From contig RQSC01000015.1 of the NCBI GenBank assembly GCA_013416795.1, forward strand, positions 399,255 through 463,254: a stretch of 64,000 nucleotides of DNA, given 5' to 3'. A model generated the notes under the pieces. The model saw only the letters and a list, made by a program, of their open reading frames with translations. It searched no databases and was not told where the DNA came from. The position numbers and the translations under genes are program-made. Shown here one piece after another: positions 1 through 64,000 of the stretch; position 1 is the first letter of the stretch; each line of letters opens with the position of its first letter. The DNA is from Prasinococcaceae sp. CCMP 1430 (lineage: Eukaryota; Plantae; Prasinodermophyta).

Positions 1-19
1 GGAAATTGCATGCGCGCGA

Positions 20-3000
20 GTGATTGCATTGAGCCCGCAATTCGCGCAGCGCGCGGAAGCAGCAATTCAAACCGCAGACAAGGAGGTGGCCGAGGCAAAG
101 GTCGACGAGGAGACGGCCAGCCCCGCCAGCAGTAGACACGGGGAGGTGACGGCGCTGGGCGCCGCCGGCGCGACTGCGAATCATGCAACTGATGGTACGG
201 GCGAGGGCTCCAGCGACGCGTCGGAGAGCCAGGCACCTCTGCCGGAGGAGCACGCTCCCGCAATGGAACCCGGGCGCGTGCCAGAGAATGCGGACTACGC
301 CGTTGGCGGCGGCGCTGGGCACGGCAGCAGCGCCCGGCCGCTCCCTACGCTGTCCCTGTCGAGGACGCGTCCGGGCGGCGCAGCGTCGACGCCCGTACCG
401 CGCCTGGCGCTGCCTCAAAGCTCTGTACCAGAGGCCTCGGCAGGTCCACTCACACGATCGACGCGGCGCACGATGTCAACTGATCGACGACGCGCAGAGC
501 TGCCGAAGGGCGCCCGCACCGTTGCTGCGCTGAGAGCAAGTGCTGACGCCCCGAGATTGTCCTTGGGTGCGCTGCCGACGCCGCGGTCGTTGAGCTCCCA
601 TCGATCGCTGTCGCTCTCGCAACGCGGCCCGGCGAGCGCTAAAGAAGAGCTGTCGGCCGTCGCTCGGCATTTAGGCCGCACGCAAGCCGCAGCGGCGCTT
701 GCCGCTGTCGCAGCCAGCCGCGTGCCCTTCGTTGGTAGTGTTTCTAGGAGCGGTGGTGCCAGCTATGCCGCTGCGACGCCCGCGCGGCCGGCGCCGACAC
801 GAACGACGCCGATGGGGGCAAGCTCTGCGGGACCGGTGATTGCTCGGCCCGTGGCTGAGAGCTGGCGCATCTTCTGTGACTCGGCAGTGTACAAGGCAAA
901 GGTTGCTCTGTTGCGAATCATCGCTGTGCTCCTGCGTGCGCTGGACGACGGGCATATGCCCGAACATCACGAAAACGCCAGTGCATCGAGCGCTTTCCTG
1001 CCAACACTCGCGTGCGTGGTCTTGGCCGATTGGGACCTGCTCCAACGCCGGGGAGGGCTCGCAAATGCGACAGCAACATTTCGCGTTGCGGCGTGCTCGG
1101 TGCTGGCGGCGTATCCCGCAAGAGCGATGCCCATCCCTGACGATGCAGCGACGGGACTAATCGCGGCTCCTGCCGTTGCCCTCGCCGGCGTCCAGGTCAA
1201 GACCGCCGTGGGAGGGCATGCTGCAATCGCTTACGTGCAGCGTCTTCTTGGGCGAATTCTGACCACCACCGGCTCGAGACGCACGGCGAGCGCCATCAGC
1301 GGCGCTAACAGTAGTGCCGGCGGCCGAGCCGCCAAGGACAGTGGCGTCATGTCCGCCGTCCGCTCAGCGCTGATTCTTCTCCTGGAAATCCTGCGCGCGT
1401 GCCCTGGTGGCCGCGTCAAAAACTCCGAGGAATCACAAGGTCGAAGCGTGCGTGCGAGTCTCGCGAGGGAGGCCCTTGACCGCTGCAGCGATCACTTGCA
1501 GAAGGTGCGGCGCCTCGTCATGGAGTCGCGACGGGCAGAGAGCGCGTCAGGCCGCAAAGCGGCGCCGCTATACACCCATACAGCAGCCACGCAAATGTGT
1601 GCAGCGCTCGTCGGGATTTACGCGATCGCGGCAGAGCGAGGTGACGAGGGCGACGAAGTTGACGCCTCGATCGCATCGCTCCACTCAACACTCGTCGCTA
1701 CGAGCACCAACTTTACATGGCTCTGTGAGTGGGGGGAGGCGATTCTGGTGCCTGAGGCTACCGACGCGCTGCGTGCCAGCGTTGACGCTTGCGCGCCCAT
1801 AGCCGCGGCAGCTATGGATGAAGCGCGTTGCGACCTGCTCAGATTGCTGGCATCCCTCGCCGCCGTGACTGCAGATGACCACGCCGATGGAAAGGGCCGG
1901 GGGGGCAGGCGATTCGTGGGTGCAACACCGCGCGAGCGCGGCATGGTCTCGGCCAATTGGCTGTCGCTGTGCACTGCGCCGAGCAGCTCACGCGAGGCGG
2001 GACTGATCACGCGGGCGTGCCTGGACGATCGTCTCTCTGCGAAAGTGCGCGCGACCGCGCTTTCGGTCGTGCGTACCGTGTTGGTGGCAGGCATGCTCAA
2101 GACCGACGAGCCGGCGGTCCAATTTTGGTCCGAGGACCATTTCGTGAGATTAGCCAGAGCGTACCTTGGCAGCACGGCGGACGAATCAACCGCTAGTGCC
2201 GCGGCTGAGTGTGCAGCTGCAGCAAGAGTTCTCACATCGCTTTCGAAGTCATCGCAGGCGGCAAGGCGAGCGTTGCTGCATGTGCGCTGCGTGGACTTCT
2301 TGGCAACCGAAATCAGTGCCGAGTTGGAGTGCTCTGCTGGCGGAGGCGCAGGCGGGCCATTCCTTCCTGCAGGGCAGCACTGTGGTGACGCGATCGGTAC
2401 CGCTCGCGCAGCGGGGAACTGGAGTGTGCAGGTGCCCTCGCTTTCGCTGCCGCCACAGGGGTCTAGAGCCGAAGAGAATGCCCACGCCTCAGACAGCGAC
2501 ATAGACAGCAGTGATGCTGGCTGCGAGCTCTGGACGCCGACACCGCGGAGCGACCGAATAGTCATCGGCCGCACGGCGACGGCGGCGCGCCCACCACCGC
2601 CATCGATGCCCGCGCTCGGCCTCGCAGATCGGGCCAACGGCGGCGCTTCTCCCGAAGGCGCCAGCGCGAACGCAGTCGCCGGACGCCCGCCGCAAATTTC
2701 GCTCCCCCCATTTCTGCGTGGGCCTGACGCTTACGCAGACCTCGGCAGCGCATCACTACCACCGTCGCCGCCCTGCGCGTCGGTGCCATCGTCGCCCCCT
2801 CCTTCGCCGCCTCCGGCGAACAGCGGCAGCGATGCTGGGGACGGTGCCGAGGGCGCTTTTCGGTGTCGGCCATCGAGCGTGTTGGATTTGTTTTGGAGCA
2901 CGCAGGATCCCTTCGTTGCCGACGAAGAGAGCCTTCACGGCGACGTCGACGGAACGCAGGCGCATCTGTCGCCCATCCAGGCGAGCGTTCGTGGCGCGGA

Positions 3001-4684
3001 GGCGCAGCGCAAATCGCAAGAGAGCGAGGCGTCTGATCATTCGTACGATGATGGGTGCGAGCTGTATGCCGAGACGCCACGCAACGAGCGCTTCGTCATC
3101 GGCGCGTCGACCACAACGCCGCCAGCGCTCGCTCTGGCCGCAAGCGAGCATGGACTCACCGGTGGTCGCGCGGCCGCGCGTGCGCCGACGCACGGGCACG
3201 GCGTCTTCACAGCGGCCGACAGGGCGGGTGTGCCCGCGCAGCCTCTTGCCTACGCGCCCGAGCCCGCAAGCGGCGATCTCTACGGCGTGGCCCGCTCCAC
3301 CAGGCTACTGTACGCGGATATCGACCTGCATGCCACACTTTTGGAGCTCTTGCTCGTGCTACTCACAGCTCACGACTCCGATAGCACGGACGGCACGTCG
3401 GTCGCGGTCGCGGAGGGGACCCGCCTCTCGCCGTGGTACAGCTCGCAGCTTCCTGTCGAGGCGGGTCAGCCCAATGCGCCGTACCTGCTGCACCACCACC
3501 TGCACCACCCGATGAATGCGCCAGTGCTACCGCTGGTCAAGAAGGCGGCGAGGGGGCTCGGCGGGCCGGCTCTGCGGCTGCTCAAGCTCTGCGAAACGGG
3601 CAGCTTCCCTGCGAGCCGCTACGGGCGACTAGAGCGCCTGTGGCGGGGGGAGAAGTCCTCGGTCTTCTGTGCTCAGCGCAAGCCCGATGGCGTGGCCGAC
3701 AGCGCCGCGGATGACGACAGCTGGGCCGGCCAGCTCACCGCCCTCAAGGTGATGGAAATGCCGCGTTCTGTGCACGACCCGTGCGTCGCGTACGACGCGT
3801 ACAGCGAGGTCAGCGTGCTGCAGCACCTGCAGCAAAGCAGCGTTGCTCGACATGCGTGTGCGCTCCTTGACTATGGCGTCGGGCGTGATGGATACTACAT
3901 CGCCATGCCCATGTAAGAGGCATCGCTTAGGCAATGGCGCGCGCGCCACGAGGGACTGTATGGAGAGCTACCGCTCGTGCGGCGCCTGCCATTGTATATG
4001 CGCGTATACGAAGCGGCGCTCGAGAGCGTGGTGGCAGTTTGCGGCGCGGGCTCTGTCTGCCACTTCGACATCAAGGCGGACAACGTCCTGCTCGAGATGT
4101 GCACAGGCTCCACCGAGAGCGCATTCTGGGAGCCTTCGCTCGGACACGCGCCGCTGCCCTTCAGATGCGTGCTTGGGGATTTCGGCGAGGCCGTCGTGTT
4201 GTCCACAGATGGGCTGCCGTACGACTACGGCGACGACACCGTGGAGCGCTGTGTCACCATGCGCAATCGCGGCACGGAATACATTAAGGCCCCTGAGATG
4301 CTGCTCGTGGAGGAAGCGGCGCGTACGGACGCAGCGTCGTACGATCGGCGGCGAGTGGGTGGCGTCGGGCGCGCGGCAGACTTGTGGAGTTTGGCGTGCA
4401 TGCTCTACGAGATCATCGCCAACGAGTTTCTGTTCTATGAGGCCGACTGGACACGTTTCTTCGCGCGCGCGACGACGGAGAAGTTGGAAGTGCTTGAGAA
4501 CAGTCACCGCGATCGCATGGGGGGCGACGTCGCGCGTCCGCTGCAGGCCCTGCTCGAGCGCACGCTGGTTCGCGAGCCCTCGCGCCGCCCGAGCATGCGC
4601 GAGTTTTCCACGCGGTTCGCCGCGGCGCGGCGCGACGTGCTTCAGGCTATCGCCAGCTCGCGCGAGAATGTGCTCACCATCTGA
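20..4684 (+). CDS. Large Ser/Thr protein kinase (long low-complexity/helical N-terminus, C-terminal kinase domain) interrupted by one in-frame TAA at 3914-3916
   Basis: ORFs 20..3916 and 3977..4684 share one frame. Kinase motifs run across the stop: ALKV (VAIK-like), YSEVSVL (helix C), HFDIKADNVLL, LGDFGEA, RGTEYIKAPEML, ADLWSLACMLYE, RRPSM. The 5' start is uncertain. Confidence 0.8.
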
Positions 4685-4757
4685 CCCGATGGACTATTAA
4701 TTAATACCGCGGCTTCACGATGCGGCCCAGCACGCGCCTCCGCCCCCGCCGCCCGCG

Positions 4758-6095
4758 TCAGTACGCCGACTGTTCGGCCTCGTCGCCAGCGAGAAACCAG
4801 AACGACAGCGCCAGCCTATCACGCGAGGTGGGGCGCACCTCGTGCTCCACATCGCGGCTGCGGAAGAGCACGAGCATATCCGACTGCGAGGCGTGTGCAC
4901 GCGCGCCCAGGGGGAGCGGACCATGACGGATGAGCGGCCGCGGCAGCGGGGTCGCGAGGCGCAGCGTCAGTTGCGCATCTGAGAGTCCTGCGCGGATTCA
5001 GCGCCGGCCGCTGCTAGTGCGCCGCCGAGCGCAGGAGAGACGTACCTTTGGTGAGAGCGTCACGGGCTCGGAGTCGGCGTCGCCGCTACCTGGCGGGTAC
5101 AACACGAGCTCGCCTCCGTCCGTCGCCGGGTCCCAGTCTGGGGGCGTTGCGTAATAGATTGCCGACACCAGTCGCGAGTCCGCGCGCGGCGATGCTGCGG
5201 TAGCGTCGAGGTGCCGCACGAACCCCTTTTTCCCGGCCGCGTACTGCGCGAGCATGGCCTTTGACATGTACTCGGACGGCTCGCGCAGAGGCAGCGAGGG
5301 CGCTCCCTGCCGCACCGCGCTGAGGACATGCGTGCGCAGCAGCTGTGTTGTCGCCGCGGCGAGCGTGCCGCCGGGGGCGACAACGCCACCGTCGCCCGCC
5401 TCAGCGGCCAGGGCGCCGGCAGGCGCGTCTGCCTCGTCGCGCTCATCACCGAGCAGCCACAGCACGACGTCGTCGCGCTGTGAGCGATCGGCCGCCCCTG
5501 TGCGTTCCATCTCGCCTGCACTGGCGTCCGCGCCTCGCCGCGCGTCGAAGTGCGACTCGAGCGCCGCGCGCACGGCAGCCGCCTGGGGCGCACCGAAAAG
5601 CGCCTCGACAGTGGCGTATCCCTTGCCGCTGGCTTCGAGCTCCTTCGCTGCGGCTGCGACGCGCTGCTCGAGGGATGGCGTGGCATGAAGTGTCCACGGC
5701 GAGGTCTGCCCCGGCTCTGCCGGCGCAGGAGGCGTGAGGTAGTCCGAGCGCACCCCCGCGGCGGCGGCGATGCGCGTGGGGAGGGAGTAGTGCACCATGC
5801 CCGCCTCCGCGCACGTGATGGCGAGCGCGACGAGCTCTCCGAGCGCTGGCAGCGCTTGCGCCTGTATGGCCCCCATTGCCTCCATCTCGAACGCGAAGCC
5901 AAGGTGAGGCGAGGCGTAGAAGCGCGAGTGCGATCGAGTCTCTGACGGGCGCGTGGCGAGCAGCCTCGAGATGGCGGGGGCGATGGACGCGCCCCTACGC
6001 GCACCAGCGCCCGGGCCTCCCGCCGCCACCACCGCCGCCGCCGCGCCCTCGAGCTCCGAGCGCAGGCCGCGCGCGCAGTGCTCGAGCAGCGCCAT
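4758..6095 (-). CDS. 2OG-Fe(II) oxygenase, EGLN/prolyl-4-hydroxylase-like; exons 5046..6095 and 4758..4883
   Basis: RDDVVLWL, FVRHLD (HxD), RLVSAIYY, DWDPATDGGELVLYP. A GT-AG intron at 4884..5045 joins to SDMLVLFRSRDVEHEVRPTSRDRLALSFW (distal His and 2OG-binding Arg). The start may lie further upstream. Confidence 0.8.
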
Positions 6096-7198
6096 CTGGG
6101 CGTCAGCGTTTGGCGTGGGCGCGTCGCCGCTCGCAGCTGTAGCAGCCGCGACGCAGCGCGCGCGTGCGTAAAAGGGCGCGGCGCGCGCCCCGGTTCCGCG
6201 GCGGTTCCGTTCCGTGTTTCCGCCGTTTCGGATTCGCCCGGCGCGCCTCTTTCCTCTGCTCTCGCCCCCCACCCGGGGGCCAACGGCGGCTCGCCGCGGC
6301 GGCTGCGCGTTTCGCGCTCCACAAAGCGCGCGCGGGGAGCCCAACCGGCATGCGTCATTCCCCGCTTCGCTACTCCGCGCTTCGCCGAGTTTGGGTTGTT
6401 TTCCTCGCGACAAGAAAAGGTTTGATGTGCAAAGGTTTTCCGCGCGCGGCGGCGCGCCGGCGCAGCCGCGGCCGCGGCCGCGGCNNNNNNNNNNNNNNNN
6501 NNNNNNNNNNNNNNNNNNNNNNNNNNNNNNNNNNNNNNNNNNNNNNNNNNNNNNNNNNNNNNNNNNNNNNNNNNNNNNNNNNNNNNNNNNNNNNNNNNNN
6601 NNNNNNNNNNNNNNNNNNNNNNNNNNNNNNNNNNNNNNNNNNNNNNNNNNNNNNNNNNNNNNNNNNNNNNNNNNNNNNNNNNNNNNNNNNNNNNNNNNNN
6701 NNNNNNNNNNNNNNNNNNNNNNNNNNNNNNNNNNNNNNNNNNNNNNNNNNNNNNNNNNNNNNNNNNNNNNNNNNNNNNNNNNNNNNNNNNNNNNNNNNNN
6801 NNNNNNNNNNNNNNNNNNNNNNNNNNNNNNNNNNNNNNNNNNNNNNNNNNNNNNNNNNNNNNNNNNNNNNNNNNNNNNNNNNNNNNNNNNNNNNNNNNNN
6901 NNNNNNNNNNNNNNNNNNNNNNNNNNNNNNNNNNNNNNNNNNNNNNNNNNNNNNNNNNNNNNNNNNNNNNNNNNNGCTGCGCGGCGGCCTGGGGGCGGCA
7001 CAGCGCGTGTGCGGCCGCGGGCGCGGCACCGGGACCGCCGCACGCCGCCGCCCTCGAAACCATCTGCGCTCCCTTGGAACTGCGCAATCGCCGATACGGG
7101 CGGGGCGAGGCAGGGCGCGAGGCGGCGGGCGACCCGCCGCGACAGGGCGCGGGGACGCTTGCGCCGTGACATCAAGCCATAGCTGGAGCGCGGTGGCG

Positions 7199-8431
7199 AT
7201 GGTGAAGGTGGACGAGGCAAACAGGGCGCATGTGAGCATCGCCGTCCGCGGCACGAGGGCGGCGGCCGCAGCTGGGGGTGCGCCGCGAAAGAAGGTTTGT
7301 GCGCGCGCCCGCCGCTGCGCGGGTTGCGGCGACTCCCAGCGAACGCGCGCGCGACCCCGTCCGTTGCACGTCCCGAACACCGCGTACTGCCGCGGTGCGC
7401 ACACTCGAGCGCAAGGGAGGGCGCGCCGCTCTGCTACATACATCTGACACCCGCGCCTGCGTACTGCCGCTTCCGCCTCGTCACAGTCTGCATCAGGTGG
7501 CAAAATCGTCGCGGCCGCGGCATTTAATGTGGCGTCGACGAGCGCCATCGTGGTGCTCAACAAACACGTCTTCTCGACCTTCGCCTTCAGGTTTCCCATC
7601 CTGCTCGTGTGCGTGCACATGGCAATCACGTGGGCGGGCATGCGCGGAGCGGCCGCTCTGGGCAGGTTCGAGCTGAAGCCAGTGGGATTCCGTGGCGCGT
7701 TCCTCCTGGCGGTGGTCTTCAATGGCTACAACCTGAGCTCGCTCGCCAACCTGCGCCTCAACTCTGTCGGCATCTACCAGCTCACCAAGATACTCATCGC
7801 CCCAGCGGTGATGGTGACAGAATTCGCCCTCTTCCGAAAGAGCACGAGCGCGACGGTCAAGGCAGCTGTCGCGATCATGTGCGCGGGTGTGGCGGCGGCG
7901 ACGGTCACAGACGTGCAGGTGCACGGGGCTGGCCTAGTTGCCAGCGGGGCAGCCATCGCGGGCGCAACAGCGTACCAAATTTCGATTGCGCGCCTACAGA
8001 AGCATTTTCACGCGAGCTCCAACCAGCTTCTCACCGCCTGCATACCCGCGGCACTGCTCATCGGACTGCTCATGACGCCCGTCGACAGTCTGCTCACAGC
8101 AGAAGGCGAGGCGGCGCTGACGCCACTGCAGTGGTGGCGAAGCGAACACGCCACGCCGCAGGCACTCTTGGTGATCGCACTCAGTGGCGTGGCGGGACTG
8201 ATGGTATCGCTATCAACGTTTCTCTTCATCGGCGTCGCCGGCCCTCTGACATACAATGTGGTGGGCCACATCAAAACGGTGACGGTGCTCACCAGCGGCT
8301 GGATCATCTTCGGTGACTACATGTCCACCCAGAAGCTCGTTGGCCTTCTCTTCACACTGAAGGGGATCATTCTCTACTCGGTGGTCAAGATGCGCGAGAG
8401 CTCGGCCGGGAAGCGGGTTACGGGGGAGTAG
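7199..8431 (+). CDS. Nucleotide-sugar / triose-phosphate transporter (TPT) family; exons 7199..7231 and 7487..8431
   Basis: FNVASTSAIVVLNK, NLRLNSVGIYQLTK, GPLTYNVVGHIKT motifs with multiple hydrophobic helices. GTGAGC donor at 7232 and CAG acceptor at 7486 give a phase 0 join. Confidence 0.8.
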
Positions 8432-8734
8432 GCAAGCACAGGCGCATCATCCCGGCCCGATTCATTCTTCAATGAAACGCAATGCAATGCCCACACGGCA
8501 CCCGCCCCCACCGCGCTGCGCTGCGCGCGCGCCCAGCCACGCACGCGCTGCTGCTCCCAGCGCGCGCATGTGCGCGCGTACACGGCCGGGCCGAAGTATA
8601 TGTGGCGGTGCCAGCCACGCTAGATTACTTCCCGTCGGGCGGGGCACGCGGGCGCAGGCAGGCGACGGCCGCTGCCGCAGCGCGCCCGCGGGCAACGGCC
8701 GCATCGGCACGCGCCGCAGCCGCGAGTGCAGTCG

Positions 8735-10902
8735 CTATTGCCTGCTTCGCCGCGCGAGGACGACCGCGGCAACAGCGGCCGAGGCTGCACTAATGATCGG
8801 CATAATGGCCGCCTGCACCCACCAGGGCGGCGCAGCAGGCGCCTTGGCCGCGTATGCGCGCGAGCTCTGCTCGACCGCCTCCACCGCGCGTGTGAGGCGC
8901 TGCAGGAGTCCGCCGAGCTCGCGCTGACGCGAGGCCACTTCTGTTGCTGCGTGCGTCGCAGCGCCAAGCGCCTGCTCCCAGTCGGCGCCCACGCCACTGC
9001 CGGTCGCCGCGTCGTATCCGACGTTGGCCACGCTCGATGCCCTCGAGTGCGCCGCATGCACGCCCATTGAGGCTGCCGGCATCTTGACGAAGCTCGAGCT
9101 GCTCTTGAGCCTCGTCAGGCCCAGCGCGGGCGACTGCTGCTCCACGCCCATGCCGGGCGCCTCGTGCGGCATGACTCCGTCCGCTCCGTCGCGAATTTCG
9201 CCGTGCAGGACGCGCGGAATGCCCACTAGCCCGGCCTGCTGCGCGAGCCCCGTGCCCTTGCGCAGCTCCTCGCTGGTGCGCTCCTGGAAGTCGTGCGTGA
9301 GGCTCTCCGCCTGCACCTCCTCAATGTACGAGCGCGGCACGTAGCCGCCCTGCATGTTCAGCGAGGTCGCCACCTTGTCTACCAGCGCGCGGTCCATCCC
9401 CTGCACCTGCACGTACACTCGGCCCTCGAGACCATCGATGACGTCGTACTTGATCTGGATGTCGTCGGTTGCCAGCGTCGTGGAAGTGCGCTTCATGATT
9501 ACGGCGATCTCATAACCGAGCGCCATGAGGCCGCCAAGGATGCGCACGTTGACCTCGAAGGTGATGCGCGGGGCGATGATGAAGGGCCCATCGGTGACCC
9601 ACTCCTCGAAGATGAGCGAGTAGCGCCCGTCCGTGTTGCGCATGCGCAGCCACGTCTGGCACATGTCGGGGTCTTCGCCTGGTGGCAGAAGGTAAATGTC
9701 GTACAAGTCCGTCGTGGTCGTCTCAATCTCCTGGCCGACGGTCTTGAGCACGCGGCGAGCGTCCTCCTCGGGCACGTGCGCGACGCTCTTGAGGATGTAC
9801 GTGGGTTTTTGCAGCCCGCTGAACGGGTTGAAGTTGTTCGTGATGCGGATGTGCGCGGTCTGCAGGTCGGGCTCGATGAACGCCTTGTACATGGGGTACA
9901 CCGTCTCGGTGATCTGCTGCACGATGCCCTCGGGATCCTGGCCGGAGCGGTGGACATCGCGCATCACGCGCTTGACCAGATCGAAGTGCACGCCGCCCGA
10001 GACGGACACGCGCAAGTCGAGGCTCTTGTGCAGGCGCGACGACAGCGCGTAGATGCCCTCCAGGCACACGATGCGCGACTCCGGCGGCTCCTGCGTGCGG
10101 TAGCCCACTCGCTTCGACGTCTTGAAGTCGTAGATGGGGACCTCTGTGGAGCGGCCCGCACGAAGGTCCTCCAGGTTCTTTGTCAGCGTGTCGTAGTCTG
10201 TGAGGCGCGGGTCATCGAAGTTGGAGTCGACCTGCCGTGCGCGCCGCCGCGCAGAGGTGCGAGAGAGCGGCGCGAGGGGGCGCGCGCGTCAGCATCGCCT
10301 GGCGGAACGCGCGCTGCCCGACGGCTGCGATCGCGCCCCGTCGCCGCTGCTGACCGGGCCGCCCGGCGCCGCGCCGCGCCGCGCGGCACGCACCACTTTG
10401 CTGCCGTCGTTGTACATGTCCATGGAGATGACCGCCACGCCCGGGATGAAGCTGCGGATCTTCTCGCTGAAGACCGTCTTGCCGCTCCCCGATGGCCCCG
10501 CGAGTCCGATCAGCACGACGCCGTCGTTGCGCGATGTGAGAAGCTGTGCGAATGCAGAGCGGGGAGGGGGAGGCGCCGTCAGCGAGCGGCGGCGCGCATC
10601 GCCGCGCCCGGGCAGCGCCGCCGGGGCCGGCGCGGCGCATCGCCACCGCTCCGCGCTGCGAATCCGGCGGGCCGGCTCACCTGCACGGCGCGTATGAAGA
10701 GGAAGAAGCCCTTGTCGAAGGAGAAGACTTCGTCGATGGGCTTGATCTCGAAGCGGCCATCCTTGCGCTCGCGCAGGTGCAGCTTGTGCTTGAGCAGCGT
10801 GTGCCTCGACGGCGGCGGGCTGAGCGTGTCTCCCGCCGACCCCGCGCCGCCGCCGGCGGTCGTCGCCGCCGCCTCGTGCGAGGCGCGGTAGCCCGGCGGC
10901 AT
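8735..10902 (-). CDS. Uridine-kinase-like + CYTH domain protein (plant TTM1/TTM2-like) with C-terminal membrane anchor; exons 10681..10902, 10394..10543, 8735..10231
   Basis: P-loop GLAGPSGSGKT, NFDDPRLTDYD, VPIYDFK, EGIYAL, CYTH segment TTDLYDIYLLPPGED...LRMRN...FEEW, and hydrophobic tail. Two GT-AG phase 0 introns (10544..10680, 10232..10393). Confidence 0.85.
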
Positions 10903-11226
10903 GNNNNNNNNNNNNNNNNNNNNNNNNNNNNNNNNNNNNNNNNNNNNNNNNNNNNNNNNNNNNNNNNNNNNNNNNNNNNNNNNNNNNNNNNNNNNNNNNN
11001 NNNNNNNNNNNNNNNNNNNNNNNNNNNNNNNNNNNNNNNNNNNNNNNNNNNNNNNNNNNNNNNNNNNNNNNNNNNNNNNNNNNNNNNNNNNNNNNNNNNN
11101 NNNNNNNNNNNNNNNNNNNNNNNNNNNNNNNNNNNNNNNNNNNNNNNNNNNNNNNNNNNNNNNNNNNNNNNNNNNNNNNNNNNNNNNNNNNNNNNNNNNN
11201 NNNNNNNNNNNNNNNNNNNNNNNNNG

Positions 11227-12645
11227 CGGCGGGCGCGTGCGCGTCGGCTTCGAGGCGCTCGCGGCGAGGGGGTACGCCGGAGTGGCCGGCGCTGGCAGGC
11301 GCGTGGGGGTGGTGTCCAACCAGACCGGTGAGGGCGCTCGCGCGCCCGATCCGGCCAGCCCGCTGCGCCGCGGGCGGCCTCGCGATTGCCTCTGAGCGCT
11401 GCCTGGCGGGCGCGGCCCTCTGACGGCGCGCACGCACCCGCGCTCGCTTCGCTGGCCGCGCCTCGCTGTCTCTCTGTGCTCTCTGCTCTGCTCTCTCTCT
11501 CTCTGTCACACGCGCGCGCGGCAGGCGTGCTCCCGGATGCCCCGGGCACGCACATCGTGGACGCACTGCACGCCGCGCCCGGCGTCAACCTTGTCGCCGC
11601 GTTCGGCCCCGAGCACGGCTTCCGCGGCGCCGGCCAGGCGGGCAGCGGCGGCGGCGGGCCCGGCCGCGACGCCCGCACCGGAGTGCCCGTGTACTCCATT
11701 TACGGCGCGGCCGGCTCCAAGCTCGAGGGGATAATTGCCAAGGCGGGCGTCGATGTGCTGCTCTTCGACATCCAAGACGTCGGCACCCGCTTTTACACGT
11801 ACATATGGTCGCTCTACGACGTGCTCGTCGCGGTGGCCAGCATGCGAGCGAAGCGGACCAAGGCCCCCCGCGTGGTCGTGCTGGACCGCCCGAACCCGCT
11901 AGGAGGCATCCTCGTGGAAGGGCCCACGCTCGAGCGAGGTCTGGCGACCTTCGTTGGGCGAAAGCCCATCTGCCTGCGGCACGGCATGACGCTGGCCGAG
12001 CTCGCGCTCCTCTTCAACGGCGAGTTCGTCGCTGCGGACGCCGGCGGGAGCAAGGCCGAGCTGGACGTCGTCCCGATGGAGGGATGGGCGAGGAACATGC
12101 TCTGGTCGGACACGCGCCTGCGCTGGGTGCCTCCCTCGCCCAACATGCCCACGCCCGCCACCGCGCTGATGTACCCAGGCATGGGCCTCGTCGAGGGTAC
12201 GAACGTCTCCGAGGGCCGCGGCACGACGACGCCCTTCGAGGCGAGCGGCGCGCCATGGGTGGACGACAAATTGCTGCCAGAGCTCGCGAGCGAGCTCGCA
12301 GCGCTGGGTGCGGTGGCGCGAGAGGCGTACTTCGTTCCCACCTTCTCCAAGTACAAAGGCGAGACCGTGCGTGGGGTTCACCTGTATCCCGCCGGCGATC
12401 CCGCCGCGTTCGAGGCGCTGCCGGTCGCGCTGGCGTACATATTGGCGATGCGACGCCTATATCCTGGCAAGTTCGGCTTCCGCGCGGACGGTTTCTTCGA
12501 CAAATTGGCGGGCACGGCCTCCTGGCGGCCGATGATCGAGCAAGGCGCTGGCGTCGACGAGCTCCTCGCGATCGCCGCTCGCGAGCGCGACGAGTTCATC
12601 GAGGTCCGGCAGCGTTACCTCCTCTACAAGGACCGCGCGGCGTGA
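11227..12645 (+). CDS. DUF1343 / NamZ (YbbC) family exo-beta-N-acetylmuramidase; 5' end in gap; intron 11328..11524
   Basis: RVGVVSNQTG | VLP..., FGPEHGFRG, FDIQDVGTRFYTYI, DRPNP, HGMTLAEL, PPSPNMPT, EGTNVSEGRGTTTPFE. GTGAG donor and CAG acceptor restore the frame. Confidence 0.88.
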
Positions 12646-12696
12646 ACCTGCCCGCAATGGAAGTGTGGATGCAATGCATTACGCTGCGGCGCCCGC

Positions 12697-15600
12697 TCAG
12701 AACGACTGCTGCTGGGCGACGCCGCTGAGCGGGCACGTGCCGAACTCGCCCACCCAGGTGTTGAAGCTGCCCTTGTTCGCGCACGGCAGAATGGCGGGCG
12801 CCCCGGCGAGCGCCACCCGGACCAAGGAGTGGCTCTCCACGGGCGAGCCCGTGATGCAGCATTCGTCGCTGACCGCCTTGCACTCGTGGCACATCGCGGC
12901 CGCCTCGTACGTTTGCGCGCCACAGGACGCGCACGCGCGCGTCGGAAGCACCTGCTCGACCTGCTGCTGCATGCTCATCTCCAAGACTTGGTCGCGCACC
13001 GCCTCGCGGTCGTCCTCGTTCTCGAGGTAGTGTGCCGCCGGAATCGCAAAGTCGAAGGGAATGTCGGTCTGCACGTAGTCGCTGTTGTCGAGCTCAAGCG
13101 CCGATGCGTCGGCGTCCTCGTCGATCGCCTCTGTGATGTCCAAGAAGCGGTTCAAGAAAACGAAGGCGCTCGAGTGGCGCCCCGCCTCCCTGCAGGCCAT
13201 GCCGGCCTCCAGGAACGCCTTGTCCGCGGGGACCTCGCCCACGTATCGCAGGATGGACGTGCGCGCAGACGCCGCGATCGAACGGAGCGCCTGGGCCTTC
13301 GCGGGCTGCTGGGCGGCGCGCGCGGCGGCCACTGCGGCGACGTTCGCCCAGTGCGCGACCTTCAGCTTTTTCTCAAAGTCGGTCAAGTCGTTGGGGTCCG
13401 CCTCGGAGCCGCCGGCCCGCATCGCGCACATCAACGAGTAAAGCATGCCCTTCAGGTGCTCGAGCCCGTCGGTCGATCGACTGGACAGGACCTCGCGCGC
13501 GAGCAGCCGGTACATCTCGTAGTGCGCCGGCTGGGCGGGGCAGCCGTTCTGAGCCAGCGCCGCGCACCCCCCGACGAAGTCCCCGGACTGGCAGCAGTAC
13601 TTGGCGTGCTTGAGCGCATACGCCATTGCCGCCTCGCCGCCCTGCTCCTTGGCCAGCTCGTGCACCTTGTTCCACTGGCCCTGCTGCGCGAGCACCTCGA
13701 TCCCTGCGCTCACGTTGCCCTGCTGCATGAGCGCCCCGGCGTCGCCGACCGCCGCGAGCGCTGCCGCGTGCTGCTCCTCGGCCCAACGCACCAGCTGCGG
13801 CCCGCCTGCCGTCGCCGCGTGCCGCGCGCGCTCCCAGAGCTTGGCGCGCAGGTACGCCTCAACGGCGTCTCTGTGCGCGTCGACGCCCTCGAGCAGCTCG
13901 CCCGCCTGCTCGAAGCGACCGATATCCGACAGCCGCCGCGCACACACCCCGACGACATCGGCCGAACGCTCCGGGGCCTTGTCGATGCTCAACTTGCCCG
14001 CGCGCTCCCACGCCTGCTCGAGGAGGTCAAGATCGGAGCTGTGCTCCTTCGTGATGTCCAGGTAGCAGTCGATGGCGCGCGAGAAATCGCGGCCCCTTTC
14101 CAGCGCTTGCGCTCGTGTCAGCAGCGACGCGGCGCTGGCGCCCGCCGCGCTCGTCCCCCCCCCGCCGCCGCCGCCGCTCGCCATCGATTGCGCGAGCGCG
14201 GTGTGGATTTCGGCCACCATGCTCGGCGCGTAGTCCTCGGCGACGCGAATGGCGTCCTCCCACTTCGACGCATCGCGGAACATGTGCACGGCCATGTCGG
14301 GTCGCTTCCCCTTGAGGAAGAGCTGCTCGGCGCGCGCATGCTCCCCGGCCTCTGCCGCCACTTTGCCCTGCGCCGCGCAGATGTCCGGAATGGAGCCCGG
14401 GTCGTGCGATTCGGCCACGCGCAGCGCGCGATCCCAGTCCTGCTGGTGCACCCACATGTCGATGGCCTCCTTCGGCTTGCTGGCTTTCACGAATTCGCTC
14501 TCCGCCTCGTCGAAGCGCCCGTCGTCCTCGAGCGCCATGGCGTACTTCAGATGCACCTCAGGCAGCTTGTGATTTGCGCCGGCGGCGCGCGTAAGCTCGA
14601 ACGCGTGCATGAACGCGCCGCTTTCCACCGCGTAGTCGATGGCACTCTCCATGAGTCCAAACTTGGTCAGCAGCTTGGCGCCCTCCTCGCCGCCTAGCGA
14701 CACCGCCCACGCGTACGCCACCTGCTTGGACGCGCTTGCGCCGCCGTAGGCCTTGGCAACCCGGATGGCGTCGTCCCACCGGTCGTGCGTGCGGTACATC
14801 TGCACCACGCCCTTCCACTCCTGCGCCTCCAGGAAGTGGTGCTCGGCTTGCTTGAGGTCGCCCTCGCCCTCGAGCTGCTGCGCGAGGTGCAGGTGCGTCT
14901 CCGTGAGCAGGTCCTTGCGGTAGGTGCCCACCAGGCGCACCATTTGATCGTACATCTTCGCCTTCTTGTACATGTTGATCGCCATATCCTGCTGCTTGAC
15001 CGCGAGGTACATGCGCTCCGCCTCCTTGTAGCGCGCTGCGGCCTCGAGCTCGCGCGCGCGCCGCGAGTAGATGACGGACGCCTCGGAGTCACTCATATGG
15101 TGCACGGCCACGCGGTGCGCGGCGTCCCAGCGGTCGGCGCGCGTGTACATCTCCACGGCGTCAGCGGGCGCGCCGCAGCGCACGTAGTACCGCTCGGCGT
15201 CCTCGTACTGCTTGGACGCCTCGTAATGTCCGGCGATGCGCGCGAAGAAGGGTGTCGACACCTCAGCCGGCTGCTGCTCGGCAATGGCCGCCGCCTTCGC
15301 CCACTGGCGCGCCTCCAGCGCCGCCTCGATGGCCTTGATGCTCTGGCCGGCCTCGATGTAGTGCGACACGGCCTCGTCGGCGTGGCGCTGGCTCATCAGC
15401 CAGTCGGCCCACTCGTCCTCGAGCGAGACCACGTCCTCCGGGGACGTGCGGCGGCACAGCTCCACCACCTGCCGGTAGCACCGCCCCTCGCGATAGGCGC
15501 GCGCCGCGCGCCGCTCGTCCCCGAGCTCCTCGAAGAAACGGCCCGCGCGCTCGTGCATGCCCGCGGAGAGCAGGTTGGCGGCCACGTTCTCCAGCAGCTC

Positions 15601-18045
15601 GGAGGGGTACTGTCCGCTGGGGTTTTCCGCCACGGCCTGCGCTGCGCGGCCGGGCATGCCGGCCTTGAGGTACAGCGAGATGGCAGCGACGACGTCGCCC
15701 TCGGCCTCCTTGATCTCGCCGGCGCCCTCCTCTTGCCTGGTGTTCAAGAGCCACTGGTAGTGGGCGCGCTTGAGGCCCTTGAAGTCGGGGTGCGCCTTGG
15801 CGTCGGCCACATCGATGGCGTCCTTCCAGCGCTGCGCCTCGGTGTACATCTGGATGCACTCGTTGACCTTGCCTTGCTCCAGCAGGACGGCCTCGGCCAC
15901 CTTCCACTGCTTGTTGAGCACGGCGAGTCTGGCGCGCACGCCGGCGGCATCCATGCCGTCGCCGCCGAACTCGGCGGCGTGCGCGGAGGCCGCGGCGCGG
16001 GTTTCGCCGACGTACTTGGCCTTCGCCATGTCGCCTATAGCCGCAAAGCACTGCTCCGCCACTGGCAGGTGCTTTGACTCGAGGGCCATCTCGCTGAGCT
16101 TGAGCCACATGCCCTCTGTCTCCGCGTTCAGCTCGAGGGGCTCGAGCATGTTGATGGCGCGGTAGTAGTCCTTTCCCTCGACGGCGCTGCCGAACTCGAT
16201 CAGCGCCTCGTCCAGGGCGTAGCTCACGCTCTGAATGGACTCGTCGACGATCACCTCCGTGCGCCCACCCGCGCGCTCGATGTCGACCACCTCGCCGCGA
16301 ATCGGGAAGACGGTCTTGGACTCGGGGGTCGCCACCGAGTACCACACGCACAGGTTGCCGCGGTTCTGCGCGACCACCACGTCCGAGTCGGGCACCCACT
16401 GGACGTAGCTGACGTAGTTGAGCAGCGTGTGGCGCTCCTGGTCGCGCAGGCCGTACATGTACAGCTGGCGGCGCTTGTCGCGGAACAGCAGATGCGAGCC
16501 GCGCGGGTTGAGCTCGAGCCAGTCGATGCGACTCTCGTTGTGAACGGTGGCGACCGTGGTGCCTGACACGAAGTCCTGGATCAGGATCGTGTGCGCGTCG
16601 ATGAGGTACGCGATCATCTTGGTGTCCGGGTTGCCGCCGTGCCCCTTGCTCAGGCGCACGCTGATCAGGAAGGGGCTCATGTGCTCGGTGCGGCAGGTGC
16701 CGAGCATCTCGCTCTCCCCGTACTCGAGCAGGCAGAGCTCGCCAGCGTTGTAGATCATGCACACCGCGGGGTTGTCGAAATAGAACTTCTCGGAGCCGGT
16801 CACCGCCCACTCGATCTCGCTCAGCTTGCAGCTCTCCAGATCGCCGAGCAGCAGGGTGGCGGGCGTCTGGGCGACGATGTATTGGTCAGGTCGCTGGGGG
16901 GCTGGCCCCTCCTCGCTGGGCTTCGAGTCGGAGTAGATGTTGATGCGCTGCACTTCGTAGCCGAGGTGCGACTTGAGCACGATGCGGCGACCGGTGCTCA
17001 GCCTCTTCACAATGACCTGCGAAGGGCTCACGTACGTGAACTCGAAGCGCCCCTGGTAGATGTGCCGGCGGGTGCCGGCGTCAAAGAGCTCGACGCCGCC
17101 GCGGAGGCCGCCCACGGCGAGGCGGCTGCCATCCGGGCGCCAGGTCATCGCGCTGATTGTGTACATGTTCTCGAGCACCTTGGAGCTCGCCTCGGACCAC
17201 TGAGTGGCGTGCCCGCCGCCCGCGGAGCTGCGCGTGAACACGTAGAACTTGTCGAACGAGCCCGCGACGGCCGCGTGCCCGGTCGGGTTGAAAGCCGCGC
17301 TCCCGAACTCCGACGAGCCGGCAGGCTCGTTCGAGTAGTCGAAGGTGCTCAGCCGGGACCCTGAGGCCGTGTCGTAGAAGCTGACCTTGCCGTCGGCGCC
17401 CGCAGCGAGCACAGACGCGCCGCACGAGAGCGCGTACGGCGCGCACGAGTGCTGGAAGAGCTTGACCTCGCGCCCGCCCCCGTCCTCGAAGCTCAGGCGC
17501 AACACGGAGCCGTCGAGGTGACCGGAGAGGACGGCCGTGCCACCGTTGCTGGAGCACATGCTCACCACCGAGGAGCCGCCCGGGTGCTTGTAGAGCGAGT
17601 CCGACTTGTTCGTGCGCAGGGCGCCCATGCGCACCTTGCCATCGGCGCCGCCGAAGATGACCTCGTACGGCTTCGCCGTGAGCCACGCCGCGGCGGTCAC
17701 CGCGACGCTGCACTTGAACTTGTTGCAGATCGACTTCTTGTCCCCCCACCTCTCGCCGAGCTTGTAGATGAAGGCGATGTTATCACTCTGTGCCACGAGC
17801 AGCTTGGTGCTGTCTGGCGAGAACGCGAGCCCGCGAACGACGTACGTGCGCGGCCCCTCGGCCTCGCGCGGCTTGGTGCCGAACTTGTCGCGCCGCTCGC
17901 CGGCGGGGTCGTCGAAGAGGTGAATGACGCGGTCGGACGTGGCCACCGCCAGGCGCATCGAGTTGGGCGACCACGCCACCGCCGTCACCTTGTTGGATCC
18001 GTCCGAGCTCGGGGCGAGCGCGCCCTTGGCATGGCGCAGCTGCAT
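12697..18045 (-). CDS. IFT172: Intraflagellar transport protein 172 (WD40 + TPR), single exon, about 1782 aa
   Basis: MQLRH start, WSPNSMRLAV, RDKFGTKP, WGDKKSICNKF, YEFTYVSPSQVIVK-like segment, TEHMSPFLISVR, and C-terminal ADKAFLEAG / AFVFLNRFLD. The ATG is placed at 18045 by family length, not at the ORF-track start. Confidence 0.93.
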   Translation of the reverse strand: MQLRHAKGALAPSSDGSNKVTAVAWSPNSMRLAVATSDRVIHLFDDPAGERRDKFGTKPREAEGPRTYVVRGLAFSPDSTKLLVAQSDNIAFIYKLGERWGDKKSICNKFKCSVAVTAAAWLTAKPYEVIFGGADGKVRMGALRTNKSDSLYKHPGGSSVVSMCSSNGGTAVLSGHLDGSVLRLSFEDGGGREVKLFQHSCAPYALSCGASVLAAGADGKVSFYDTASGSRLSTFDYSNEPAGSSEFGSAAFNPTGHAAVAGSFDKFYVFTRSSAGGGHATQWSEASSKVLENMYTISAMTWRPDGSRLAVGGLRGGVELFDAGTRRHIYQGRFEFTYVSPSQVIVKRLSTGRRIVLKSHLGYEVQRINIYSDSKPSEEGPAPQRPDQYIVAQTPATLLLGDLESCKLSEIEWAVTGSEKFYFDNPAVCMIYNAGELCLLEYGESEMLGTCRTEHMSPFLISVRLSKGHGGNPDTKMIAYLIDAHTILIQDFVSGTTVATVHNESRIDWLELNPRGSHLLFRDKRRQLYMYGLRDQERHTLLNYVSYVQWVPDSDVVVAQNRGNLCVWYSVATPESKTVFPIRGEVVDIERAGGRTEVIVDESIQSVSYALDEALIEFGSAVEGKDYYRAINMLEPLELNAETEGMWLKLSEMALESKHLPVAEQCFAAIGDMAKAKYVGETRAAASAHAAEFGGDGMDAAGVRARLAVLNKQWKVAEAVLLEQGKVNECIQMYTEAQRWKDAIDVADAKAHPDFKGLKRAHYQWLLNTRQEEGAGEIKEAEGDVVAAISLYLKAGMPGRAAQAVAENPSGQYPSELLENVAANLLSAGMHERAGRFFEELGDERRAARAYREGRCYRQVVELCRRTSPEDVVSLEDEWADWLMSQRHADEAVSHYIEAGQSIKAIEAALEARQWAKAAAIAEQQPAEVSTPFFARIAGHYEASKQYEDAERYYVRCGAPADAVEMYTRADRWDAAHRVAVHHMSDSEASVIYSRRARELEAAARYKEAERMYLAVKQQDMAINMYKKAKMYDQMVRLVGTYRKDLLTETHLHLAQQLEGEGDLKQAEHHFLEAQEWKGVVQMYRTHDRWDDAIRVAKAYGGASASKQVAYAWAVSLGGEEGAKLLTKFGLMESAIDYAVESGAFMHAFELTRAAGANHKLPEVHLKYAMALEDDGRFDEAESEFVKASKPKEAIDMWVHQQDWDRALRVAESHDPGSIPDICAAQGKVAAEAGEHARAEQLFLKGKRPDMAVHMFRDASKWEDAIRVAEDYAPSMVAEIHTALAQSMASGGGGGGGTSAAGASAASLLTRAQALERGRDFSRAIDCYLDITKEHSSDLDLLEQAWERAGKLSIDKAPERSADVVGVCARRLSDIGRFEQAGELLEGVDAHRDAVEAYLRAKLWERARHAATAGGPQLVRWAEEQHAAALAAVGDAGALMQQGNVSAGIEVLAQQGQWNKVHELAKEQGGEAAMAYALKHAKYCCQSGDFVGGCAALAQNGCPAQPAHYEMYRLLAREVLSSRSTDGLEHLKGMLYSLMCAMRAGGSEADPNDLTDFEKKLKVAHWANVAAVAAARAAQQPAKAQALRSIAASARTSILRYVGEVPADKAFLEAGMACREAGRHSSAFVFLNRFLDITEAIDEDADASALELDNSDYVQTDIPFDFAIPAAHYLENEDDREAVRDQVLEMSMQQQVEQVLPTRACASCGAQTYEAAAMCHECKAVSDECCITGSPVESHSLVRVALAGAPAILPCANKGSFNTWVGEFGTCPLSGVAQQQSF

Positions 18046-19088
18046 GGCGCCCCCTGCCTCGCGCGCCTCGGCAGCCGGCCGCGCCCGCGTGCGGGGTGAC
18101 GCGCGTCGCGCCGGGCACCCGGGCCGGGTCGCGCCCTGTGGCGCGGCCCCGCGGACGCGGCCGTGGACCCGCTCGCCCGCACGCCCGCACGCCTCGCCTC
18201 GCTTGGTCCCCCTCCTCCCCCGCGCCCGCGCATCCGCCGGCCGCGCCCCTCGCGCCCGACCAGAGCTCTCCGGTCCGTTGCGGTGCGGTCCGACCGCCGA
18301 GTGCGGCCGCGGGTGCGTTTCGAACTCTCGGTCGGTCGTCGGTCGGGTGGCCGGCTCTGGGAACCGGGGTCGTCGGCCGGTTCCCCGACCACCGCCAGGG
18401 AAGAATTCGAAAAGCGAGCGGGCGCGCGCGCGGCCGGATCCGACCGACCGAGGCGGCACTCCCATGCCGCTCTCTGCAACGACGCCCAGCCGCGGCCGTT
18501 TGACCGGCCGGCGGCGCGGCGCACGCGGAACGCGGGCGACCCACCTGCCGGACCGGCCGGCAGGCCTGGGCCGGGCGCATTTCCTCGCTCCCTCCCGGAT
18601 CGACTGCCGACATCACGATCGGTCGTCGGTCGGTGTGTAGGCGACTCCGTCAGTCAGTTGGTCAGTCCGCGTCCCCTGCGTGCCTGCCTGGCTGGCTGGC
18701 GGCTGGCTGGCTGGGACGAGGAAACCCTCAGTGATTGGAACCTGAACCCTGGCCATCCCTGTCGTGCGTGCGCACCGCACAGGCAGGACGAAAGCGGCAG
18801 AGCGCGCTCGATCGAGCGCGGTCCGCGCAGCGAAGGTGAGCGCCTTCGGTCCGGTTTGAATCCGAGCGGAGGCGGCGTGGTTCCCCGACATCGTGAGTGC
18901 ACGGTCGGACGCTCGCAGCAGATCGCGCGCGGCGACCGCGGGCGGCGGGGCCGCCCGCCCGCGGCTGGTGGGCCGCATCAGGCCGCACAGCGCCGTCGCG
19001 CGGCGCGGCGGCCGGCTGCCGCTGGAGCACGCGGCCCGCCGCCCTCGGCCGCCGCCTCGCAGTCGCGCGTGCGCTCAGCGTGAGAGAC

Positions 19089-21759
19089 ATGGCGGGGGGA
19101 AGGGAGGACGAGTACGGCGGGTACTCGGACGACGACTTCGAGGAGGAGTATTCGGACGACGACTTCGAGGAGGACGACGGCGATGATGCCGCCGTGGCTG
19201 CCGCGCCTGCGGCGCCAGCTCCGGCCGAGTCCGTCAGTGAGCTCGCCGAGGCGATGGCAGCGGAGAACGCCCGAGCGAAGGAGCGCGCGCTCGAGACGCA
19301 GCAGCGGCAGCAGCAGCAGCAGCCGCAGCAGCAAGGGCAGCGACGCTCGCAGCACCTGTATCAGCCCAACATGGCATACGCGCGCGCGCAACAGGAGCAG
19401 GCGCTGGCAAAGCCGCTGCCTCCTCGCGCAGCGGAGCGCTCGGAGGTTGCGCTGCCCGCGCAGCGTGTCGTCAAGGGCCTCCCAGGCAGCGGCGGAGGCT
19501 CCTCGGCCGGCCCCGTGAGCGACGCGTCGCGGGCGGCAGCGCGGCGTGTGGCAGCGCGCTGGGCAGCGCTCGCCTCGGGCGGCCGACTGCCGCAGCTCGA
19601 GCTTTCGCCCCACGCGGAGGTGTTTGCGTTGGCGCCGCGCTCCGAGGCGGAGCTTGCCGCGCGTGGCAAGGGCGTGTACGCGCAGCGGCGCCCGGCAGGG
19701 ACACAGACCAACGAAGAGGCGTGCGCGCCAGCCGAAAGAGAGGGAACCAATCGGCAAGCACGCCTCGGGCGCGAGTCGCAGACAGAGGACGTGCAGACGG
19801 CCACTGCGGTGGCGCAGGTACCTGAGGATGCGAGCGTCAAGACCGAGGCAGGCGCGCTCGGTACGCGATCGCCCGCGCGCGCCAGCGCCCGCGCGCCTCC
19901 CCTGTGGTCGATGCGTTCGCGCAGCGCTTCGACGAGTCCCCGCGGCCTGCGCACGCTCGTGCTGACGCGCGCTCCGCACGCGCATCCGCGCAGTGGATCC
20001 CAATGCAGTGGCGGATCGCTCGGCGCTCTCTCGTGGCTCTGGACGCGATGGCAAGAGCGGCGCAGACGCGCGCCCGCGGGCGACGCTGGGCTCGCTGGCG
20101 GGCCGCGGCGCGCAGCAAATGCTGCGCCTGAGCGCCTTCCTGCGACGCGCGGGACGCGCGGTGGAGGCGCTGCTGGAGGAGGGCGCCGGCACAGGCTCGG
20201 GTCAGGCGCTGGTTGTCGCCGGCGATGTTGGAAGGAGCGGGGTTTTCAAAATGGGCGCGAAAGGCAGTCTGTCGGCTGCGTGCGCCACGCTGCGCTGTGC
20301 TCCAGATGCGCTCGCGGGCGCGAGGCGCGTGACCGACGTCGCGTACGACTCGCACGGAGGGGCGTTGCTCGTCGCATATAGCAGAGGGAGCGCCGGTGCG
20401 CCTTTCCTCCCCGGTGCTGTGCCCTCTCACATGGGGGCGGCCGCCGTGTGGGAGCTTCGCCGCCCGAGCGCACCCGCCCACCTCCTCTGCACGCAGGGCA
20501 GCCCGACGTGCGCGTGCTGGGGCAGCGGCGCGCAGGACCAACTTGCGTTCGCCGGCACAGACGCGGGCTCGGTGGTGGTGTGGGACACGCGAGGTAGCCG
20601 AGGCAGGGGCAGGGGCGGCGGCAAGGGTGCTCGCAACGGTGGCAAGGCTGCTTCCGGCACGGCCTCGCAGCCGGTGTACGTGTCTGACTTCGACCAGTCG
20701 CGCAATCACGGCGGCGCCGTAGTCGCGGTCGCCGCGGCGACGTGGGGCGCCGGCGCGGGGGAGGCCGCCGGTGGCGGCGGCCTGCCTGGCGGTTCGTTTG
20801 CCATCGAAGCGGAGGGGGGTCGGGCCGGCGCCGGCGCAAGCACCGGCGCTGCAGGGGCGGGCGAGGCGGGCCCGGGTGGCCTGCATCTGGTGACGCTTGA
20901 CGAGCGCTCGGTGGCACACGTGTGGTCCGTGTCGGATGTAGTGCCTGACGAGGAGGCATCGGGATTTGCCGATGACTTTGGCCTGCAGCCGGGTGGTACG
21001 GCGCGGCTGGTGCGCGCGGCGACCGTGGATCTCATGCGCGGCAAACGCGCCGGGAGCCGCATGTCTACGGAGACGACGTCAGCCGTGTCGGCTTTGAATC
21101 GTCGACGCACATACGCCCTCGCGCTGTCGCCCGCCGACGCCAACGATTTCGTGGTGGCGTCGGACGGCGGCGTCCTTCTGCGCGGTGCGCAGTACGGCGC
21201 CCCGCCGCCTCCGCGCGCTTACGGACCTGCCACCTCTGCCACCGGCGCTGCTGGTGCCAGCAACGGAGCCGGCGCGAGCGGGGACGTGACCGCCGTGTCG
21301 TTCTGCCCGGCGATGGCATCGCTCTTCGCGGCGGGGTGTTCGGACGGCCGCGTTGCGCTGTACTCCAAGCGCGGCTCGGAGCCCGTGCGGGAGTGGGGAG
21401 ACATCACGCGCGGAGCGCGCGTGACGGGCGTCGCATGGCTGCCCACGCGCCCGGCGTGCTTCGTCGTGCTGGACGCCGAGGGCTTCACGCACCTCATGAG
21501 CCTCACGGACGATCCAGGCGGTCCCATTTGCTCGGAGCGCCTGGGCGCCGCCGACACCGCCGCCGAGGGCGACGCCGCGAGCGCGACGTGCGTGCGATCG
21601 TCCGCCGACGGCTCCGGTGGCAGCATGCTGGCCGTGGGATACGACGATGGGCGCGTGGATGTGCACCTCGTGGCGCCCGCATTTGCCTCGAGCAGCAGCG
21701 TGGACCTCGAGGTCGAAGTGCTCGAGTCACTCGTGGAGGGCACGGCCGAGCCGCTCTAG
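19089..21759 (+). CDS. WDR60/FAP163-like dynein-2 intermediate chain (WD40); exons 19089..19860 and 19994..21759
   Basis: Acidic N-terminus YSDDDFEE, QTNEE...QTED motifs, LSAFLRRAGRAVEALLEE, then WD repeats (VWELRRPSAPAHLL, AGTDAGSVVVWD, VTAVSF.P). GTACGC-CAG intron 19861..19993 gives a phase 1 join. Confidence 0.7.
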
Positions 21760-21884
21760 AGGCGCGACGGCTACGCCGCGCGCGCCCCACGCGCGCGCGC
21801 AACGGCGCTGCGGCGGCGGTGTAAGATGCTGAGTATTATGCTGCGTGCGTTCGGGCGCCGCCCGCCGGGCCGCGCCGCGTCCAC

Positions 21885-22959
21885 CTAGGCGGAGATTTTG
21901 GGCGCGGCCTTGGGCACGCCCATGATGTCGCGGGAGTGCTCGTAGACGACGAAGGCGATGCCGATGGAGGGCCCGACTTTCAAAAAGTTTGGCACGATTC
22001 CCTTCCACAGCGCCGCGACCCCCTCCTCCTTGACGGTGCGCTTGAAGGCGTCCATCATGGACATGTACGCGACCTGCCGCTTCGGGGCCGCCCCGGCCGC
22101 CGCCGCGCCCCCGCCCCGGCCGGACTTCGCGGCGGCCTCCGTCAGGATGGTCTGCTCGGCGGTGTTGCCCTTCCAGCCCTCGACTTGCATTCGTCTCCTC
22201 GCGACGTCGAACGGGTACGCGAAGGTTTGGCCGACGCATCCCGCGAACGTTCCGGCCGCGAGCTTCATCCCCGTGCTGAGCTCGTTCTCAGTCTGGAGGC
22301 CGTAGTGCAGGCACGCCTCGTGCTTGAGGGTTTCGTAGACGCCGAAGTTCATCCCCGCGTACGGGATGACGCCGATGACGCTCGGCAGCCACCCCTTGAA
22401 GAGCGCCCGCACGCCCTCCTCGCGCGCGACGCTCACGAACGCGTGCCCCATGCCGCGGTACAGCGAGCCGCCCGTTTCCGTCTGCACGCTCAGGCGGCCG
22501 CGCACCATGTCCAGCGGGTACGTGCTGCTCATGGCGACGATCCCCGCCGCGGCCCCCGCGACCAGGCGCAGCGCCGGCGTCATTTTTTCCTCCGCACCGG
22601 AGTAGCGCTGGTACGCGTGGATGAGGTCCTTGGCCTCCTCGAACGCGTAGAACTTGAGCGCGCTGTTGGGAAAGATGCGGATGCAGTTGGCGCCGTTCCC
22701 GCGGAAGTACCCCTTGAGGCCCTCTTTCTGGCCGATGGTCACGAGCGCGGACCACACCGAGGGCGGCTTGGTGTGCTGCACCTGGTAGAGGATTTTGAGG
22801 CGCTCGAGCGGCGCGACCGCGGTGCGCGACAGCGCGCCCGCCAGGCCGCCCGCGAAGAGGCTCCGCGTGACGGCGCTCGCCGACTTGTCCGCCCCCCCGG
22901 CCGCCGCCGCGTTGCCCTCTGCCGCCGAGGCGGCCGCAAGGCGCGTGGGCGACGCGTGC
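21885..22959 (-). CDS. Mitochondrial carrier (SLC25; ADNT1-like adenine nucleotide carrier), 5' end in gap
   Basis: Three Px[DE]xx[KR]x[KR] signatures: PLERLKI, PLDMVRGR, PFDVARRR. Also GYFRGNGANC and LFKGWLPSV. Confidence 0.9.
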
Positions 22960-24031
22960 NNNNNNNNNNNNNNNNNNNNNNNNNNNNNNNNNNNNNNNNN
23001 NNNNNNNNNNNNNNNNGTCCGCCTGTGGCGCCGCCGCGCGGCGGGCGGGCTGGCGCCCGCGCCACGCGCGCGAGCTGCGTGCAGGCGGATAATAAATCAA
23101 AATCTAAATCTGGGCCGGCAGCGCGCAACGGCGCGGGGTTTTGGTGCGCGATTGGTGCGTCCAATTGGTTGTAGTCAGCTGACCCGATTCTCGATCGATC
23201 GGGACGGTATCGATCGATGGGGCGCTTGCGGGGCTGGGTGGGTGCCCGCCGATGGCGATGTTTGTTTGAACAAGTTTGGGTTTTTTTTTGCCTCCGTCGA
23301 TGGACCGACCGAGGGCGGGAACACACACAAATCGGCCGGCGAGCCATCGTGGAGCGTCGATCCCCCGGCATGCGTCGTGAACCCTCGTTTGCACCCCCGG
23401 TCAAAGACCGTTTCTTTGGGTGGGTGGTCGGCCCGGGCGGGTCCCCCCTCCCCCACCCGCCCTCGCACGCCTGCCTGCCACCTCAGCGCGCTCCGGTGCT
23501 GCGGGGGGAGGGGATGTGGGGGGGGGNNNNNNNNNNNNNNNNNNNNNNNNNNNNNNNNNNNNNNNNNNNNNNNNNNNNNNNNNNNNNNNNNNNNNNNNNN
23601 NNNNNNNNNNNNNNNNNNNNNNNNNNNNNNNNNNNNNNNNNNNNNNNNNNNNNNNNNNNNNNNNNNNNNNNNNNNNNNNNNNNNNNNNNNNNNNNNNNNN
23701 NNNNNNNNNNNNNNNNNNNNNNNNNNNNNNNNNNNNNNNNNNNNNNNNNNNNNNNNNNNNNNNNNNNNNNNNNNNNNNNNNNNNNNNNNNNNNNNNNNNN
23801 NNNNNNNNNNNNNNNNNNNNNNNNNNNNNNNNNNNNNNNNNNNNNNNNNNNNNNNNNNNNNNNNNNNNNNNNNNNNNNNNNNNNNNNNNNNNNNNNNNNN
23901 NNNNNNNNNNNNNNNNNNNNNNNNNNNNNNNNNNNNNNNNNNNNNNNNNNNNNNNNNNNNNNNNNNNNNNNNNNNNNNNNNNNNNNNNNNNNNNNNNNNN
24001 NNNNNNNNNNNNNNNNNNNNNNNNNNNNNGC

Positions 24032-24181
24032 GGAGCTATTAAAATTAATAACTCTCAAACGCACCTTAGTTGGGATGATCAAACCAATAAAGGAACGGTT
24101 TTAGGATTTGCAGCACGCTCTTCAGTGTTATTAAATATTAATGAGCTTTTAGTTGTTGAATTTTATTCACGTAAACTATAA
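24032..24181 (+). pseudogene. rps4: Plastid-type ribosomal protein S4, 3' fragment (part of plastid DNA insert)
   Basis: AT-rich sequence encoding ...LNINELLVVEFYSRKL*, the conserved S4 C-terminal motif. Truncated by the N gap. Confidence 0.8.
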
Positions 24182-24193
24182 AAATGATTTTTT

Positions 24194-24229
24194 TTTAAGG
24201 TACATTAAAGTAATTTAATGTATCTTAAA
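24194..24229. terminator. Plastid-type 3' stem-loop after rps4 (16-bp stem with one G-T pair, GTAA loop)
   Basis: tttaaggtacattaaa-gtaa-tttaatgtatcttaaa, read directly. Confidence 0.55.
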
Positions 24230-24253
24230 TTAATAAAATTTATTAAATTAAAA

Positions 24254-24293
24254 AAATACTTAGTGTTTTGATAAGTCAAAACACTAAGTATTT
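24254..24293. terminator. Perfect 18-bp hairpin between convergent rps4 and psbJ
   Basis: aaatacttagtgttttga-taag-tcaaaacactaagtattt, read directly. Typical of plastid 3' UTR stem-loops. Confidence 0.7.
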
Positions 24294-24344
24294 GTCCACG
24301 AATAGTCTAGGGTCAAAAAACGTTTACACCTAAATAATATAGAT

Positions 24345-24473
24345 TTATAACGAAGAACCTAGTCCAGTGTACGAACCATAAAAGAAGACACCCGCAAGTG
24401 TAATTGCTGCTAGTCCTGCAGCCGTACCAACAAGCCATAATGGGATTCGTCCCGTTGTACCAGTATTTGCCAT
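24345..24473 (-). CDS. psbJ: Photosystem II protein J (42 aa, intact), plastid-derived; not in ORF track
   Basis: [42 protein letters not shown], with Shine-Dalgarno-like AAGGA just upstream of the ATG. Confidence 0.92.
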
Positions 24474-24727
24474 ATTTCCTTCACGCCAGGCAGGGGCCGC
24501 GGCCGCGGCCGCGGCGCCGCCAACGGCGGCGTTGTCGCGCGGCGCGTGTGGCGGCGAGACGCCGGCGAAGCAGCAGGGGACTCCACGGCACTCGCCACGT
24601 GACCCTCCCCACCGTCGACGTCGTCATAGGTTTCGAAAATTAAGAATCGGTCCGCCATCGGAGCCACGCGCGGGCAGTGGGCGCGTCGCGCGAAGCTCAA
24701 TAGGGGGCGCGCGCGCCCTGCCTCGGG

Positions 24728-26481
24728 TCACGCGCGCTTGGCCTCCTCCCCCTTTGCCGACTCGCTGGGCACCATCGACAGCAGCGGCAGGGGCAGAAGA
24801 CTGCTCATGCCACAGATGAGGATGAGCGTGCTCAGGTTGCCAAAGTCATCCTTGGAGACGCCGAGCGAGTCGGTGATCACGCCTCCGAGCAGCCCGCTCG
24901 ACACGTAGCCCGCGTTGCAAATGGACATGAGCAGCGCGAACAGCGTGGCTTCGACGCCCTCGGGGCACACGCGCGCAGCGAGCACGAGGACGGGCATGAA
25001 GGCGACTGCGAGGCGAGCACGCAGGGGTTGAGTGTGCGCGGTGGGTGTGTGTGTGTGTGTGTGGGGGGGGCGCACACCTCGTCAGCTGCACGCAGGTGAA
25101 ACGCGCGACCAGGAGTGCCGGGAGCGTGAAGGGGGGAGAAGAAGGAGGAGGCTCGGCGCCGACGCGCGCGGCGGCACGCACGCACCCTGTCCCACCACGG
25201 CGAGCGCGATCGAGTCCGCCACCGCGAAGACCTCGTTGGGCACCCCCAGCTGCGTGTTGAGGCCGTTGACGAGCACGAGCTGCGTGAGGCTGAGCGCCGT
25301 GCCCACCAGCGCGCTGTACAAGAAAATCTTGCGCAACGGCGTCCTCTGCAGCAAGTTGTTGTACAGCACGACGCCACAGAGGCTCGCGATGGCGGTGGCC
25401 AGCTGCACCCGCCCGAGGAACTCGGGCGTGAAGCCCAGTTCCTCCGTCTGGAAGAAGAACATGGCCTGGGAGGCCTGCGGCGTCGCCTGCCACAGGAAGA
25501 GGAAGGCGGTGGGCGACCAGATGTCGCGCCGGCGCACCGCGCGCCACAGGCTGAGCGTCTGCTCCCGCGCCGCGCGCGCCGCGCCGGCCGGCGAGAGCCA
25601 CTCGCCGGAGGCGCCGTCGACGCGCTCCTCCTCGAGCACGAGCGCGACGGCGGTCACGAGCAGCGGCAGCGCGGCCGTCACCGTGAACACGAAGCGAGGC
25701 CCGTACTCCTCCACGAGGTGGCCGCCGTACAGCGCCGCGATGATGGAGCCCACGGCGCGCGCGCCCCAGCTGAGGCTCTGCAGCGAGCCCTCCAGATCCG
25801 GGTCGTCCACCTCGCGCACGCGCTCGACGACCACCGAGTCGACGACGACGTCCGCCATCGCAACTCCCACGTTGCTCAGCACGAGCCCCCCGATCACCGC
25901 GCCCTTGCCGTGCGCGAGCGTCGCCAGCGTCGCCCAGCCCAGGCTGCCCGCGACGCCGCACACTGCCATGTAGCTGCGCCGCCGGTAGCCCGCCAGCGGG
26001 AAGCTGTCGCTCACGAAGCCGTAGAGCGGCTTGATCAGCCACGGAAAGGTGCCGCAGCTCGTGACGAAGGCCACCTCGGCGGGCGACAGCCCAATCTCGT
26101 CCTTGAGGAAGAAGCTCACCGCCAGGTTGGAGAGCCCCACGACCCCTGCGCGCAGCGGAGCGCGCGGCAGGGAGGGTCAGAGACGGCGCGCCCCTTTTGG
26201 TGCGCGCGCCCGCGCGCGCTCGCAGACGCGGCCGCGCGCTCGCGTCCGCGCGCGCGCGCGCACCCTGCACGAAATACACGAGCGCTATGGCGAGCGTGTC
26301 AGCCGACGGCTCCACCCCGAAGAAGAGCGCGCGCCCGAGGCGCGTGAAGGACGAGTCGGAGCGCCGCAGCAGCGAGCGCTCCGCTGGTGCTGCGCCGTTT
26401 CCGTTCGCCCCCGCCCGTGCGCCGTCGGCGGCCTCCGCGTCCACGACCTCGACGCGCACGCCGCCGTCGCGGCGGTCCGCG
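24728..26481 (-). CDS. Folate-biopterin transporter (BT1/MFS family); exons about 26264..(gap), 25186..26145, 24728..25005
   Basis: IALVYFVQG|[71 protein letters not shown]. Two phase 1 GT-AG introns. Confidence 0.88.
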
Positions 26482-26788
26482 NNNNNNNNNNNNNNNNNNN
26501 NNNNNNNNNNNNNNNNNNNNNNNNNNNNNNNNNNNNNNNNNNNNNNNNNNNNNNNNNNNNNNNNNNNNNNNNNNNNNNNNNNNNNNNNNNNNNNNNNNNN
26601 NNNNNNNNNNNNNNNNNNNNNNNNNNNNNNNNNNNNNNNNNNNNNNNNNNNNNNNNNNNNNNNNNNNNNNNNNNNNNNNNNNNNNNNNNNNNNNNNNNNN
26701 NNNNNNNNNNNNNNNNNNNNNNNNNNNNNNNNNNNNNNNNNNNNNNNNNNNNNNNNNNNNNNNNNNNNNNNNNNNNNNNNNNNNNNNG

Positions 26789-27758
26789 GCGGGAGGCGCG
26801 CGTGGCGGCGCGCGCCGTGGCGGCGGCGGCGCCCACCGGGGTCGAAGCGCTCGCGTCGTGCGACATCCCGCTGCGGTTCGACTCGGCGCCCAACGTGCAC
26901 GTGGCCGTGTACGGCGTCATCCACTGCACGCCGCGCGGCGAAATCGGCGACGCCCTGCTCGCCTCGCAGGCGGCCGCGGTGGTCGTGGAGACGGCCGCGT
27001 CGCCCGCGCACGGCTCCGAGCGCATGGCGACGATCACGCTCGAGGAGGCGGCGGCCATCGACGAGCCCTGCGTCGCCAAGATGTGCGCGGGGTGCGCCAT
27101 GGAGCTCTCGAGTCGCCAGCAGTCCCTCGGCGAGCAGGCCGGCGCCGACGCGTACGCGGCCGTCCGCGCCAACATGGGCGGCGAGCAGCTCGCGTACGTG
27201 ACCGCGTGGCTGAGCGGCGCGAAGCTCGTGTTCGGCGACCGCCCCAAGAAAGAGACGTGGCGCCGGCTCATGCGCGTGGCGACGGCGTCCTCCGCCGACG
27301 CCTGCTTCACCGCCGCCAACATCGAGCGGTACTACGAGGAGATCCTCCCGCAGCTCTCGGACGCCGCGCGCGAGGCCGCGACGGCCGCGCTCGCCGACGA
27401 CATCTGGCGCGACGTCGCCATCGTGGAGCGCGACGTCGTGCTGCTGCACTCGCTGCGTGAGGCGGCCGAGGCGGAGGAGAAGGCGGCGGCGGCGGAGGGG
27501 CGCGACCCGCGCCCCGTGGTGGGAGTGGTGGGCGAGGCGCACGTCGAGGGCATCCTCCGCCACGCCGCCGCCACCGCCGTCGCCGGCCTGCCCACCGGCG
27601 GCGTCATGCTCGCCGCCGACGGGCTCGAGCCGCTGGCCCCGCTCGTGGGCGACGGGGGAGACGGCGACGGGGGAGACAGCGGGATGGACGGGGAGGAGGC
27701 CCTGGTGGCGCGCGCGTGCTTGGAGATGGTCACCGCCATGAGGTGCAACCCGGAGTGA
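26789..27758 (+). CDS. TraB/PrgY/GumN domain protein, 5' end in gap
   Basis: VYGVIH, AVVVE, GGEQ, LVFGDRP, IVERD, VVGVVGEAHVEGI motifs typical of the TraB family. Confidence 0.7.
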
Positions 27759-27793
27759 GTCCTCTTTCTTTTTTTTGCAAGCGCGCGCGCGCG

Positions 27794-27794
<1 letters not shown>

Positions 27795-27833
<39 letters not shown>

Positions 27834-27857
27834 CGGGGGGGGGGGGGGGGGGGGGGG
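27795..27857. repeat. Near-pure poly-G tract preceded by (GC)n
   Basis: About 63 nt of G with a single C, read directly. Its length may be an assembly artefact. Confidence 0.7.
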
Positions 27858-28584
27858 CTGCGGATGCGGCGTGAGACGAGTGCCGCGCGGAGGAGATGTG
27901 GCGCGAGACGGGTGGCGCTCGCGGCGCGGTTGCCGTCGCGCCTGCGCGCTGACCGGGCGCTGCGCTCGCAGGGTGGTGCAAGACATGATGGACGAGCTCG
28001 GAGACGTCATGGAGGGAGAGCCCGGGGCGGACGCCTACGCGGGCGCCTTCTGGCTGTGCGTGGCGCCGAGAGCGCGCGCCGGCGCGCGACGCGCGCGTTC
28101 GCGAGCGCGCGCGTGCGTGGTCGGCGCTGACTCGATGCGCGCGCGCGCGCGGCGTGCGCGNNNNNNNNNNNNNNNNNGCGCAGCTACGGCGCGGCGCTCC
28201 CCGGGTGCGCGGCGGGCCCCGCCTCCCTTCCCCCCGCGCTCGCCGACGAGCTTCGCTCGGCCTGGCCGCGCGGATCCGACGCGGACGGCCTCGAGGAGTT
28301 GAGGGCCCTCCGACCGGGGGCGGGGGGTCCCGGCTACGCCCAGGCGCCGGAGGACGTCGGAGGGGCGCGCTGGGCGGTGCCCGGCCCGCCGTGCGAGGCC
28401 GCGGGCGAAGAGACTGCCGCTCGTGAGGGGGGGGACGCCGAGGGGGGCGATGGCTCTCCCTTCGTCGACGTGACCGTGTGAGCGCTCCGGACATACAGTA
28501 GACTATAAATGTATCAAGCATTTCACAGGATTGCCGTAGCGCCGCGTGCGAGTGTGGGGGGCGCCCTGCCCGCCTCTAGCTAGA

Positions 28585-28960
28585 TCAGAGCGCAGAAGAG
28601 GGAGTCGTCTCGTTCGTGTGCTCGCTCTCCCTCCTCCTCCTGCTGCGCAGCCGCAGGAAGAGGAGGGCGGCCACCACGGCGGCGGCGGCGGCGCTGGCGG
28701 CGGCGATGCCGCCGGCGCTGTGAGGCGCGGAAGTCCTTGGAGACGGGCTCGGAGGAGGAGGAAGCGGTGGTGGTGGTGGGCTCGGAGGAGGCGCGCTCGG
28801 AGGGGGCGGGCTCGGAGGAGGCGGGCTCGGAGGAGGTGGGCTCGGAGGGGGCGGAGGAGGCGGGCTCGGAGGAGGCGTTGGGGGGGGCGAAGGAGGCAGA
28901 CTTGGAGGAGGCGGGCTCGGCGGAGGCGGGCTCGGAGGAGGGCGAGGGCCAGCGCTGGCG
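28585..28960 (-). CDS. 3' part of an extensin-like (SPPPP repeat) single-pass membrane protein; frame absent from ORF track
   Basis: Frame reads PRPPPSPPPPSPPPPSLPP...SPSPRTSAPHS, then GGIAAASAAAAAVVAALLFL (TM), RLRSRRRR (stop-transfer) and ESEHTNETTPSSAL*. The 5' exon was not identified. Confidence 0.55.
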
Positions 28961-29299
28961 GATGCAGCGGGGAAAGAGTGCTCTTATTGGGAGCGCTTTG
29001 GCAGAATGCATTCGTTTTGACCTGGGCTGGAGGGCGAGGGGCCGACTGCAATTCGCACGTAAAAATGCATGGGGACAGCGGACGGCGTCGAGCGCCGTTA
29101 TTATTATAGGGATCTGCGGCTAGGTAAAACGCATGCGGCGGGTGCGGCGGCCGGCGCGGGAATAAGCGCCTCGCGGGCGGCATTTAGGACCCGGGGGCGG
29201 AATTAAGGTCGAGGGGTGGGAATTAAGGTCGGTCCGTTACGAATTAGGATTGGCGCGCGCGCCGGGGGTGGNNNNNNNNNNNNNNNNNTGGACTGGATA

Positions 29300-29392
29300 C
29301 TAGGGTCTAGGGTCTAGGGTTTAGGGTCTAGGGTTTAAAGGGTTTAGGGTTTAGGGTTTAGGGTTTAGGGTTTAGGGTTTAGGGTTTAGGGT
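29300..29392 (+). repeat. Interstitial telomere-type repeat (TTTAGGG with TCTAGGG variants)
   Basis: About 13 units, with variant units on the left and 7 consecutive perfect TTTAGGG on the right. Confidence 0.9.
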
Positions 29393-29430
29393 CGCCGCCG
29401 CGCCGCGCGGCCGCCACGGCGCTCTTCGGC

Positions 29431-30099
29431 ATGGGCGGCGGCGGCGGAGACGCCACGCCGATGATCTGCATCGACTGCGGGTACATCTACAAGGGGGACT
29501 TCTCAAAGGAGAACTTCTTCACCTACAAGTGCCCGACGTGCGGCGTGGGCAAGAACAGGTTCAAGAAGGCCCCGCAGTCGCAGGTGTGCGGCGGCCGCGC
29601 GAGGCGCCGGCCGGCGCCGACCGGCTCGGCGCGAGCGGCCGCCGCGAGCGGGGCCTACCCGGGCGCGCGCTCGGTCAAGGCAGCGGTCGTCGCGGCGGGC
29701 GGCGAGTGGCGAGGGACCGTCATCGGCGTGGGAGAGGCCGCGGCAGGTGAGGTTGAGGCCGAAGAAGGGCTGGCGATTGGAGGATCGGGCGTGGGCGGCG
29801 CGCTCACAGCGCTCTGTGACGCGGCCGAGCAGTTCGCGGCGGCCTCGAGGCTTGCGGCGAAGGTGACACAGACCTCCGACGGGGGCGCCTCCGTGCGCAC
29901 CGCGCGCGCCGCGCACGTCAAGGGCGGCACCAACATTCTGAGCTTGCTCTGGGTCGACTCGGTGCACGTGCTCGCGCTCGCCGTGGCGCTGCCCTCGGAA
30001 GAGAGCGCAGCGCTCGCTGACACGGCCAAGGCCGAGGCGCGCCTACAACCCGTACTCGAGGAGCTCAGGGAGGCGCTCCTGCCGCTGGCCGAGTACTGA
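29431..30099 (+). CDS. Rubredoxin-like domain protein (CxxC...CxxC) with uncharacterised C-terminal region; exon structure uncertain
   Basis: ICIDCGYIY...YKCPTCGVGKNRF. A possible donor (cag|gtgtgc) lies near 29584. Confidence 0.6.
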   Translation: MGGGGGDATPMICIDCGYIYKGDFSKENFFTYKCPTCGVGKNRFKKAPQSQVCGGRARRRPAPTGSARAAAASGAYPGARSVKAAVVAAGGEWRGTVIGVGEAAAGEVEAEEGLAIGGSGVGGALTALCDAAEQFAAASRLAAKVTQTSDGGASVRTARAAHVKGGTNILSLLWVDSVHVLALAVALPSEESAALADTAKAEARLQPVLEELREALLPLAEY

Positions 30100-30123
30100 G
30101 CGGCTGTGGGTGCGCCTGCCGCC

Positions 30124-31188
30124 ATGTTCGGCCACCCCGGCTTCCGCATGATGGACCCTGGCACGTGGACGCCGTGGCAGCAGATCGGCATTTCGTACTC
30201 GCTTATGCTCATTCAGCTCACGCTCTCGTCCTCTCTCATCCTGCTCAACAAGTGGCTGCTCTCGAACGCGGGCTTTCACTACCCGATCATTCTGAGCAGC
30301 ATGGGGATGCTCTTCAGCTCTGTGGCGTCGTTCGTGTTGGTCGACGTGATCAAGATCGTCACCGTGCCTGAAGAGACGCGGCAGGCGGCCGATGCGCGCT
30401 TCCAGCTGACGCGCATGAATCCTCTCGCATTCGTAGCGGCCATCACGTTATCTACTGGGAACTACGCCTACATTTACCTCTCCGTGAGCATCATCCAGAT
30501 TCTCAAGTCATTTACGCCTGTTCTTACGCTGCTGTTGCTCGTCGCGCTGCGTATGACCTCGCCCACCCACAAGCTCGTCGCGAGCGTGAGCATCATCACC
30601 GTCGGCTGCGCGATCGCCGCGTGGGGCGAGATCGAGACCGCTGGCGCGACGACCCTCTTCGGGCTGCTCGTATTCTTCGCCAGCGAGTGTGCCGAGTGCT
30701 CTCGAGTGGTGATGCTCGACTTCCTGCTGCGTGGAGAGAGTGGGTCAAAGATCAAGCTGAACGGTCTCACCACCCTGTACTACTTGGCGCCGCTGACGTT
30801 CATGTGGTGCCAGGTGTTTGCCTTCTTTCTCGAGTGGCCAAAGTTTGCACAGGAATCTGGCTGGCAAACCTTTGCGATGCATCCTGGTATGATGCTCGTG
30901 GCGGCGACGATGGGCTTCGGTGTGAATCTCTTTGCCTTTCTCACCATCCAGACCGCGCGCGGGGGGAGCCTCACCTTCAAGGTCGCTCAGACGGCCAAAA
31001 ATGCACTGCTGGTGTGGTTGTCTGTGCTCATCTTTCACAACGTCGTGTCGCCACGCGTCGTGCTTGGCTACGGCATCTCTCTCGCGGGATTCCTGTGGTA
31101 CACCGTGCTACAGGCCAACAAGCGCTCCAAGGAGGAGGAGAAGCAAAAGTACGCGCGCGTGCCCTCACAGCAGGATGTTAAGAGCTGA
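30124..31188 (+). CDS. Sugar-phosphate/TPT family transporter
   Basis: LILLNKWLL, FHYPIIL, GNYAYIYLSVSIIQILKSFTP, LTTLYYLAP, SLTFKVAQTAKN. Confidence 0.88.
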   Translation: MFGHPGFRMMDPGTWTPWQQIGISYSLMLIQLTLSSSLILLNKWLLSNAGFHYPIILSSMGMLFSSVASFVLVDVIKIVTVPEETRQAADARFQLTRMNPLAFVAAITLSTGNYAYIYLSVSIIQILKSFTPVLTLLLLVALRMTSPTHKLVASVSIITVGCAIAAWGEIETAGATTLFGLLVFFASECAECSRVVMLDFLLRGESGSKIKLNGLTTLYYLAPLTFMWCQVFAFFLEWPKFAQESGWQTFAMHPGMMLVAATMGFGVNLFAFLTIQTARGGSLTFKVAQTAKNALLVWLSVLIFHNVVSPRVVLGYGISLAGFLWYTVLQANKRSKEEEKQKYARVPSQQDVKS

Positions 31189-31367
31189 AGCCGCTGCTAC
31201 CACACGTGCCAGCTTCTGTGCTCCCACCAGGACCTTTGTACTTTAAAAATGTCTATTGAACATGCATGCGGGCCACCGCCGAGGTACCCTCCGCCTTTTC
31301 GCCGCAAGCGTGGCGGTCTCTGTATCAGGCAGCTTTCCAACGTGGCGTGGCCGGCTCTCGTCGATGG

Positions 31368-32534
31368 TCATGCGATGGCGAAGCGCCCAATGCGCAGAGC
31401 CACACGGGTAGGCGCGCCTCCATCACTAGCCGCATCGCCTGGCAGCGCGCGTGGCTCCAGGGCGCAAAGCGTCGCCTCCTGCACCTCGTCTCGATCTAGG
31501 CGCACGCGGACGGCCGGGGCGCGTCGCCAGCTCATCCCGAGCGCGGGGTTTTGCGTCTGGCCGGGAGCGCTGTCGCCTCCGCCAGCCCCGCCGCCTCCGC
31601 CCACGACGTGATTGGTGCACAGCACCGAGACTTTCGTGCTGCCCCTGCACGACGCCAGGCGCTTCATCGCCGCCTCCATCTGCGCCATGACCGCGTGACC
31701 CTGGCCCGACCCCGCGCCGAGCACCGGCGCGAGCAGGGCGCCCGCGCTGTCCACCACCACGAGCTCCAACCGAGAGAAGAAGGAGGACAGGGCGTCTGCT
31801 TCGGGCGGCGGGCCGCTGTTCGGATCCTCTTGCGACCCCTGCGCGCCATCATCAGCGAGCGTGCCCTCGGCGCTGGCGTTGGACGTCGCCACGAGCACTT
31901 CGTCTAGCAAAGCAATGGCCTCGTGCGCTGAGTGCACCCTGAACAAAGCGACCGAGCTCAGCGCGCTGCTCTCCGCTCGCCTCTCGGCGTCTGCAGCCGG
32001 TGCGGTCTGGGGTGGTTGCGGCGCCCGCCCACCATTGCGCACTCCCGCGAGCAGCTGGGCCATCCGTCGTGCCGAGAACGAGTTCGCAGAGTCGACGTAC
32101 ACCACGCTTGCGCCCCGCGCTGCGGCGGCCGCGGCGGCGAGCATCGCGAGCTGCGTCTTGCCTGTCGCGCTGCCGCCGCAGAGCTCGGTGAGCGCACCCC
32201 GCCGCAGCCCCCCACCCAGGAGCGCATCGAGCGCGGTGCAGCCCGTCTTCGCTCGCCCGTCGCCCAGCAGCTCGCTCGCCGGCCGCGGCGGGGGCGGCGC
32301 ATCGCCCGTCGCCTCGAGAGCGCGCAGGATCGCCTCGAGCGCTCCTGCCTCTGCCGCGTCCAGCGACGCACCCGCATGCCTGGATCCCACGCCGCCCCCA
32401 GCCCCGGCGGACGAACGCGCCTCGCACCGCACGTTCGCCAGGGCGACGTCCGCGGCACCCCTCACGCCCCTCGCCTCCAGCACCGCCGCCTCGCCTGGTG
32501 CGACGAGACCCGCTGCCTCCATGCGGGCGAGCAT
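31368..32534 (-). CDS. RAD51D: RAD51 paralog, RAD51D-like
   Basis: TGCTALDALLGGGL, Walker A GGSATGKTQ, YVDSANSFSARR, Walker B LVVVDS, LCTNHVVG, PALGMSW. Confidence 0.75.
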   Translation of the reverse strand: MLARMEAAGLVAPGEAAVLEARGVRGAADVALANVRCEARSSAGAGGGVGSRHAGASLDAAEAGALEAILRALEATGDAPPPPRPASELLGDGRAKTGCTALDALLGGGLRRGALTELCGGSATGKTQLAMLAAAAAAARGASVVYVDSANSFSARRMAQLLAGVRNGGRAPQPPQTAPAADAERRAESSALSSVALFRVHSAHEAIALLDEVLVATSNASAEGTLADDGAQGSQEDPNSGPPPEADALSSFFSRLELVVVDSAGALLAPVLGAGSGQGHAVMAQMEAAMKRLASCRGSTKVSVLCTNHVVGGGGGAGGGDSAPGQTQNPALGMSWRRAPAVRVRLDRDEVQEATLCALEPRALPGDAASDGGAPTRVALRIGRFAIA

Positions 32535-32695
32535 GGCTGCCGGCGGGCGGGCCGGCCGGCGCCGCCGGCGCCTACGCACAGCACCAGCCTGCCCCTCTTG
32601 GCCTCCACACGGCCCCTCTGGCGGTGGGCACGAATGGCGGGGGTGGGGGCGCCGCACCGCAGGAGAGCGCGGGCCCACTTCTCTACTCGCAGCAA

Positions 32696-35600
32696 ATGGT
32701 TGGTGGCAGCATGCCGTCCACCCAGCCGCCCATCGACGCTGGGGGCGCGGCGGGCAGCGGGCACGGCATGAATGGCGCGCCCGCCCCCCTGCCGATGCAA
32801 ACGATGCCGCAGGTTCAGCCGCAGGTGCTGTCCACTTCTCCTCCGGACGCGAGCTTTCTGCTGCGGCAACACTCTGGCAGCCTGTCGGAAGGGGCCGGGG
32901 ACGGCATGGCGGCGGCGTTTTCTGGGCTCGGTGGGATGTTGCCGACGCTCGACGCCGACATGGCCACGATGCTGCTCGGAAAGAGCGTGGCTCCGCAGCA
33001 GCACACGAGCGCGCGCAGCGCTTCGCACAAGCAGCCCGCGCAGCGCGTGAAACTCGAATCCCCGCTCGACGCGCCCGGGCGCGTGGCGACCGCCGCTGCG
33101 GCCGTGGGTGGGCGCGCCGTTGAGCCGACTCAGCCCGTCGACCCCGACGGCGTGCTCGGGCTCCGCTGGGTGCAGTCGCTCATGGAGATTCGAAACAAGA
33201 AACCAAGCGCCGGCGGCCCGATACGTCAGTGCGTGCGCGACGCCCTCGAGGCGGTGCCTGGCCCTCCCTCGGCGCTCGCCGACAGGCTAGCATTCATCAT
33301 CACCCCAGCGGGAGGCTACAAGAGCAACTCGGCGGGACCCTGCAAGCGCGCCGCGTGTGCTGCGCTGAAGCAGTACCTGGACGACCACGGTGTGGTCGAG
33401 GCCACGCCCGACAAAGCGGCGGAGCGCGCAAGCAAGAAGCGTGACGGCGTCGGCGGCGGAGGGCCGCGTCTGCCGCCGCACGTGAGCACCGCGCAGCGGA
33501 AGGAGGCCGAAATCGCCGCCGCGGCCGCGGCGTCCGTCCTGGGCGTCGAGCCGTCGATGGTCATGGCCGAGCGTGCCAAGGTGCCTCGCGAGGTGCACGT
33601 CACGTGCAATGGCGCCAAGGCTGTCTTTCGCACGGCCACGTGCGACGTGCGCTGCTTTTGCGGCGAGTGTTTCGGCTCAAAGCCGCTCATGACCCCGAGC
33701 GCTCTGGAGAAGCACGTGGGATGCGCGGCCAAGAAGTGGAAGCTCAGCTTCCGCGTGCGCGACCGCACGCATCCGAATGGCGCGCTACCGCTTGGCGACT
33801 GGCTCACGAAACAGGGCGTCGACGAGTCCCTCTTTATCAACGTCAGCGGACTGACCGCCGCTGTCGCCTCGCAGAAGGTGAGTGTGCGCGCAGCACCCGA
33901 CGAGTGCGCCTTGCGAGCCAGCAGCTCGCCAGCCGGCGCGCACGTGTCGTCGCCGTTTGCGAGCGCGCGCATGAATCTGACGCGCTCCGCTGCGACACGC
34001 ACGCGGGCCGCGTAGATGGGCAACTCCAAGTACTCCAAGCTTGTGTCTGGCCTGAAGACTGCAGACACCAACAAGAAGTGGGGCACTTTCGAAACCAACG
34101 CACCCACCGTGCCTGGCACCTGGCTGGCGAATCGATGCGGAGTGTGCGGCCACACAGAAGATCACGACAGCAACATGCTGCTCACGTGCGATGGCTGCGG
34201 CGCGACCGCGCATCAAAACTGCTATGGCAAGTCGTCATCGTTGCCCAGGGCGGACGGTTCCTGGCTGTGCCGAGCGTGTGCGTATCACGAGGTTCGGGAG
34301 AACGCAGCGGCAGAGGCAGCGGAGAGGCTTGCTCAGCTCAACATGGCTCGCCAGGAAGCGCTGCAGGCGCGGCGGGATGCGCTCGCGGCCAAGATCGCCG
34401 CGACCAAGAAAAAGGCCGCGGGACAGGCCAATGGAAGCGGTGGCCCCGTCGGAGGCGCAGGTGGTGCAGGCCTGGGCCCGCTTGCACGCCCGCCGAAGCG
34501 AGTGCGCGTCGCTGGCCCTGCTGGCGACCCCAAACTTCGCCAGAGCCTCCTCGCGCAGTCGAAGGTGCCCGCAAAGCCACGTTGTGTGCTGTGCCCCATC
34601 GAAGGAGGCGTGCTCAAGCCGACAACGCTGCGAGACACATGGGCGCACGTGCTTTGCACCCTCTGGGTCCCTGAGACCGTGGTGGTTGACCCAGACGAAG
34701 TCGAGCCGATGGACCGCATCCAGTACGTGCACCGCGACAGGTGGGGACTCAAGTGCACGGTGTGCAATTGCAGGCATGGCGCGTGCATTCAGTGCCATGC
34801 GCCGAACTGCTTTGCGTCGTACCACGCGAGCTGTGCCTTCCTGGCCGGCCTGCCCATGGAAGTCAAGTCAGTTCGCAGGCCAAAACCGCCCAAGACCAAG
34901 ACCGCTGCTGCGAATGCAGCGGCTGCCGTATCGCTGCTCGTGCCTCTCGGCGACACCGTGACGGGCCGTACGTTTGAGATTTACTTCGACGGCGATGGCG
35001 TATGGTACACGGCTACGTGCCTGCGTGCGGACCCGCTCAACCACAGATGGGAGGTGCTCTATGAGTGCGACGGCGTCAAGGAGGTGCTCGATGCGACCAA
35101 GGCAGACAAGCAAGAGTTCCCGCCTGTCAAGCTTGTGCCGCTCGGAGGGGGCGAGGGGGTTGAGGGCGATGCCGATTCCTCGGATGAAGACGCCATGGAC
35201 GTGGATGTCGATGCACCCGGCGCCGCATCGGAGGGGCGGGGCACCCCTGCGGCCCCTTACGTTCTGGCCGCGGCGGGGTTCGCGGTCCCCGCGGAAGGTG
35301 GCGCGTGCGAGCAGCCTGCGCGCGGCAAGAGCAAAGGCAAGGGCAAGGGCAGAAAGAACACTGTGGTGAGGTTGCACCCCGATGATGACATGGAGGAGAT
35401 CGTCGAGCTTGTCTCGTACTGTCCGCGGCATGCGCACCTGGGATCGGTGCCGAAAGACGGCGTGGCGACGGGCGGCATCGTGAGCTTCTGTGGCGCGGAG
35501 GGCGCTGCGGCGGTCGGTGGCGCTGCGCTACTCAAGGGAGCGTCGGCAGCAGCGGAGCACACGCTACGCACTATCGCCACGGGAGCTCTGGCTGACGCCA

Positions 35601-36430
35601 AGGCGCGGCTGGTCGCGTCGGTGGAACCCGACATGCTTGACACGTATCCGATGGAGGTGCAGGAAGAGGAGACCGGCGAGCACGCCGCTCGATGCTTTCC
35701 GTGGGGGCGGAGGGGAAGGGGGCGCGTGAGGCCGTGGGCAGGCGAGGAGCGCTGGCAGCGGCAGAGCGCACCTTACATTGTCGGCGGCCTGGGCCCGCAC
35801 TCGATGAAGGAAAAGGCGGCGACCCTCTCAGGCATCGCCCCTAGGCTGGCGAAGGTGGCTGCCGCCGCCGCTGCCGCCACCGCGGCTGTGGGCGGCGAGG
35901 CACCGCGCGGCCCTCGCCCGCCCGAGGAGGTCTTGCGCCCGCACCAGGAGTCGGGGCTGGCACCCTCAGCTCGCCTCAGCAAAGCCAGCGAGGAGGGCAT
36001 GGACCGGGTGACGTTTGGCAAGTCGCGCATCCACAAGTATGGCGCATTCGCCAAGCGCAAGATCAAGCGCGGCGAGATCGTCGCCGAGTACAAGGGCGAG
36101 TACGTGCGGGTGGCGGTGGCGAATGCACGAGAGCGCAAATACCGCGCGAAGGACATCGACTGCTACCTCTTTCGCGTTGGTGAGGACGTCGTCATCGACG
36201 GGACGATGAAAGGCTGCGGCTGCAGCAGGCAGATCAATGCGAGCTGCGAGCCGAACATGTTCGCGCGCATCGTGGACTCGGAGTCAGGAAGGCGCGTAGT
36301 ATTTAACGCGCTGCGCGACATCGAGGCCGGGCAGGAGGTCACGTACGACTACCGCTTCGACGAGGAGGACAGCGATGCCAAGGTCGCTTGCTACTGTGGC
36401 TCCGAGAGGTGTCGGGGCACTCTAAACTGA
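32696..36430 (+). CDS. Trithorax/ATX-like histone methyltransferase (SAND-like, PHD, extended PHD, Tudor-like, SET, post-SET); intron 33878..34015
   Basis: PSALEKHVG...KKWK (SAND-like), CGVC...CDGC...HQNCY...WLCRAC (PHD), CVLCP..GGVLKPT..WAHVLC, GKSRIHKYG, YDYRF, CYCGSERCRGTLN. GTGAGT-TAG phase 0 intron. The start codon is uncertain. Confidence 0.85.
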
Positions 36431-36695
36431 GGCGCGAACGACTCCCTGTGCCTGCCGCCCCTTCAAGTTCGTTCGCGCGCGACCTGAAACTCCGCGCACA
36501 CGTGCGCGGGCCTAGGGACTCTGTAATCAACTTGCCGACATCAAGCCCGCGCGCTTGCGGCGCGGCCAGAGCGCGCGGCTCCACGTCCGCAGGTGCAACG
36601 TCACTGTGGTACATGCAAAGGTGGGATAACGCGCATGAAAAGGCACAACTTGTGAGGCAGCTGCTGCCGCATGTCCGCGCCAACACTGCTCGCGC

Positions 36696-39600
36696 TCACT
36701 GAGTACTGCCTGCGGCCTCTGCGGCCGCACCGCTCAGGGGACCACCCGCAGCGGTCTCTGCGAGCACCGTCGGCGAGGGCGCGGTCGGCACCTCCGCGCC
36801 GCCGGCTTCAAGGTCGCTCTCGTCGCTGGCCTCGCGGTCATCCTCTCGTAAGTCGCCCTCAGCCGCCTGGGCGGCCGACTCCTCGTACGCCTCCTCTGCG
36901 CCTTGCGACCTAAAGGACCTATTGAGCATCCTCTCGCGCCTCAGCTTGGTCTCCAGTCTCTCCTTCAAGGTCAGGGTCATGCGATTCTTCTTGTGCACGC
37001 GTGCCTTGGCCTCGAGCTCCTGCTGCAGCATTTTGTTGGCGTAGAAGGTCGCCTCGCGCGCTGAGGCCGCAGCCTCGGCCTCTCCAAGATGCGAAGCCTG
37101 CTCGGCGGCCACGCTGCTCGCGGCGTTGTGACCGTCCACGATGCAAGTGTCGAGGCGAGCGCGGTCGGGTGCGGTCGCCCGGACGCCCTCGGCTTCGAGC
37201 TCGGCTTCGATGTCTTGCCAGACCTCCCCGCGGCGGAGCGCCGCATACGCGCGCACACCAACGAGCGTCGCTCGTTGTGATGGGGCCAAGTACGATAGTT
37301 CCGCATCATCGAATCCGACAAAGACAGCGTACACGCGCATGAGCAGATCCACCGATCCCGCGGCGGCCGCGATGGCGGCTGCCCCGGATGCGCCAATGCC
37401 GAAAGCGCCCACGGCACCACCGCTCGCGGGCGAACCCGCCGCGGAGCGCGACGCGCTGCCCGGGCGCGAAGAGGAGCCAGTGCTCGCCGCCGCGCCGTAC
37501 ACACCAATCGCAGCAGGTGGCCTCGCTACCGCGAGAGTGGCGTCGCCCGCCAGAGGCTTGTCAATCCCCGCGAGCGTTCCCCCGTCGTTGCGCATGCCAC
37601 GGACGCTCTCCTCTGCCTCCCACAACGCCAGCACCATGTGCGCCGCCGAACGGCCTGTGCGCTCAGAGCGCCACGAGTGGAAGAGCTCGCGCGCGGGTGC
37701 ATAGCCGAGTACGTCGGCCAGACACGCCAGCGCAAGCGGGGCGTGCTCCGCAGCGCCTGCCTCAAGCAACGCCAGCAACGCCGTGAGGCCACCGCCGGCG
37801 ACGAGCCGCGCGAGCGAGCGGCGCTCGGACGCGACCGCAGCCCAAACCAGGTCGATTGCAGCGAGAGCGCGCGCGCTGGGCAGCGTCGCATCCATTCCCG
37901 TGAGCACCGTGAGCTCAGCCGCCAGAAGCGAAACTCCTCCGGCTGCACGAAACCGCGCACGCGCATCTGCCGCCGCCGCGCGCACTGGCGAGCGGCAGAG
38001 CCTCGCTACTAGCTGTGCTGCCTGGCGCCTCTCGGTGTCCGGCGCGGCAACAGGGGCACCGGCGCCGCTGCCAACGCTGCCACCCCCAGCGAAGATATCG
38101 AGCGACACCTCCACAGCACCTGCGTCGACTAGCGGTAGTGCCACGTCGTCAATCGCCGCCAGCGCGCCCAGCAGGCGCATCCCGCTGCCGCCTCCACCCG
38201 GCTCGGCGGCGCGCGCTGCGGTCGCCCGGATGGCAGCCGCAGGCGCGCCCGCCGCCAACACCTCCGCTGTGCAGTGCGGTGCGAGAGCGCAGAGCGCCAG
38301 TGCGGCATCGCCCGCGAGCGCTGCCAGCTGGGGCGGCGTCAGCGAGCCGTCACACCGACGCGCGGGCGGGCTGTCTGAGCTCAGATACGCCACCAGCACG
38401 CGCGGCACCAACGATGTCGCGACGGCCTCACGACATGCCACGTCGCGCCTCGCGAGGGCAGTGCAGAGGCTCCACGCCAGGGGTTTCAGCTCGAGGTCGT
38501 CGTCGTCGCGAGTAAGACAGCACGACGACAGATCCGCGTAGAACTCGGATAAGGAGTCGCCCTCAGCCAGCATATTCGCGCGCAGCGTCGCCTCCGGCGC
38601 CGTCGCGGCCACGAGCGCGAGGCGCAGCGCACCGCTCTCCCTCAGCGCCGCGCACGTCGCGCTCGCCGTCGTCTCCGTCGCGCTACGCCGCGCATCCAAG
38701 TCTGCGGCGTCCTCATTTGCGTTCACCGCCATGCCCCGTGGGCTGTTCGCGCCCCCCTTGGCCAGCAAGCCCATGATAACGAATCCCTCATTGCGCAGTT
38801 CCTTGTCGCGACGGCGGAAGCCTGCACCGGGCTGCGCGAGCAGCGCCCCCGACGCGAGGCGCACGGCGGCTGCGCACACGGAATCGTCGAGCTCGGCGCT
38901 CGCGCCTATCGCATCCACCGCATCGGGTCTCCCCTCGACACGCGCGAATGGGGCCGCGTCCAGCAAATTCCACAGCAGCTCAGCGCCCATGTAGACGACG
39001 GACGAGGACACGTCAGGCGCCTCGTTGATGAGCGCGGCCACCGCGCGCACGGCTCCGGCCGCCGCAGCTTGGCGTGCGCTCGGCGCATGGTATGAGAGCT
39101 GCAGGAGCGCGTCCACCAGAGTCTCGCAGAGCGACCCATCCGCAACGCAACGCGCTCGCTCGCCGCACACGGCCGCCCGCAGGCCACCCGCGAGGGGTGC
39201 GGCGATCCCGGAGCGGCACACGGCGAGCTGTGACGTGCAGTACAAGCGCGCATCGGGGCCTGCGGCCGCTATGCCGTCGGCGACCACGCTGGCCTCGAGT
39301 GCCTCCGCCGTTTCTGTGGGCGAATCACCGCCCGGGGGACGCGTGCCGTATCCGCTCGCGATGTTGGCGACGGAGCCGGCGCACGCGCGCAGCAGCGGCG
39401 AGAGCGCGTGGAGCTCGTCGACCGACGCGCTTTCGAGTCCCTCGAACACTTCGCCCATCGCCGTGAGCAGCTCCGCCACTGCCGGCAGGTGTCGCAGGTC
39501 GTCAGTCGCCGAACGCCGCACAAACGGCGCCGCTCCCAGCGCGTTCGCGAGTCCCGCCACGCCGCGCACCAGTGCGCCACCGCCTCGCTCGGGGCCCGCC

Positions 39601-40106
39601 CGCACGGCACGCAGCGCAGCGCTCAAGACAGCCGTCACCGAGGGCAGCTCCTTCACAGGGAATCCCTCGCGCGAGTGCACGCGCACCAGCCGTTCCATCG
39701 CGGCCGTCTGTCGCGGAACTATCGCCGGGGACGGAGACGGGGCGCCGCTCCCACCGAGCGCGAAGAGCGCCTCGAGCTTGGCGTAGTCAACGGACACGGG
39801 CGAATTTGGGCGTGGGAGCGTTGCGAACGCGCCGCTGACCGACGCCGACGTCGCCCCTGTCCCAACCGCACTCCTGCACAGGGTGCCCGGCGCCATCGTA
39901 ACGCCGGCGGGTGCCCCCCCCGCGAGCATGGCCAGCGCGTCCATCTCGCCGAGGCCGGCCATCCCGTCGCCCGCCCTGTGCTCCAACGCGCCCGTGGCCG
40001 CCGTGGCCGTGCCGCCAAACGCCGCAGCGGCGGAGGCATGCGCGCCAGCGGACGCGCGCGCGTGGACGACCGCGGGCGGCGACGCCGACACCATTGCGGG
40101 AGCCAT
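36696..40106 (-). CDS. CFAP69-like ARM-repeat flagellar protein
   Basis: Single long ARM-like ORF with FRRRDKELRNE and C-terminal GEVWQDIEAELEAEGVRATAPD plus coiled tail, recalled as CFAP69-like. Confidence 0.6.
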   Translation of the reverse strand: MAPAMVSASPPAVVHARASAGAHASAAAAFGGTATAATGALEHRAGDGMAGLGEMDALAMLAGGAPAGVTMAPGTLCRSAVGTGATSASVSGAFATLPRPNSPVSVDYAKLEALFALGGSGAPSPSPAIVPRQTAAMERLVRVHSREGFPVKELPSVTAVLSAALRAVRAGPERGGGALVRGVAGLANALGAAPFVRRSATDDLRHLPAVAELLTAMGEVFEGLESASVDELHALSPLLRACAGSVANIASGYGTRPPGGDSPTETAEALEASVVADGIAAAGPDARLYCTSQLAVCRSGIAAPLAGGLRAAVCGERARCVADGSLCETLVDALLQLSYHAPSARQAAAAGAVRAVAALINEAPDVSSSVVYMGAELLWNLLDAAPFARVEGRPDAVDAIGASAELDDSVCAAAVRLASGALLAQPGAGFRRRDKELRNEGFVIMGLLAKGGANSPRGMAVNANEDAADLDARRSATETTASATCAALRESGALRLALVAATAPEATLRANMLAEGDSLSEFYADLSSCCLTRDDDDLELKPLAWSLCTALARRDVACREAVATSLVPRVLVAYLSSDSPPARRCDGSLTPPQLAALAGDAALALCALAPHCTAEVLAAGAPAAAIRATAARAAEPGGGGSGMRLLGALAAIDDVALPLVDAGAVEVSLDIFAGGGSVGSGAGAPVAAPDTERRQAAQLVARLCRSPVRAAAADARARFRAAGGVSLLAAELTVLTGMDATLPSARALAAIDLVWAAVASERRSLARLVAGGGLTALLALLEAGAAEHAPLALACLADVLGYAPARELFHSWRSERTGRSAAHMVLALWEAEESVRGMRNDGGTLAGIDKPLAGDATLAVARPPAAIGVYGAAASTGSSSRPGSASRSAAGSPASGGAVGAFGIGASGAAAIAAAAGSVDLLMRVYAVFVGFDDAELSYLAPSQRATLVGVRAYAALRRGEVWQDIEAELEAEGVRATAPDRARLDTCIVDGHNAASSVAAEQASHLGEAEAAASAREATFYANKMLQQELEAKARVHKKNRMTLTLKERLETKLRRERMLNRSFRSQGAEEAYEESAAQAAEGDLREDDREASDESDLEAGGAEVPTAPSPTVLAETAAGGPLSGAAAEAAGSTQ

Positions 40107-41317
40107 GTCGACTCAGCCAGCGCGCCCGGTCACCGCTCGACAGACGGGCGCGGGCGCCCCGCGGGCGCCCGCCCACGCCGCGTTGGGCGTGCACGGGCGC
40201 GCAGCCCAGTGCAGCGCACCGACCCCCTCGCGCGAGGCGCTCGCCTCCCCACCCCCTCACCCCTCGCCTGCTCCCAATTCCCCCGCGCGCGCGAGGCGCG
40301 CGGGGGCTCGCGCGCGCTATGGCTCCCGCCTTCCGGTGCGTCCGTTCATCCCCTTCCCTCGCCGGTGGCCCTCCTTCAGCCCCACCCCACGCCTCCGTCC
40401 CCTCCCGCCCCCACGCACCCCAGGCGTTTATCCCTCTGCCCCCCCCCCCTCGCGCTGGCGCGCGGGCGCGGACGCCTCGCCCGCGCCCGCGCCCGCACCA
40501 CCAAACCAATTCAGGCGCCCGGCCGCGGCCGGTCGGTCGGTCACTACTCACTCATCGCACCGCTCGCTCGCCGGCCGCAAGCCAGGCCACCCGGCCAGCC
40601 GGTCCATCCAGGGCAACGCCGCGCGCGCGCGCGCGCTCGGGGAACGCGCGCCGGTTCCCGTTCCGGCGCGCGCCACCACACCCAAACCGCGGAAGAACCC
40701 AGCACAAAATCCACCCAAAACATCATCACAACGCATCAAACGACAGAGTATGCACGCGCACACGCCCCCGTCATCCGCGCTTTTTGCACGCCTCGTCAAA
40801 GAGCTCGCGTCGTCGTCCCTCATCACTCACCATCACGCGAAGCGCGTCGTGCGTGTGCTCCACATGACTACACCGTGGGTCAATGTGATATTCATTCAGG
40901 TGGAATGTCACACCCATTTTGACACATCAACAGGCGTCGTGCGTCGTGCGTGTGCTTGTGCTCGCAACTGTACGTAGGTTTGGGTTGGATGGGGTTTTGG
41001 GGGGTTGGAAAGTTTATTAGGGTTATGCTTTTTTGAGGGTCCGCAGCGGCGTCCGTTTTCGCGCGCGGCGCGGCGGCGGGGGGGCGCGGTGGGTGGCGCC
41101 GCCGGCGCCAGGCGGTGGCGGGGGGGGGTGTTGGAGGGCAGGGATCGGAGCGAGAGGAGGGGCGCGGTGCCCTTGCCGCTGCGCCCCGGGGCGCCTACGC
41201 GCCAGGCGCGCACGGCGCGGCGTGTGCCCCCCGGGGAGAAGGAGACTTGGGCAGTGGTGGTGGTGGTGGTGGTGTGTGTGTGTGGGGGGGGGGGATAGGG
41301 GGTGCTAATTAGCAGCG

Positions 41318-42084
41318 ATGGGCAACGCCGCCGAGCCGGCGCCGCAGCGCGTCGGCGGCGCGGGCGACGCCAACGCGGACGACCGCGAGGTGCACTGGCG
41401 CGACGTGGCGACCAAGCGGGAGCAGGACCTGACCGAGGTCAGGGAGTTCGTGCCAAGGTGCGCGCGCGGCGCCGCTCCCGAGACCCCCGCCCCCATCCAC
41501 CAACTTTTTCCCCTCGAACATTCGGCCCCTTTTCACCAAGGAAAAACAAAAAAAACGCCAGCTGGGGCGAAACGGACGCGCGCGCGCTGGGGCGGGGCCG
41601 GCACGCCGGATGCGCCCCCCCCCGCCGCGCGGGGTCCCGCCTCCGCGCGCCACGGAGCGGCCACGCATCAGAAAACGTTCAGATGTGCGCCCCGCCGCCG
41701 GTTGGGTGGGGCGGACGCACGTGCGGCGCGCGCTTGGGGACGGGATGGGGCACGCGCGAGCTCCGCAGCGCGGCGCGGCCCTCCCCAGTTTTTTTTTTTT
41801 TTGTGGCGCGCGTCTGTTCGCGCGGCACTCCCGCGGCTCCGCGGCGAGTGGCGGCCGCGCCGGGCGCCGTGCCACGCCGCTGGCCGCGTCGCGCCGACCC
41901 ATGCCATCGCATCGATCGATCGCTGACGCCACCGGCCTCGATCCCCCCCCCCCACCCACCCCACACACACCACCACTTTCCCCATCGCCCTCCCTGCCCT
42001 GCTTCGCGCAACAGCGACGACGAATCCGAGTCGGACGTCGAGTATGAGGAGGAGGAGCCCGGCTGCCGTTGCGTCGTGCAATAG
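41318..42084 (+). CDS. Small (69 aa) putatively lipidated protein, MGN... start and C-terminal CRCVVQ CaaX; exons 41318..41457 and 42015..42084
   Basis: AG|GTGCGC donor at 41458, GCTGAC branch-like motif and CAG acceptor at 42014 give an in-frame join ending ...EEEEPGCRCVVQ*. Confidence 0.5.
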
Positions 42085-42723
42085 GCCATGCGATGCGGCG
42101 CAGGTGCGAGCGTCTCCGGAGGCGGGTGGCGAGGGCGGGGGACCCGGCGCTCCCCGCACGCACGGCGCTTGCAAAGTGGATGGGATGGGAGCGACGCCAG
42201 CGAGCACGCGTTTGCGGCCCGGGCTCGCGTGCCGACGCATGCGCCGCGCTGCAGCCGAGCGGCTCCGCTGCGCGCGGCGCGCTCCTGCGAGGCGCATGCC
42301 GACTCCCGCAGCGTGCGCTGCCCGACGCGGCGGCAGCGCGCGCTCGAAGCTCGCGGTTGGGACGCCGCCCATCTCGCGTCGTCGCGTGGGACTCAAAGAC
42401 CTCTCGGCTGGCCATTGCCACGCCGGGACGAAAGTAATAATATCGCTTGGACGCGCTAACGGAGCGGCTCGCCGCTACCGCCAGCACGTGCGTGCGTGCG
42501 CGCGAGCGCAGCACGCGCCCGGACAGCGCCCGCCCGAACGTCGCGCGGGCGCACTGCGCTGGGGCGCCTGGGCATGCGCAGCCCAGGCACATCGCGCACG
42601 TGTTGCGAAGTGCAAAGACGTGGCCGCAATGAAGCGGCCGGGCCGTCTCGCTGGACGCGCGCCTCGTGCGCGCGATTTGGCACGGGCCACTCCTCGGCAC
42701 TGACACACAAAGCTCTTGTTCGC

Positions 42724-44130
42724 TTACATTCGCTGCCGCATGTCCTCCACGCCAAGCTTGAGCCACTCCGGCGCGTACGGCCCGAGCGTCTTGGCATTAC
42801 GCATGAGCACTTGCTGCAGCTCGTACCACTCATCGGTCCCCGGCATCGCCGTGCGTGAGCCAGCCTGCATGAGCAGCGACGCGTCGCCGCCGGCCCCGCC
42901 GTGCACGAGTCCCTGCGTGTCCACGGCCGCCAGCGCCGCGCCGCCCAATGCCGTGAGCTGCTGCGCCTTTGACGTCTTGACGTACTCGAAGAAGGCCTTG
43001 ACTTTGTTGCGGTACGCGGCCTTGGCAAGCTCGTCCGCGTCGAAGTCGATGTGTTCGTTGCAGTCGAGCACCAGCGCGGGGACGTTGTTCAGCAGGTCGG
43101 GAAGAGAGGCGTTGTCGTTCCCGAGGTACAGCACGCTGTCTGCGATGTCCGACGGCAGCCCGCTGTTGCCGGCGCCGAACCCAGCGCCGGGCGACACGGC
43201 GAGGCGCTCGTAGCCCTCGGGCACGCCGCCCGCGGGGAAGAGCACCTGCCTGCGCTCCCGCTCATTCCTCGAGTCCCTGAACCACTCCTCGTGCTTGTCG
43301 TGCAGCCCCTGCAGGTACTCGTGGCTGACTCCCGCCTCCTCGCTGCGGCCGCGGTTGGCCAGGCGCTGCAGGCACGTGTCGGGGTCGGCGCGGAGGTAGA
43401 TGAAGGCGTCCGGAACCAGGCCCGGCATGGCCGACACCATCGGGTCGAACCACGAGTCGTAGAGCTCCAGTTCCATCTCGTTCATCCATCGCGCCTCGTG
43501 CACGGCGCGAACGAAGACCATCCGGTCCGAGAAGACGCTGCGCTCGAGCAGGCGCAGCGGCTTGGCGCTGCTGGCGCGGCTCTTGCTTTCCTGCAGCGCG
43601 CGAGTCACGAAGACGTAGTTCTGAAAGGTGTACGCGTAGCGCTCGGGTTCGTCGTAGAAGGCGTCGAGCATGTTGAACTTGCCCGAGCCGAGCGCCTGCC
43701 AGCTCTCAACGGGCTCGGGCACAATCTGCACGAGCTCCTGCAGCTCCACCTCGTGCCCCTCGAAGATCTTCTTGAGGAAGGTCGTCTTGCCCACCGAGAT
43801 GTTGCCCTCTACGGCGAACGTGATGCGATCGGCGGCGGAGATGCCAGCGGAGAGCGTCCCCGCCTTGTCGGCCTCCTCTGCCTTGGAGGCGATGTACTCG
43901 GCAATGTTTCTGCAGTGGGATTTGTGCACGATGCCCACGTCCTCCGTGAGGAAGGACACCATCGTCCTCGTGTTGGCGCCGATCGACGCGTCCGCGAAGC
44001 GCGCCTCGAGCGCTGCGATCGAATCCAGGCCCTTTGCCACCAGCAGGGCCTCGTTCTTAGCGCCAACGCCAGGGATCTTCTTCAGGTCGGTGGCGCCACT
44101 CGCGCCCCCCCTGCTACCACCCGCGCCCGC
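42724..44130 (-). CDS. Deoxynucleoside kinase (dCK/TK2 family) with N-terminal helix-hairpin-helix; 5' end in or near gap
   Basis: LKKIPGVG (HhH), EGNISVGKTTFL, VPEPV..W, YTFQNYVF.TR, LLERSVFSDRMVF, FIYLRADP..CLQRL..RGR.EE. Confidence 0.88.
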   Translation of the reverse strand, partial: AGAGGSRGGASGATDLKKIPGVGAKNEALLVAKGLDSIAALEARFADASIGANTRTMVSFLTEDVGIVHKSHCRNIAEYIASKAEEADKAGTLSAGISAADRITFAVEGNISVGKTTFLKKIFEGHEVELQELVQIVPEPVESWQALGSGKFNMLDAFYDEPERYAYTFQNYVFVTRALQESKSRASSAKPLRLLERSVFSDRMVFVRAVHEARWMNEMELELYDSWFDPMVSAMPGLVPDAFIYLRADPDTCLQRLANRGRSEEAGVSHEYLQGLHDKHEEWFRDSRNERERRQVLFPAGGVPEGYERLAVSPGAGFGAGNSGLPSDIADSVLYLGNDNASLPDLLNNVPALVLDCNEHIDFDADELAKAAYRNKVKAFFEYVKTSKAQQLTALGGAALAAVDTQGLVHGGAGGDASLLMQAGSRTAMPGTDEWYELQQVLMRNAKTLGPYAPEWLKLGVEDMRQRM

Positions 44131-45222
44131 GGCCGCCCGTGCGCACGCGCGCCGCCGTGTGTGCGTGTGCGCACGCGCGCGCGNNNNNNNNNNNNNNNNN
44201 NNNNNNNNNNNNNNNNNNNNNNNNNNNNNNNNNNNNNNNNNNNNNNNNNNNNNNNNNNNNNNNNNNNNNNNNNNNNNNNNNNNNNNNNNNNNNNNNNNNN
44301 NNNNNNNNNNNNNNNNNNNNNNNNNNNNNNNNNNNNNNNNNNNNNNNNNNNNNNNNNNNNNNNNNNNNNNNNNNNNNNNNNNNNNNNNNNNNNNNNNNNN
44401 NNNNNNNNNNNNNNNNNNNNNNNNNNNNNNNNNNNNNNNNNNNNNNNNNNNNNNNNNNNNNNNNNNNNNNNNNNNNNNNNNNNNNNNNNNNNNNNNNNNN
44501 NNNNNNNNNNNNNNNNNNNNNNNNNNNNNNNNNNNNNNNNNNNNNNNNNNNNNNNNNNNNNNNNNNNNNNNNNNNGCTGCGGGTCCGTTCCGGGCCCGGG
44601 CGCCGCCGCCGCGCGCGCGCTCGCTCGCGCGCGCGCGCGCAGATTTTTTCACGCCGTGAAAAAGCGCCGCAGCGAACCCGCGGCATCCGCGCGGCGCCCG
44701 AAGGCTCGAATGACACGCGCGCAAATTGGAACCCGTATAGAAGAAATGGATTCAACACGCTGGATTCCATACGGAGGGCGCTCCCAGCCCCCCCCGGGCC
44801 CGCCGTCAACCGCACGACCCCGCCGAATAAAAAAAAAGAAAACGCGCGTAAAATAAAAGAAAAAGAAAAAAAGAAAAAAGAAAAAGAAAAAAGGGGTGAA
44901 AAACCGCTCGACCCCGCCGAATAACAAAGAAGAAAACGCACGCAAAAAAAGAATGAAAAAGAAAAAAGAAAAAGGGCGTGAATAACGCTCGATCCCCGCC
45001 GAACGAAAGGAAGAGAGCGCACGCGAAAATAAAAAACAGAAAAAGAAAAAGAAAACAAGAGGGGGTGAAAATCCGACCGTTCGCTCGTGCGCGCAGGGCG
45101 GGGCCGCGGCGCCCCCCCCCCCCTTTTCATTCGGTGGGACGTCGAACCTTTTTCTCTTTTTTTTTCACATGTAAGTTTGACACATAAGAAACAGTCCAAT
45201 TCCTCCCTTTTGTCTTTCTCTA

Positions 45223-46152
45223 CCTCTTAAAATCTAGTTTTTGACAAGTTCGTCAACATCGACATTCAGGGGGCGGCGGCGGCTAGGGGTGGGCGCGTGT
45301 GAGGGCGCCCGATGGTTAGGGGGGCGCCATGGATGTTGGGAGAGCGCCTGCAATGCTCGTGGGACAGCCCATGTTTGCATGGGTGCCGCCAGGCGCTACA
45401 CGGCGCCGCGGTGTTGTGGACCCAGAACTGTGCATCGAAATCTAATTTTTGACAGTTTGTCAACATGGTGGGCAGATGCCGGCGGCGGCGCCCATTTATC
45501 GCCCCCCCGGCCCGTTTGAGCGGCGACAGAGCCACTGTGGGGGGTTGGGAGGACGCCGCACGCGCGGGCCAGACTTGGGGGTGGGAGGGGGGGCGCTGCG
45601 CCGCGCTTGAAAAGTAAGTATCACTCGCCTCCCAAAACGCGCCCCAAAACAAATGTTTTACAGTTTGTGAACCCAGCATGCCCGTATCAAAATACATTCA
45701 AATAGTAAAGTCAAAATGCATGTGGAAGAAAAATTTTGTTGGTAGGGACCCCTCTGTGGGCACGCGGGCGCGGCAGCACCAGCCCCCCCTGTGCCCAGGG
45801 ACTGCGCCGGGGGGCGATACGCACCTCAGGGGCGTAGAACTGAGGCGCTCGCCGTGCCCTGGAAGGCGCCATGCCGCCCCCCCGAGGGGTGCAGCCCCTA
45901 TGTTGACAAACTGCGCGTGCGCAAAATGGCGCCGCGGCATGGACCTCCAATTTTTCGCGCTGTCGCAGCTGCGGCGTGACTTGGCCGGCAGCGGCACCGA
46001 TTAGTGCGCCGGAAAGCTCTGCTCGAGCGCTGCGCATTGAGCCTATTTTCGGGTCCGCATGAGGCCGACCGGGCGGGTGTCCGGGCCAGTAAGGGTTGAT
46101 GTTGACAAAGTGTCAAATTTTAGATGGGTGTCAAAAATTAGATTTTAACAGG
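45223..46152. mobile_element. Non-autonomous TIR element (MITE-like, 930 bp) flanked by TA
   Basis: Left TIR CCTCTTAAAATCTAGTTTTTGACA (45223..45246) vs reverse complement of 46129..46152, 22/24 identical. TA at 45221-22 and 46153-54. Internal copies of the TIR core at 45438, about 45900 and about 46100. No transposase ORF. Confidence 0.65.
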
Positions 46153-46259
46153 TAGTGCTCTTTTTTTGTTGCGGGTCCATTTTTTGCGACATTTTGGCGC
46201 CATTTGAAGGGTTTCAAAAAAATATAAGCGGGGCGGCAGAGCGAGGGCGCGGGGGAAAC

Positions 46260-49200
46260 ATGGAGGGCGACGATGGCTCCGGCGGACGGCGCACGCCGCT
46301 CGCGTCGCTGACAAACAAGCGCGCGCGCACGCCCGGCGGCGCGGGGTCAGCGCTCAAGCCGCCGCCGAAGCGCAGCGCGGGCGCAGCGCCGCCGGCCGCG
46401 CCGACGCCCGGAGCGGCTGCTCTCGGCACTCCGGCGATGCTGGCGGCAATGGGCATCTTCTGCGACGGCGATGAGCGCATGCAGACTGCGCAGCACACCG
46501 CAGACAAGGGTGCGTCCGCCGCGTGCGGCAGCATCGCCTACACGCACATGCCCGCGTGGGCGAGCGCGCATGGGTGTGGCCCCGCGGCCGGCGCGTGCTT
46601 CCCCGCGACTGCGCCTGACCCCTCGCGCCTACTCGTATTGACGCGCCACGCGTGCGACGACCGTGCGCGCGCAGACCGTGCTCCGCTGAGGGCTGCAGCG
46701 TGTGATTCGCCCATCCCGTCGATGGAGGTGTTGTCGACCCCATCGCCAAGCGCCAACGCCTCGGCGGCGTCATTCGCCGAATTGGCGAGCAGCTCGCATG
46801 TGCACGCCACGCCCGAGGCTGCCATCGGCGCGGCCAGCGCCGACAACATCCCCGTGTCCGTCGGGGGCGCAACGCCGGGCGAGTTTGAAAAGTGGCTAGG
46901 GAAGAGGCTGCGCTCGCTCGAGTTCGGCAGAGGTACGGGCGACGCTGAGGGGTTCTGCGTGCGCCGCGCGCGTCACTGTGCCCGCGTCGACGTCGAATCT
47001 TCTGCCATGGCCCTTTCTGACGCGGCACTGGCGGCGCATTTGCGCGCATGCGCTCCCGCGCTGGCACCCGCAGGCGACGCGAGCCCAGGGGCTGTCGCCG
47101 CCGCCGATCACGTCACCCTTGATGTGGCACCCGGCGCGCCTGCTCGTGAGGAGCTGTACCGACTCTTCCTGGGCGCGCGAGAGACGCACCGGCTTCGCAG
47201 CCTCGTCGAGACTCTCAAAGACGAGGAGCTCGATCTCGCAAGTGCCGAGGCCGAGGCGTCGCAGCAGCGCGCGCTTGAGTTCGCCGCCGCTGTCGACCGC
47301 GTGGAGGTGCTTGAGGAGGAGAAGGCGGGGCTTGCTGCCAAGGCGCTGGAGCTCGAGGACCAGCTGGCGGACGCCCGTTCGTTCTCTGACATGCTTGAGG
47401 CGGAGAAGGAGGCGGCAGATGATGCCAGGGACGAAGCAGCCCGCCGCGCGGACGAGCTGACCGCCGCCAAAGAAGAGCTTGCGGAACGTCTGCACGAAGT
47501 TGACGCCGAGCTTTCGTCCGTCAGGATCGAGCTCAAGCGCGTCGTCGACGGCGAGGTATCGCAGCGCGCGCGAGCCGACGCAGCGGAGGCTGCGGCAGCG
47601 AGTGCGAAAGCCGAGGCCGAGTCGAAGCTCAGGCTCGCCGAGGAGGGGCTCGCGGGTACCGTGGCCGAGCTCGCAGGTACCAAAGCCAAGCTCGCCGCGG
47701 TGGAGGGCGAGCTCTCTGCCAAGGCGGTGACGCTCGACCGCAGTGCGGAGGCGCTCACCAGTGCGCAGGGAGAGCTGCAGCGGGTCAGATCCACCATGGA
47801 GGAGCTGACGGCGAAGCAGTCGGCTACCGAGGTGGAGCTTGACGAGGCCAAGTTCGACCTCGTGTCGAGCACCGAGGCGCGCGACGCTTTGCAACTGAAG
47901 CTCGGCGAGGTGCAGGGGGATCTGGAGATGGCGAATTCGGTTGCTGAGAGGACCAAGGCGGAGCTCGATGCGGCCTCGGCCGAAGCAGAGAAGGCCGGCG
48001 ATGCGATTGCCGAGCTCGAGGAGGCCAGGAACGAGCTCGACGCGGCGCGTTCCGACCTGCGAGACGCGATCGCCGAACGGGATGACGTGCAGGCGCAGCT
48101 CGAGGACGCCACGGCTGAGCGCGACGAGGTCAAGGCCGATCTCGAGAAAGCAGTCTGTGACAAGGACGCCGAGCTCGCATCGCTGCGATATGAGTGCGCG
48201 GAGGCAAAGGCCGCTCTCGAAGCAGGCAACAGCGAGGAGGCTGCCGCGCTGCAAGCCGTCGAGTTCGACCGAGCGATGGCCCTCGAACAGCTTGCTGAGG
48301 CCACCGAGGCGATCAAGGAGCTACAGACGCTGAAAGAGACGAGCGATGCCGCCCTCTCGGAGAGCAAACACGCTGTCGCCGACCTGTCCGCTGCGAAGGA
48401 TGCGCTCGCGCGCGATCTGGCGCGCTCTGAATCGGAGGTGCTCACGAGGGACGACGCCATTGCCGCGGCGGCAACGTTGGCTGGCGAGAAGGATGCTGCG
48501 CTCGCCGCCACCAACGCGCAGCTCGCGAGCGCCACAGCGGAGCTCAGGGATGCAAAGGAGGCGTTGAGGACCGCCGAGCACTCGCACGGAGTCGCGCTGG
48601 CCGAGCTTGAGGCCGCAGCTGCTAGTACGGCCGAGGAGGCTGCCAGTACTGTCAGGGCCGCGTTGCAAGCACGTGAAGAGTCCCTCGGCGCCGAGATCGA
48701 GTCGCTGAAGGCCGACCTCGCGGAAGCGCGCGCGAGTCGCGACGCGATGGAGGCCACGTCGGAGGGTGCACACGAGCAGATTGAGGCCATCAGGCAGGAG
48801 TGTGACGTCCTCTCCAAGGAGCTCGCGCTCGCCAAGGAGGCCGCTGCTGCCCTCGAGGCTCTCAAGGTAGAGTCTTCGGCTGCGCTCGAGGAGCTGCGTG
48901 GGCAGCTGGACGCCCTCGCGTGCGAGAAGGAGGATTTGGGCGCCGATCTCGCCGCTGAGCGGGAACGCGCCGATCGCCTCGAGGAGACGTCGGGGGACCT
49001 TGCCGCCAACGTGGAGGAGAAGGTATCGCAAGCGGTGGCCGAGGCCGAGGCCGAGCACGAGGCGTTCCTCGCGGCTCTCGAGAAGGACAACGAAGCAGCA
49101 CTGGCTGCGGCAATCGCCGAGGCCGAGGATCGCCGCTCCGAGGAGGTGGAATCGGTCGCGTCGGAGAAGGCCCAGGCGCTCCAGGCCCTGGAAGATCTCA

Positions 49201-51695
49201 AGGCCGAGCTCCACGAGGCCAGGGACGCCGCGAAGGCAGCTGACGAAACGCTCGCTGTGGAGATGGCCAAGCGCATCGCGCTTGAGAACACGCTTGCCGA
49301 TGGCTCGGACGAAGTGGAAAGGCTGCGTGCCGAGCGTGACAGCTTGCGAGGTGAGGTCGCAGCGGCTCGCGAGATCACTCAGAACGAGCTCGAGGATGTG
49401 CAGGCGCGCCTGGCAGAGGGCGCGGCCAACTTGAGCGCGGCTGAGGCAGAGAAGGCGAGCGCCCTTGCAAGGGTGGCCGAGCTCGAGGCGTGCGTGCAGG
49501 TCGCCGATGGCCGCGCCGCAGCGAGCGAGGCGGGCCTCGCCTCTGCGAGGGCTCTCACGGAGGAGGCGACCCGCGCGCGTGACGCGGCCGTCGCTGCAGC
49601 GGAGGCCGAGAGGGACGAGCTGGCAGCAAAGAACGACACGCTCGAGCGCAAGTACGATGAGCTCGTTTCGAAGGCCGAACAGGACGCGCACGCGCTGGTG
49701 GCCACGCACAAGGACAACATCGCCCAGGCGGTGGCCGAAAAGGCACACGCAGTCGCACGAGTGCAGGAGGAGATGCGGGCGGCTTTGGATGCGGCTGCGC
49801 TCGAGATGCGCCAGCAGCTCGAAACGGCAGCCGCGCGCGCCGAGGAGGCCAAATCCAAGGCAGTGGCCGACGCGGTCGCGGCGACCGAGGTGGCCGCCTC
49901 TTCACTGGCGGCCAAGACCGTCTCCGAGTCGGAGCGCGTCGCTGAGTTGACGCAGAGACTGGATGCGGCTCTTGGTGACAAGGCTGCGGCCGTCGAGCGC
50001 GCGCTCGCCGATCGAGAACGCGCGGTCGAGGAGGTGCGCGCGCTCGCGGAGGCGGACAAGGAGCGCGCGCTCGCAGAGGCTCGCGCCGATGCCGCGAGGG
50101 CGCTGTCCGAGTCTGAGCAGTGGCTCGCGTCCGCGAAGGAAGCCGCAGACAGCAAGGCGGCGGCCGCGCTCGCCGCTGCCGCCAAGGAGCGCGATGAGAT
50201 GATCGCCGAGGCGCAGAAGGGCCTGATGCTCGAGAGCGCCCTGCAGGAAGCGCGCGCGGAGGCTCAGAGCGCCGCCGAGGAGGAGGCCGTGCAGCGAGCG
50301 CGGGCTGAGAGGCTCGAGGAGGAGCTTGAGGCGCTGCGTGAGAGCGGGGAAGTCCTGGCGGGAGAGCCGCTCGAGGAGGCGCCCCCGCTGTCGCCGGGCG
50401 TGTCGCACTCGCCAGCAGTCAATCCCAGCGGCCTCGCCGCGCAGCTCAAGGCCGAGCGCGCGGCCGTCCTGGCGGACCTTGCTGCGACGCGCAAGGAGCT
50501 CCTGGCCGAGAAGGATGCGGCGGCCGAGGCGACGGCGGGGATGGCGGAGGAGGCTGAGAGCTTGCGGCTTCGTTTGGAGGAGGCGACTGCGCAGAAGGAG
50601 GCGCTCGAGTCGCAGCTCCGCGCGGCCGTGGATTCCAACGAGGCAGCAGTTGGGGAGGCGCGCGAGGCTGCGGAGCGCGCCGTCGAGGCGGCGCGCGAAG
50701 CGGAGCTCAGCGCCGATCGCGCCGAGACCGCCGAGGCCACCGACGCGGCGCCCTCCGGCGCCGACGTGCCCACGCTGCAGCGCATCAACCGTGCGCTTCG
50801 ACTGCGATGCGCCCGGCTGGAGCGCGAGATGGCCGCGGAGGCTCAGGCGCGCGCGGCGATCGATCGCGCGTTCGCCGAGCTCAACGGCGAGGAGGACGAG
50901 CATGAGAGCGTGGTCGACGACGAATCTGAGGCTGGCGAGGAGGGGGATGAGGGCGCGGCCATTCATGATTTTGAGGCTGGTTGGGTCGAGGCCGAGGACG
51001 CGCGTGTGCATCCGGCCACTGGCGACTGCGAGGCTGAGGAAGAGGCTTCCGGCATGGCGGTGCGCACGAACGAATTGTTCGAGAGGGAGGGCGGTGGCGA
51101 TGCCGGCGGGGATGGCGCAGACGAGGCGGGCACAAGCGCGCAAGCGGAGCGGCTGCAGCAGATGCGCAGCGTGTGGGAGAGCGCGTCGTGGAGGGGGGCT
51201 ATGGGCGCGAAGGCGAGCAGAGCCACGCACGCCCGTCCCTCCGCTGGTTGGACGCGCGCCCACGGGCGGGCGATGGCACGGCTGGCGGCAGCCAGCGAGC
51301 GGCTGCGCTCGTGGCACCCGCTGGCGGTGGGCCTCGGTTCTGGCGCCGATCAGGTGGAGGGTGGCTGCCGCTCTGTGGCGGCGGCTGCCGCAGAGGCGGC
51401 GCTCCGCGCCCGCCGCGGCGCCGAGGAGCGCGCTGCGCGCGCCGAGGAGCGCTGCCGCGAGCTGGCCGGCCGGTTGCAGGCCGCCGAGGCGAGGGCGCAG
51501 AGGGCGAGTCAGAGGTCTCGAAGGACTGCTGCTGTCGAGGCTGGAGCCGAGGGCAGGCGGACCGTGCGGGAGACGGACGGCGCGAGGAGGCGTGGTGGTG
51601 GGAGGAGCGTGCGGGCGGATGTGCGAAAGGCGCTGTCGGCGATGCTGCTGGAGGGGGATGATGGCGACGATGGTGATTGCGATGGTGATGACTAA
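46260..51695 (+). CDS. Giant Ala/Glu-rich coiled-coil protein (about 1811 aa), single exon
   Basis: Uninterrupted ORF with continuous heptad-type A/E/L/K composition from about 47150 to 50900. ATG at 46260. Confidence 0.75.
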   Translation: MEGDDGSGGRRTPLASLTNKRARTPGGAGSALKPPPKRSAGAAPPAAPTPGAAALGTPAMLAAMGIFCDGDERMQTAQHTADKGASAACGSIAYTHMPAWASAHGCGPAAGACFPATAPDPSRLLVLTRHACDDRARADRAPLRAAACDSPIPSMEVLSTPSPSANASAASFAELASSSHVHATPEAAIGAASADNIPVSVGGATPGEFEKWLGKRLRSLEFGRGTGDAEGFCVRRARHCARVDVESSAMALSDAALAAHLRACAPALAPAGDASPGAVAAADHVTLDVAPGAPAREELYRLFLGARETHRLRSLVETLKDEELDLASAEAEASQQRALEFAAAVDRVEVLEEEKAGLAAKALELEDQLADARSFSDMLEAEKEAADDARDEAARRADELTAAKEELAERLHEVDAELSSVRIELKRVVDGEVSQRARADAAEAAAASAKAEAESKLRLAEEGLAGTVAELAGTKAKLAAVEGELSAKAVTLDRSAEALTSAQGELQRVRSTMEELTAKQSATEVELDEAKFDLVSSTEARDALQLKLGEVQGDLEMANSVAERTKAELDAASAEAEKAGDAIAELEEARNELDAARSDLRDAIAERDDVQAQLEDATAERDEVKADLEKAVCDKDAELASLRYECAEAKAALEAGNSEEAAALQAVEFDRAMALEQLAEATEAIKELQTLKETSDAALSESKHAVADLSAAKDALARDLARSESEVLTRDDAIAAAATLAGEKDAALAATNAQLASATAELRDAKEALRTAEHSHGVALAELEAAAASTAEEAASTVRAALQAREESLGAEIESLKADLAEARASRDAMEATSEGAHEQIEAIRQECDVLSKELALAKEAAAALEALKVESSAALEELRGQLDALACEKEDLGADLAAERERADRLEETSGDLAANVEEKVSQAVAEAEAEHEAFLAALEKDNEAALAAAIAEAEDRRSEEVESVASEKAQALQALEDLKAELHEARDAAKAADETLAVEMAKRIALENTLADGSDEVERLRAERDSLRGEVAAAREITQNELEDVQARLAEGAANLSAAEAEKASALARVAELEACVQVADGRAAASEAGLASARALTEEATRARDAAVAAAEAERDELAAKNDTLERKYDELVSKAEQDAHALVATHKDNIAQAVAEKAHAVARVQEEMRAALDAAALEMRQQLETAAARAEEAKSKAVADAVAATEVAASSLAAKTVSESERVAELTQRLDAALGDKAAAVERALADRERAVEEVRALAEADKERALAEARADAARALSESEQWLASAKEAADSKAAAALAAAAKERDEMIAEAQKGLMLESALQEARAEAQSAAEEEAVQRARAERLEEELEALRESGEVLAGEPLEEAPPLSPGVSHSPAVNPSGLAAQLKAERAAVLADLAATRKELLAEKDAAAEATAGMAEEAESLRLRLEEATAQKEALESQLRAAVDSNEAAVGEAREAAERAVEAAREAELSADRAETAEATDAAPSGADVPTLQRINRALRLRCARLEREMAAEAQARAAIDRAFAELNGEEDEHESVVDDESEAGEEGDEGAAIHDFEAGWVEAEDARVHPATGDCEAEEEASGMAVRTNELFEREGGGDAGGDGADEAGTSAQAERLQQMRSVWESASWRGAMGAKASRATHARPSAGWTRAHGRAMARLAAASERLRSWHPLAVGLGSGADQVEGGCRSVAAAAAEAALRARRGAEERAARAEERCRELAGRLQAAEARAQRASQRSRRTAAVEAGAEGRRTVRETDGARRRGGGRSVRADVRKALSAMLLEGDDGDDGDCDGDD

Positions 51696-51724
51696 AAGTG
51701 CTTTACACGAAGCTTTCGATCTTC

Positions 51725-52825
51725 TCAGTCGACGTGGGCACTGAGTGCTTTGATCGCCTGCGTGTTCTTTGCCCTCCGGGCGACATCGAGCGCGGTCCTG
51801 CCTTCTTTGTCGCGCAAGGACGCGTCCGCGCCCGCGTCGAGAAGTGCGTGAATGCAGTCGATGTGCTGGGGCGACGTCTCCTCCGCCGCGAGGTGCAGGG
51901 GCGTTCGGCCGTCGTCGTCCGGGTGATCTTTGTCTGCACCGGCCTCAAGAAGGAGCGCGACGCACTCTCTGTGGCCATTACGTGACGCCCAATGCAGAGG
52001 AGTAAAGCAGAGTTCGTCCTCGGGATCTATGTCCGCGCCCGCACCTATCAGAAGGTTGGCGAATTCGGCCTGGCCGTTTCCCGATGCGTAATGCAACGGA
52101 GTCATGCCCTCTCCGTCTTTCGTGCAAACCGTGGATGCGTCCGCATCGAGCAGCAGCTTGGCGCATGCGACTTGGCCGCCATTTCTCATCAATGCCCGAT
52201 GCAACGGAGTGTAGCCGTATTCGTCCGCGCGATCTGTGGCTGCGCCCTTATCGAGCAGCAGCTTGATGCATTCAGCAGAGCCACATTTCGATGCCCAATG
52301 CAACGGAGTCATGCCACATTCGTCCGCGCAATCCATGGCTGCTGCGTCCGCATCGAGCAGCAGCTTAACGCATGCGGCGTGGCCGCCCTGCGATGCATAA
52401 TACAACGGAGTTAGGCCGTCTTTGTCCGCGAGATCTGTGGCTGCGCCCGCCTCGAGCAGGACCTTGACGCATTCGGCTTGGCCACATTCCGCTGCAAGGG
52501 CCAACGCAGTGGCGTGGTATTCTTCATCCACCGTATCCTTGTCGATGCCCGCATCCAGGACGCGGCGGATAACTTCAGCCCGCCCTTTTATTGCCGCCCA
52601 CCTCAGGACCTCCTGCAAGTCTCCAAATAGAAGCAGCGCGTCGGCAAACAAGTCCACCTCCCTGCGCGCCGCGTCAACCTCCGCTCGTGCCGCCTGCACA
52701 GCGGCCGCGTTCACGCCGAGCGCCTGCGTGGCGACCAGCAGCGCCTGCCGCGTGCTCTCCGCCTTTGCGGCACCCGCGCCGCCGCTTTCGCCGCCGCCGC
52801 TGCCACCCGCGCGGCCGCCCGCCAT
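51725..52825 (-). CDS. Ankyrin-repeat protein 1
   Basis: About 8 repeats of G.TPLH.A...G...C..LLL.AGA. Confidence 0.88.
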   Translation of the reverse strand: MAGGRAGGSGGGESGGAGAAKAESTRQALLVATQALGVNAAAVQAARAEVDAARREVDLFADALLLFGDLQEVLRWAAIKGRAEVIRRVLDAGIDKDTVDEEYHATALALAAECGQAECVKVLLEAGAATDLADKDGLTPLYYASQGGHAACVKLLLDADAAAMDCADECGMTPLHWASKCGSAECIKLLLDKGAATDRADEYGYTPLHRALMRNGGQVACAKLLLDADASTVCTKDGEGMTPLHYASGNGQAEFANLLIGAGADIDPEDELCFTPLHWASRNGHRECVALLLEAGADKDHPDDDGRTPLHLAAEETSPQHIDCIHALLDAGADASLRDKEGRTALDVARRAKNTQAIKALSAHVD

Positions 52826-53067
52826 TTCTCAGGGAGCAAGGGCCTGGCGGGCAGCGCCGTGTCTCGTGTCTCGTCCCCCGCGGTGCCGCGTCCCCCGCTA
52901 CCGCCGGCGCGCGCAGTGTGGCGGCGGCGCGCCCGGCAGCCCCGGCTGTTTGCGCGCGCGCGCTTTTTTGTGCTGCCCGCACACACCACAAAAATGATGT
53001 TTCAATCTGATGTGACGGCGACGTCCCATCACCAACCTGCGAAAACTCTTTCTCCCCGATGATTTCA

Positions 53068-53320
53068 CCCATCTTCTGAGCGGAAGTGGAACCGTCGATC
53101 GCTCGCGCTGGTCCACCCGATTCCATTCGATTTCCGCTCAGTGCGTCGGCGGGTGCGGCCAGATAAAAATGCGTGTGGCAACCGTGTTATGATAGGACCG
53201 TGGATGTTCGTGTGGGTCGAGGGTGCGTGACGTGACGGCGATGCGAGGCCGCGGCGAGCCACACCGGGTGATATGATACCAATGCGCGAGGGCTGGAAGG
53301 ACTGCTGCTGTCGAGGCTGA
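53068..53320. repeat. Intergenic block duplicated at about 55315..55570, upstream of each ankyrin gene
   Basis: Shared cccatcttctgagcggaagtggaac...gagccacaccgggtg...gataccaatgc...gctgctgctgtcgaggc with substitutions and small indels. Confidence 0.8.
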
Positions 53321-53466
53321 CGCCGAGGGCAGGCGGACCGTGAGGGAGACGGACGGCGCGAGGAGGCGTGGTGGTGGGAGGAGCGTGCGGGCGGATGTGC
53401 GAAAGGCGCTGTCGGCGATGCTGCTGGAGGGGGATGATGGCGACGATGATGATTGCGATGGTGATG
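53296..53466 (+). pseudogene. Duplicated copy of the last 171 nt of the coiled-coil CDS (51520..51690)
   Basis: Co-linear, gap-free and nearly identical alignment by eye. It lacks the original TAA. Confidence 0.8.
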
Positions 53467-53573
53467 GCCGCGAGTGCTTTGCTGATGCTACCAAGCACAC
53501 ACGCGCGCACGCGTTAAGTCGCCACGCGATGCGCCGTGGCAGCGGCCGTGCGCGACTGTGCGCTCATTTACAG

Positions 53574-54959
53574 TTAGCATCGCGGGCGCGTGCTTGCTTT
53601 GGGCTCCTCGACGGGCTCGGCCCTCTGCGGGGCGCGGGGGGTGGCGTGCTGGCGCAGCAGCGCCGCGGCCTCCTTGTGTCTGGTTAGTTCAGCCATGTCG
53701 AGCGGCGTCCAGCCAAAGTTGTTGCGAGCGGATGCGTCGGCGCCCGCCTCGAGCAGCAGCCGCAGGCAACCAAGGTGTCCAACCTTAGCCGCACTATGCA
53801 GGGGTGTGTCGCCAGCCGTGTCGACCTTATCCTTGTCGGCGCCAGCCTCGAGCAGCAGCTGCAGGCAATCAAGGCTTCCAAAATAAGCCGCATGATGCAG
53901 GGGTGTGTGGCCACCCGTGCCTCCTTTGTTCTTGTCGGTGCCAGCCTCCAGCAGCAGCCGCACGCAATCGAGACGGTCCCGAAAAGCGGCGTAGTGCAAC
54001 GCAATTCTGCCAATCCAATCTGCCTTTTCCGTCTCGGCACCCGCCTCGAGCAGCAGCCGCAGGCAGTCTGGCGTATTTCCCTGAGCAGCTTGATGCAGGG
54101 GTGTGCGGCCCACATTGTCGGCCTTGTCCTTGTCGCCGCCGGCCTCGAGCAGCAGCTGCAGGCAATCAAGGCGCCCGTACTCAGCCGCTTGATGCAGCGG
54201 TGTGAGGCCCATCGTGTCTCCTTTGTGCTTGTCGGCGCCAGCCTCCAGCAGCAGCCGCAGGCAGTCGAGACAGCCCCGTGAGGCGGCGTAGTGCAAGGCA
54301 GCGCTGCCATCCAGATCTGCCTTGTCCGTCTCGGCACCCGCCTCGAGCAGCAACTGCAGGCAATCAACGTGCCCGCACTGAGCCGACACATGCAACGGTG
54401 TCATGCCATTGAAAGTGGCCTTGTCTATGTCGGCCCCGGCCTCGAGCAACAGCCGCAGGCAGTTCATTTGGCCGCCATTAATTGCGTCCACAAGTGCGCC
54501 CGCGTCCACATTCGCGCCTCGCGACAACGCGTGGCGGAGCGCATACTCCGCACCGCATCCCGCGGCACGTCGGAGCAATACGTTCACGTCCAAAGGTAGC
54601 ACAATCGATGTGCCAACCGGAGGCTTCCCGTCAGTGAGGAACAGGTCAAGCTCCTCCTTCAAAGCGTCGCGCTCCGCGCGCGCTTTTTGCACGGCGACGG
54701 CGCTGACGCCGCACACCTGCGTCACCAGAAGCAGCGCCCGGCGCGAGCGCTCCGCCGACGCAGAGCGGAGGCCTCCGGAACCACATTTGCTGCCACCCGT
54801 GGCACTGTCAGTGGCGTGGACAGCCGCGCCGGCATTGCAGCCGATCGCTCCGATGCATCCATTGCCGACCCATGTGATCTCCGCCCTCATCGCGTCACTG
54901 GCTGCACGCGCCTCGCGCACGGCCGCCTCGTTGACGCCGAGCGCCTGGATTGCCAGCAT
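53574..54959 (-). CDS. Ankyrin-repeat protein 2 (paralog of 51725..52825)
   Basis: About 9 repeats of TPLH.AA..G.LDCLQLLLEAGAD.DK. The N-terminal helix is homologous to paralog 1. The start is uncertain. Confidence 0.88.
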   Translation of the reverse strand: MLAIQALGVNEAAVREARAASDAMRAEITWVGNGCIGAIGCNAGAAVHATDSATGGSKCGSGGLRSASAERSRRALLLVTQVCGVSAVAVQKARAERDALKEELDLFLTDGKPPVGTSIVLPLDVNVLLRRAAGCGAEYALRHALSRGANVDAGALVDAINGGQMNCLRLLLEAGADIDKATFNGMTPLHVSAQCGHVDCLQLLLEAGAETDKADLDGSAALHYAASRGCLDCLRLLLEAGADKHKGDTMGLTPLHQAAEYGRLDCLQLLLEAGGDKDKADNVGRTPLHQAAQGNTPDCLRLLLEAGAETEKADWIGRIALHYAAFRDRLDCVRLLLEAGTDKNKGGTGGHTPLHHAAYFGSLDCLQLLLEAGADKDKVDTAGDTPLHSAAKVGHLGCLRLLLEAGADASARNNFGWTPLDMAELTRHKEAAALLRQHATPRAPQRAEPVEEPKASTRPRC

Positions 54960-56142
54960 CGCTCCATGCCGACGCGACCCACGCCTCGCCCGCGCCGCCG
55001 CTCCCGCCGCCGCCCGCGCCGCCGGCGTCCATCCCCGCGAGCGCGCTCGTCTCGTCGAGTGCACGCGCGTGAGCTCGTTCAGAGACGCGGCCACCTCGGG
55101 ACAGACGTGGGACTCGTGGGCACCCTCGGCTGCCTCTCGCGCGCTGTTTGGCGCCTCCGCCTGCGCGCGCACGCGCGCAAAAAAGCGCCGCTGTCGCATC
55201 GATCGCATCGCATTGCGCGGAAAAAAATACGCATGTCAAAACGCACGCAAAGTTGTGAAAGAAAGAAAGTGAGTGGGCGCACGAAAAAAGCCCCATCAAA
55301 ACGAACGAGTGTAACCCATCTTCTGAGCGGAAGTGGAACAGTCGATCGGTCGCGTGCGCCCACCCGATTCCATTCGATTTCCATTCGATTTCCGCTAAGT
55401 GCGTCGGCGGGCGCGCCCAAAAAAAATGTGTGGGTCAACCTCTTTCCGTACAGTGGATGTTCGTGTGTGTCGAGGGTGAGTGACGTGACTGCGATGCGAG
55501 GCCGCGGGGAGCCACACCGGGTGGGATGATACCAATGCACGAGGGCTGGAAGGGCTGCTGCTGTCGAGGCCGAACGCGGAAACTGACTTTCAATCAGATG
55601 GGACGGCGACGTCCGATCCGATCAATCCCTCGTTAAGGTGACAGCGGCCGTTTCCGTTTCAGTTTATGTTTCTGTTTCCGGTTTCGGCGCTCACAGGCGT
55701 GCGGGGGGAGGCCCCTGCGCGAGCAGCTGGGGCGTCATTTCGGGACCCCTGCGCCCGCCGTCGACGCCGCCTGCGCGTCCGCGGAGGGTTCGGGGTGGGC
55801 GTCCTTGACGTGGGCCCGCCGAGCGACGGCCGTCGGCGCACGCAATCAACAAAGAGGGCAAGATCGACATCGCCAAAAGGCAAGAACTTCACCAGGCCGC
55901 GGCGATGCTGCGTCACTATGGCGTCTCCGCCGCGCGGGGGCGTCGCTAGAGAGCTCGGACAGGAGAGGAGAGACATGCGTGTGCGCAGGCAAACGCGCGA
56001 GTATACGCACGTGCACACGTACGTGTCTTATAAGTCCTCATCAGTTTCGTCGCGCATTGCTTCTCACACGGCCATGCGATGGAGTGGCACGCGCCAACTG
56101 CCCTTTCAAGGCGAGACTGATACCCTCTCTGCGCGCGTAATC

Positions 56143-59100
56143 TCAGCTGGGGCTGAAGCCGTCGTCCCCACCGGCCTCCTTCGGCGAATAAGAGGGCCTT
56201 CGGAGAGAGAAGATGGGTGATTGGGCACACATAGAGTGCGAGTCAGCGCAGCTCATACACATGCGAGTTTGGACAAGAATGAATCGCTGTTGGCGCGTAG
56301 GTCCACACGCACAGGCTGGCAAAAACGAGCGGCATGAGCGCAACGTACGATGTTGGCGAGTACGAGGGACTCGTGGGCGAGTACGATGGACTGTGCAGAG
56401 AGCACAGCAGCGCGACCGCGGTCGCCAAGGGCGTGCCAGACAAGCCGCCAAGCGTCAGTTGTCAGTCGAGCAGAAAAATCAAAAATCGAAAACGAAACAT
56501 GGAAGAGGGTGGCACGAGCGCGCAGCGAGCTCGACGGGGCGCAGTCGCGCGCCACCAACCTTGTCGGCGAGTACGAGGGGCTCGTGGGTGAGTACGATGG
56601 ACTGTGCAGAGAGCACAGCAGCGCGACCGCGGTCGCCAAGGGCGTGCCAGACAAGCCGCCAAGCGTCAGTTGTCAGTCGAGCAGAAAAATCAAAAATCGA
56701 AAACGAAACATGGAAGAGGGTGGCACGAGCGCGCAGCGAGCTCGACGGGGCGCAGTCGCGCGCCACCAACCTCGTCGGCGAGTACGAGGGGCTCGTGGGC
56801 GAGTACGATGGACTGTGCAGAGAGCACAGCAGCGCGACCGCGGTCGCCAAGGGCGTGCCAGACAAGCCGCCAAGCGTCAGTTGTCAGTCGAGCAGAAAAA
56901 TCAAAAATCGAAAACGAAACATGGAAGAGGGTGGCACGAGCGCGCAGCGAGCTCGACGGGGCGCAGTCGCGCGCCACCAACCTCGTCGGCGAGTACGAGG
57001 GGCTCGTGGGCGAGTACGATGGACTGTGCAGAGAGCACAGCAGCGCGACCGCGGTCGCCAAGGGCGTGCCAGACAAGCCGCCAAGTGTCAGTTGTCAGTC
57101 GAGCAGAAAAATCAAAAATCGAAAACGAAACAAAAAATCAGCCTCGGAAGGGGGCGGCGCGAGCGCGCAGCGAGCTCGACGGGGCGCAGTCGCGCGCCAC
57201 CAACCTTGTCGGCGAGTACGAGGGGCTCGTGGGTGAGTACGATGGACTGTGCAGAGAGCACAGCAGCGCGACCGCGGTCGCCAAGGGCGTGCCAGACAAG
57301 CCGCCAAGTGTCAGTTGTCAGTCGAGCAGAAAAATCAAAAATCGAAAAAGAAACAAAAAATCAACGGAAGAGGGCGGCACGAGCGCGCAGCGAGCTCGAC
57401 GGGGCGCAGTCGCGCGCCACCAACCTCGTCGGCGAGTACGAGGGGCTCGTGGGCGAGTACGATGGACTGTGCAGAGAGCACAGCAGCGCGACCGCGGTCG
57501 CCAAGGGCGTGCCAGACAAGCCGCCAAGCGTCAGTTGTCAGTCGAGCAGAAAAATCAAAAATCGAAAACGAAACATGGAAGAGGGTGGCACGAGCGCGCA
57601 GCGAGCTCGACGGGGCGCAGTCGCGCGCCACCAACCTCGTCGGCGAGTACGAGGGGCTCGTGGGCGAGTACGATGGACTGTGCAGAGAGCACAGCAGCGC
57701 GACCGCGGTCGCCAAGGGCGTGCCAGACAAGCCGCCAAGCGTCAGTTGTCAGTCGAGCAGAAAAATCAAAAATCGAAAACGCACGGACGGGGGCGGCGCG
57801 AGCGCGCAGCGAGCTCGACGGGGCGCAGTCGCGCGCCACCAACCTCGTCGGCGAGTACGAGGGGCTCGTGGGTGAGTACGATGGACTGTGCAGAGAGCAC
57901 AGCAGCGCGACCGCGGTCGCCAAGGGCGTGCCAGACAAGCCGCCGAGCGTCAGTTGTCAGCTCAAAAACATTGTGAAACGAAACAACAAGAATCAATCGC
58001 GAACGAGAGCGCGCTCGACGGAGCGCAGGCGCGCGCCACCAACCTCGTCGGAGAGTACCCCGGGCTTCGCGGGGAGCAGAGCATGGCCGCGGAGGTCGCA
58101 CAGGGCGAGCCATACAAGGCAGCCGCGCCGCGCGTCACTTGTCAGCAACCAATGAACAATTGTGAAACGAAACAACAAGAATCAATCGCGAACGAGATCA
58201 GCGCGCTCGACGGAGCGCAGGCGCGCGCCACCAACCTCGTCGGAGAGTACCCCGGGCTTCGCGGGGAGCAGAGCATCGCCGCGGAGGTCGCACAGGACGA
58301 GCAATACAAGGCAGCCGCGCCGCGCGTCACTTGTCAGCCGAGCAGCACCAGAAAACAATTGTGAAACGAAACAACAAGAATCAATCGCGAACGAGGTCCG
58401 CGCACACAAGAGCAGCGCGCTCGACGGAGCGCAGGCGCGCGCCATCCACCTTGTTGGCGAAAACCCCGGCGATGTTGGGCTGAACCCCGGGCTCGGCCCC
58501 ACTCCGCCCCCACCCCCACCACCGCTCGCCCCGTACGGCGAGAACATGACGCTCCCCAGCCCGCCGCTCCTCAGCGGGCTGCTGCCGTGCGCCATGGGCG
58601 ACATGGCCGCCGAGAGCACGGGCGTCCTGCCACCCTCGTTGATCCCGCCCTCCTCTCCCACCGTCGCCAATTCGATCGCGTCCGCCAGCCCATCCTCCTC
58701 GAGCATGATGTCGAACGCCCCGGTGCCCAGCGGCCCGAGCTGGCCGAGCATCACCTGCGCGCTCACCCCCCTCAGGTCGTCCTTTTCACTAAACATGGCG
58801 GCCTGCATCAGGATATCGACGGTCTCCTCAAAGGAGCACCGCATGAGCGGCCCCGAGTTCAACCGATTGATCCCGTGCCTGCTGATCGACATCAGGTGGC
58901 CCCTGTACGTCATGACGTCGCACATGATCGCCAGGTGCCTGTAGTTCACGTAGCTCCCGTCGAAGGAGATCACGTTCCTCACCTCGTTCAGCAGCGCCCC
59001 GCGCACGGCCTCCACCCCCAGCACCTCCATCACCTCCACCAAATGGTTGCTTGTCGTCCTGCTCCCATCGACGTCCTCCTCGCTCATCACTCTCAGCAAG

Positions 59101-62100
59101 TTGACCCCCTCCGTGTCCAGCATCCACTCGTTGGCCGTCACGAACCCCGTGTCGGCACTCGGGTCGTGCCTGGTCCGCTTGGTCTCACGAATGAACACCT
59201 TCTTGATGTCCGGCACGCCCCGAAGCGCCATCGAGTTCAGCATGTTCATCTCGATCATCTTCAAAAACATGTCGTCCTCGCCGTCGGATCCTCCAGAAGA
59301 GCCCTTCTCCCCGTCCATGACGTCCTCCATGATCCTGAGCCGCATGACCAGCTTCTCGGCGTTGTCATCGCTGTAAATCACGTTCAGATCGTCCCCAAAC
59401 TCATCGGTGATCTTCCGCGCGACGTCCTCCATCCGCAAGCTCTTGTCCACCATCATCTCGCGGTTCAATTCGATCCTCAGCATCCACGGACTCGCCCTGT
59501 CCAAATCCACCTCCTCATCGGGCATCTCGTGGTACGCCTCCACGAACTCCTTGTCCTCCGCGATCACCGTTCCCCTCACGTCGGGGTCGTACCAGATCTC
59601 AGTCATGGCAGTCACGCTCTTCAGAGTGGTGTACTCCAGCCTGCACTGCACCGCCTTGGCCTCCTCCCTGTCCCTCCCACACCTGTCGCTCAAGTACACG
59701 CTCAAGCTGGGCGTCTTGACCGTCTTGGCAATGTTCATGATCTCCTTCAGCCTGGGCACGCCCAGCGTCACGTTCTTGGCCGACACGCCCGCGTAGTGGA
59801 AGGTGTTCAGCGTCATCTGCGTGGCGGGCTCCCCCACGCTCTGCGCGGCGATCGTGCCGATCATCTCGCCCGGGTGCACCAGGCTCTGCGCGAAGCGGCT
59901 CTCGATTTCACCCAGCACCCAGTCCAGCCCGGCCTCGTTCAGCCGATACCTGCTGCACACCTCTTTGGAACTCAGCGTCATGCGCACGAAGGCGCCGTAC
60001 AGCAACGTCGCGTTCCTCTGCGCCTCCTGGGACAGCCCGTCCTCCCCTGGAACCACGACCAATTTCTCGCAAAGCCGCGCGACTTTCTGCGCCACCTCCG
60101 AAGGACAGAGGTCGCTCTTCGGCTTCAGAAGCACCGAGTGCGATCCTTCGCTCTCGACGAACCTCTTCCGCGCGTTCCAGATCAGCCGGTCCAGGTTCAG
60201 CGGCAAGAACACCGAGTCATCGCCCGAGCTCAGCACCTCGCTGCGCAGCACCTGCAGGTCCTCGCGCAGCGCCCTCTCCTCCTCGCTCAGGATCGCAATC
60301 CTTGCGGCGTCCCCCCTCAGGCGCTCGAACACGTCCTTGTCCAAATACTCGCCCGCCTTGTCGACGTCAACGACGTACCGCCGATCGAAGGCAGCCTTGC
60401 CGCTCCTCAGGTTCTTGATCTTCTGCGACTCGATGTGCACGGCGTCCATCCCGTCCTCGCCGTAGAGGAACTGGATCACATCCCCGAGCGAGTTCCTCAC
60501 CGTGCCGTCGTACTGCGCGCTCAAGTCCTCCATGGCCTTCACCAGCCTTCTTTGAATATACCCCGTCTCGGCCGTCTTCACGGCCGTGTCGATGAGGCCC
60601 TCGCGGCCGCCCATGGCGTGGAAGAAGAACTCCTGCGGCGTGAGGCCGCGCAGGTAGCTGTTCTCGACGAAACCCCGACTCTCGGGACCGAAGTCGTCTT
60701 TCGTGAAGTGCGGCAGGGTCCGATCCACAAAGCCGAAGCGAATCCGTTTGCCCTCGACGTTCTGCTGCCCGACGCACGCCGTCACCTGCGAGATGTTGAT
60801 GAACGAGCCCTTGCTGCCCGCGTCGACCATCTGCTTCATGTTGTTGAGCTCCCTCAGCGAGCGCTGCGCGCGCTGGCCGGCGTCGTCGCGCGCCTTGTTG
60901 AGCACCTGGTTGACCTTGTTCTCGAAGCTCTCCTGCATCGTCCGCCCGGGCTGCGGCTCGAGCTGCCCGTTCTGCGCCTGCTGGATCAAGTCCTTCACCT
61001 GGCTCTTCGCGTCGGCGATCGTCTCGGTGATCTGCTTCATCGTCGCGTTGTCCGGGATGCCATCCCCGATGCCGATGGAGAAGCCGGTGTGCAGCAGCCA
61101 GTGGTTCACCAGCGTCTGCGTCTGGTTCAGGAAGCTGCGCGTGGCCGCGGGGCCGTGCTCCTGCCAGATGGTGTGCACGAGGCCGCCGGGCGCCGTCCCC
61201 ATCGACTTCTTGCACAGCATGCCGTGGAGCAGCTTGCCGCGCTCGATGCGTACCTGCGTGTCCCCGGCCGAGAAGTCCTTGATCTCGCCCTCCCGGTGCC
61301 CCGCGGCGGTGCGAGTCAGGTTGACGTCCGGCAGGAAGAGGTTGAACACCTGCTTGCCGGTCCACAGCGGCCTGGGCTTCAGGATGGCCGGCACGGGCAT
61401 CTTGCCCTGGAACTCCTCGGCCCACAGCATGATGTTCATCATGAGGTCCTTCTCAATGAAGCAATCCCTCTTGGTGATGTTGCGGCACCCCAGCAGGGTG
61501 TCCTGCACGATACCGATGACCGGCTTGTTGCCCTGCGGGCTGACGATGCAGCGCGGCACCATCATCATCTCGCTCACCTCGGCGCGCGTCTCGAACGTCT
61601 GCGGCACGTGCAGGTTCATCTCGTCGCCGTCGAAGTCGGCGTTGTACGGCGAGGTGACCGACAGGTTGAGGCGGAACGTGGAGTAGGGGAAGATGCGCAC
61701 CTTGTGCCCCATGATGGACATCTTGTGCAGCGACGGCTGGCGGTTGAAGAGCACCACGTCGCCGTTCTGCAGGTGGCGCTCCACCTTGAAGCCCACCTCG
61801 AGCGCCCGCTCGCTCGGGCCGAGGGCGTAGCGCAGGTCGATGCGCGAGCCGTCGGGGCGGATGATGTAGTTGGCGCCGCGCTCGCCGGGCGGCGGGTTGG
61901 GCCCGTTCTCCACGAGCTGCTGCAGCTTGTCGACGTTGTACGGCGTGACGCACTCCGGCACGGTGAGCGTCTGGGAGATGCTCAGGGGCACGCCGACCTC
62001 GTCGATCGAGATGTTGGGGTCGGCGGTGATGACGGTGCGCGCGGAGAAGTCCACGCGCTTGCCCATCAGGTTGCCGCGGATGCGGCCCTCCTTGCCCTTG

Positions 62101-63535
62101 AGGCGCTGGCAGATCGACTTGATGGGCCGGCCCGAGCGCTGCGTGCTCACCGGCACGCCGGGGATGGTGTTGTCCATGTACGTGATCACGTGGTACTGCA
62201 CGAGCTTGGTGTACTCGGCCAGGATGTGCGCGGGGGCGCCGAGCTCGTCCTGCTGCTTCAGCTTGGCGTTCGCGCGCACGATCTCGCTCAGCTTGTGCGT
62301 GCAGTCGTCCTCCGAGCGCCCGCCGTCCATGGCGACGCTGGGGCGCACCGCCGGCGGCGGCACGGGCATGGCGGTGATCACCATCCAGTCGGGGCGCGCG
62401 AACTCGGGGTCGAGGCCGAGCACGCGCACGTCCTCGTCCGAGATGCGGCGCAGGATCTCGTGCACGCGCTCCGCGCTGAGCTCCATCTTGCTCTCCTCGG
62501 GCGCGATCACGTCGGAGTCCGCGCCTTTCTTGGTCTTGAACTCGGCCATGAAGGTGATGCCGTCCTGCAGGGTGATCTTCGGCTGCAGCGCGTTGGTCGC
62601 CTCCGACACGTCGATGTTCTGGCTAGCCTGCGCGATGCGCGTGAGGCGCTGGAAGCCGTTCTTGATCCTGCGCGCGGCGACCATGCGGCGGTCGGGCTCG
62701 TTGCCGTCCGCGTCCTTCTCCGCACGCAGGCGCAGCTTGGACGTGAAGAAGCACACGCTGCGCAGGACCTTGAGCACGATCTTCACGAAGTGCGGGTGGA
62801 ACACCGGCTTGGCGAGGTCGATGTGGCCGAAGTAGCCCGGGCACTCGTTGATGTCGTTGCCGTCCGTCAGGCAGTTGAGCGCCTTGTCGACGGTGCCCAG
62901 GCGCAGGTCATTGACGCCGCCCGCCTTGGGCTTGCCCTTGTCCATCGAGTCGCCGGAGGTGATCTGCGCGACCGAATACCTCCGCTGCGGGGCGCGCGGC
63001 GCGAGCGGACGGCGAGCGCGCGTGCGCGGGGGCGGATGGGCGCACAGGGGTGCGCGCGGGTCGCAGGGCGCCATGCGAGCGCATCATCATTAGCGACGAC
63101 GGGATGCCGATGAGCTCGGCCCAGCTGCCTGCGTCTGGCGTCCGCGCGGGCGCGGGGCGCGCTCCCACAGCCTGGCCGCGACGCGATGCAACACGGCATG
63201 CGCGCCGCGGCAGCGGAGGCTAGGCTGGACGGGCGCGCTCGCGCGCTCGCGCTCGCGGCGCCCACTCTCGCGCGAGCGCATCGCGACGACGCGGGCACTG
63301 CGACGAGGCGCGTGTGCTGCGGCTCCCGCTGTGCGCGGCGCGGCGCCCCCGCCTCGCTCCGCTAGGGTTGCACCCATGCGCAGGCGCAAGCGAGGCCTCG
63401 CGACGCCACCCGCCGCCACGCCCTGTCGCGCGCACTCACCACCTCCTCGGGCGACAGGATGCCGAACTGCACCGCCTGCACGCGGCGCAGCTCGCAGCTC
63501 GAGTAGTCGAACTTGTCATGGACGGACGACGCCAT
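56143..63535 (-). CDS. RPB1: RNA polymerase II largest subunit; exons 63440..63535, 58450..62984, 58236..58256, 58044..58064, 57844..57885, 57636..57677, 57425..57466, 57205..57246, 56982..57023, 56771..56812, 56560..56601, 56349..56390, 56143..56197
   Basis: VQFGILSPEE, GKEGRIRGNLMGKRVDFSARTVIT, catalytic NADFDGD, bridge helix TAVKTAETGYIQRRL, trigger loop MTLNTFHYAG. Splicing at GT-AG sites gives FSPTSPG x2, YSPTSPG, YSPTSPS x17, YSPKEAGGDDGFSPS*. Confidence 0.95.
56349..58449. repeat. Tandem exon+intron array (units about 190-225 bp) encoding the CTD
   Basis: Eight 42-nt and two 21-nt heptad-coding cores, each followed by near-identical intron sequence. Confidence 0.95.
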
Positions 63536-64000
63536 GGCCGCCGCGGGGGAGGGCGCGCCCCTTGCCTCCCTCGCGAGCCTCGCCCGCGCGAGCTGCCCCT
63601 GCGGCCCGGCGCGCGCTCGAGCGCTTACCCGTTGTATCATACTGTAGACCTCAAAAGTCCAGCCACACCTCCACGGAAACTATCCCTCGAATTTCTCCAA
63701 AGGAGCGCACTTGTTATTTCAACATTACCTACATTCGCGGGATATGCGCGGAATAGCGCCGCATTTCCGCGTCTTTTTTCCGCGGAGCCCATCGAAACGC
63801 AGCCGCCGGCGGCCGATCGGGAGCGCGGCAGCGCGCGGCGCCGCGCGCAGGACGTGGATTCCATTTTTATCGCCATAAATATTGGATTCCATATGGAATC
63901 CATATGTTTCTGGGATGTTGAATGGCGCAGAAGGCTCGGCTGGGGCGCGAATGCGCGAGCGAGGCGCCCGCGCCCGCGCGGCCGGCAGCTTCCCGCGCGC

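Follow-up and report, generated by a model that had tools for sequence, protein, structure and literature searches.

Results

The window, by which we mean the whole 64-kb stretch that was analysed, comes from the 25-Mb genome of the green alga Prasinoderma coloniale CCMP1413 and carries RPB1 on its minus strand. The gene is RPB1: Pfam places Rpb1 domains 1-7 in order on a main exon of 4.5 kb, with E values from 6e-39 to 1e-103 and each above its curated cut-off, and tblastn aligns P0121, a published protein of P. coloniale, to the window at 100% identity. A first-pass annotation of this DNA, made from the sequence alone, had ended the main exon at 58450 with ...SPGFSPT and the junction AG/GT (a slash marks the splice site), and this coordinate holds. 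So do the counts and lengths that it gave for the two 21-nt exons, the eight 42-nt exons and the 55-nt terminal coding exon downstream. The 11 intervening introns are 151-193 nt long, begin and end with GT-AG in 11/11 cases, and lie in phase 2 inside a Ser codon, split as AG/Y or TC/G, again as first described (Table 1). The TC/GTACGT end of diheptad exon 8 marks the edge of the duplicated block. The 3' UTR runs on below 56143.

Table 1. Exons and introns of RPB1 in the window, listed in the direction of transcription
Feature	Coordinates	Strand	Basis
RPB1 exon 1, coding part (MASSVHDKF...PEEV)	63440..63535	-	tblastn of P0121, aa 5-32 100%
Intron 0, 455 nt, GTGAGT...CAG, 78% GC	62985..63439	-	gap between P0121 tblastn segments
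Main exon (Rpb1 domains 1-7, linker, first two degenerate heptads SPGFSPT x2), end AG/GT	58450..62984	-	Pfam, tblastn, conceptual splicing
Intron 1, 193 nt, GT-AG, phase 2, G-type	58257..58449	-	splice model, alignment
21-nt exon, (S)PGYSPT(S)	58236..58256	-	splice model
Intron 2, 171 nt, G-type	58065..58235	-	splice model, alignment
Second 21-nt exon, identical to the exon at 58236..58256	58044..58064	-	sequence comparison
Intron 3, 158 nt, chimaeric: 5' half G-type, 3' half S-type	57886..58043	-	intron alignment
42-nt diheptad exon 1 of 8, variant TCA, ACG	57844..57885	-	splice model
Intron 4, 166 nt, S-type	57678..57843	-	splice model, alignment
42-nt diheptad exon 2	57636..57677	-	
Intron 5, 169 nt, S-type; with next exon identical to intron 8 and its exon	57467..57635	-	alignment
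42-nt diheptad exon 3	57425..57466	-	
Intron 6, 178 nt, S-type, insertion in T-rich part	57247..57424	-	alignment
42-nt diheptad exon 4, variant TCA, ACA	57205..57246	-	
Intron 7, 181 nt, S-type, intron 4-like	57024..57204	-	alignment
42-nt diheptad exon 5	56982..57023	-	
Intron 8, 169 nt, S-type	56813..56981	-	alignment
42-nt diheptad exon 6	56771..56812	-	
Intron 9, 169 nt, S-type	56602..56770	-	alignment
42-nt diheptad exon 7, variant TCA, ACA	56560..56601	-	
Intron 10, 169 nt, S-type	56391..56559	-	alignment
42-nt diheptad exon 8, end TC/GTACGT in place of AG/GTTGGT	56349..56390	-	splice model
Intron 11, 151 nt, GTACGT...AAG, CTGAC at -49, unrelated to introns 1-10	56198..56348	-	splice model, local alignment
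Terminal exon, coding part 55 nt including stop, (S)PSYSPKEAGGDDGFSPS + stop	56143..56197	-	splice model

Conceptual splicing yields an in-frame CDS of 5058 nt. The predicted C-terminal domain (CTD) consists of 2 SPGFSPT, 2 SPGYSPT and 16 SPSYSPT followed by the tail SPSYSPKEAGGDDGFSPS. The number of heptads depends on the register: the product has 21 if each is taken to start with F/Y, of which two lie in the main exon, and the 17 perfect YSPTSPS counted earlier are all present in the predicted product. Unspliced read-through gives a junk sequence that stops within intron 2. The published gene is mis-annotated: model PRCOL_00006783-RA lacks a CTD and terminates with '...SPGFSPTRWMARACAPSSALL' at 58410, within intron 1, which bears out the earlier expectation that gene callers would truncate it. 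The genome is a polished, chromosome-level PacBio assembly (PacBio Sequel with Illumina polishing; PMC7455551). The copy number of the array rests on this one assembly.

We then considered the splice signals. In introns 3-10 the motif CTGAC begins at -75 and -68, so that their putative branch A lies at about -65, where the first-pass annotation had put it. The motif begins at -81 in introns 1-2 and at -49 in intron 11. Across the 21 introns that we examined, about 9 of them independent, CTGAC is found 36-81 nt before the acceptor in 19, with about 0.1 occurrences expected per intron. The stretch from CTGAC to the acceptor tends to be free of AG, with a joint probability of about 1e-5 over independent introns: introns 3-11 have no internal AG downstream of the motif, and introns 1-2 have a single one, 2 nt after it. 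The distance of the branch motif from the acceptor in the array introns (65-80 nt) is unusually large, and we counted it against the splice model. Folding of the intron RNA is no more stable than that of shuffled sequence (z -1.26). An exact 29-nt exon-exon junction pattern had no match in JGI metagenome and metatranscriptome contigs, and the protein collection contained no near-identical transcript-derived fragment (110-875 aa); searched with the final 200 aa and the final 500 aa of the main exon, it gave best matches of 62% and 67% identity, respectively. From the sequence we infer that the 11 introns are spliced as U2-type GT-AG introns. The model is supported by the perfect CTD that it restores and by wild genes of other layouts (see below), whose predicted products show this protein pattern under identical splice rules.

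The array is built of paralogous units. Tandem Repeats Finder reports a period of 211 nt with 7.5 copies and a 95% match, and another of 192 nt with 2.4 copies and a 90% match. In a multiple alignment, introns 1-10 form one paralogous family with two subtypes, G-type and S-type, that are only about 70% alike. Intron 5 and its following exon (i5+e6) are identical to intron 8 and its exon (i8+e9), and these units belong to a higher-order repeat of three units, in which TCA is common to diheptad exons 1, 4 and 7 (e4, e7 and e10), intron 4 resembles intron 7, and two units are identical. The first-pass annotation had noted that differences among the 42-nt copies are all synonymous and that the introns carry indels. 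Both observations stand: the single-site exon differences number four, all of them synonymous (P about 0.005-0.012 by chance), and the alignment displays the intron indels, whose sizes are not divisible by three. Counted per nucleotide, conservation is no better in the exons than in the introns (4-6 variable sites per 42 nt versus 8 in 166 ungapped intron columns). Exons of 21 and 42 nt correspond to exactly one and two heptads, and the intron phase is constant (2). Since introns 1-10 are one family arranged in a three-unit repeat, with identical units and a chimaeric intron 3, the array appears to have grown by tandem duplication of exon plus intron. This supports the earlier proposal that exon and intron together are the unit of expansion, as does an independent array of 21-nt exons with introns in wild contigs.

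Close wild relatives carry the same protein pattern on different gene structures. In metagenome contigs from Tara Oceans, the RPB1 body differs from ours by 0.6-1.3% (intron 0 is about 96% identical) and the tail pattern is equal, and all members of this wild cluster (11/11) have one of two other layouts, with introns that cannot be aligned to those of the window. In one layout, a 21-nt exon and its intron are iterated in the independent array mentioned above; in the other, the heptads lie in a long exon free of introns, with exons of 6, 9 and 21 nt on its flanks. When the same splice rules are applied, type A contigs give 2 SPGFSPT, 2 SPGYSPT, n SPSYSPT and then SPSYSPK(D/E)..., and type B contigs give the same order, with the SPSYSPT stretch hidden in an N gap. 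The terminal-exon peptide PSYSPKEAGGDDGFSPS is identical in the wild contig L005. In L001, a more distant Prasinoderma-like relative, the CTD is intron-free and has a YSPKE motif at its end, as in the window tail.

Blastn between the introns of the three layouts found no homology, and shuffle-calibrated local alignment across layouts found none beyond the expected pairs. The window S-type introns and the last type B intron give a weak hint (z 6.3, about 63% identity over 100 nt around ACAACTGACGC) on which we do not rely. A search with a 22-nt exon-intron junction pattern did not reveal the window-type array in any metagenome contig. The sole contig with this pattern, L008, is an unrelated, GC-rich, bacterial-looking sequence and a chance match. 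Short-read scaffolds of the relatives break or have N gaps exactly in the arrays.

An alternative source of repeated introns is an introner, a mobile intron-generating element, which would have inserted each intron separately at the same diheptad site with no duplication of units. Introners are known from marine picoalgae. The array introns are short (150-190 nt), mutually similar and young, and non-homologous CTD introns in near-identical genes suggest recent gains. However, there is no copy of an array intron elsewhere in the 64-kb window: outside the array, blastn with the 11 introns found only matches of 24-44 nt, with E values of 0.008-0.009, near the cut-off. Flanking exons share synonymous variants with their introns in the three-unit pattern, one whole unit was duplicated exactly, and intron 3 is recombinant between G-type and S-type. 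As to terminal inverted repeats or target-site duplications, the AG common to exon ends and intron ends is uninformative. In addition, a literature search found no paper tying introners to Prasinoderma. Separate insertion is thus an unlikely origin of the array; an introner could be the source of the very first intron copy.

The array or its copy number might also be an assembly artefact. Repeats are error-prone, the units are about 95% identical, the window-type array did not turn up in the metagenome contigs searched, and it is precisely at the arrays that the relatives' scaffolds fail. Against this, the 2.3-kb array is well below the read length of the Illumina-polished PacBio Sequel assembly, and its units differ by ordered substitutions and indels. 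G-type and S-type introns, at about 70% likeness, would not come from collapse or expansion errors, and the published gene model enters the same intron 1 sequence. We regard an artefact as quite improbable.

It is harder still to view the exons as relics of a decaying array, with Rpb1 ending after the main exon or another copy in use. The published annotation, which lacks a CTD, fits such decay, but ten exons are free of frameshifts, stops and non-synonymous changes, the splice signals and their AG-free zones are preserved, and the protein pattern is maintained in three layouts. To our knowledge, the CTD is essential in every tested organism with canonical heptads. Finally, the long plus-strand ORFs over the array (56350-58155, 601 aa; 56213-57976, 587 aa) have weak summed Pfam matches to a coiled-coil model, but no single stretch exceeds the Pfam threshold, stop codons are rare in DNA of 62-66% GC, and the frame changes from each 211-nt unit to the next, as this length is not divisible by three; we rejected a repeat-protein gene here as having a negligible chance, the ORFs being the antisense of heptad codons.

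Discussion

We propose, with a probability of about 0.85, that the array is a genuine part of the only RPB1 gene seen here, in which the CTD is encoded by eleven small exons whose introns were duplicated along with them. Removal of eleven introns would join two 21-nt exons, eight 42-nt exons and the terminal exon into a domain of about 21 heptads. Ten of the introns are copies of one ancestral intron, which would have lain inside a heptad and been copied with it each time that unequal recombination or replication slippage enlarged the array. Growth would have begun with units of one 21-nt exon and its intron, continued with units of a 42-nt exon and its intron, and lately have involved three units at a time. 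With introns this short, pairing of splice sites probably takes place across the intron (intron definition), and tiny exons would be tolerated. The locus would belong to a cassette with fast turnover, in which alleles or sibling lineages retain the protein pattern but have rebuilt the array from other founder units, some containing an intron and some not.

Genes built of iterated exons and introns are known, and the nearest parallels are those of spider silk and of collagen. In spider silk genes (Nephila Flag, Argiope MaSp2), a repetitive protein is likewise encoded by tandem exon-intron units with nearly identical successive introns (PMC1885213). The explanation for silk, that unequal crossing-over spreads an intron once it lies within the repeat (PMC1885213), is also the one proposed here. 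In RPB1, too, introns are at least as homogeneous as exons. Silk exons, however, measure hundreds to thousands of nucleotides and encode a secreted structural protein, whereas an exon of the RPB1 array spans one or two heptads (21 or 42 nt), and the domain to which it contributes is a regulatory part of the transcription machinery that is essential and universally conserved. Fibrillar collagen genes have exons of 54 bp (and 45, 99 or 108 bp), whole multiples of the peptide repeat in one phase, which is the classic sign of amplification of exon plus intron. Collagen introns diverged long ago and vary greatly in length, whereas identity among those of the RPB1 array is still about 95%, which makes the duplications recent and probably ongoing. 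The array shares very short symmetric exons with the micro-exon genes (MEGs) of Schistosoma and with neuronal micro-exons, which are 6-42 nt long and can be skipped with the frame preserved. Neither kind, however, is made of tandem copies separated by identical introns, and the products are variable secreted proteins or regulated inserts instead of a core housekeeping domain.

Compared with ordinary RPB1 (yeast, PMC4882425, PMC7341143; Arabidopsis; L001), the heptad consensus is the same and the repeat number similar. There too, an unstable DNA array expands and contracts by recombination while selection holds its total length (PMC4882425, PMC7341143). The difference is that the ordinary expansion unit is a coding repeat of 21 nt (or 42 nt) within one exon. 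With the intron included in the unit, each two heptads add 211 nt of DNA. The first-pass annotation had placed the CTD elsewhere in continuous exon sequence. This is true for most of the Arabidopsis CTD, as we measured aa 740-1759 of its RPB1 in a single exon, but it is too strong as a general rule, since about two introns break the distal part. Mammalian CTDs, too, probably extend over several exons. The presence of introns within a CTD has precedent; the novelty lies in an array that is periodic, heptad-sized and tandemly duplicated. A literature search found no earlier report of a tandem or micro-exon CTD array, and two papers on CTD evolution make no mention of introns in this domain.

P. 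coloniale is the only sequenced member of the phylum Prasinodermophyta, and the RPB1 of its reference proteome has no CTD, so comparative studies of CTD evolution would misscore a deep green lineage. Among close relatives, CTD growth by exon-plus-intron units seems to have occurred on two independent occasions. The latest unit here is a diheptad, in keeping with the proposal that the CTD functions in pairs of heptads. The array is also a stringent test of the recognition of 6- to 42-nt exons and of gene finders. With three layouts and non-alignable introns in genes whose bodies are about 1% apart, these algae offer a rare natural setting in which to study how introns of an essential gene have very recently been gained, lost and propagated, and cultured strains and public long-read and RNA-seq data exist for its study.

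More tentatively, the CTD segment in the P. coloniale species complex may be a hypervariable cassette. Its array would undergo repeated collapse and regrowth from one surviving founder unit, and introns inside the founder would hitch-hike. Such turnover, if true, would explain how genes about 1% apart in their bodies come to have non-homologous introns and different Ser codon classes and still encode the same protein. CTD-length variants may follow: the array exons are symmetric and have identical splice sites, so a cell may make Pol II of varied CTD length by exon skipping. If so, this would be a natural, splicing-based tuning of CTD length, performed by machinery that itself depends on the CTD.

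Anatomy of the RPB1 CTD locus

The 1630-amino-acid RPB1 ORF carries all seven Pfam Rpb1 domains. Read through without splicing, it runs past ...SPGFSPTSPGFSPT into junk (RWMARACAPSS...) and then a stop. Searching downstream for the exon pattern between AG and GT found two identical 21-nt exons and eight 42-nt exons; the terminal coding piece is 55 nt. Joining the exons removes 11 introns of 151 to 193 nt, every one GT-AG and every one interrupting a Ser codon between its second and third bases. The conceptually spliced coding sequence is in frame and reads two SPGFSPT, two SPGYSPT, and 16 SPSYSPT heptads, followed by SPSYSPKEAGGDDGFSPS and a stop, with 17 perfect YSPTSPS. Tandem Repeats Finder resolved the same structure into two arrays, one with a 211-nt unit (7.5 copies matching at 95%) and one with a 192-nt unit (2.4 copies matching at 90%). 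Together, these analyses establish the anatomy of the locus and bear out all figures of the first-pass annotation for exons, introns, and heptads. Two plus-strand ORFs (587 and 601 amino acids) run antisense through the array; they have only summed weak coiled-coil Pfam matches, and we judged them spurious.

By protein cluster membership, the gene is assigned to Prasinoderma coloniale. The published protein of this alga (EukProt EP00793, PRCOL_00006783-RA; hereafter P0121) matches the window at 100% over amino acids 5 to 1557. This model joins a 5′ exon to the main exon over a 455-nt intron and stops 40 nt inside intron 1, ending ...SPGFSPTRWMARACAPSSALL. The RPB1 of the reference proteome therefore has no CTD; it is mis-annotated, in just the way that had been predicted of gene callers. 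The genome is an Illumina-polished PacBio Sequel assembly of 22 chromosomes (PMC7455551), and the 2.3-kb CTD array is well inside PacBio read length. The 5′ intron of RPB1 (78% GC, no CTGAC, nearest CTRAY a CTAAT at −109) is unlike the CTD introns, which have 55 to 66% GC and T-rich cores.

Coordinates of features in the window and in relatives
Feature	Sequence	Position (strand)
RPB1 ORF	window	63074-58182 (-)
5′ exon of P0121 model	window	63535-63440
5′ intron (intron 0)	window	62985-63439 (-)
3′ end of P0121 in intron 1	window	58410-58450 (-)
Antisense ORFs	window	56213-58155 (+)
Region downstream of CTD cassette	window	55500-56142
Tandem repeats	window	51987-52483; 53736-54463
Predicted 6-nt exon, type A	L011	5228-5233
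Predicted 9-nt exon, type A	L011	5885-5893
Predicted 6-nt exon, type B	L005	5888-5893
Predicted 9-nt exon, type B	L005	6070-6078
Intron-free CTD of distant relative	L001	10300-10655

Several independent lines of indirect evidence, all from sequence, suggest that the CTD introns are real. Only the proposed splicing restores the frame, the heptad register, and the C-terminal YSPKE motif, which is likewise found at the end of a relative's intron-free CTD. Of 21 introns examined from the window and from relatives, 19 have CTGAC 36 to 81 nt before the acceptor, where chance would give about 0.1 per intron; no AG lies between motif and acceptor, for a joint chance of about 1e-5 over independent introns. 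The 42-nt exons differ from one another at four single sites, each a third codon position and each change synonymous (P of about 0.005 to 0.012); the array introns carry indels whose lengths are not multiples of three.

CTD layouts in wild relatives

The cluster of the P. coloniale RPB1 protein contains 11 metagenome proteins, which are encoded on 12 contigs, mostly Tara Oceans scaffolds. The contigs differ from the window by 0.6 to 1.3% over the 4.5-kb RPB1 body and at 3 to 4% of four-fold sites, and their intron 0 is about 96% identical. From the second SPGFSPT to a point roughly 5 nt short of the terminal exon, the window and the wild contigs do not align.

Two layouts occur there. In type A (L004, L007, and L009 to L014; eight samples), the main exon reaches ...SPGYSPTSPG and is followed by a 6-nt exon (GTACTC), a 21-nt exon, a long intron-free heptad exon, a 9-nt exon, and the terminal exon. 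In the long exon, the 21-nt heptad unit occurs ten times (210 nt) in L011, which has no gap, and at least 15 times in N-gapped L004 and L009. Conceptual splicing yields two SPGFSPT, two SPGYSPT, n SPSYSPT, and SPSYSPK(D/E)..., the order of the window. In type B (L002, L003, L005, and L006), the main exon is extended as in type A, and a tandem array follows of 21-nt exons (register YSPTSPS, intron in a Gly/Ser codon) and introns of about 150 nt. Its copy number lies in an N gap, exactly where L002, L003, and L006 break off. After the array come a 6-nt exon, a 9-nt exon, and a terminal exon encoding the same peptide as in the window; the spliced order is again that of the window, save for the SPSYSPT stretch inside the gap. 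The predicted 6-nt exons (GTACTC or CTACTC) and 9-nt exons are each followed by GTACG(T/C) and supply exactly YS and PTS, as the heptad register requires. The protein is thus conserved across CTD layouts, and the strongest argument for the introns is that wild relatives arrive at the same protein order with unrelated introns and other exon sizes under the same splice rules.

The contigs closest to the window in the gene body are two of type A. Layouts therefore do not track the gene-body tree, so recombination or long-standing polymorphism plays a part. Ser codon classes at heptad positions 2, 5, and 7 differ among the three arrays, so these likely arose from different founder heptads and not from each other. 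Downstream of the cassette, identity to L004, L005, L007, L009, and L014 is a patchy 81 to 92%, compared with about 99% across the RPB1 body and 96% for intron 0, and over the first 307 nt beyond the RPB1 stop codon the window has no alignment with type A. Such a drop points to either a divergent haplotype block or a recombination breakpoint at the cassette. The window also holds tandem repeats with periods of 99 to 102 nt (33 to 34 amino acids), probably an ankyrin-repeat gene; in the wild contigs, the homologous stretch beyond the cassette has an ORF with abundant Ala, Gly, Asp, and Leu, ankyrin-like by eye.

In L001, from a more distant species, the CTD is wholly intron-free; 41% of its four-fold sites are different, and amino acid identity is 77% across the region that the search compared and 85% across the gene body. 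Contigs of this relative (proteins P0002 and P0132 to P0136) have 7 or 8 SPSYSPT, and codon usage has a 42-nt periodicity, so diheptad units duplicate without introns as well.

Origin of the array

In alignment A1, the ten array introns form a single family. Introns 1 and 2 are G-type, a type that follows the SPGYSPT exons; introns 4 to 10 are S-type, and intron 3 combines the two, with a G-type 5′ half and an S-type 3′ half. Exons 4, 7, and 10 have TCA in common, and exons 7 and 10 also ACA; intron 4 resembles intron 7, and intron 5 plus exon 6 is identical, base for base, to intron 8 plus exon 9. The S-type units form a three-unit (about 640-nt) higher-order repeat, a sequence mark of unequal recombination. 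The final 42-nt exon ends in TC|GTACGT, in place of AG|GTTGGT elsewhere, and the next intron (intron 11) is unrelated; both mark the boundary of the duplicated block. No CTD intron has a copy outside the array within the 64-kb window, which makes tandem duplication of exon-plus-intron units much likelier than a mobile element inserting again and again. The array units are paralogous, and the single intron family, the exact duplicate unit, and the higher-order repeat uphold the proposal that exon plus intron is the unit of CTD expansion. Per nucleotide, exons of the array are no better conserved than introns, as in spider silk genes with iterated introns (PMC1885213).

An intron may have come to sit within a heptad. 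Yeast CTD arrays are unstable, their length being held by selection (PMC4882425, PMC7341143); with such instability, array expansion would have copied the intron together with the exon. Different lineages may then have regrown arrays from different surviving units. Since the introns are short, splicing probably proceeds by intron definition, which can accommodate exons of 6 to 42 nt. Because every array exon is symmetric and has the same splice sites, skipping of exons would leave CTDs that are shorter but still in frame.

Relation to known genes

The earlier statement that the CTD lies in continuous exon sequence was too strong. Amino acids 740 to 1759 of Arabidopsis RPB1 lie in one exon, and about two introns cut its distal CTD. 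The mammalian CTD is also divided among several exons. Introns within CTD-coding DNA are not new. Collagen genes, like the CTD of the window, are tandem exon-intron arrays. The same is known of silk genes (PMC1885213). In the literature, with incomplete coverage of CTD evolution, we found no description of a Pol II CTD made from heptad-sized exons in a tandem exon-intron array or of alternative CTD layouts among near-identical genes. The practical weight of the finding comes from the mis-annotation of RPB1. If cassette turnover holds with long reads and RNA data, it would also be of real interest for understanding how introns and the CTD evolve.

What the first reader, a model, noticed from the sequence alone, without database searches (positions are those of the whole stretch)
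56349..58256. Symmetric CTD exons allow in-frame tuning of CTD length by exon skipping
Seen: all ten internal exons are multiples of 21 nt and flanked by phase 2 introns that split a Ser codon. Skipping any subset keeps the frame and heptad register and removes exactly 1 or 2 heptads per exon. The donors (GTTGGT, GTGGAT) differ from the GTGAG/GTGCG/GTACG donors of other genes in this window, and two exons use AAG acceptors. Nine of 11 introns are 3n+1, so retention would shift the frame. Inference: Pol II could exist as a population of CTD-length isoforms. Since the CTD itself couples transcription to splicing, this could form an autoregulatory loop.
Basis: inference. Interest (0 to 1): 0.78.

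Follow-up and report, generated by a model that had tools for sequence, protein, structure and literature searches.

The report
Repeated mini-exon array encoding Pol-II tail
In the green alga Prasinoderma coloniale, the repetitive tail of RNA polymerase II is encoded by a young tandem array of near-identical mini-exons and introns; skipping them would stay in frame, but that follows from how the array was copied, and nothing here shows the cell uses it.

Summary
On the minus strand, the Prasinoderma coloniale RPB1 tail (CTD) is encoded by ten internal exons (2 x 21 nt, 8 x 42 nt). All are flanked by phase-2 introns; nine of the eleven intron lengths are 3n+1. Donors are GTGGAT, GTTGGT (x9) and GTACGT. 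Three acceptors are AAG.

These are not ten independent observations. The exons and introns are copies in a 192-211 bp tandem array: four introns are identical and two whole units are identical. One intron is an A/B recombinant, and a three-unit block has been duplicated. Symmetry, shared phase and shared odd donors are therefore inherited by copying.

The architecture is not conserved. Metagenome relatives are 96-99% identical in RPB1 intron 1 and the main exon, but nothing aligns in the CTD interval, where they show two other exon-intron layouts. The sister species has an intronless CTD.

No transcript data could be reached, so exon skipping remains untested. My estimate for regulated skipping is about 0.1. 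The best reading is that CTD length changes at the DNA level through amplification of exon-intron modules. The published gene model lacks the CTD.

The scan noted this stretch before (s1-399943). It also noted a look-alike array elsewhere that was judged a minisatellite (s1-396477).

The parts
63440..63535 (-). RPB1 coding exon 1 (32 codons, MASSVHDKF...PEEV)
   Evidence: The junction to the main exon matches the annotated protein P0121 and the sister-species proteins P0132/P0133, which look transcript-derived.
62985..63439 (-). RPB1 intron 1 (455 nt, GTGAGT...CAG), an ordinary intron used as comparator
   Evidence: It is about 96% identical to the Tara relatives.
58450..62984 (-). RPB1 main exon (catalytic core, linker and the first two FSPTSPG heptads); ends in phase 2 at donor GTGGAT
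   Evidence: Rpb1 Pfam domains 1-7 are recorded for the roughly 99%-identical P0001. It is 98.6-99.3% identical to the relatives.
58044..58449 (-). Type-A sub-array: intron I1 (193 nt), exon E1 (58256-58236), intron I2 (171 nt), exon E2 (58064-58044). The exons are 21 nt, encode (S)PGYSPT and use AAG acceptors.
   Evidence: units U1 and U2 differ by 10 mismatches and 2 indels.
57886..58043 (-). Intron I3 (158 nt), a recombinant: 5' part type A, 3' part type B
   Evidence: the 5' part matches I2 at 76 of 78 positions and the 3' part matches I4 at 76 of 80.
56349..57885 (-). Type-B sub-array: eight 42-nt exons (E3-E10) separated by seven introns I4-I10 (166-181 nt, GTTGGT...CAG)
   Evidence: I5, I8, I9 and I10 are identical, and U5 is identical to U8. 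The block U4-U5-U6 is duplicated as U7-U8-U9.
57844..57885 (-). Exon E3, 42 nt, two heptads
57636..57677 (-). Exon E4, 42 nt
57425..57466 (-). Exon E5, 42 nt
57205..57246 (-). Exon E6, 42 nt (synonymous variants TCA and ACA)
56982..57023 (-). Exon E7, 42 nt
56771..56812 (-). Exon E8, 42 nt
56560..56601 (-). Exon E9, 42 nt (synonymous variants TCA and ACA)
56349..56390 (-). Exon E10, 42 nt. It ends TC| before donor GTACGT and marks the 3' edge of the duplicated array.
56198..56348 (-). Intron I11 (151 nt, GTACGT...AAG). It is not part of the repeat family. Relatives have an intron at the same position and phase.
56143..56197 (-). Final coding exon, (S)PSYSPKEAGGDDGFSPS followed by the stop codon
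   Evidence: The peptide is identical in L005. The YSPKE end is shared with the sister species. Homology with L005 resumes 5 nt upstream of this exon.

Best explanation
This is the 3' part of the RPB1 gene of Prasinoderma coloniale. The C-terminal heptad domain of RNA polymerase II is encoded here by a young tandem array of exon-plus-intron modules: an intron followed by one or two heptads.

Shown: the modules are head-to-tail copies of 192-211 bp belonging to two sub-families, joined by a recombinant unit, with identical copies and a duplicated three-unit block.

Inferred: the array grew, and still changes, by unequal recombination or replication slippage between modules. CTD length is therefore set at the DNA level over evolutionary time. 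All modules are normally spliced intron by intron into one mRNA that encodes 21 heptad-like units: 2 FSPTSPG, 1 YSPTSPG, 17 YSPTSPS and a terminal YSPKEAG.

Exon symmetry, the single intron phase, the shared GTTGGT donor and the 3n+1 lengths are by-products of copying one in-frame unit. They are not design features for exon skipping.
For: Gene identity.
- The large exon is RPB1 and is 100% identical over the queried region to cluster P0001. That cluster contains the P. coloniale model PRCOL_00006783.

Array structure.
- Tandem Repeats Finder reports 211 bp x 7.5 copies and 192 bp x 2.4 copies.
- All ten units align. I5, I8, I9 and I10 are identical, and U5 equals U8. Each of U4, U5 and U6 is closest to U7, U8 and U9 respectively.
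- I3 is an A/B recombinant.

The exons are translated.
- All six variable exon columns are synonymous, including an AG-to-TC Ser-to-Ser switch.
- Exon-by-exon translation gives unbroken heptads.
- The final-exon peptide is identical in L005, and its YSPKE end is shared with the sister species.

The introns look genuine.
- Every intron has GT...AG, a CTGAC motif 45-77 nt upstream of the acceptor, and an AG-free zone from that motif to the acceptor. Four other window introns show the same pattern.
- The AAG acceptors are simply the first AG after that motif.

The layout is lineage-specific and recent.
- Relatives are about 96% identical in intron 1 and 98.6-99.3% in the main exon, yet give no blastn hit in the 2,252-nt CTD interval.
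- They carry other layouts. Type 2 has one 210-nt exon of ten heptads plus 6-, 21- and 9-nt exons.
- Type 3 has a different 21-nt exon and repeated intron.
- The sister species has an intronless CTD and shows 7 versus 8 SPSYSPT units among contigs.

Precedent.
- DNA-level expansion and contraction of the CTD is documented in yeast (PMC4882425, PMC7341143).
Against: No RNA evidence for the splicing model or for constitutive inclusion could be obtained. The window-type array is seen only in the reference strain: all 11 environmental members of the protein cluster start the CTD the type-2/3 way. Copy-number polymorphism of this particular array is therefore not shown. All relatives are metagenome scaffolds, most with 100-N gaps inside the CTD, so their repeat numbers are unknown and chimeric scaffolds cannot be excluded. 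The origin of the first intron of the module is unexplained. GTTGGT donors and AAG acceptors are unusual compared with the few other introns seen, so uneven splicing efficiency is possible.
Confidence: 0.8

Rival explanations
1. The symmetric modules are used as cassette exons, and regulated or condition-dependent skipping yields Pol II molecules with different CTD lengths, possibly feeding back on splicing.
For: Skipping any subset is in frame and in heptad register. The exons are very short (21-42 nt). GTTGGT/GTGGAT donors and AAG acceptors differ from the other introns seen. Experimentally altered CTD length changes alternative splicing in human cells (PMC11393077). In-frame products would escape nonsense-mediated decay.
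Against: There are no RNA or protein data. Every cited feature is inherited by copying one unit. All modules carry the same signals, so there is no exon-specific handle for regulation. The architecture is absent from relatives that are 96-99% identical in flanking RPB1 sequence and from the sister species. [quoted passage not shown] The intron folds are not unusual (z = -1.3 and -0.07).
Confidence: 0.1
2. The introns were inserted independently into a pre-existing contiguous heptad array by an introner-like mobile element with a preferred target site, not duplicated together with their exons.
For: The introns are near-identical and always sit at the same heptad position. A type-2 relative has a contiguous ten-heptad exon that could resemble the pre-insertion state. 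The array introns have a lower GC content (60-66%) than the other window introns (71-83%).
Against: No other copy of the intron was found in the remaining roughly 62 kb of the window or in the relatives' CTD regions. Spacing is strictly regular at two heptads. Exon variants travel with the units in a three-unit higher-order block. I3 is a recombinant between two unit types. I saw no target-site duplication.
Confidence: 0.07
3. The two 21-nt exons with AAG acceptors (and perhaps others) are not used. The first donor would splice directly to a later CAG acceptor, so the real CTD is shorter than modelled.
For: AAG acceptors are uncommon. The two 21-nt exons are identical, which is compatible with recent copying rather than selection.
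Against: AAG is the first AG downstream of the CTGAC motif in these introns, as it is for the final exon. The final exon's AAG acceptor sits at the same position in two relatives, and its peptide is conserved. Relatives and the sister species also encode SPGYSPT heptads at this point of the CTD.
Confidence: 0.12
4. Assembly artefact: the array, or its copy number, is a product of mis-assembly of repeats.
For: Tandem repeats with identical units are error-prone to assemble, and only one genome carries this version.
Against: The published genome is a PacBio assembly polished with short reads (PMC7455551), and an array of about 2.3 kb is within read length. The units carry ordered variants and a recombinant junction rather than a uniform collapse. 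There are no Ns in the region.
Confidence: 0.05

Closest known systems
Genetic instability (expansion and contraction) of the yeast RPB1 CTD coding repeats (PMC4882425, PMC7341143)
   Same: CTD length changes at the DNA level through rearrangements between near-identical heptad-coding repeats. The sister species here shows 7 versus 8 SPSYSPT units among contigs.
   Different: In yeast the repeat unit is the 21-bp coding heptad inside one exon. Here the unit is 192-211 bp and includes a complete spliceosomal intron.
Modular repetitive genes built from iterated exon-intron cassettes with homogenised introns, such as spider flagelliform and major ampullate silk genes (PMC9779670; Hayashi and Lewis 2000, from my own knowledge)
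   Same: Head-to-tail duplication of exon-plus-intron units, introns as alike as or more alike than the exons, and rapid turnover between close relatives.
   Different: Those are structural secreted proteins with long exons. Here the gene is an essential housekeeping enzyme subunit, and the exons are micro-exons of one or two heptads.
Fibrillar collagen genes with 54-bp-family exons (from my own knowledge)
   Same: Exons are integer multiples of the peptide repeat and all lie in one intron phase, so exon loss stays in frame. The arrangement is thought to derive from duplication of a primordial exon-intron unit.
   Different: Collagen exons are ancient and conserved in position across animals, and their introns are unrelated to each other. 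Here the copies are nearly identical and lineage-specific.
Titin PEVK and I-band exons, symmetric repeats whose regulated skipping sets spring length (from my own knowledge)
   Different: For titin, isoforms and a regulator (RBM20) are documented and the introns are long. Here no isoform is documented and the introns are short.
Introner elements of Micromonas, Aureococcus and other algae (from my own knowledge)
   Same: Families of near-identical introns of about 150-200 nt in a marine picoalga.
   Different: Introners are dispersed over many genes. These copies are confined to one tandem array and were duplicated together with their exons.

Membership tests
RNA polymerase II largest subunit (RPB1) with canonical CTD | Rpb1 domains 1-7 present in the encoded protein | tested here: met
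   Precomputed Pfam hits PF04997, PF00623, PF04983, PF05000, PF04998, PF04992 and PF04990 are recorded for P0001. P0001 is 100% identical to the window over the queried residues and about 99% overall. I did not run Pfam on the window translation itself.
RNA polymerase II largest subunit (RPB1) with canonical CTD | Tandem YSPTSPS-type heptads at the C-terminus | tested here: met
   Exon-by-exon translation with the two carried-over bases gives 21 heptad-like units in unbroken register. This depends on the splicing model.
Spliceosomal (U2-type GT-AG) introns | GT donor, AG acceptor, branch-point-like motif, and first-AG rule downstream of it | tested here: met
   All 11 introns have GT...AG, a CTGAC motif 45-77 nt from the 3' splice site, and an AG-free zone of 54-148 nt. 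Four other window introns show the same pattern.
Spliceosomal (U2-type GT-AG) introns | Removal from the mature mRNA | not testable with these tools
   No transcript of this lineage was found. Indirect support: without splicing the protein would have no Y-type heptads.
Cassette (alternatively skipped) exons | Exon length divisible by 3 with the same phase on both sides | tested here: met
   This is also an automatic consequence of in-frame unit duplication.
Cassette (alternatively skipped) exons | Both inclusion and skipping isoforms observed | not testable with these tools
   No RNA data could be reached.
Cassette (alternatively skipped) exons | Conservation of the alternative-exon architecture in close relatives (expected for functional alternative splicing) | tested here: not met
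   Relatives with 96-99% identical flanking RPB1 sequence have different layouts, and the sister species has no CTD introns.
Tandem array evolving by unequal recombination (concerted evolution) | Head-to-tail units with high identity, identical copies, higher-order blocks and recombinant units | tested here: met
Tandem array evolving by unequal recombination (concerted evolution) | Copy-number variation between individuals or strains | tested here: inconclusive
   Not observable for the window-type array, which is known from one genome only. The sister species varies by one heptad. The relatives' arrays are hidden in N gaps.
Introner-like mobile introns | Dispersed copies in many genes, with target-site duplications | tested here: inconclusive
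   No copy was found outside the array in this 64-kb window or in the relatives' CTD regions. The rest of the genome was not available.

The most novel reading that the evidence does not exclude
Because every module carries the same splice sites and any donor can pair in frame with any downstream acceptor, P. coloniale may produce a ladder of Rpb1 isoforms differing by one or two heptads per skipped exon. The distribution might shift with splicing kinetics or CTD kinase activity. That would give a post-transcriptional way to set CTD length and a feedback between Pol II and the spliceosome. A second reading, also not excluded, is that the Prasinoderma CTD locus is a hotspot where exon-intron modules are created and amplified repeatedly and independently. 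It would then be a natural system for watching intron gain in action.
Probability: 0.12. Interest if true: 0.85.

Novelty: new variant of a known kind. Interest (0 to 1): 0.58.

Why it matters
CTD length is a lineage-specific and functionally important property of RNA polymerase II. How it expands and contracts is known mainly from yeast, where the repeats lie in one exon. Here the unit of change includes a whole intron.

Three lineages with almost identical RPB1 cores have three different exon-intron layouts for the same peptide repeats, including exons of 6 and 9 nt. The sister species has no CTD introns at all. That makes this locus a natural experiment on rapid intron gain and turnover, and on repeat dynamics in an essential gene.

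There is also a practical point. The published P. coloniale gene model runs into the first array intron and lacks the CTD. Surveys of CTD evolution that use that proteome would wrongly score this early-diverging green lineage.

If in-frame skipping did occur, it would be the first case of CTD length set by splicing. The system is easy to test with long-read cDNA.

Tried and rejected
Transcript evidence. Protein searches with the last 250 and the last 700 residues of the main exon, sized to catch fragment-length products, returned nothing above about 60% identity. A 39-nt exon pattern and a 30-nt pre-CTD pattern each gave 0 hits in JGI metagenome contigs. Exons were translated one at a time with the two carried-over bases, and the joined-protein search was left out.

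Intron origin from heptad-coding DNA (intronization). Local alignment of both intron types against heptad-coding DNA of three lineages, on both strands, scored no better than shuffled sequence.

Copies of the intron elsewhere. None were found in the masked window or in the relatives.

Structured or known RNA in the introns. There were no Rfam matches at E <= 1. Minimum-free-energy folds were not better than shuffles.

An antisense gene. The plus strand has stop-free stretches of 605 and 594 codons across the array. A stop-free type-B intron (169 nt) occurs in 18% of dinucleotide-preserving shuffles, and the exon part is explained by codon bias. The Pfam hits are summed weak coiled-coil matches in which no single stretch passes. 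I rejected this as a by-product of repeating one stop-free unit.

Splice-site statistics. A codon-bias exon finder showed the window's genes to be intron-poor and yielded only four usable comparator introns. No quantitative splice-site strength model was built.
Full report
WHAT IS THERE. The finding lies on the minus strand. Reading the reverse complement of 58800-56140 shows the end of a very long open exon. This is followed by short pieces that encode YSPTSPS heptads, separated by non-coding stretches of 150-190 nt.

The long exon is RPB1. Its last 442 residues are 100% identical to protein cluster P0001 and 77% identical to a sister cluster, P0002. The best named relatives are only about 60% identical. 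Cluster P0001 contains the EukProt entry EP00793 Prasinoderma coloniale PRCOL_00006783, so the window is P. coloniale nuclear DNA. That genome is a PacBio assembly with 69.8% GC (PMC7455551).

CHECK OF THE OBSERVATION. Locating the donors and acceptors by script gives ten internal exons. Two are 21 nt, encoding (S)PGYSPT. Eight are 42 nt, encoding (S)PSYSPTSPSYSPT. All start and end in phase 2 inside a Ser codon.

The eleven introns are 193, 171, 158, 166, 169, 178, 181, 169, 169, 169 and 151 nt, and nine of them are 3n+1. Donors are GTGGAT (x1), GTTGGT (x9) and GTACGT (x1). The two 21-nt exons use AAG acceptors, and so does the final exon.

The final exon (56197-56143) encodes (S)PSYSPKEAGGDDGFSPS followed by the stop codon. 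Read exon by exon, the gene encodes 21 heptad-like units: 2 FSPTSPG, 1 YSPTSPG, 17 YSPTSPS and a terminal YSPKEAG.

I translated exons one at a time with the two carried-over bases.

ARE THESE REAL INTRONS AND EXONS? I could not reach RNA data, so this part is inferred.
- All 11 introns have GT...AG and a CTGAC branch-point-like motif 45-77 nt upstream of the acceptor. They also have an AG-free zone running from that motif to the acceptor (54-148 nt). Four other introns in the window have the same anatomy: RPB1 intron 1, which the annotated protein and the sister-species proteins confirm, and three inferred from coding potential.
- The AAG acceptors are simply the first AG after the branch motif.
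- All six variable columns in the 42-nt exons are synonymous, including an AG-to-TC Ser codon switch at the array edge. This argues that the exons are translated as heptads.
- The final-exon peptide is identical in a relative (L005). Its YSPKE motif ends the sister species' protein.
- Without splicing, the protein would stop after two degenerate F-heptads.
- The published model P0121 does exactly that. It reads into the first array intron and has no CTD.

THE REGULARITIES ARE COPIES, NOT INDEPENDENT FACTS. Tandem Repeats Finder reports a 211-bp unit x 7.5 copies (95%) and a 192-bp unit x 2.4 copies (90%). Aligning the ten [intron + exon] units shows two families.
- Type A (I1, I2) has an AAG acceptor and a 21-nt PG exon.
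- Type B (I4-I10) has a CAG acceptor and a 42-nt exon.

I3 is a recombinant. Its 5' part matches type A at 76 of 78 positions, and its 3' part matches type B at 76 of 80.

Introns I5, I8, I9 and I10 are identical, and units U5 and U8 are identical over 211 nt. Each of U4, U5 and U6 is closest to U7, U8 and U9 respectively. A three-unit block was therefore duplicated.

Within type B, substitutions are as frequent in exons as in introns, about 5% of columns. The homogeneity therefore reflects recency or conversion rather than selection on the introns.

Hence symmetry, the single phase, the identical odd donor and the 3n+1 lengths are inherited from one or two ancestral units. Any in-frame duplication of an [intron + n heptads] unit must produce symmetric exons.

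RELATIVES. Members of the same 90% protein cluster come from ENA and Tara metagenome scaffolds. Compared with the window:

| Region | Identity to the window |
|---|---|
| RPB1 intron 1 | about 96% |
| Main exon | 98.6-99.3% |
| CTD interval 58449-56198 (2,252 nt) | no blastn hit at E < 1e-5 |
| Final exon, 3' UTR and downstream | 81-87% |

Homology with L005 resumes 5 nt upstream of the final exon.

The relatives show two other layouts, each giving perfect heptad continuity with all introns in phase 2.
- Type 2 (L004, L010, L013): the main exon ends at SPG|GTGCGT. It is followed by a 6-nt exon, a 21-nt exon with an AAG acceptor, and one 210-nt exon of ten heptads. A 9-nt exon and the final exon, which also has an AAG acceptor, complete the gene.
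- Type 3 (L001, L002, L005): a different 21-nt exon with its own repeated intron is followed by 6-nt and 9-nt exons and a final exon whose peptide is identical to the window's. The intron motif occurs three times around a 100-N gap, so this is another exon-intron array, collapsed by assembly.

The sister species, at 77% protein identity, has an intronless CTD on an 11-kb genomic contig (L003). Its contigs differ by one heptad, 7 versus 8 SPSYSPT units.

All 11 environmental members of the cluster start the CTD the type-2/3 way. The window's version is so far unique to the reference strain.

Caveats: these are metagenome scaffolds, most have N gaps in the CTD, and chimeric scaffolds cannot be excluded.

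MECHANISM. The best-supported reading (confidence 0.8) is that the array arose, and changes, by unequal recombination or slippage between exon-intron modules. CTD length is then set at the DNA level, as documented for the intron-free yeast CTD (PMC4882425, PMC7341143). The modules are normally spliced intron by intron.

The repeat structure, the recombinant unit and the lack of conservation are shown. The recombination mechanism and constitutive splicing are inferred.

In-frame skipping is possible, and CTD length is known to affect alternative splicing when changed experimentally (PMC11393077). But I obtained no isoform evidence. Several points lean against a tuning device.
- The supporting features are by-products of copying.
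- All modules carry the same signals, so there is no handle for exon-specific regulation.
- The layout is not conserved even among near-identical relatives.
- The introns are short, which in other organisms goes with intron definition (my own knowledge).
[quoted passage not shown] It is low outside animals (PMC6142364).
- The intron folds are unremarkable, and no known RNA family is present.

I put regulated skipping at about 0.1. Harmless stochastic skipping at a low level is more likely but equally untested.

OTHER RIVALS.
- Independent introner-like insertions (0.07). No other copies were found in the window or the relatives, spacing is regular, higher-order blocks exist, and there is a recombinant unit.
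- Non-use of the AAG exons (0.12).
- Mis-assembly (0.05).
- Intron origin from heptad DNA is not supported.
- The long antisense open frames are a by-product of repetition.

COMPARISON WITH KNOWN SYSTEMS AND NOVELTY. The locus works like the iterated exon-intron cassettes of spider silk genes (PMC9779670) and, in its symmetry, like the collagen 54-bp exons. I found no paper describing a CTD encoded by an exon-intron array or CTD isoforms made by splicing. That library is incomplete. I therefore rate it a new variant of a known kind.

EARLIER SCAN NOTES. The same stretch was noted under another title (s1-399943), and its follow-up is withheld. Notes on this genome's introns with an AG-free 3' zone (s1-546063) agree. 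A look-alike 219-bp 'exon+intron cassette' array elsewhere was judged to be a minisatellite (s1-396477). That warns that such arrays need coding evidence. Here the coding evidence is the synonymous-only exon variation and the heptad continuity.

Noticed in passing
window 58450-58390 (minus strand); protein P0121: The published P. coloniale RPB1 model (PRCOL_00006783, 1557 aa) reads through the first array donor into intron I1 and ends '...FSPTRWMARACAPSSALL'. The annotated Pol II therefore has no CTD heptads beyond two F-type ones. This looks like an annotation error.
   Followed up: yes
L010:4966-6044, L004:9087-10400, L013:5270-6410 (type 2); L005:5253-6299, L001:4767-5058 (type 3): Close relatives encode the same CTD with different exon-intron layouts, including predicted 6-nt and 9-nt micro-exons. 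All introns are phase 2 although they split different heptad codons. Type 3 looks like a second, independent exon-intron tandem array hidden in an N gap.
   Followed up: partly
window 64000-55000 compared with L004, L005, L007, L008, L013: There is a sharp step in identity at the CTD: 96-99% upstream (intron 1, main exon) but 81-87% downstream (final exon, 3' UTR, flank). This could be a recombination or introgression boundary, or mutagenic repeat turnover. It is unexplained.
   Followed up: partly
window 56192-58152, plus strand: Two stop-free stretches of 594 and 605 codons run antisense across the array and give weak summed Pfam hits (Bap31_Bap29_C). A stop-free type-B intron occurs in 18% of shuffles, so this is a by-product of repeating one stop-free unit and not a gene.
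   Followed up: yes
window 57843-56391 (introns I4-I10): Length differences among type-B introns are all multiples of 3 (166, 169, 178, 181 nt). This rests on only three indel events and may be chance.
   Followed up: no
window 12700-18027 (minus strand), 58450-62984 (minus strand) and elsewhere: Genes in this window are intron-poor, with single coding stretches of 5.3 kb (the IFT172 region) and 4.5 kb (RPB1). Eleven introns in 2.3 kb is therefore a strong local outlier. The array introns are also less GC-rich (60-66%) than four other window introns (71-83%).
   Followed up: partly
L003:10300-10655; proteins P0002 versus P0132-P0136: The sister species has an intronless CTD, and its contigs differ by one heptad (8 versus 7 SPSYSPT). 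This is natural DNA-level variation in CTD length.
   Followed up: yes
window about 29360-29390, plus strand: TTTAGGG-type telomere-like repeats lie inside the window. I saw them while testing candidate acceptors, and another scan note had already flagged them.
   Followed up: no
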